From NCBI GenBank assembly GCA_977030845.1, contig OZ365114.1:17546001-17610000 (forward strand): 64,000 nt of DNA, in the 5' to 3' direction. Below the pieces are notes generated by a model. That model saw only the letters and a program-made list of their open reading frames with translations, had not been told where the DNA came from and made no database searches. Position numbers and translations under genes: made by a program. This DNA comes from Fimbriosthenelais zetlandica. Lineage: Eukaryota. Positions within the stretch are counted from its first letter, which is position 1; each line of letters starts with the position of its first letter. This document shows, piece after piece, positions 1-64,000 of the stretch.

Positions 1-740
1 TTCAGATTTGGACTACACTGGCGTTTCTTGGCACTTCCGGTGGGTGAACGGCCGGATTGATTTTCCGGGGTCTTGGGAGGTGTGACGTCGTCAGAGACGT
101 GCTGTGGAGGCATCTTCTCAGGTTGTTCTTCACATATGACAAGTTTGTCTGATTCGTCTTGGCTGGACTCGTCTGGGAGTGATTGTTGGTCGTCACTGCT
201 ATGTCCTGAGGAGACCGGGGAGGCACCTCTGTGACCACCGGGGCTGTTAGATGACCGCTGTGGATGACCTTCACTCGTGTAAGAACCATTGTCACTAAAG
301 CTTGATTTATCACTGGAGCCTTCACTGTCAAGTGGAGCTCCCACCAATCCTCCAGTGACAGTATGCTGCCTGGTGAAGTTATCTACACTATGTGACTGGG
401 GGGATACTGTGTTTCTCTCTTTCATGTTCTCTATGCTGTAGTCACGGCTATAAGCCTGGTAGACATTCTGAGGTTGTTGTGGATGTTGGTGGTCTTTCTG
501 TGGGTAGCCGCCTCTCAGGGACTGGTAGAATGTGTTGTACATGGCCTGGTTGTAGACGGGTTGGTCTGGGTGTTGGGTGAGTGGGGAGGCGCGTTGTGAA
601 CCCCGGGAATCGTCCTCCTGTAGGCTGGTGTTGAAGTGGTCAGGGTAGGCCGTGGAGGCGGAGTAAGCTGGGTAGGCTTTGGTGAAGAGGTTATGACTGG
701 TGTGGTTGCCGGTGGCAGGGTGCATAGGTTGAACTTCCAT
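1..740 (-). CDS. Partial CDS (runs off the window): N-terminal ~246 aa of a Ser/Pro/Gln/His-rich protein, probably a transcription factor
   Basis: Acceptor ttttgcag at 755/754, ATG at 740, and no stop down to position 1: MEVQPMHPATGNHTSHNLFTKAYPAY...SSDDQQSLPDESSQDESDKLVICEEQPEK...SPTGSAKKRQCSPNL(K). The ORF track misses it because the stop lies outside the window. A 5'UTR exon ends at a gtaagt donor (exon boundary 1635). The basic KKRQ patch at the edge could begin a DNA-binding domain (inference). Confidence 0.75.
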   Translation of the reverse strand, partial: MEVQPMHPATGNHTSHNLFTKAYPAYSASTAYPDHFNTSLQEDDSRGSQRASPLTQHPDQPVYNQAMYNTFYQSLRGGYPQKDHQHPQQPQNVYQAYSRDYSIENMKERNTVSPQSHSVDNFTRQHTVTGGLVGAPLDSEGSSDKSSFSDNGSYTSEGHPQRSSNSPGGHRGASPVSSGHSSDDQQSLPDESSQDESDKLVICEEQPEKMPPQHVSDDVTPPKTPENQSGRSPTGSAKKRQCSPNL

Positions 741-1947
741 GTTTAAATTCTACCTGCAAAATAAAAACAAAACATCTGTATTAATTCAGGTATATTCAGA
801 ATTTAAAATGGTGTTCAACTTTTACAAGTTGGTTATTAAACTTTGGGAGAAAGTCGAGAGAAATTACCTAGACTAGAGAAATCTTGAGTCACTGATTTTC
901 TTAAGGCAATGAATGATTATGAAACGACCTCAATCGCGAATCCACACATATTATGGTCGCAGGTGTGTGTGACAGTGTCTGGGGAAGCCAAGCCACCCCC
1001 CACCCCACCTCGGACAAGACTAGAGTCACACCTGAATGAACTGAAGACCCCCCCCCCCTCTAACTAAACCCCTATACATCCCCAGTTGGGGTTCGGCTTA
1101 AATCTATTGTCTTAGGTTAATGCCTTTTGTGGTAATGCCAATAATGGGAAAACTATAGGGGAAAATCCCAAGATGCTTTACTATAAGCTAAGATATATAC
1201 AAATGCGACATCTTTCTTCTAGCCAAACTGTTTGGTAAAATCCTTATTGATGTTCAATAAATCCAAGCAAAAACTACATGTATTTCTAAATCAAATATTT
1301 TTGTAAATTAAATGAGAAACAGTACATCAAGCTTCTTCTACTTCTAATGTTCACAGCTAACGAATTATCGCCAAAGTCTGTAGAGGCAAATCGATAAACC
1401 AAACATTTTTAATACCCATAGGCATAGGCTATAACCCATAGGGACCATCTCAAAAGTTCACAAGTTTTTTTCTAAAGTTATGTTCTTTAATTTGGAGCCA
1501 GACCACCGCCCCACCCCTATCTTAAAGTTTGATAAATAGGTGGTTTTTTCACACACAAAAAACTTGTGAAATTTTGGGATGGCCCCTCAGGCACATCTTC
1601 GACAATGTTAAATGAAATTTTATAAGAAACTTACCTCTGTCAAATGCACAAGAGAGGAATTACGATGCTGTAGCAATCCAGGTAAATGACCAAGTATAAA
1701 TCACTTTAACATAGAACACATCTCAGGAAGGGTGCATGTAAGATGGGCGTCTCCAATAGGAAGGTAAAAACTTTCTCAGAGTCAATGAAGTTGGTAGATG
1801 CTTGTAAAGTTTAAAGTCCAATATATGAATCTTGTCGAAGCAGAGGACTTGGTAAGTTATAGTAAAGTCCTCTAGGCTGAAGTCTGAATGAAACACTTTC
1901 TCCAAATAATTCTTGAGGTGTTTCCCTCTGGACGATCGCTGTCTCAA

Positions 1948-2141
1948 TGATACACCTCATCGGGCTGCCCATGTACTTATAGTAGTCCAAGCATGACTTG
2001 AGCCAAGCCGTGAGGGACTAGTCGCTAGCCTAGTAAGTGTCAAGCGTGACCAGTGGGGGAGCAGCTGACTAGAGAGGGCTGACTGGGAGGGAAGCACTGA
2101 GGCGGAACGGGTCGCTGAGTGGCGCGCGACGCCTGACGTCA
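1948..2141 (-). promoter_or_regulatory. Core promoter of the nested minus-strand gene: TATA-like box, Inr-like site and a perfect CRE
   Basis: Minus-strand CTATAAG at 1982-1976, TCATT initiator-like site near 1948, and palindromic TGACGTCA at 2134-2141 within a GC/CpG-rich patch (2090-2200). Confidence 0.5.
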
Positions 2142-5100
2142 GAAGCTCAGCAGACGACGCAACGAAATGATGCGCTCTGCTCCAGCTATGAGCGAGCTGT
2201 GAACAACTAGTGTGACGAATGAGTTAATCAAAGCAATGTTACAGAGGTTTGACATGGAGAAAGCATTTCAAGTAAAAATAGCTGTGGGATTTGGGGTTGA
2301 TTAGGCATGAGGGTGAAACATGGGGTTGTTGAATGTTAGGGTAGAGTATTGCAGTTCTCTACACTCTGCTAGTCAAAATAAATTGGGTAGGGAATGCAGT
2401 CCTCGACATGGCAAACACCATATTAAGTATGACATTTATTTTAATATAGTACATGTATATGGAATAGTAATATATTCACATTTCAATCTGACACATACTC
2501 CCACAAGAATGTGAAAGGAACTTTTTAAACCACCCGCGCGGGTAAATACTAGTTTGAATTATTTATACTCAGGAGAGGGGAAATAATAAAAACCTATATT
2601 CATAACTTTTTATCCGCTAGTAAAAGGAGAGAAAAATAGAAAGTATAATCTTTTAATGATCAATACGAATTTGTCGAAGTTTTACAAGGCCATTTGTATC
2701 ATACAATGACGAACTAATTCTGCTATTTGTTCCTCCGATAAATGGTATCATTTCATTAATTCAGAAACATGATTAATTTAAGACATAGAAATCGGACGCA
2801 GGGACAAACCAAAATCACTTGTCATTAATTAATATTAAGTCACTTGTTGACACTGGGACTATCTTTGATTTTCCCTCAAAGAATGCCCAAGTTTCTTCTC
2901 CAGAAAACTGACAAAGACAAAGGATAGAGAGGGGAATCCAAATCCTCCATTAAGACATAAGTTTGTAAGGTGCTCGTGGGAAATGATGGCACGAGAAGCT
3001 AGGTTAGTGACATAAGTCACAACGGGGTGGCCTAGGGGTGCATTGTCATCTCAGCTCTGGCTTTCTATTGTTCTATACATGTAATCAATGCATCTTCATG
3101 CATTAAAGGGAAGGGAAGAGGTACAAGTAAATGTCATTATCACAATGAAAGAGAGTGAAGACAATAAAATGCCTGCTGCATCTCATTTGAACTGTAACTG
3201 ATGCTTTAATCCATGAGATTAAATTTCCTCAAAGTCGGAGGTTGGGAACGCAAATAAAAATCTCTGATATTGCGGGACAACTTTAATTATAATAGTATAG
3301 TGCGAGTAATCCTACCTACAGGGTCATTCATGCTGATAATAATCATATTTGAAGAGTACAGTTTCTCTAAAAACAAATGACCCGCATGGGTTCTCATTCT
3401 GAATTAGGACTGATTCGAGAACCTCTCATTAATTTGTAGTCATTATGGAAACGGACGGTTGTGTAAAGTCCTCTCATTGTAACATACATGTATAGTATTT
3501 CTTCAGAGGTTCATTCCATCATTTCCCCATCAAAATATAACAAAAGGCATGGAAACCCCACATTACCCGAACATATTTCACTTTAAACCACTTTTAAAGG
3601 TTTTACTAAACTTTACCATATGGGAACAATTCCAGAAAAGTGGCATTTGAAGAAAGCATTGAAAGCTAAGGACAAACATTTCCAAACTGAAAACCAGACA
3701 AGTTTTTTTAATGGTCAAGTGGTCATGTCAAAAGTCATCTGGTGTGAACTGTGGCGTATTGTTCCAGCGTTTTGATTGAAGCTTATTAATATGGACATTA
3801 TCGTAGTGACACATGGCCAAAGCTAACATAAATCTCTAATAATCAGCAAAAAATCCCTCACAATTGAACGTCAAGAAATGTCATAATCGACAGGCTTGAG
3901 GTGAACAAAGGAGGGAGCGATATGGCGCAGCGGAGGTGTCAACCGCACGCTAATCCCAAAGTTTTCTTTCCTCCAGCCTAGTAAGAAATTCAGCCAGAGT
4001 CCAAAGCCTAAAGTCTGAATGGGCCGAGGGGTAGACGACTGGGGTGACTTGGGGGTCTATTGTCTTCGGATAGTAAGTCAGATTGGGGGAGAAGGGGACT
4101 TAGGCCTTTCTCTAAATAGTACGTCTATTCAGAGGCGAATTATAAGAACAACAGCCCAGATGTGTGGATTCTTGATAGGGGGAGATACAAAAGGCTCAGG
4201 GCCTAAAACAAAGGCCAGGGTTAGGCCTTGATTGCTCTGCAAGCTAACCAACAGATGTGAGAGAGAGGAGAAGGGTGGGAGGGGGTGGAAGGGGAGGGGG
4301 TTGCAGACAGGGATTTCAGAAGTTAGGCATAAGGCACGCACCGGATGTCAAAGAACCCACATCCTGACCCATTTTAGAACCCACACACAACATGTCACAG
4401 ATAACTATTTTCTGAGAGGAAATAATAATTACTTAATTGACTTTCGTTTTTCCGAAAGTTTAATTTTAGAAATTTTGAAAATAATTAATTCGGCGTGGTC
4501 AATTTCAGAGAATAATTTCCTTCTCAGGGGGCGCAGACTTTATAATTGAATTAAAAGTGAGCAAATACAAAAATGTGAAAACGATTTTCATATGATCCGG
4601 AAAATCATGGGTTGTTTTGGATTGGTACCGATAGACTATACAAATTAAAATGTAAACTTTTTCAAACGAAATTAAAATATTTGTTCTCGGCTCTATCATG
4701 AGAATGAGAAATATTTAAAAAGTTGAAATGTGACATGGGTTGTAGGCTCGGCTAGTAAACATGTCCAGCCAACAATGAGTTTTAAACTCGGGTGCATGTT
4801 TAATGTTTAGTCATGTCAGATGTAGTGGGTTGAAACTTTAGTCAGCCTCTCACTCTACTGTCAATCTAACCGTCAAACCCCTGTAGAATATATCCATGTT
4901 TTCCTCTGTTGGTTTGACAGTATTTGGCAGCATCCAAATTAGAAAACAGCAGTGACAGGGGGAGATGGAAACTGTGGGGTGCATTCATCAGCGCTGAGTC
5001 TTTGTTAGCACCGTGAGTGTTAAAACAATACACACCTGTATCTACATACAATTATACCAGACGCAAGTTCCTTAAACTCACAAAAGTTCAATACGCATTG

Positions 5101-7950
5101 TAGGAAGAGTTATAGGGTAATTTCCACTTTAAAATTGCTTTTGGGATACATTTTTAGAAAAGTGTCATTTATAGCATTCCATCACATTCTTGAATTCTTG
5201 TAAAGATTGGGGTAAATGGGGGAATCGTTGGGGCAATGGGGGAAACAGCTGGAAAGATTTAACATCAGGCGTGATGAGTTGATTACCCCCTGATTTACTT
5301 TTAATATTCATCGAGATTAAATCCATTCCAATTTTGTCCGTAAACGAATGTCAAGGTATGTGACAGGTGGGGGAGTGACGGGGGTTGGCATGAGGTACTC
5401 AAAATGAGGAAGGGTGAGGAGAGAAATCAAATGGTGGGGTGGTGGGCTGACATATAGACATTTTGACAATCCAAGGTAGAAAATGAGATGAATGAACAGA
5501 GAAAAAAGACGCACGAAGTAAGGGACAAGCCAAAATGAAAGTCGTTTTGAGGAATTAGAGTTAGATTTTTTTTCGAGAAAATATATTTCAGACAACAAGT
5601 GCGAACGTCCACACCTGCCGCCCCTTCATGACTTGATAATAATTAACTCAAGTGTAAAGCCCAGCCTTACCAATGACCAAGTGTAACCATTGTTAATTCA
5701 CGTTACCATAGCACCAGGGCCGGTCAGGTCTCATGTATACACTCCACAACAATGAACCGTCATGACGCCAGCCTCTTCAACACAAGTGGCGACAAGAATA
5801 TGACGTCACGAGACCTTATGTCACTTTGAGGTGAGCTAAACTGCTTCATTAAGCAACACTTTTAACGAATTAATTAAGAATTAACATCATCTACCTCATT
5901 TAATAATTCTACATTGGTTATACTACTGCCGATTTATATTGATACTGCTACTTTACTCAAGATAAATTTGTTCCCATATAAATTTATGGGAACATATCAT
6001 TTGATAAAATATATGCCTATAATATCATTCATATGAGATCTTCAATAAATTCGGGAGGGGTTGTGGGGGGGGGGGGGGGGGGGCTCAGAAAGGAACAAAA
6101 AATCATTGTTCATGAACTTAACATTGCATCCAATGAACTAATTTAAGAAAACCAATAGATCAGACCGAAATAATACAGAAAATGCTAATAGTTTAAGTGG
6201 CAGATCTGATTGATAAAAAGCCCACAAAATAGAGCTCTCCTAGTGCGGATCAATGCACATTGAGTGGGGTTTGGCATAGCACATAAAGAGTGACCGAGGC
6301 TAGTTGAGGTCTGAGTCGGTGGGGAGTCTGGGTTTGATGTATTGTAGACAGAAACAATACATTCATTAACCTACACCTCCATCCTCTTGCACCCCGCCCT
6401 CCAGATATCAATTACTCTCCTGGTGTAATTACGAGGTATCTTTGAACTGAGGTTTAATTGATTTGGGTTATAATTAACCCAAATCACTGTATTTATCAAA
6501 AAAGGCGAACGTTTATCATATGAAATCTGTAGCTCTGGGAGGGAAAGACAAATAAAAAATGAGATGGGGGATGGTAAAAAATTGGACCAAGGAACAAGGG
6601 CATGTCTATTAGGTACAGTCTTTTGTAATCTTGAACCCAGCAGGTCCCATATTTCCCCCATCTTGAGACCCCCTCGATATTAAGAGGGGATTTTCACTTA
6701 TTGGACTGAGGGACAAAGAAATAAATTATCTACTTAGACAGACAGAATAATCAATATGTAGACTCAAGGAAATCTAGCAGTCTACAGCCTGAAACCAATT
6801 AGTGAACAGTAAAGGAATTCTGTTATATATAAATGTATATTATTTATTGTAAAATTATTTTTGGCGCAGTGAAACTTCTCATTTCTTTATCTGATTATTT
6901 GATTTGTTTTAGGTCTTACATCGTAGCGATAGCTATATATTATGAGCTACAGTAAAGAATATTAATTGTTCAAACGATTACTGAATGACTGAATACCGTG
7001 AAGCATCGATTAGAAAGTTCAAGATGAAACGAACGATTTGTCCTCAATTTATCAAACTTGGTTCTTAGCTCGAGCTGGTTTTATCCTTCATACATACACT
7101 ACCCCCCACCCCCCGAACACCCACCCATGAACCCTCGCCCGCCTATTGTCTTAACATCAATGGTCGAACAAACATCCCTCCAACATCAAACAGAATGGAC
7201 ACAAACCTTCACAGTCACCCCTCAATTCACCTCTCCCATTCAGCATCAATGCTGCGATCCCAAGTGTACATTAAAACAATACCCCTTCAAACCCCGCGGC
7301 CCCCACCCCTAGCCATTTAACACAGCTCCTATTAATTCCTTGATTAAATCAGCCATTTCAAACCTTTCATCATCTTGTGGGACTATAACATGGGGCCCTT
7401 GATGCGGAGGTATTGGGCCCGGCGCTAACAAGGGGGAAATTCCCATTATTGTCATGAGTGCATGAGGTATTGGGCAATCTCGGAGTGTGGATTTGAGCCA
7501 AGGAGAGGATTCTGGCTTTAGAAGAAGGTGTGAAGAAGGCGAGGACTGGAGACCAAGAGCTTATTACAGAGACCAAGCGTCATTTAAAAGTCAGACTGTC
7601 TCTGATCTTTATCATTAAGCAGATTAAGAGACATTGTACACTCCTTCACCTTAGAGTCTGCCAGGTTGTTGTTCTTATACAGAAATATGTGTGACAAAAA
7701 CAGAGACAAAGGGAAAGATAAATTATGTTATCTTTTTGTCTGGATTCCAGCAATGTGGGAAAAATAATTAGGGACGCAGATTAATATTATTGAGGCAACA
7801 GAACTGGTCCACACAGAATCTACATGAATGGAAGCAGACATACATGTACGTATGAACTTTTCTTGGCAATCTCGTCATTTCTATAAAACAGATATTATTA
7901 ATAATTCTTTTTAACTAATGTTGAAAAATTATATGAAATAATTTACTCAC

Positions 7951-10900
7951 TCTCTGCATGATGAGGACACGGCAGGCCTTGAGTGAAGCCTCCATCTCAA
8001 TGATTCCAGCGTTTTTAAACTGGAAACAAAAGAGTATATCTCAGAACAATATAATTTTCATGGGTAACATGTAAAATTTTTATAAGTACTGGCAAATGTA
8101 TTATTACAAAATGTATTAATAGTCAACAGGGTGAGAAAAGTGAGGTGATAAAGATATGTTCTAAATTAAATTTGAGGAAAATTGAAATTAAAAGAAAATA
8201 TTTCAGGCACAAAATATGGTAAGCATGTGTATATTTGCAGAACAAAGAAAAGGAACCCCAAATCCGAATAATTGAGAACCGAAAATCTCCATAATTGAAT
8301 GTTTTATCTTTAATTTATATTTACAGTGCTACGGTTAAAGCTTTATAATGTTTGTTTTATCATTTAGTGAATACCTTTTACCCGTGGAACATAACATACA
8401 CAATTATACAATACATTATATCCTTGAAATGGAGAATTTTATGTTATACAGAGAGCATTCGCCCCCCTATTGTTTAAATCTACGCCGATTCAGCAGAATA
8501 AAGCAGTAAGGTCAGGTATATAATTCTATAGGTTATAGTCGAGTCACTAGACTAGATCCTGCCCCGCTTCGTGTAAGAAATACCAAAACATGCAGAAACT
8601 ATTTAGAAACCAGATTTAATATTTTACTTCAGATGACTCTTCAATATTACCTCAAATTACTAAAATATGAACAACATAGAAAGAGAGCGAGGTCCCCACT
8701 TCAATGCGACCGTATCTGACCCTTCTTGACCTGCACTTCCCAAAGTTTTAGGACAAAATATTCATGTATTTTATCTAATTTCATGAAAAGGGCAGAGGGT
8801 TGAAATAGTATAATATTCTTTGAAAATACATTGGAGTATCCCTTAATATTTTCATATAGAAATTAACAGAAAGAAATCCACGACCCTAGATTTTGTTTCG
8901 AGGAAGATCAGTTCATTTCAACTAGAATTTGATATAATCTCCTTGACAATTAATATAATTTTCTTATAATCTGTTTTGCTTCAATAAATGAAAATCATAA
9001 TCAAGTTTTCATGACGATGGTCTTCCTCCAATATGAAAAAATATAACGTTAGTAATAGGATATACATGTATATGTAGGCTTCACATTAGATTAGAAATCC
9101 AAGAGCAAATGATTATAATATTCTTGATATTGAGTATTTAATAATATTTTTGCCATACAGTATTTCATTCAATTGATTTCAGTCACAAAAGAAAAATATG
9201 ATTTGTAGTTATTTGCTCTTGGATTTTTCAAAGTAGTTTTGATTATTTTAGAGCCAGGCTGTGTGCTTGTTGCCCACCAATAGGAGGCCGAGTTTGGATC
9301 ACATGATACCCCTACCTGGCCGTAACACAATACTGCTTCTTTGCAGTAGGCAACAATGCGTCTTTTCTACACAGATAAATTAAACCAAATAGAAAATACA
9401 GGATGAGGGATAAGGCATTTATAATTAGTAGTCACTATCATACTAAGTACTACATTCTGGACCCCAAAATTAAGTTTTGTACCACCCTGTATTCAAGGTT
9501 GGAGTCCATAAATGTATTATGTATACTAATGTAATGCCAAAAAGGTTATTGTCTTATTGGTAGCATCATTTAAGCTACGGGGAAACAAATTTATGATTGG
9601 CAGTTTTGCATGGTTAATCCATACGTTTGTATGTTAATCGGAAATGAAGCCTTTTAGGGAACTGGTGAAAGCATTAAAACTAATTGTATATAAAAATAAT
9701 ATACGCAATAAGAATTAATAAGTATAAAGTAGGGTAAGGCAAATTGTTCAATTAGTATTTCTCTTGTCTGGAACAATGTGTGAACTATGTTTGCAAAAAA
9801 AAGTGACTTCCAATAAGACAACCATCTTTAGAGAATGACAGTGATTGGTGATCTATAAGACAGTACTTTCAAGTGGGAAGTTATTCTGCCATGACAAAAT
9901 ATCTTCAGCATTTGAAAAATAAGTGCACACAGAACACCGAATAGACCAGATAAATATGGAGAAATTAGGAAAACAATCAAATACAAATTGAACTTAAATA
10001 AATACTAAAATTTAGTTTGTCTGAGGGAATATATATACTTTTCTACATAAAGTTCAAAGATTTTATTCTCTCTTGTTGTTGGGGCTTTTTAGAAATGGAC
10101 TATCAAAACTCACCTTGCTGTAATGCATGATGGCTTCCTTGTACTTGTCTATGATGTCTTCAGGTAGTAGACAACTTCTCGATCGACTGTCAGCCAAGTC
10201 TAAACCGTTAGTGTTTCGTCCAAAGTTCCCATCTGTGACAAAGTAAAATCTCACTCTTTAATCGACCATCATGCGAAAACTTCAGGAAATAATCATTTAC
10301 AGAAATGGGGCAACATTTGCGAATTATTTAATGTGAAATTTAGTGTTGATATCTTTGAACGCATCTAGAAACAAATCAGTAACTGACATGTTAGTCAATC
10401 ACACTTTTGGAGTTATATTAAGACAAAATTTAATAGTTAGTATCATATATTTTCGAAATTCCCAATGGAAATCAATTTATCATTAAAACTCACTTTGCCA
10501 GAGTTTTGATTCATTAATAGCTGCCACCCCCCTCTTGACGGAGAAGGATATGTTTCTTCTGAAGTCTGATCTGTCGACAACTTGTGGGTACATGATGGCA
10601 ACAGACGCTGCACAGAGACCTTCATAGGAACCTGAAAGGTAAGAGACAATTGTTAAAAGAAATGTACAAACTTTCATCACCATAAGTAACAATAACATAA
10701 AATACATTTCTATTGAATTTCATTTATTGAATTTCACTGTAAGTGGACCTTTTTCTGTCCAACAAAATGACTCATTTGGTTAATGGTTATTAATTTGGAT
10801 TAGCCATTAATTAACCAGTATTAGAGTTAATAATTATAATGGGAGTACCTGCGAGCCAGAGCCAGTCATTGGCTGAGCGGAGTGTATCTAGCGCCGTCTG

Positions 10901-12244
10901 GTAGTGAAGCAGGGCCTCAGCAGGCAGGCCTGACAGCAGACACAGATCAGCCAGGTGCTTCCTCAGACGTCCCTGACACCGCTTCTTATATGTTCTAAAA
11001 AATGGTGAGAAGTTTTAAATATTATATATTGATATATTTTTTTAAAAATCACCTTACTACATTACTTATATGTCCGACAAGACATCAGCAAGTTTAAGTT
11101 GTTTAACTGTTCAAATGAAGCAGAATATTGATAATTAAAAAAAGAATATATTTACCAAAAGATATTACTTGGCAATAATCTATGAGCATTATGATATTAA
11201 ATAAAATGAATTACGTAACTTAGATTAGGCCTATTTTATATCGACTGATGAAATATCGATTTTCTCAAAAAAAATATTTAAAGAATCCACTAACCTACTG
11301 TCTGTATCAATACCAACAAAATCTTTCTTTTCGAAGGGCGTCATGAGTAGAGTCAGTCTGTCCTGTCTCTCCAGTGACCGGTCCATCCTCTTACTCTCCA
11401 GCACCCAGAACAAGGAGGCGGTGAACTCGCGCACCTTGTCCTCCAGATCCCGACTCTCCTCCACACACGGGAAGTAAATGACATGAGGTTGCGCTCCACC
11501 CTCCTTCTCCTTCTGGCTCCTCAAAGCATCCATCTTTTCCTGTTGCTGCTGCTGTTGTTGCTGCAACAACTTGGCATTTTCTAACAGACTATTGGCATTG
11601 AGTGGGTCCCTGATGGGCGGTTTATTTTTATGCCCTGGCGCCTTCGTGTCTATAATGGGACTACTACTCTTCCCTTTATCTGATTTCACACCTACACCAC
11701 TATCACCATCACTCACATCCATTCCTGATTTCAGTTCATTTATATTTAAATTAGCCCGGTCCTCTTTTGATAGTTGCTCAATTTCTAATTTATTGGAACT
11801 AGTCCTTGTCTCAGGCTCACCTCCTCCATGGTGGCCATTTTTCTTATCAGTTCCAGGTTTGGGAGGGGTACCATCTTTATTTAAGCCGAACAAAAGGAGT
11901 CGAGAGTCATATAGAGTGCTGGCATACTGCTGCTTAATGTCCTCATAACTGGCATTAAGCTCTTCTAGTTCATTCTCACTATCACAGGTCCCTATACAAA
12001 ACAAAGCAAGAGCTTTACGGTGCGCCTGGAAGTCGCCCCATTCGTTATTTTCTATGGGATATGAAGTCTTGTAGCGGACTTGCAGCGTTCTCTGTTGCCC
12101 CGGGATGGCAATGCTCTGGAGCCGCAATAAGCGATCGTGGATCCGGTTGAAATGTTTCGGGGAAATTTTCGATCCAACACTGCGGACAAGGATGAGCACC
12201 CTCTGGTGGTCCTCCAGGCGCTGGTTGTAGTCCGCGAAACTCAT
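7951..12244 (-). CDS. TRAPPC9: Trafficking protein particle complex subunit 9 (TRAPPC9/NIBP/Trs120), first five coding exons
   Basis: Exons 12244-11295, 10994-10849, 10631-10494, 10232-10114 and 8019-7951 have GT-AG boundaries and consistent phases. They encode MSFADY...EDHQRVLILVR, YPIENNEWGDFQAHRK, FVGIDTDSR|TYKKRCQGRLRKHLADLCLLSG, ANDWLWLA|GSYEGLCAAS, LLPEDIIDKYKEAIMHYSK|FKNAGIIEMEASLKACRVL, matching TRAPPC9 motifs. I found no further exons in 1-7950. Confidence 0.95.
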
Positions 12245-13389
12245 CCTGGCAAGTAGACAGAAAAATAATTAATTAATAATTAATCTCTAGACGTCTAATA
12301 GTAATACACAGAATAACATGGTTTTGACAGTTAATTTCCTAGGATAAGTCCTAGCTCATTCATAAATTCTATTGAGATAATAGGCATTTAATTTAAGCTA
12401 CACTTTTCTTTATCCATAGGCCCTATGATACGAATTTTCAATAGCGATTGCATGGGCGTAATGTGTCCGGAATATTCTCAAGATGATTATTTAGGCTAGC
12501 CTATCATGCACATTTGCTTAGAATGACCATAGAACTTTATAGACCATAGATAGTTCTATGCAAATTTGCAATGACAGCTAACAAAGTGTCATAGACATAG
12601 TAGCATCATCTACAAAGTGGTAGGCCTGGTGCTGAGTGCCTCGGTGTCAAATTAACTATACAATCGGATGGCAACAGATTTTTTAAAACTAAAATTCATA
12701 TTGAACACAACTGTTGAACAGTAGGCCTTCCGTAACCTCTACCAGCTGAGTAGACAGAGGGCCGGACAGAATGTCAATGGTGAGAATGGGCGGGTCAAAT
12801 GAAATGGATCAACAATAACACACACTGACTGCGACACATGATATCATTTACCAGATCAAACATCAAGTTGTCTTTCTTCACAGATTCACATACATTGACA
12901 CACGGGAGATGAGACATATTTGCTACCAAGTTTAGATGACAAGGACAAGGGAAAACAACTGTTTTGAACATGTATGATGTAGACCAGTTGACAGGAGGGA
13001 AAATGACACTGTCGGACTCGGAGACTAATCTCTTCGATAGATAGGCCTGGGACAGTTAAAATCTGGGTTCAGAAAGACTGGCTCTTACTTTAGCAGTGGT
13101 GGACGTTCCTTGGTGAGTTTCTATTTGTCTACAGTGCTCTTCTAATAAGCAGATAATAGTTACATGTTGATTTTACAAGTAACTTCTTAAACGACAACAC
13201 CTCCCTATTTCCACCATATTGATTTTGCTGCTTAGTCTCGTGGCCATGAGATTTTGCGAGATTTGCGAATTTTCAATTTATGGACATATTTTTAAACATG
13301 GAAACAAACACCCATTATCTTTTAGTGATTGATGAAGAAATAGGCGAGGGTTAAGGATTATACTTTTTTATTTGTCAATTTACAGCGGC

Positions 13390-13480
13390 GGTTTACTCGC
13401 AAGGTCCGTCGATGTCTCCGTCCGGTGGCGCCCTCGCTATACTCTCCACAAATCGCGGCGAAAATGGGAACTAACGCTCG
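13390..13480 (-). promoter_or_regulatory. CpG-rich putative TRAPPC9 promoter / first non-coding exon region
   Basis: GC-rich patch about 1.2 kb upstream of the ATG. The ATG-bearing exon starts at an acceptor (exon start 12245), so an upstream UTR exon is required. Contains GCGGCGAAAATGG (YY1-like) and CCGTCCGGTGGCGCCCTC. Confidence 0.4.
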
Positions 13481-25730: not shown

Positions 25731-26815
25731 AGTGTGGCATGATCGCGAAGTGATTTTGAAATAGGCCGCCATGTTTGTTGTGGTTAGGGGATCCCATCAT
25801 CTTGTCCGGCCAATTGGGCAATAACTCCACCTTTACTGCCAATTATCTTAAGTTTAGTGCCTATCGGTGACAGTGAAATCACAATATGGTTTATAGTATG
25901 GCCAAAACTAATCGACTCGCTTGTTTTGATGTGAGAAAATGCCCTTTTCTGTCCTGGGAAGGCATGATACTTTGCAAAGATGGAGCCGCCATTTTGTTTG
26001 GGGGTGTTGTAAATTTCAATGGAAAATTTCTTGGAAATGGAAATTTTTTTCCCCTATCCAACCACCAAAGACATGTTAGAGTACAACATAGGTGCATGCT
26101 ATTTATAGATTTTGGGCAAAATACATTTTTAAAATACACAATTTTAGATACCATTGGTCACCTCGGCAAATGACCCCGTCTATCCAATCAGGGCCGTCAA
26201 AATCCCGTCAAAATCAAAATCAGCCAATCAACGGGCTTCCCCCTCAATTCAACAGCTCCAGCTGGAGGGTTTTTCAATAAGTTTTGTAATAATATAACAC
26301 CACCTGTGGACATATAAAACTGTTTATTTATCATCCAATGATCGATAATAAACGTTCTACGTTCTATTATATACGCCACACATATTCTATCTGACGATGT
26401 TTGATAGAACCTAAACGTCAATTCGATAGGTCACCCGTTGTTATTATTAGGGGGGCTATGCCTAGGCCTATAATAATTATAAGGTAGGCCTACGTTAGAT
26501 TGTCTAATTCATTATCATTACCTTTATAGGTTACCAGTAGGCTTATACTATGTAGGCTAGATCGGGATAATTAAAGTAACAAAATAATTGATAAATTTGT
26601 CTTTGAACAATAATTAATGTTTATTGACAAATAACTAAGATTCATTGAAGGATTAACTAGACGTATTAATTTTGTTAAAGTACAAGAAAGAAAACATTAC
26701 ATTTTACATTACATTTTACATTTCTCATCTTCGTTTCAAAGCTTGTGTTTCATGGCTATTAGAATATTCTGAGGAACAACTGTGGGATGGGGCTCACTCT
26801 GGAGGTGACACATGA

Positions 26816-28299
26816 TTAAACTAATAAGAAAATTGATAGCATGATTAGAAGAAAGGCATTAATGGATGCCTGATAAATGTAACTGACAGATTTTGACGGT
26901 TCATTGCTTGTAATGTTTGTGCTGTTTGTAAAGTTATCAGAGGGCAGCGTGTCATTCATGCCATTGTTGTCAAACATGAAAGGGTTGTCCTGTTTTCTGA
27001 ACTGAAGGTTGATTTTGTAGTTATCAGAAAGAATGGTCGTGTCTCTTCGGACAAAAGTGATCAAGAGCTGATAGAGAGCTTCTTCTTTTCCTTCTTCGAT
27101 TTTGCAGATGTCGGAAGACTGCGAGACAGAACTTCCATTCAGAGGAACAATATGCTGGAAGAAACAATGTGAAAAATAGCATCCGTGTAATTACATCGAG
27201 TTTGAAGGAATATGTGGCAGTTAAATGTAAACAATGATAAGGTGATATGATGTAAAAGCCTAGTCCATTGATAGCAATCATTTTGTTATTTTTAGGTAAA
27301 TCTGTTTGTAAAGTACCTGTGTACTGAGCTTTATATCCCCTCCTGGAAGCTGGAGGATTCGGGCAGTGCTGGCCATCTCTTCAGCATCCCTTTTATTTCT
27401 ACCCTTTTCTCCTTCTTTCTCCTTCTCTAACTTTTCATCGTTCGATGAACTGCTAGAATTTGCTGATGAATTAAGAACCATCGTGGAATTCAGTATGGAC
27501 ATTCCAAACGAGACAGAGTAGCCATTTGCGTTACAACCATCCTCATTCCTATTGCAATAGGTCCAGTTGGATATGAAAAGTTCATATGTCACATCCCCAA
27601 CTGATAGGTTGCCACGTTGTTCTTGAAGTATTGCAACTTTGCACTGGAATAAAAGACAGCCAGACATTGATCAGTGCACTACTTACACTCAAGCATAGGA
27701 ATCGATTTAAAAATAGAAAAGTAACTTACTTCTAACATTGCTCCAGCACTGGAAACAGGGGTTGATAGTTGAATCACGGTGCATGCTGTCCCAGAACATT
27801 TCTCTTCAGTAACATTGGAGAGCACAAAGTTCTGCTTAGTTAATTTAGCCAGGCCATGAGTAGGTTCCCTCATCTCCCCCATCACTTCCCTGTCCATGTC
27901 CAGCTCATAGACATAATTCAAACTGAGACTTATAGGATGGTCAAAGACACCTTCAATATCCACTTTGCCAGACTTTCCTATGACCGTCACCTGATTGAAG
28001 ATAGGACAATTTGATGCGAAAACGGTGAAAACAAACTTTTAAAGGGAGTATTCTCTATGTATACTGTTTAGCAGCAACTACTCTCTACTCGTTTATACTT
28101 GGAGTGGGATTCAAGGTGATTAATTCTTGTCGTATTAACTGTTACTGTTTAACTCTCAAAAATGAGATCAAACTTCAAACTAATAATTGAGGGAAATACT
28201 GACCGTTGTTGTCTGGACTGTTGCAGAACTCTGATCCTCTGCTGCTTCCTTCAGATGCAGGGACACCAGAAACCAAAGAATGTTTAGAAGAATCATCAT
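26816..28299 (-). CDS. Secreted, probably GPI-anchored ~340 aa protein resembling coral SAARP/CARP4 (acidic skeletal organic matrix protein family)
   Basis: Exons 28299-28204, 27990-27730, 27643-27317 and 27154-26816, all phase 0 and GT-AG. Signal peptide MMILLNILWFLVSLHLKEAA; motifs VIGKSGK, HGLAKLTKQNFVLSNV, IQLSTPV, YELFISNWTYC-x6-C; many N-x-S/T sequons; hydrophobic C-terminus NAFLLIMLSIFLLV*. The gene model is firm; the family assignment is from remembered motifs. Confidence 0.8.
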
Positions 28300-29400
28300 A
28301 AACTTTTATCGCTTCCTAAAGGCTTAATTGTGAGCCTCAGAATACAGCAATGAATGTATAGATTCCAATGAAGGTATAGATTGTAATTTTATTTGTTTTC
28401 CTATGTTTGACGTCATCGATGTATGTGCCCAACACGACAGGTGTAGGCATATATGATGAAGTCATCTCGAGTGATGTTCAGGTGTGCCAAGTACTGGCGT
28501 TGTTCGAACGGCAATTTCACGATTCCAATTGCAATTTTTTCTCAGTGAAGGCTCTTTTCTGTCTTTCATCTCCTTTTCGTCTTAATTGAATATAATTGAA
28601 AAATTTAAAGATAAGGTCAGACCTCATTAAACTAGTTTAATGTGATCCTGGGTGTCCCTAATCACGTCAAAAGTCGGCGCCGATCACTTGACGTCATTTT
28701 AACGTTCATTGGTCCGATTATCTGAACAGATTTTTAATTTGCTCTTGATTGCCTGTGATCGCCTATGATCGGAAATGACTCGAACATGACCATTTCTGTT
28801 GATCTCAACGCCACACATAATATGGATTCTGCACTTTGTTTATTTGGTTTTCATACACAATGGGGGAAATGTTATGATGCTGTATAAATTTCATACTTAG
28901 AATATACATGTCCAGAGCTTAACGACAAAATTTCTATCATCTTTAGTAAAGTATTGTGCTACATAGATACTTTATTACTATTTTACTCTAATATTATTGA
29001 CTAATAATTATCATTATTAAATATCACTAATTAAACTAATAATAAAAGTTTGTGTTACATAATTCCAATATGTCGGGGCATCATTCTGTCCTCAAAGGAG
29101 AAATTCCGAGGTCATCCGAAATCCTGTTCAGGCAAAAGGTGAACTTGATGGGGCGTATCGGAGCTAAAAAAAATGGCGACGCATTTATATGTTAGCATTA
29201 CAATGATAAACAATCCAAGAAAACCCCCATGAGCTGTCCCTCTTAGTCATGTTAAAAGCATTGGTTATAGTATTTTTGAAGGGCAAACTAGGGACACGCC
29301 GGTTCATGGTCTGATTCAGTTATTTGAACGTCCATCCATTTATGGTAACTCCAACTTTTTGGAGCCATCATTTTCCTTCTTGAAGAGCCAATTAATGTAT

Positions 29401-30994
29401 TCAGTCACGAGTTGAAGGGAAGGTGAGGACATTCCGTATTATACTCCTGGCTGGACCAGGGCCGCTACTGTCAGTAAAAATGGCTCCTCGAGCTCGGCCC
29501 TCATCGAATCTGTCATGCCTCACAACACAATCAATGACCCCAACAGTGATCGGTTCTGTCTGATCGCGATAATATGTTTCCGTGTTGTACTGAATGACAC
29601 AAGCACCAGCCTCGTTCGTCCCAAGGATATCTTTCTTGACGACTGAGCCAGTACAGGTATCAGTACATAAGTCATCATTAGGACGAAAGATGTAATGACC
29701 CCAGAGAACAATTGAACCTGCTGGGATAGTACCAGTGAAAGCACCAGTGGCTTCGTAATCTTCCCCAAAAAAGATCCACCAACCAACATCAGTAATTGGC
29801 GTGTTGTATAGTTGGGCCTGGCAGAAGACATTCTTGGCTACACTGGCTGTGTAAACTCTGTAGCGAGTGCCTGTGACATAAATGGCACGAAGAACAACAC
29901 CTCCTGGTTCAGTGCCAGGTAAAACGTGTGGGCCACCAAGCAACTCTGGATCAGACAGATGGGTGAAGTCTATCCCATATTGAAAAACAAAATTGTCCAA
30001 GGCTTGACGGCCCAGATCAATTACTTTATCCGAATCAAAACCGGCTTCCTCATACATCTGCAGGAAGATTGTTGGATCAGTGAGAAAATTTGCAGGCCCG
30101 TCAGCAATGAATGTGAGGGTCCGTTCATAGCAAGGGACATCTTCATCCTGACAGGGATAACACTTGCTAGCTTCAGCCTTTAAGCTAAAGTCAAATAATA
30201 CCAGCAGGAATCTGAAATTCAAAAGGAGGAATTAGTTATTTACAGTCAGTATATCCAGTCTAATAGATAAAAGAGAGGTATTCTTGAGGGAGACAATATG
30301 TTATGGCGATCTCTTCATTATGCATTATGGCGCGCCGTTATATTTGTTCATCAATGTACATACTTATGCCTACCATCATGCGTGTATAATACGCATGTCC
30401 TGCTTCCGTTTAGACTGCCTCACCTCAATGGATCTCAAGCACCAACTTTAGCACTCGTTGGTTGTAATGTAGAGTTTACTGTGACCTCTTTAATAATACC
30501 ATGAGAGATATAATGCACTACTTAATCAGTTACCACATTTTAATTGCTCTGTTCATTGCTGTATCTAGTCTATCTAATTGATATGAAGAGACAATTAATA
30601 AGAGGGAGATCGCGTGGAGCAAAGGGATACACCGAGAGCTACTTAACCATACTTTATCAACTCCTAAAACCATAGACCTATGCCTAAAACATAACATTTG
30701 GAGCATAAAAGTAAATACTTCACTGCCATAATTCAATGGTTGAGTGAGTATACAAAACATTGCCATACCTTCACCCTATAGTTTAAGAAACTCTAAACAC
30801 CTTTCCAAAAGGAATTCCATTATAATTCTATTTCAGGTTAATACATACACGGGCATCTTCGTAGCCTTATATATTTGAGCGCCAAATAAAACTCTAAAAT
30901 CCAGGCTTATATCAATAAAAGGCCTTCCGAAGCAAAAATATAATAACGCACATAATAATGAGAGTCTTAATACTTACAATATCAAATCTTTCAT
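29401..30994 (-). CDS. Uncharacterised secreted protein, 275 aa (intact copy A)
   Basis: Exon 1 is 30994-30978 (ATG AAA GAT TTG ATA TT|gtaagt); exon 2 is 30211-29401 after a tttcag acceptor. Protein MKDLILFLLVLFDFSLKAEASKCYPCQD...QYGIDF...YRVYTAS...DVGWWIF...WGHYIF...IIRNVLTFPSTRD*. Signal peptide present; the mature domain lies in one exon. Confidence 0.9.
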
Positions 30995-31194
30995 GGTTCC
31001 GATAAAAAGACAAAAGCAGAACTTTCGCTCTCCTTTTTCCGACTCTCACTAGTCTCGGTCAGGAGGTAACTAAACGGTAGAACGACTATAACCCAGGGGT
31101 TCACTGGTATAATATCTACCCCCGAATTTTTATGGTGTGTGTGTGGGGGGGGGGGGGGGGGGGTTACTAAAGAGTTAGAATTAGGAGCTATTAG

Positions 31195-31525
31195 GGCGTG
31201 AACGGCGAAGATGTCGAAGGGTTGATGCATGAGAAGATTTTAAAATTGTATAAAACCGTTCATTCCACACTTCATCCATCTCGCTTTGACATACACGCGG
31301 AATTCTGGAACGGAATAAAATTGTAAATATCTATATAGGATGGCACCAAGCTGCAATCAATATTCTTTTGTAAATTTGGAGTAAACAGATTTGACAAATT
31401 TCTTCCACAGAGCAAACCCAAAAACTTGATTTGAAGAACATCTCAGGAACGAATGCCCAATTGCATCTATCACTGAAGTCTCTCCCAAGTTTAGTTTGAA
31501 TGGAGGTGACTGAGGTCCGAAATAA
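31195..31525 (-). pseudogene. Deleted duplicate of the 3' end of the glutamate receptor gene
   Basis: Co-linear matches to about 33870-33940, 34135-34277 and 34337-34447 (e.g. ttgatttgaagaacatctcaggaacgaatgcccaattgcatctatcac versus ctgatttgaaaaacatctcaggaatgaatgcccaattgcatctatcac). The TM4 segment and one donor region are deleted. Confidence 0.9.
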
Positions 31526-32075
31526 TGTTACCAGTTTAATTCTGCACTTTGTTTATTTGGTTTTCATACATAATGGGAGAAATGTTATGATGCTTATCAT
31601 CATCTGTATTAAAGTATTGAGCTAAATAGATACTGTTTTACTATTTTACTACAACATTAAACATGATTAAAGTCTGTGCTATATGTAATATTGTTATGGT
31701 AGTTCCAATATGTTGGGGCATCATTCTGTCTTCAAATGGGAGATTTAGAGAGGATCTGAAATCCTGTTCTGGAAGGGAACCACATGTATCGGATTCATGT
31801 TCTTAGTCTATTATATCATGGCTAATTTTGACTTACAAATGGCCACGCATTTATATGTTAGCATTACACTGATTAACCCAAGAAAACCCTCATCAGCTGG
31901 CCAGCACCTCTTAAAGTCATGTTAAAAGCATTGCTTTGAGTTTTAGGTTTGAAGGGATAACTATAGGAGCACGCCAATCCATGGTCTGATTCACTTATTT
32001 GAACCTCCGTCGTCTTTTCGTGAGTGGTAGCTCCACTCTGTGGAATCTTCTTCTTTCTTGAAGAGCTACTGATAT

Positions 32076-33441
32076 TCAGTCACGAATAGAAGGGAAGGTG
32101 AGGACGCTGTGTATTATAGTCCTTGCTGGACCAGGGCCGCTACTGTCAGTAAAGACAGTTCCTCGAGCTCGTCCCTCCTTGAATCTGTCATGCCTCACAA
32201 CACAATCAATGACCCCAACAGTGACCGGTTCTGTCTGTTCGCGTTAATAGGTTTCCGTGTTGTACTGAATGACTACAGCACCAGCCTCGTTTGTCCCAAG
32301 GATGTCTTTCTTGACGACTGAGCCAGTACAGGTATCAGTACATAAGTCATCATTAGGACGAAAGATGTAATGACCCCAGAGAACAATTGAACCTGCTGGG
32401 ATAGTACCAGTGAAAGCACCAGTGGCTTCGTAATCTTCCCCAAAAAAGATCCACCAACCAACATCAGTAATTGGCGTGTTGTACAGTTGGGCCTGGCAGA
32501 AGGCGTTCTTGGCTACACTGGCTGTGTAAACTCTGTAGCGAGCATCTGTGACATAAAGGGCACGAAGAACAACACCTTCTGGTTCAGTACCAGGTAAAAT
32601 GTGTGGGCCACCAAGCAACTCTGGATCAGACAGATGGGTGAAGTCTATTCCATACTGAAAAACAAAATTGTCCAAGGCTTGACGGCCCAGATCAATTACT
32701 TTAGCCGAATCAAATCCAGCCGCCTCTTCATACATCTGCAGGAAGATTGTTGGATCAGTGACTAAATTTGCAAATCCATCATCAATGAACGTGAGGGTCC
32801 GTTCATAGAAGGGGAAATCTTCATCCTGACAGGGATAACACTTGCTAGCTTCAGCATAAAGCTAAAGTCAAGCAGTGCCAGCAGGAATTAAGTAATTACG
32901 CCCAGTTTATTAACCATACTTCCAGACTGCTTGGGTCGTAGGGTGTCAAGGTTGACTGTTTAATGGAGGGAACACTCTTCCTCAAGTAATAAATGCATGG
33001 GATATTTGACCGAAAGATATTTTCAATTTTGGCTAATAAAAGGACATTGGTGTATTATGGGGACCCTTTTATCCATGCAGTATTAAAATAATAGTGATTA
33101 TAAAAGAGAAGTATTCAGTGAATCATATATGCATGGATCTTGTAGGCCTACTCATATCTTACTTGAGGCAATCTATTCATAATACGTTCTGGTGCGTCGT
33201 TATGTTCATTGTTTTCATTACACTATTACACCTTCGAAAAGTAATGCCATATTACAATTCGATTCCAGGTTAATACATAACCGGGCGTTATGTTCAATTA
33301 GAAGAAGGCCTAGGCTATATATTTTGAACGCCCGATAAAACTCTAAAATCTAGGCCTATATTAATAAAAGGCCTTCCAAAGCAATAGTATAATAACCCAA
33401 ATAATAATGAGTCTTAATACTTACAATATCAATTCCTTCAT
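32076..33441 (-). pseudogene. Pseudogene copy B of the secreted protein
   Basis: Exon 1 (33441-33425, MKELI) is intact. The exon-2 acceptor AG is lost near 32888, a 1-bp deletion falls in the signal-peptide codons (about 32855-32865), and a premature TAA (TAT to TAA) lies at 32246-32244. The ancestral stop is at 32078-32076. Confidence 0.88.
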
Positions 33442-33942
33442 GGCTCCGATAGAAAGACAAAAGCAGAACTTCCCCTTCCTTTCTCCAACTCTCGGTCAGA
33501 AGGTAACTATATAACCGGTAGAACAACTATAATCCGAGATCACCGTGGTCGTGGTCTATTTGTTGTACAAACACCTATATATCTACCCCCGAATTTATTG
33601 AGATAAGATTATAATTCTTGGGATTAACCTTTGGATCTAATCAGTTGAAAAAAAACCGGACGATATATAATTATATATGATTATTCTGATGAGTTTAATC
33701 TCCAAGTAAAGTGAAAGATTTTTGTATGCATGACTATCTTGACCGTATAGCCAAATATTATATACATTACCGATACCAAACTGAATGTCAACTTTTTAAG
33801 GCAAGACAAGTCTTTTTATGGATGTACAAAGGGGAATGCGGGGGTCCAATAAGTGGAAAAGAGCTAGCAGGGCGTGACCGGCGAAAATATCGAAGTGATG
33901 CATGATGAGAACATTTTAAACATTTTATACATCAAAACCATA

Positions 33943-36900
33943 TTATTTGAAAAGCAAAATAACAGCTTTGCCTTTGTCCACCAAATGCTCCAGCATAAAA
34001 CAAAGAAGGGAAAGACCCAACCCAAATGCTGCAAGGAAAACAACAGCCAAAATGTCACGTAGAATAATGGGCTTGGCCTCTGAATTAACAGTTCCCTTTG
34101 TGATACCACAGAGATCATGTGTGAAAAACCTTTCCTTCCACACTTTATCCATCCCGCTTTGCCATACACGCAGAATTCTGGAATAGAATAAAAATGGTAA
34201 ATATCTATATCGGATGGCACCCAGCTACAATCAATATTTTATTTTGTAAATCGTTCACAGATTTGACAAATTTCTTTTAGATTTTTTTATTACTCACGCA
34301 TCATCAAATAATTCTTTGTAGGGAGAACCTTCAGGCAGAGCAAAGCCAAAGCCTGATTTGAAAAACATCTCAGGAATGAATGCCCAATTGCATCTATCAC
34401 CGTAGTCTCTCCCTAGTTTAGTTTGAATGGAGGTGAGGTCCGCAATAACAGCATATTTTCCAGGATCGCTGTCATTAAACATGCTTTTTAGGGCAATGGT
34501 CGTGGAAGACACTAAGGACTTATCACGTGTAGATTCAATTTTCTCCCACAAGTCTGCAAAGACACTGGCTTTGGATTCCTGGATGGCAGAATTAAATATA
34601 TGTACTAACATCTTATCAGCAATGATGAAAAATTGTATATGACCATAATACTGATATATAATTTACAGTCTAGGCTTTTATTATTATTATCTTCTACCTC
34701 AAAAAGTAGACGATGAACACTGCCTCCATTCAACATTATAGTATAGTCCGAATTATTTGCTAGGTCTCTCAAACTGTTGAGAGGTGGCACCACTGTCTTG
34801 ATAGACAGACTAGCTGTGAGGTTGGCACAATAGGTTGCTGCAAGGATGAGCATACCAAGCCAAACACTGGAGGAAACCAATCGACTAGCACGGGACAAAG
34901 GCAAATATCCAACATCTGCAAAGTCACAGCAAGACATTTTGTAATCATCTTTGAAAGTTATTTCAATAAAATTGAGAGTATATAATATTATAACAAAAAG
35001 CTTAGGGCTAATTAATGCAAAGAGAAAAGAAATGAACACTGTGACTCGCCTTGCCTCAGTCCAATGCCTAGAGTGAACCATGAATTTCGCTTCAGTGTAG
35101 AAGAATCAATGCAGGAAAGAACAGCACTTATTTTTTCTGATGTCTCATTTCCTGTGTTGTCTTGAGAAGCCATGTCTAATACGGTATATACAAATATCAG
35201 GACGAGTAATGTTATTCCGGTAGTAATCCAAACATCTGTCTGTAATAGAAGGAATTTCCACGTGTTAAAGGCATAAAATATGATACAAAATCCAAAAATA
35301 CAAAAGGTATCTTTATTTCCTCAGCGACTATCTAAACTGTATGTTAAACTTACGTCTAAGGGAGCAAAAGGATGAGACCAGTTAAAGTCATTCTCTATCC
35401 CTGTGACCAGGACCGCAGATTTTTCTTCCCATACTGGCAAGGTAAAATCCACGACTTCTTCTCTGTGCGACGTAATGGTCAATCCCGTAACTACCATATC
35501 TACCTCCTGAAGAAAATAAACAATTGACAGCTTAAAGGGACTGCTCGACAGCTCCATAAATAAAAGCCTGCATGGTAGCTTGCATGGCAAAAAAACTGTC
35601 TGCTATGGGGGTTTAAGTCCCCCCACCCCAACCCCCCAACACTGCCCTCAACTTCAGAGATGATTAAGTTTCTCAAATAGTAATCAGATAGTACAAACAT
35701 CCACAGTTTTCATCAGACGTTCCCTTCAATTTTCCCTTGCAGCATTACATCCCCTAATATTGTCAGTTTGTATTAGATTCCAGTTCATACCTGCCTATTC
35801 ATCATGCCAATGAGGCCATTCCACGAACCATCTGCTTCTTTCACACCAAATTTCCGGTCTACACTTCTCGTCAGGTCATAACTACCGGAAAAAAATAATA
35901 ATGACTAAAAGAAAGGATATACAATGTACATGTAATATTATTTGTACCGGGGTATCTATGCGCATAATTTAAATCTGATTGATATTATCAGTTTCAATTA
36001 ATAGAATAGAACAGAGGGGTATGATCCCTTGTGGGTTTGACAGTTGATTTTCCTCATTAGAAAAATTGATATGAAATTTACCTGAAATTAAGCATATCGC
36101 TTATCATTTCTAGAAACTCTATGCAGTAGCCACTGTATCGTCCGCCAGTCTGTCGTATGACGAAAGGGTTGTACTTAAAATGAAGCAGATTAATGTATTG
36201 GATGACTAGGCGCCTAGTAGTGAACCCCATGAATGAGCACAATTTATGGTTATAAATAACAAGGTAAAAATGTTGTAACGGATAGAAAAGGATGTACCTA
36301 AAATCAGTTCATGTCAAATATGGTGCCGTACAGTGTACGTAGGCCTATGTTTAATTCTGAGATGAAATTAAAGGAGGGGACCATCTGGGCAGAAGGACTG
36401 CATGCCAATACACACAGCTGAAGACGGGCACTTGTGTTACCCGTTTGACCAGATGCAACCCGATTATAGTTTGATAACTATGTCATGGCAAAATAATACT
36501 TGTTGATTGTAATATTAACTGCATCCTTCATGTGTAAACTGCAATTTGCACGTACGTGTGATTTGCATCGCAAAAGTGCACGGCCTGATCAGCACAGATC
36601 TTGTGACTTACTGTACACTACAGTTTCCAGGATTAGGGTTATATTAATTCAAGCTTAACCTTAGGGGTTAGGTTAGCTTTAACCCTGAAAATAGGGGGCG
36701 CATATCATGGCATAAAGATTGACTCATTACGTCTTTAAATTATACCAAATTATTTTTCGTATAATGCATTAAGCCATGTGAGATAGATCTTTTGTTTGGT
36801 ATAGGGTATGATGGCATATTACCGGTTCTGTAGCTATATGTAGGTGGATTCCTCGAAGGTCCGTGACTTTCTCATTAAATATCTGTGCATTTCCATGATA

Positions 36901-38907
36901 TCTGCAGGTGTAGTAGCCAACAGGTATCCTCCTGACCTCCCTCACCTCATGAACCTCATAGCTTATAGGTGGACACCTATATGAAGCATCTATACATGAC
37001 TATATTAAAGAGAAATATAGATCACTCTTAGACCTATATAATGTTCCTGTCTTCAGTAATTAAAGGGACTACTAATATTATAAGTCGTTCCCATATCAAA
37101 GGATTAGTAGGCCTATATTAATGATGTTAAAGCAAGTTAGAAAGTGTAACTAATAATACCTGATCCCTGGATCCTGGGGTAATAGTAATAATTCTGCTTC
37201 CTTTCAAATTACCGGTCTGTAAATAGGACTTCCTGGGTTGAACGTGTCTTGTAGTCATAATGTTGTAAAATGGAGCTCGAAGTACTAATTTTCTGGGGTT
37301 GCTTCCTCTTTTTCCAATAAGATATTCAATGATTTGCTGGGATGAATAGGCATGCAACGCATTTACTTATTTAAAACATGGATTAATTTGTTGAGATTCT
37401 TGCTAGAGCAAAAAAAACATTTCTTAAAATACCCTGCATATTTCTTAGATTTGTTGTCGGGATCTTTACGGATTATTACTCATTTTTAAAAAGAGATATA
37501 ATAATTATAACTATAGATGTATAAGAAAAATACATATTTTTATTTTAGAATGATTTGTATGCCTAAGTTTCTGAAAAGACAGTTTCATACCAAGCATTAT
37601 ATCAATCTTCCTGTCCGGAATATCTTACCTCGGTATTTGTGCAATCGATCAGAATGTTTGTCATCATTCTATGAGCAAGGTAGATGTGATACCTATAATC
37701 AAGCATTGACCAGTTTGCGCAGGATATGGTCTCATGGCGGATGGGGATGCAACCATTATGACTGCAGAGTACTACAAAAATGAAATTATTCAAAATGATA
37801 AACAAACATCCAACTGAACAACTAAATCGAAGTTTTCTTGATTCCGTATGCACTGACTACATGTATGATTGTTTCTAATTTGTTTACGTTTCGCCATATT
37901 GGAAAATTATAAAACCATGGAAACAATGGAGGGAAATGCATAAATCTAACCAAACATATAGAGCGATAGATGCTCTTCATAGTCCCTGCCTATTTGGAAG
38001 TATATAGCAGTAGAGCTGTTATTATAATAGTAGGAAATGTCAAGATAACAGAAGGCAATCTTATGAGTCAAAGCCCGGTATGAAATTCAACATAGTAGAG
38101 ATCGAATAGATGACACCAATCTCATTACGACGCATTCATGTTACATAACTGAACAGGTAAGCTTTCTGGATTAGTCGAAGTAGGTGGGAGCAATATCAAG
38201 ATTTACTGGTATTTTCAAGTATATGTGATCAGTCGTGCCTTTCCCCAGGGAATCAAATTGGAAGATACACATAATGCCAACCCCGTGGTCACATAAGGTA
38301 ATCTAGGTGTTCAGGAGGTTTATACAGTACACGTTATTAGCGAAATTTCAATGGAGAACCTGTCAGCTCCATTAATAACGTATTCATTAATCATGCATGA
38401 AGCACGACACGCTTCAGAACTATAACAATGTAGGACTGTATCAATGGCAGAGGCAGTCCGACCAGACCGCTAGAAAGCCTGCCACAGGTAAACTGTTACC
38501 ATGAGAATAATGCATAGAGAAATATTGATAATTCATGCATAAGGAAGTATGGCTTATGGTTTACCTTGGTCCTCAGAATCAGCGACCACCAATAAATGAG
38601 TAAGTCCACTTGAAAATATCACTGATTCAATGGTGTGAACAAACTTAATTTGCCGCAATTCTTTGCAGTAGGCTTCCGTTCGCTGGTCATTGAAAGCTAA
38701 AAATGGAAAGAGAATAGCAATCTGCAATGAAACAAGGCCCTCAGTAAATTAATTGATTGAAGGATTAAAAGTAATTTTAGCTATATAGGGGCTTATATTA
38801 ATAATGATAATGAAATACGTTAAAAACTTACCCAAAGCAGATAGGTTCCATCCATGAGACATGCTCATGAACACGGAGAGTAGGAGACACCACAAGGCTT
38901 CCCACAT
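33943..38907 (-). CDS. Divergent ionotropic glutamate receptor family protein, ~654 aa, short N-terminal domain
   Basis: Twelve phase-consistent exons: 38907-38832, 38696-38565, 37771-37629, 37336-37160, 36999-36823, 36173-36082, 35881-35791, 35506-35354, 35239-35050, 34915-34698, 34578-34298, 34177-33943. Motifs: signal peptide MWEALWCLLLSVF; GYCIEFLEMISDMLNF; WNGLIGMM; LTITSHREEVVDFTLP; M3 LAATYCANLTASL; GFGFALPEGSPYKELFD; TM4 followed by a short tail. The N-terminal exons 2-5 are less certain. Confidence 0.88.
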
Positions 38908-39320
38908 CTCGGAATCCAGGCTACCTGACAAATGAGGAAAGTTGCATTTACTACCTGCAATCAAGCAGTAACAGCCGCTATATAGGGAGAGTGCTGGGCG
39001 GGGTGGGGGGATTGTGTGTAGGGGGTCATAATAAGGCGTCTATACCTAATACACCCAGTCCCCGATTGTACCTATGATGAAAGTTCAAATCAAGGTTATA
39101 CTCATCGTTTCCCACAATACTCTGCCTAATAATTAATCAATTCCATTGCCATTTCAAGCGACTATTAGGCCTAGGTCTATATAACTGAGTGCAGTATTCA
39201 TTGCCAAACCTGTCCGTCATAAGTGATGCACAGTATGACAATATCACTGGGTTCAATTATGGCAGGATAGAACCGTACATTTTTTAAGATCGATTTTAAG
39301 GCTTGTTTGTTTGGTCTGAC

Positions 39321-42300
39321 ATGGCGGGAAAGCAGTGGCGCCGCACTAGCGTCGCTCCGTGGCCTATCAATGAACTACAAAAGAAGCACTTCCGGTTGGG
39401 GAAACCCACCGAGTCGTGGGCGGAACAAGACTGTGTTTACATTACAAAGAAATCTTTAACAGAAGGTAATTCTTTCATTATTTGAGGGTAAATAGTCGCC
39501 TATATTTGTTTTCTGTCTGTTGTTTCAATTGGATCTGCTTGTCATGTTTGATTACAACTTTGAACAGCCTGCAAGAAACTTTATTTATGTCTAGCTTTCG
39601 CCATGTCTTATATTATCGCCCAATACGGAAAGCATTGAAATGTACCTACCTGCCCTATTTAATGGCCAGTCATCACTGGAAAATCATTGATCTGCAGGTA
39701 GACAGGGTATTAATAGACCTGCCATGAACAATCTAAAATAACAATTCTGTCATGTCATACACTATAATACAGAAAGCCCATTCATCACAGTCAATATCTC
39801 AGTCAGTGCTTCCATTTTAATTTTTAGACCTCAAAATGCAGTCCTCAAATTTATCAGGGACCTGGGGTGATGTAGCAGGAGAAGTGGACAATTTATTACA
39901 GGAACACAGAGAAGGAGTGAGGAATGAAAACCCATATATCGGTATGCATAACCTGTTTAAAGTCACGACACATTCCCTAATATTGTAAATGCCTACTCCA
40001 ATGATTCAGTCCCTCCCACAGGTCTAATGAATTTGATAGAAACAGATAGACCTACATTTTAATTTCTCTTACTAGGTATCAAAAAGGACCATTGGAGGTC
40101 ATCAAATGTTCCGCGTTGTATGAATATGAAATGTGACAAGAAGTTTTCTTTAACAGAGAGACATCACCACTGTCGACGGTGAGAATAATGATCTTGAATA
40201 TTTGTACCATCCATGTATTCCAGTCGTTGCCTCCTCATGCATGAATTATCTAGTATATCATTTCTGAATGTAATAGCTGCTTTGCATTCTAAATAATAGG
40301 TCTTAATAAATATAATTATGAGGTTATTTTAGAATATACGTATTTGTAAACAGGTGTGGGAATGTGTTTTGCCGTGCATGCTGCTGCTATAAGCGTCGTC
40401 TCAATGTGCTGGCATGCCCCGATCCTGGCGGTAGAATGTACAAAGTTGGTGACCTTCTTATTTGCATGGACACTCTATAACCTGGGACTTAAGAAGATTT
40501 GTATTGTTCATTTTGTTTCAATATTTTCTTATGTAATGTAGGTATGTGAGGCTTGCTTCGAGGAGCCCCAAACTTTAGGCGCTCATAGAAACCTCATTGA
40601 TGTCTTCAATAGCCACCGATGGGCGCTAGTGCAGCGTACTGCCAAGCATGGAGATGTAGTGGATGGAAGGGTAGACTTAATACCTGGCCTTAAGTCAAGG
40701 TATGGAACTAAATATCACAATTCCCTCAGATCCCCATTGTATTTTATCGACACCTATTAATAATATCTTTACGTTTTATACAATAATAATTCTGTTTTAG
40801 ATCTGGTGCTCTCAGGGCATGTAGTCGACTGACTGATGGCTTTCAGATTTCCCGCCAAGCAAATGTATTATCAAAGGCTGCCACCAACCTCACCAGTCTC
40901 GTCAAAAGACCCAGCTGGAAACAGGCTCCAAACTATGTAGTAAGTATAAAGTTAACACCTCTAGTCTAAAGTAATTCAAATGTTTAATTATGAAGAGTTC
41001 TTTAATTTCCATGATCTTCCTCGGTTGCAGTACGAGAGGCTCGTACCTCAGTGTCGCCACTGTTCTACACACTTCTCTCTCATCCACCCACGACATTTCT
41101 GCTGTGTTTGTGGATCAGCAATGTGTAGGCCTTGTTCAGGGTCAGACCTCATAGTTTATGTTGATCCCAGTGAAGAAGCGATGACTGTGAAATGGGCAAT
41201 AATCAAAATAATCGGCGTGAGTTGTAATATTTGACGGATGATAATTTCGATGATGGTCTCATAGAATTGTGCCTTTCAGCTGAAATCATATGGATGATCT
41301 TTTTTAAAGTTTTCCCTGATTATTTCTATTAGTGCCCAGATAAGGAGCCAGCTGTTTGTGAATACCTGAGGTTGTGTTCACCCTGTAAGGACAAGCTTTG
41401 TGAAATACAGTGTCAGCATTATCAACAGAGCATGCAACCGGTGGACACCGACTCTGTGTGGCAGGATATGGATAAAATCTACTCCGGCCTTCACAATATA
41501 AGAGAGAAGATAGACAAATACCTCCCCATGGTAACTACAGTTCTACATGTCATTCACCAGATGTTTTCACAAAGACACACAATTTTGCTTTGTATAAAAA
41601 TCAATGAAAACATTTTCGATATTTTTCCTATTTCAGTATCAGGATCTGGTGGAGTCCCTATATGAGGGATCTCCAAGCAAGCAGGATCCTGGAAGCCAAA
41701 CCAAACTACTTGCAAAAGCTCAAGTACGTCTTGCTGTAGTCACGACTGTCTTTTCTGCCATTTTGAATAAGCTCTTTGCTCATCCGATATAACCGTTGTG
41801 TTTCAGGGCGACCTGTCTGATCATTTTACTAAACTGGTGGTTACAGCTCAAGGTATGAAAACATTAAAACCTAACACAAAGTGCCAGCTCACTATTGTCA
41901 AGAACATGACCAAGGTATGTCCAAATTCTATATAGATTAACCTTGAAACCTTCATTTCATACCCGAAAGGTAATCTCTTATAGCATTTCCTGTTATTTCG
42001 TCTCTTTCAGAGCACGTTTCAGTTCTACCATGAGAATATATTTGTCTTCCGGGAACAGCAGCGCCGCCTAGAAGAAATCACTCCAATTGACGTACTCAAT
42101 GATATTCAGAACATTGTCAACAGCGATGTGAGTCCTTTCCCCATCTTAAAATGGCTAAAACCAAAATTGTATAGATACGGTAGGCCTATGTACTATTATG
42201 TCATTTCAATACATACTGATCAGCTTCTTTCTGTTCCTAGGCCATCAACAGTTGCTATCTCTCGGTTAAGCAGCTGGTTTTAGAGATTCTCCATGCGACT

Positions 42301-42832
42301 ACTAAATATAATCTACATGAAACCTTACTGCTTATTATAACACCATTAGAAGAGGTTAGTCTATTTTACAAGCCTAAGTAATAGGTTATGACTTTCAAGA
42401 ACTTTCCTAGAATAATGTGGACAAAACATCTTTCTTCAGGAGGTTCTCAATCATCTTCAAAAGACAGTGGTTAGATCTGGTGAGAATTGGGAGGAACATC
42501 AGTCTTGCGTCAATCTACTGTTGTCCATACAACTCAAGGTGTGTGGCCCACTATACTATTGTCTTAAAATTTGTGACGTGGGAGGCAAAGGTTGGACAAT
42601 GTACATAATGTAATTTTCGACTTTTCTTTAGGATCACAAGTTCATCAGGATTCCGGGCCATGTGCTAGATGGTAGTATGAGGGAGCGCCTCTTGTGGCAG
42701 AGAGCCACTCACCTCCTGGTCCAGATACAGTTACAACTACTGGCCAAAACCTCCGATAATAGCTTCACCTCCACTAAAGCTGCCCTAGATGACATGATGC
42801 CGTGTCTATTAGACCAGATACCACAGTCTTAG
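39321..42832 (+). CDS. Double-FYVE protein, Vac1/Pep7/rabenosyn-5-like, ~581 aa
   Basis: Thirteen phase-consistent GT-AG exons: 39321-39465, 40076-40178, 40354-40444, 40542-40699, 40801-40939, 41031-41216, 41333-41530, 41637-41723, 41807-41914, 42011-42127, 42241-42354, 42440-42538, 42632-42832. FYVE1 is [30 protein letters not shown]...KVCEAC; FYVE2 is CRHCSTHFSLIHPRHFCCVCGSAMCRPC...RLCSPCK; a helical region (KIYSGLHNIREKIDKYLPMYQDLVESL) follows. Confidence 0.92.
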
Positions 42833-45800
42833 AACTCCACCTTGTGAATAGCATTCATGAACCAGGCCAGTGATACTTTCGTCCAATCTTAAATGGTTGA
42901 TTTTTTATACCAATATAAATTTGGCTGTCATAGATTCAAAAGTAAATACCGTATAGGCCTATACTATATATAGGAATAGCGGCATGGAATAGTTATAAGA
43001 ATCCAAGACTCCATATTTTTGTGTTATATTTTAAGCCGAGATAATAGGAACTCTTGAGACATTGTCTTATATATAGCAACTAATAGAGTAATAGGCTAAT
43101 AGACCTATATTATGGAGTTGGCCTACTTTTTATGTGGAGAGGACAATGCTGACATTAACTACACTACGCGAAAATAAATGCAAATGCCCTTAGACCAGAA
43201 CGTAACTATATATTAAGCTTTCACAATACATAAGTCCTCTTGAAAGTTTCCATGGTGACGATGCCACCCTCTCATGTCACAAGAACAAACGACGATTGTT
43301 GATTGTGACCTTGACCGACCTTGAGTAACTCGCTGACATACTGACTTCCCATTTTATCCGCTGTGTGTCGCCCCAATGTATCGGCGCTGTCCTCCTTGGT
43401 TTCAACAGTTTCCTGGCACATATCTGTCATCAAGTCAAGATTTTGTGCGAGATAAGAAATGAGCTAATACCCAAAACAAAAGTTTAAATGGGTGAAATAG
43501 TTGACACATAGATTATACAATCATACAGATACAGAGGACCTGAAGGATGTGTCAATAGACAATGATTAGCAATGTGAATTCTATGGGAAATGTTTCCGCT
43601 GAAACGGGCCATGCTCCCCTCCTCTAGCCCACACAGGGAGACCACATACAATGTCGTTATATGAACCCCATGCTACTATAATTATATTGTATGAATCGGG
43701 GAATCATTGGCTAAAGAATATATTAATTGACATAACAATTGTTCCAGTAATTATAAAGGCCCCCTGAATGTATTATGCTGATTTTATAATGATAAGTTTA
43801 TGACTTAAAGATGTTTTTAGTTAACTCTCAGAAATTAATGTTAAGGAACGGCCCCTGAAAATACGCCGAATGTTGGTATGGTAAATGTAGAAATGTTCCT
43901 CAATTAAATTTAAGAGAAAATTCTATAATACAAACTTGAGCAAACTATATTCATTCATGCTACATGTGGGAGGCTGGGACTATTTCTGAACTTTTCCACG
44001 CTTCCCATGGATTTTTTTCATGGGGGTCAAATAACCTGCTGGCGGTGGATGACATAATTCATCTGGTTATGTACCATGAATGGTTTCTGTTGTCTTGGTA
44101 ACGTATGACAAGGACGCGTTCCACTGTCGTATTAACTCCAGAGGCAATGTTTGAATATATCCAATATTTATTTGGTTTATGTATTTGATTTTTGTTTTGT
44201 TTTCTAAAAGTATCGTGGAGAAACAGTTCCAGTCGTGATCGAATATGCTCAACCCAATTATTTTAACGATTTCCCCTCCGCTTGCCTCCCCCGTTTTATA
44301 ATAGACACTCGTCCCCTATGGGGGAACCCTCTTTCGCTCTCCTCCACATGTGCTGAAACGATGAAAAACTTTTACCAGACGCCAGAAAAAGGAGACAGAG
44401 ATGAAACGTGAATAAAAAAGTATTCTTGGACCACATATGGACGGCTATCATCCTGAAAATAACCAAAGGCCCATATCTCCCTACAGCAGATGAAATGAAA
44501 ACATTCTGGGAGAGAAAAAAGCTCAGGGGCAGTCAACCGGAAGTTTATCACAGAAGCGGCGCAGAGAATGTAGAGGGCGCTTTAGGTCAATAGAGTAGGG
44601 GTATAGTAAGGCACTAACCTACAAACATGGTCTAACTTAAGTCATGGTATGCTAGAGCAATGACTGGATGTTTAGAATTTTTCCCTTGTCAAGGCTTGTC
44701 CTATTGTTATCTACTCTCAGTGAGGCTCTCAAAACAGTATGGGTGCTTAAGAGACAAAGTTGTAACATTATGCCTGGCCACGATCCCGTCTCCCTTCTCA
44801 AATGACAAAGGACCATGACATTCTTGGGTGCTCTATTGTTTTAAGTTAAAGCATCATCTTCGGACAGTCCAAAAATATATAGCCACAATCCCCTTATCAT
44901 TATTAATATCCCCTTTTCATTATTTGCCTATTCCCTTCACCTCGGCCACTGACTCACCCATTGAGTAATTTGGAGCCCCTATATCCCCCACCCACCCAGC
45001 ACCTCATCCCCATATGGTTTGATCAGAAGGGATCATCTCGCAGCATAGATTATCCCTGTTATCTCCCGGTCTGCTCCCAGGGGAGCTTGTCTCGAGCACG
45101 TCTGAGTGGTTCCAGATTCCTGCCCCGGCAGCTAGTGACTCTCTCCTCTAGTATTTACATGTCATGCCTTCTGACTCTGGCCTATTTCAAGTCTTCATCT
45201 ATAATATGATCATGTCACCCAAAACCTACAGAAAAGAGCTGTTGCTGCACCTCTTTAATAGTCTGCTGCTGCAAGACTGACAAAGATCAATGCATATCAT
45301 CGGCTTAATTATGATTTCCCCTGGCCACAGGTCTATGCCACTTTTTAAAGCCATTAACCTATTACAAACGTTAGTCTCAATCCCAAGATTTTCATGACCA
45401 TCTACTGCATCTAAAGCCTACTCGTTTTTCAGAGTAGACGTCGCTAAATGGGTTGTCAATGATTCAGTGGATCCTCCATGTGTTTAATACTCCCCCCTGG
45501 CGGTGACAAATGAAGTCACAATGCAGTGATGACATGTAGAACATATACAGCGTTCCTACCGTTATGGAAAGTTCTCCAGGGTTTGTGACCTACTTGAGAA
45601 TTATTTGTGTCAGAACTCTTGTAGGAATCGGGATGGTCTGCCTCTCACTGGAACATCTTCAATAGACTTATTCCAGTCAATGGCACAAAGAGTTATTTTT
45701 TGTTTCAATGGCCTTTTATTAGTTAGGATACTAGCTATCATACTGAATCATTACATTTTCTGGATACCTTTAATTAAAATTAATTTGAAATTCAAATTAC

Positions 45801-48800
45801 TTTTCATTCAGTTTGAAAGGACAATATACAAGTGGTGGGATTTTATCATTAATTGGTATTACCACATTATAGATGCCCTTCAAGTACAAAGACACTCTGG
45901 ATATTTTCACAAGAAGCAAACTAAGAGAAATTAAATGATAAATATTTGGCCCTGAACCACTCTACCACCCCAACTTGGACCTATACTCTTTGCTTGGACT
46001 AAACGAGTGCAAGGGTACTCAAAGCTAGCTGCTACTTTATGATTAATTGGCTTAGAGAAACAGTTTGGGTGGGGGTGAAGGGGTGGGGGGTGGGTGTGCA
46101 AATAAATAATCAAAATGTATAAACAGCTGCATCCCAACAGATAAGCTGATCTCGTGGATAAATATACATTTATGGCAGTGGACCGCCACATGGAATTTCT
46201 TATATCTTCTGCCACCCTACATGTATCAACACGTACTTAATCTAAGGGGGGCTCTGCAGGGTGTCTAAGTCACCATATCATGATCTAATAATAATGGAAT
46301 TTTCATTTATCAATCTTTAATTGCAGAGTATGGATTAAGTAACTTTTGGCAGATAATTCTCAGCAAACTTTGATCCGTGCCATACTCTAGGCTTGAAACA
46401 GTTGATTAGCCTAATCATTCCGGAAGAAATTCCTTTAAGAGGAGGTTATTTTTGGCATTTTTTCTCTTCTAGATATTTGTATCAGATCAACTGAGCTAAC
46501 ATATTGAGCCAATATAGCAGATACCATAGATAAGCCAGTTTATAAAAAGAAAATAACTATAAACGTGTATTATGTTTGAGAGAGGGGATTGAATGTCAGT
46601 GGCTGAGCGAGATCACGTCGAACCCGAGAGTTCTCCTTTCAAAGTTGCAGGTCTCCCGCTGGTGTTTATGGACTATTGTTTTCCACTCTGGGGACATTTT
46701 TAGGTTGAGAGGACCGTTCATAACTTTTACTTCCGGAAAACCCTGAGTAAATTTCATACTTATAAGACAGCATTCTTATAACACCATCCCTCGATCACTA
46801 CAATCTAGAACATGTTGGCTCTTGTTCCCCTGCCACACTTTGGCCCCTTCTTCACTTGTCCCCCATGTTGCAATGTATATTTAGATTAATCCCCTATGAC
46901 TTAATGGTATCCTCCAACCCATAAATATAGAGGTCTATTAACATATTAGGTGGTCCTCAGCCTTTATCCTATTGTTGACTATTGACATACAATAGTTGGA
47001 TGGGTTAATGGTTGAGTACTGCCACGTCCCGTGAATGATAAATAGCAGTCAACCTCTGGGCTCTACTGTTCCCGCGCCGCTACTGTCTGGGTTTTCTCAT
47101 CAGTTAATTCAGAACCATAATCCAAAATCATATGCCATGACTTGACATCCCATAATATGTACATGTATGTATAATGAAAGATAACATGAAACTTTAATAT
47201 TTAATATCCTAGATATACAGCTGAAACATAATCCAATTCATTTTTTTGTTATTTTTTATTATATTATAATATTATATTTCTTATCATATTATATTTCATA
47301 TTATATCATATATATTTGTACGGTAAAAACATGTAAAAAAGAATTATCGACATAATAGCTGCTGTATGAAGGGGAATCCCTGGCAGTGATGTGAGCCGTG
47401 ATATCACGGATGATCAGGATATTGAAGGTCAACATTTAAATGTTACACGTGTGTCACCAAAGATATAATAATTAATATGGAAATATATAATCTGGTGACC
47501 CGAATATTCACCATTGTCAGTTTAACGAGTGTTTAGTGCTTTATAATGCACCCATCTGCGGTTTTTTTGCTAAGTTTTCAGAATCTAGGTAGAAATATTA
47601 AATTAGGGGGGATGCGAAAGGGACATACAGAGAAACATTTGGTAGATAGATGAATGGGTAGTGAAAGGAGAACACGTGCGTTTGATCAACGAGTATTGGT
47701 TTGATTTAGTTTCAATTTTAATAGCAATGCCAATTAATTTAAGTACATGATACAAAAGTGATAAAGTATATATAATTATGTAAAACCAAAAAGTGCCATA
47801 TGACCCTAAAAGTTATCTGGATATCCAAATATGTTCGTGATAAAATCGCAATTTGACTGATTTTATAATGATATTCTTAAATGTGGACGTTCATCATCCC
47901 GCAGTAGACATAAGATGGGACCCCTCGTTAACCTATGACACTTGCCAGCCCCCTACCCTTCATGATTGACCTTCTGAATGACCCCTGATAAGTGACCTTG
48001 ACATTGATGCTACTAATGGGAGGGGGTATAAGGTATCATGGAGTGTCTCCTCAGATCCCAAATCCACTTCAATGACTTGGATCCGATTCCACTCTAGATC
48101 AGGATGACGATTTGATGCACAAATTCCGAGAATTCAAATCTGCCCAACTGCATTTGCAAACGGTATGAAAAGAGTGAATCATATAGGCTACTGGAGCGGG
48201 GTTAACCACAAAAATTTGTCTTATTTCATTTCCATGATGAAATAAGATCAGGGGCGCGCATTGTATCCCATGGGTATATGGACCTTTTCACTCAGAAGTA
48301 TAGCCAAACCTATACAGGCGTACCTACAAACGTGATCTAAAGAATATCTTATCTGAGATTAAAATGAAGATCATATTAACCCTTTTATCTCTAACTTGTA
48401 AAACTGAGGACATTTCATTTGGACATTAGCTTGCCCATCTTCTTGGGGTAAAAGATGCCCCCTGGAGTCTAAGTCACCCTGTGTCCCGGTAGGAGGCAGG
48501 CGAGGTATCCCTGGTATCCCCTGGCCTGGGTTGTCATGGTGAATGGGGTCAAGTGTGGCGAGGTCAACTGGAGAATGTCAAGGCCATCCCTTGCTGAGGT
48601 TCCTCGTCTCAGATCTGTGAAATGATTGGGGTTAGGGTCGGGGGTGGGGCAGAAGCCGTCCCTTATATAAAATGCTCCATTATAGCCTATAGATTATAGG
48701 TACCAAAAAGTACCGCCTATTGGGGTACCGCCTGTAATATCATATGTAACAATTTGCGATTTTAAATTTTGGACAGGTTTCTCTGGACTTCTTTTGGACT

Positions 48801-49031
48801 TTGAGAAATAATATTTATATTAATTCTTCTATACTGCCTTTAATGAGAGGAAAATGTGGAGGGAATGCAAGTCTATGTTGATATCCATCACTGACTGACC
48901 AGTGGTCTGGATTAGATTAATCCAGTGTAAACTTGGGCAATTCCCTTGGGGACATGGGGTCTCGTCATATGGGAGACTTAAAGGTGTCAGACCAGAGACC
49001 CTATCTGGTCAGGCGGAGGATGTGGCCAGTA

Positions 49032-61277: not shown

Positions 61278-63080
61278 GCGCAAGGGTCTAGAGATTTGGC
61301 CGACGGGTCAGAACGAGTTGACCGTCCGGTGGCGCCCTCAGGACCAATTCCGCAAACAGCGGACGAAGATAAAGTCATCTCAATGGAGCGTCGCTCGGAA
61401 TTTTCAGACATCGTTTATAGATTTATGAAAGATTTATTTGAAATCCGTCGGTAAATTTTCATGAAGATTATTCATTGCATGCAAAAGAACAGAGGTAAAC
61501 TGCATGATAACCTGGTGAGATCGGGAGACTGATGACTAATTTTAACCGAGGCTCTATACTTAAAGGCATACCATGGGTGTCCACGGGTAAAATTCGACAC
61601 GGCGACACGGTCCTAAAGTGTCCTAAAGGGCGACATTCTGACACAGGCTCCGCGAGCGAAGCACAGAACTGCCAGGAACTGACACGCGACATGAAACATT
61701 CTTATCGTGTGACACAAGCATAAAATTGGGACCCATGTGCATTGGTCAGTAAACTGGGTCACCATCGTTCCTATTTATTTAGGAGTGCCTAAATGAGTCA
61801 AGTCGCAAATTGTTTTAGTTAGTTGCAGATCCGTAGGCCTATAGAACACATTACGAGCGTTCCAATGATGTATAGCTCAAGGATGCGTGAACAATAGTTA
61901 TATTTCTAATAAAATTTCAAAAAATAAAAGTAGTAACAGCAAAAAAATACAGAAATTTCAGACAATTTTCTGCCCAAGTGGAATAAATTTTGAAGGGACA
62001 ACTTTTCTCAATTTCACTCACAAATATAGTCAAAACATTGTGTAATTGATTTTAATGCGAAAACTAATGGTAAGAGAAATTGAATTGTTTACCAAGCTTT
62101 CAGACCCCTAGCGCTGAATTGCCCTGTGTGACTTTAGACTCATTTAGTTAAAACACATCACAATCGTGTTTGTATAATTAAGATATTTGCATATACATAC
62201 AAATTATATATCCTAATTAATTTATTACAATAAAGAGGTGTTGCAGAATGTATATGTAGGCCCCTATTGATATATTTTATCTTCAATAATATATGATAAA
62301 CACAAAAATGTTTAAAAGGTCGTATTTTTGTGTCCATGGCCGCGGCACATTTCCAGTTGTCAATGTGCCAATCATAGGGCAAACTCATTGGATGGATGAT
62401 AATCAGGGAATAACTTTTTCCAGATGTTCAGGATTAAACAGAGGAACAAACCTAGTTGGAAGTCACAGGGAGTTTTGAGGGGGAGGATGGGGTGAGGGAT
62501 TTTATCAGAAACAGTCCACAGGTGGTTCACACATATATATTTATATCTGCCTAGATATTACCATTGAAGGACAGTACAATCTTTGTCAAGGTTTATGTTT
62601 ATCGTTGCAATAGATAACAGGTCAAGTGGGATAAAGTATCTTTATCATCCACTATAGAGTGAAGTATATATCAAGGCTATAACTGCAAGCATCACAAATA
62701 CACAAGGATTATTTCCGTAAGCGTTGGACCCATTTTCCAGAGTAATATTATTTTAAATATATACTTCAGATTACAATTTCATACAAAGGAGGAGATGAGA
62801 TCTCAGAAAACACCCTGTGGAATCTTTTACCGGAGGAACCCCTACCCACAGAGGTTATAGGTGTCTATTTGATAACCATTTTGGGGCAAATTTAATTTCT
62901 TTATAGATATCGGTCTGCGATAAAGGTAAGTGCAGAGACGTCACTCAGATAGTTCAATAAACGATCTTTTGTTCAAATATTAGTAGATTATTGAATTTCC
63001 TTTTTAATTCCCAATTAACAATTTTATCTATCCCACTAGTGACGTTGTGCCCTTTTTGCATTGATGACAGAACTGAAAAG

Positions 63081-63582
63081 ATGGATGCACGATTTCATTG
63101 GGCAGACTACCTGGTATTTGGAATCTCTCTCTTCGTGTCAACAGCAATTGGAGTCTGGTTTGCCTGTACTGGCAAGAAAGCTTCAACCACTGAAGAATTT
63201 CTCTTGGCTGGCCGCAACATGCCTGTAAGAAAAGTCTTCCTGTTTAATTGAAAATCTCACCCGTTTCATAGAGAGTACAGTACCTGAAAGAGCCCAAATT
63301 TTGATAAAGTTAAAGAAGGATGGATTCATTAAAGGGAAAGATTCCATCTATTTTTTTCTCAGCAATAATTCAATCTCTGTTTCTCATCAGGTTTTCCCCG
63401 TGTCAGTCTCTATGTTTGTGTCCTGGGTATCAGCCATCTCATTTCTGGGGGACCCAGTGGAGACTTACAGCTATGGTTCCATCTACATCTATCTTGGTGT
63501 AGGTTACGTGCTGGCCGTCCCTATTGTCGCCTATTTCTTCGCCCCTAAATTCCATGCGCTTGGTCTCGTCAGTGTATATGAG
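63081..63582 (+). CDS. SLC5 sodium:solute symporter (SLC5A6/SLC5A8-like), first two coding exons; gene continues beyond the window
   Basis: Exon 63081-63224 encodes MDARFHWADYLVFGISLFVSTAIGVWF...EEFLLAGRNMP; exon 63391-63582 encodes VFPVSVSMFVSWVSAISFLGDPVETYSYG...SVYE. Boundaries are phase 0 GT-AG. An upstream UTR donor (gtaagt) lies at about 62927. Confidence 0.93.
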
Positions 63583-64000
63583 GTAAGTTTAGCTAATTTA
63601 CATTTCGTTACATAATTCTTGTCAATGCAAAAATGTATACATGAGATCAATACTCCTCAGTCTCAAGACGAAGCAGAATATGATTAGGATTACTGGAAAT
63701 TAAAAAACTTAAAAAAAACTAATGCGATGGAAAAACGAACGTTGCTGTACGTATATATAGCAATGTGACAAGGAAGAAGTATCGCATTAACAGCTAGTGT
63801 TCTATATACCTTTTCACTTTATTATCCAGTTCCTGGAAATAAAATACAACAAAATCATCCGTGTTTTTGCTGCTATCCTTAGTATCGCAGTAACAGTAAG
63901 TGGAATTCCTTATCTGAAGTCTGAACGGAAATGATATGGTTTTTGTAGTTATTTTGTGCATACAAGGAAGTAGATTAGTAACATTTATACAAAATTGTGT

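What the first reader, a model, noticed from the sequence alone, without database searches (positions are those of the whole stretch)
26816..28299. Coral skeletal-matrix (SAARP/CARP4)-like scaffold with no Asp tracts, in an apparent non-coral invertebrate
Seen: a 340 aa protein split over four short exons, so the ORF track shows only fragments. It has a signal peptide, a GKSGK motif, H-x8-F-x-LS-x-V, LST, ISNWTYC-x6-C and a hydrophobic GPI-like C-terminus. From memory of Acropora SAARP1/2 and acidic SOMP: (G)RSGKI..., HSVESFEDRPFSLSSV, VNLSTKL, FNIKISNWDFC...C, then a low-complexity insert, GGDSEMLL and a C-terminal anchor. The motif order is the same here, but the poly-Asp inserts are absent; a Ser/Asn-rich, then Lys/Glu-rich segment (NSSANSSSSSNDEKLEKEKEGEKGRNKR) sits at the second insert position. 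Inference: an ancestral non-acidic member of the family, and a candidate endoskeleton matrix or cell-surface glycoprotein.
Basis: partly seen in the sequence, partly recalled or inferred. Interest (0 to 1): 0.72.

Follow-up and report, generated by a model that had tools for sequence, protein, structure and literature searches.

The report
Divergent worm relative of coral skeleton protein
This is an intact four-exon gene for a secreted, sugar-coated, membrane-tethered protein whose front half probably shares ancestry with the non-acidic core of coral skeleton proteins (SAARP/CARP4). Such non-acidic relatives outside corals were published in 2016, so it is a modest addition, not a discovery.

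Summary
On the minus strand, four exons (28299-28204, 27990-27730, 27643-27317, 27154-26816) join through GT-AG introns, all in phase 0, into a 340-aa protein. It has an N-terminal hydrophobic leader, 11 N-glycosylation sequons, an RNKR site and a hydrophobic C-terminal end. It has no acidic tracts.

Standard searches find nothing: Pfam, an exhaustive phmmer of exon 2 against 1.84 billion proteins, the ESM Atlas and PDB. A crude profile that I hand-built from the published alignments aligns residues 35-169 collinearly:
- Score 46.6 bits, against shuffles of 15.3 +/- 2.1.
- Score 33.9 bits with the 18-sequence S21 core alone, p about 2e-6.
- The alignment runs in register across the exon 2/3 junction.
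Support without that motif is moderate, p about 1e-2 to 1e-4.

The C-terminal half shows no similarity, so the "GGD" correspondence fails.

No RNA data, orthologue or paralogue was found. "Ancestral" and "skeletal matrix" are unsupported. Non-acidic homologues in Nematostella, Hydra and bivalves are already published, so this is a new member of a known kind. Homology is probable, about 0.65.

The parts
28204..28299 (-). Exon 1 (residues 1-32): ATG at 28299 and a hydrophobic leader at residues 1-16, a candidate signal peptide.
   Evidence: A stop lies 2 codons upstream of the ATG. The donor is GTCAGT at 28203.
27730..27990 (-). Exon 2 (residues 33-119): first strands of the conserved core. It holds GKSGK (27978-27964) and the H...F.LS.V block (27858-27811).
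   Evidence: The N block scores 13.5 bits and the B block 7.0 bits; each is the best gapless hit at its expected place. AF2 of this piece alone predicts four strands but with pLDDT 42.
27317..27643 (-). Exon 3 (residues 120-228): the rest of the core through ISNWTYC-x6-C (27574-27533) and the G block, then the low-complexity insert (27493-27362) with RNKR (27400-27389).
   Evidence: The W+c block scores 27.1 bits against 0.2 for the next-best position. This open frame is the best of 2935 frames scored.
26816..27154 (-). Exon 4 (residues 229-340 plus stop): a region of unknown fold, then an Asn/Ser/Thr-rich stalk with 4 sequons (26971-26864), then the terminal hydrophobic 15-mer (26863-26819).
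   Evidence: There is a strong acceptor (polypyrimidine tract then CAG) at 27155. No similarity to the coral C-terminal region. Single copy in the genome.
27494..27984 (-). Coding span of the SAARP/CARP4-like core (residues 35-169), interrupted by intron 2 (27729-27644).
   Evidence: Hand-built profile alignment: 46.6 bits against shuffles of 15.3 +/- 2.1 and a reversed-sequence score of 15.9. The S21-only core gives 33.9 bits.
26620..26625 (-). AATAAA, a candidate polyadenylation signal 190 nt after the stop codon.
   Evidence: This is a sequence match only.

Best explanation
This is a real, single-copy gene of a probable annelid genome.

Shown directly:
- The gene structure and the encoded protein features.
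- Collinear similarity of residues 35-169 to the published family alignment.
- The absence of acidic tracts.

Inferred:
- The product is a cell-surface or secreted glycoprotein. It would enter the secretory pathway through an N-terminal leader, be heavily N-glycosylated, and be held on the outer membrane leaflet by a C-terminal GPI-type or tail anchor.
- Residues 35-169 are a fast-evolved, non-acidic relative of the conserved beta-sandwich core of coral SAARP/CARP4/acidic SOMP. That core is already known in non-acidic form from sea anemones, Hydra and bivalves.
- The two loops where corals carry Asp-rich tracts are a 5-residue turn here and a Ser/Asn plus Lys/Glu-rich linker with an RNKR site. 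A furin-type convertase could cut at that site and release the N-terminal module.
- Without Asp tracts the protein is not expected to bind calcium or nucleate carbonate the way CARP4 does. A matrix or cell-surface adhesion or recognition role is more likely.
For: Gene model: canonical GT-AG, all introns phase 0, 340 aa. Leader, terminal hydrophobic 15-mer, 11 sequons and RNKR.

Profile built from column residue sets of S21 Fig (18 sequences) and S19 Fig (3 sequences) of PMC4890752, without using the window protein:
- Core only: 33.9 bits against shuffles of 14.0 +/- 2.1, maximum 26.2 of 4000, Gumbel p about 2e-6. Window-preserving shuffles give the same result.
- With the N-terminal blocks: 46.6 bits over residues 35-169 with three small indels and one 9-column deletion; p about 4e-9.
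- Five of eight blocks (N, B, D2, W+c, G) have their single best gapless hit at collinear positions. The B-to-D2 spacing of 51 is exactly the family's.
- The exon-3 frame is the top scorer of 2935 genomic open frames.
- The alignment crosses the exon 2/3 junction in register.

Other family features that are matched:
- The Cys-x6-Cys spacing.
- The low-complexity insert begins right after the core, where coral acidic region 2 begins.
- Coral SAARP2 and SAARP3 also end in a hydrophobic anchor.

Non-acidic homologues in a lophotrochozoan group, the bivalves, are published.
Against: No standard method sees the relationship:
- Pfam on each exon gives only noise.
- Exhaustive phmmer of exon 2 against 1.84e9 representatives gave one junk repeat hit.
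- The word-indexed search of the exon-3 frame, the ESM Atlas on three exons, and PDB all gave nothing.

The profile has weaknesses:
- It was hand-made, from OCR text, by someone who had already seen the candidate.
- One linker (N to L) was set to the candidate's length.
Without that motif the upstream blocks give only p about 0.014, and exon 2 is no longer among the top six of 2935 genomic frames once the N block is dropped.
- The L+A, C and D1 blocks do not place best at their expected positions in gapless scoring.

Four of ten invariant family positions are lost: the E of GxE, the G of GT, and the K and F of KFN. The C-terminal half shows no similarity.

No canonical family member was found in this genome with a degenerate motif pattern or a 40-aa oyster probe. 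There is no expression evidence and no orthologue.
Confidence: 0.65

Rival explanations
1. A lineage-restricted orphan secreted or anchored glycoprotein. On this reading the resemblance to the SAARP core is a chance or convergent match of a beta-rich, Cys-loop-bearing sequence, picked out because of one striking short motif.
For: All database searches are blank. Evidence independent of the W-x-Y-C-x6-C motif is only moderate. The C-terminal half is unrelated. No canonical family member was detected in the same genome.
Against: Five blocks land collinearly with family spacing, including an exact 51-residue B-to-D2 distance. The total profile score is far outside both shuffles and 2935 genomic frames. 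The same overall architecture is present: leader, core, low-complexity insert immediately after the core, and terminal anchor.
Confidence: 0.22
2. The gene model is wrong or the locus is not expressed. The four frames might not be spliced as proposed (for example exon 3 ending at its in-frame stop 12 codons after the donor, or exon 4 belonging to something else), or this could be a recent pseudogene.
For: No RNA or DNA run could be listed. The exon 3 donor, CAG|GTACTT, is only moderate. The exon 3/4 and 1/2 junctions have no homology support. Open frames of about 120 codons occur by chance a few times in 64 kb of 40% GC DNA (my estimate).
Against: All junctions are canonical and phase-compatible. 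The leader and the terminal anchor appear only in the spliced product. There are no frameshifts or internal stops. The family alignment runs through junction 2/3. An AATAAA lies 190 nt downstream of the stop.
Confidence: 0.08
3. One reading: a skeletal or endoskeletal matrix protein acting in biomineralisation.
For: Only the family resemblance and the fact that coral members are abundant skeleton proteins.
Against: The feature held responsible for mineral interaction, the Asp-rich regions, is absent. Published non-acidic homologues occur in non-calcifying animals. Other agents' notes call this genome an annelid, and nothing here points to a skeleton.
Confidence: 0.05

Closest known systems
Non-acidic homologues of the SAARP/CARP4 conserved region in Nematostella, Hydra, Crassostrea gigas and Pinctada fucata (Takeuchi et al. 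2016, PMC4890752, S21 Fig; clades NS1-NS3 of Conci et al. 2019)
   Same: Both are secreted proteins with the same core blocks: H...F.[LF]S, the strand pattern A.L.V.V.I..E..G, W.[FY]C-x6-C, and G..[LI].[FLIV]. Neither has Asp-rich regions. A lophotrochozoan group, the bivalves, is already represented.
   Different: The window protein is much more divergent. It has a 9-residue deletion in the GxE...V..GT.KFN hairpin and has lost four invariant residues. A 40-aa oyster probe does not detect it. No annelid member is reported in the papers I could search.
Coral SAARP1/CARP4, SAARP2/CARP5 and acidic SOMP/SAARP3 (UniProt B3EWY6, B3EWY8, B3EWY7; M1SN56, M1RYM2)
   Same: The order of parts matches: leader, a G.SGK[IV] strand, insert site 1, the core, insert site 2, then a C-terminal hydrophobic anchor (as in SAARP2 and SAARP3). 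The core is reported as a 5+7-strand beta-sandwich (bioRxiv 10.64898/2026.03.24.713908).
   Different: The window protein has no Asp-rich tracts: D is 5.8% against about 20% in the coral proteins. Insert 1 is reduced to 5 residues. Insert 2 is Ser/Asn plus Lys/Glu-rich with RNKR. The C-terminal non-acidic region (CP.IY.MGGDSEM...) is not recognisable. There is no evidence of skeletal occlusion.
Pfam PF10287 YJL171C/Tos1 C-terminal domain (fungal GPI-anchored cell-wall glucanase-like beta-sandwich)
   Same: Exon 2 gives a weak match (E 0.094, 12.8 bits). Both are beta-rich, surface-anchored proteins.
   Different: The match is far below the curated cut-off of 27 bits, and exon 3 gives no continuation. 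I treat it as noise or at most a hint about fold class.

Membership tests
SAARP/CARP4 conserved-core superfamily (acidic and non-acidic members) | Significant sequence match to the roughly 120-aa non-acidic core of S21 Fig, PMC4890752 | tested here: inconclusive
   The hand-built profile gives 33.9 bits (p about 2e-6 against shuffles), or 46.6 bits with the N-terminal blocks. No standard HMM could be run, because the spliced protein has no reference. Pfam and phmmer on single exons are blank.
SAARP/CARP4 conserved-core superfamily | W-x-[FY]-C followed by a second Cys after 6-8 residues, preceded by [IV]-x-x | tested here: met
   ISNWTYC-NRNEDG-C at residues 143-156. This block scores 27.1 bits against 0.2 for the next-best position.
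SAARP/CARP4 conserved-core superfamily | Invariant G-x-E ... V-x-x-G-[TS]-x-K-F-N hairpin before the Trp | tested here: not met
   There is a 9-column deletion. The E is replaced by V, and either the G-T or the K-F-N is missing, depending on where the gap is placed.
SAARP/CARP4 conserved-core superfamily | Secreted: an N-terminal signal peptide | tested here: met
   A hydrophobic 15-mer at residues 1-16 with Kyte-Doolittle mean above 2. The cleavage site was not predicted, since no SignalP was available.
SAARP/CARP4 conserved-core superfamily | Beta-sandwich fold of the core (5+7 strands, per bioRxiv 10.64898/2026.03.24.713908) | tested here: inconclusive
   AF2 on exon 2 alone gives four strands at pLDDT 42. 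Folding the two halves as separate chains gave no verdict, with pLDDT about 30. The whole domain could not be folded.
Coral SAARP/CARP proper (acidic skeletal proteins) | Two Asp-rich regions, with overall Asp about 10-20% | tested here: not met
   Asp is 5.8%, Glu is 8.1%, and the longest acidic run is 2 residues.
Coral SAARP/CARP proper | Conserved C-terminal non-acidic region (C-P-x-[IV]-Y-x-M-G-G-[DN]-S-E-M ... D-P-S-V) | tested here: not met
   A profile from the 3 Acropora sequences against residues 206-322 scores 10.2 bits, against a shuffle mean of 12.0; 82% of shuffles score at least as high.
Coral SAARP/CARP proper | C-terminal hydrophobic anchor (SAARP2, SAARP3) | tested here: met
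   Residues 326-340 are hydrophobic and end the protein.
Coral SAARP/CARP proper | Occluded in a mineral skeleton, or expressed in calcifying cells | not testable with these tools
   No proteome or RNA data could be reached.

The most novel reading that the evidence does not exclude
The SAARP/CARP4 core is an old eumetazoan cell-surface beta-sandwich module that annelids also keep, as a single, very fast-evolving, anchored copy. On this reading its two surface loops are long-standing 'free' insertion sites, which corals filled with Asp tracts and this lineage filled with a glycosylated, convertase-cleavable linker. That would make this gene a handle on the pre-biomineralisation function of the module in a non-calcifying bilaterian.
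Probability: 0.4. Interest if true: 0.4.

Novelty: new member of a known kind. Interest (0 to 1): 0.25.

Why it matters
If the homology holds, it extends the non-acidic branch of the main coral skeleton-protein family to annelids. It also shows how far that module can drift: this copy is invisible to Pfam and to phmmer. That is useful for tracing how corals recruited an older surface protein for calcification. It does not change the published picture, in which the acidic tracts are coral additions to an older conserved core.

Tried and rejected
Searches that came back blank or as noise:
- Pfam on the four exon peptides: only noise.
- Exhaustive phmmer of exon 2 against 1.84e9 representatives: one repeat artefact, P0001.
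- ESM Atlas feature search on exons 2, 3 and 4: no usable hit.
- Word-indexed search of the exon-3 frame at E <= 10: nothing.
- Metagenome contig scan with exon 2: nothing.
- PDB sequence search on three pieces: noise.

Paralogue searches in the own genome:
- Exons 2, 3 and 4 each find only themselves.
- A degenerate F-N-[IV]-x-[IV]-x-x-W-x-F-C DNA pattern gave two chance hits in short frames.
- A 40-aa oyster probe copied from S21 gave one chance hit.
- The profile scan of 200 kb of flanking samples found no paralogue.

RNA evidence: none was listed, so read laying could not be used.

Structure:
- AF2 on exon 2 alone gave pLDDT 42, too poor for a fold search.
- Folding exon 2 and the core part of exon 3 as two chains gave no verdict. 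This is evidence neither for nor against.

Left out: any search, fold or HMM scan with the whole spliced 340-aa protein, and any HMM built from the published family sequences. A compact table of column residue sets was used instead.

Full report
THE OBSERVATION

The exons are 28299-28204, 27990-27730, 27643-27317 and 27154-26816, and they give 340 codons plus a stop. The three introns (213, 86 and 162 nt) all start with GT and end with AG after a pyrimidine tract, and all lie between codons. Each exon's frame closes just outside the exon. A stop lies two codons upstream of the ATG.

The product has these features:
- A hydrophobic N-terminus.
- Six cysteines and eleven N-x-[ST] sequons.
- One R-x-K-R site, RNKR, at residues 201-204.
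- An Asn/Ser/Thr-rich stalk.
- A hydrophobic 15-mer that ends the protein.
- 5.8% Asp, with no acidic run longer than two residues.

An AATAAA lies 190 nt after the stop. No RNA or DNA run could be listed for this stretch, so splicing is not confirmed by reads.

- FGRSGKIMIV in SAARP2.
- HSVESF.DRPFSLSSV, VNLSTKL and KFNIKISNWDFC......C in SAARP1.
- MGGDSEMLL, followed by a hydrophobic C-terminus.

The memory was accurate. The same paper says the conserved sequence between the acidic regions also occurs in Nematostella, Hydra, Crassostrea and Pinctada, and that none of those proteins has the acidic region. Conci et al. 2019 and Wang et al. 2021 repeat and extend this. A 2026 preprint predicts the CARP4/SAARP1 core to be a 5+7-strand beta-sandwich.

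STANDARD SEARCHES

The spliced protein has no reference, so remote tools could only be given single exons. The results were:
- Pfam gave only sub-threshold noise: Tos1_C at E 0.094 on exon 2.
- An exhaustive phmmer of exon 2 against 1.84 billion representatives returned one repeat artefact.
- The Atlas feature search was blank for exons 2, 3 and 4.
- The word-indexed search of the exon-3 frame was blank at E <= 10.
- A metagenome scan was blank.
- PDB gave noise.
- In its own 447-Mb genome each exon finds only itself.

The gene is therefore single-copy, and no orthologue above roughly 35-40% identity is on record for exon 2.

A DIRECT TEST AGAINST THE PUBLISHED ALIGNMENT

I transcribed the S21 alignment (18 sequences) into per-column residue sets. 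The window protein was not used in building them. I turned the sets into log-odds scores with BLOSUM62 pseudocounts and aligned the result to the spliced protein by local affine-gap dynamic programming.

The core profile scored 33.9 bits over residues 100-169. For comparison:

| Comparison | Score |
|---|---|
| Whole-sequence shuffles | 14.0 +/- 2.1 (maximum 26.2 of 4000) |
| Window-preserving shuffles | about the same |
| Reversed sequence | 15.9 |

The Gumbel-extrapolated p is about 2e-6.

I then added blocks from S19 for the strand before coral acidic insert 1 and for the segment after it. The alignment then runs from residue 35 to 169 with three single-residue or two-residue indels and one 9-column deletion. 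It scores 46.6 bits against shuffles of 15.3 +/- 2.1. The D block spans the exon 2/3 junction in register, which is the only independent support for any splice junction.

Among 2935 open frames of at least 40 aa from the window and 200 kb of flanking samples, the exon-3 frame is the top scorer at 29.8. The best unrelated frame scores 26.0 and is low-complexity.

HOW FAR TO TRUST THAT TEST

The profile is crude. It comes from OCR text, and I built it after seeing the candidate. Tests without that motif give weaker results:
- Blocks B, C and D alone against the upstream residues give p about 0.014.
- The N-terminal blocks give 2 of 4000 shuffles, but one linker there was set to the candidate's own length.
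- When the N block is dropped, exon 2 falls outside the six best-scoring of the 2935 genomic frames.

In a parameter-free gapless scan, five of eight blocks (N, B, D2, W+c, G) have their best hit at collinear positions 35, 76, 127, 141 and 160. The B-to-D2 distance equals the family's 51 columns exactly. Three blocks (L+A, C, D1) do not place best at their expected positions. I estimate the motif-independent support at about 1e-2 to 1e-4.

Four of ten invariant family positions are lost, and a conserved hairpin is shortened by nine residues.

The C-terminal half (residues 206-322) scores below the shuffle mean against the three Acropora sequences.

A degenerate DNA pattern for the family's KFNI..W.FC motif and a 40-aa oyster probe found no canonical member in this genome.

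STRUCTURE

AF2 on exon 2 alone predicts four strands that coincide with blocks N, L, B and C, but at pLDDT 42. Folding the two halves of the core as separate chains gave no verdict. No fold search was justified.

INTERPRETATION

The most likely reading, at about 0.65, is a real gene for a secreted, glycosylated, C-terminally anchored surface protein. Its N-terminal 135 residues would be a strongly diverged, non-acidic member of the SAARP/CARP4 core family.

The positions of the two coral acidic inserts correspond here to:
- A 5-residue turn (residues 47-51).
- A Ser/Asn then Lys/Glu-rich linker that starts right after the core and carries RNKR.

Cleavage at RNKR by a furin-type convertase, releasing the N-terminal module, is an inference. 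So is the GPI-type anchor. Without Asp tracts a calcium or carbonate role is not expected.

The copy is derived, not 'ancestral'. Nothing supports a skeletal role. Other agents' notes call this genome an annelid; I did not verify that.

The main rival, at about 0.22, is an orphan surface glycoprotein with a chance resemblance. A wrong gene model is less likely, at about 0.08.

NOVELTY

Non-acidic relatives outside corals, including in lophotrochozoan bivalves, have been in print since 2016. I found no paper reporting an annelid member. This is at best a new, unusually divergent member of a known kind, so interest is low to moderate.

The decisive steps are a proper HMM or HHpred test, a full-length structure comparison, and transcript data.

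Noticed in passing
window 28408-28415 and 28689-28696 (also 2134, 5801, 23457, 58567): The CRE palindrome TGACGTCA occurs 6 times in the window against 0.41 expected; 0 of 100 shuffles reach 6. Two copies lie 109 and 390 nt upstream of this gene's ATG, so they may be CREB/ATF-type promoter elements.
   Followed up: partly
window 20935-22751: A 35-bp satellite of about 53 copies at 93% match. The long ORFs listed there (up to 580 aa) are repeat artefacts.
   Followed up: partly
window 24091-24161 (-): A tRNA gene (Rfam RF00005, 40.1 bits) lies 2.6 kb downstream of this gene.
   Followed up: no
window 29401-30222 (-) and 32244-32735 (-): Two closely similar open frames encode a Cys-containing secreted-looking protein and appear to be tandem duplicates. 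They are unrelated to the finding by tblastn.
   Followed up: no
window 27730-27990 (-), exon 2: Exon 2 gives a weak Pfam match to YJL171C/Tos1 C-terminal domain (E 0.094). Tos1 is a GPI-anchored fungal wall protein that, from my own memory and not checked here, has a GH16/ConA-like beta-sandwich. Since the coral core is reported as a 5+7-strand sandwich, the fold class might be shared, but this was not tested.
   Followed up: no
window 22889-23354: A GC-rich, Pro/Ser/Arg-coding tandem repeat region with periods of about 20-60 bp lies next to the satellite. It is open on both strands.
   Followed up: no
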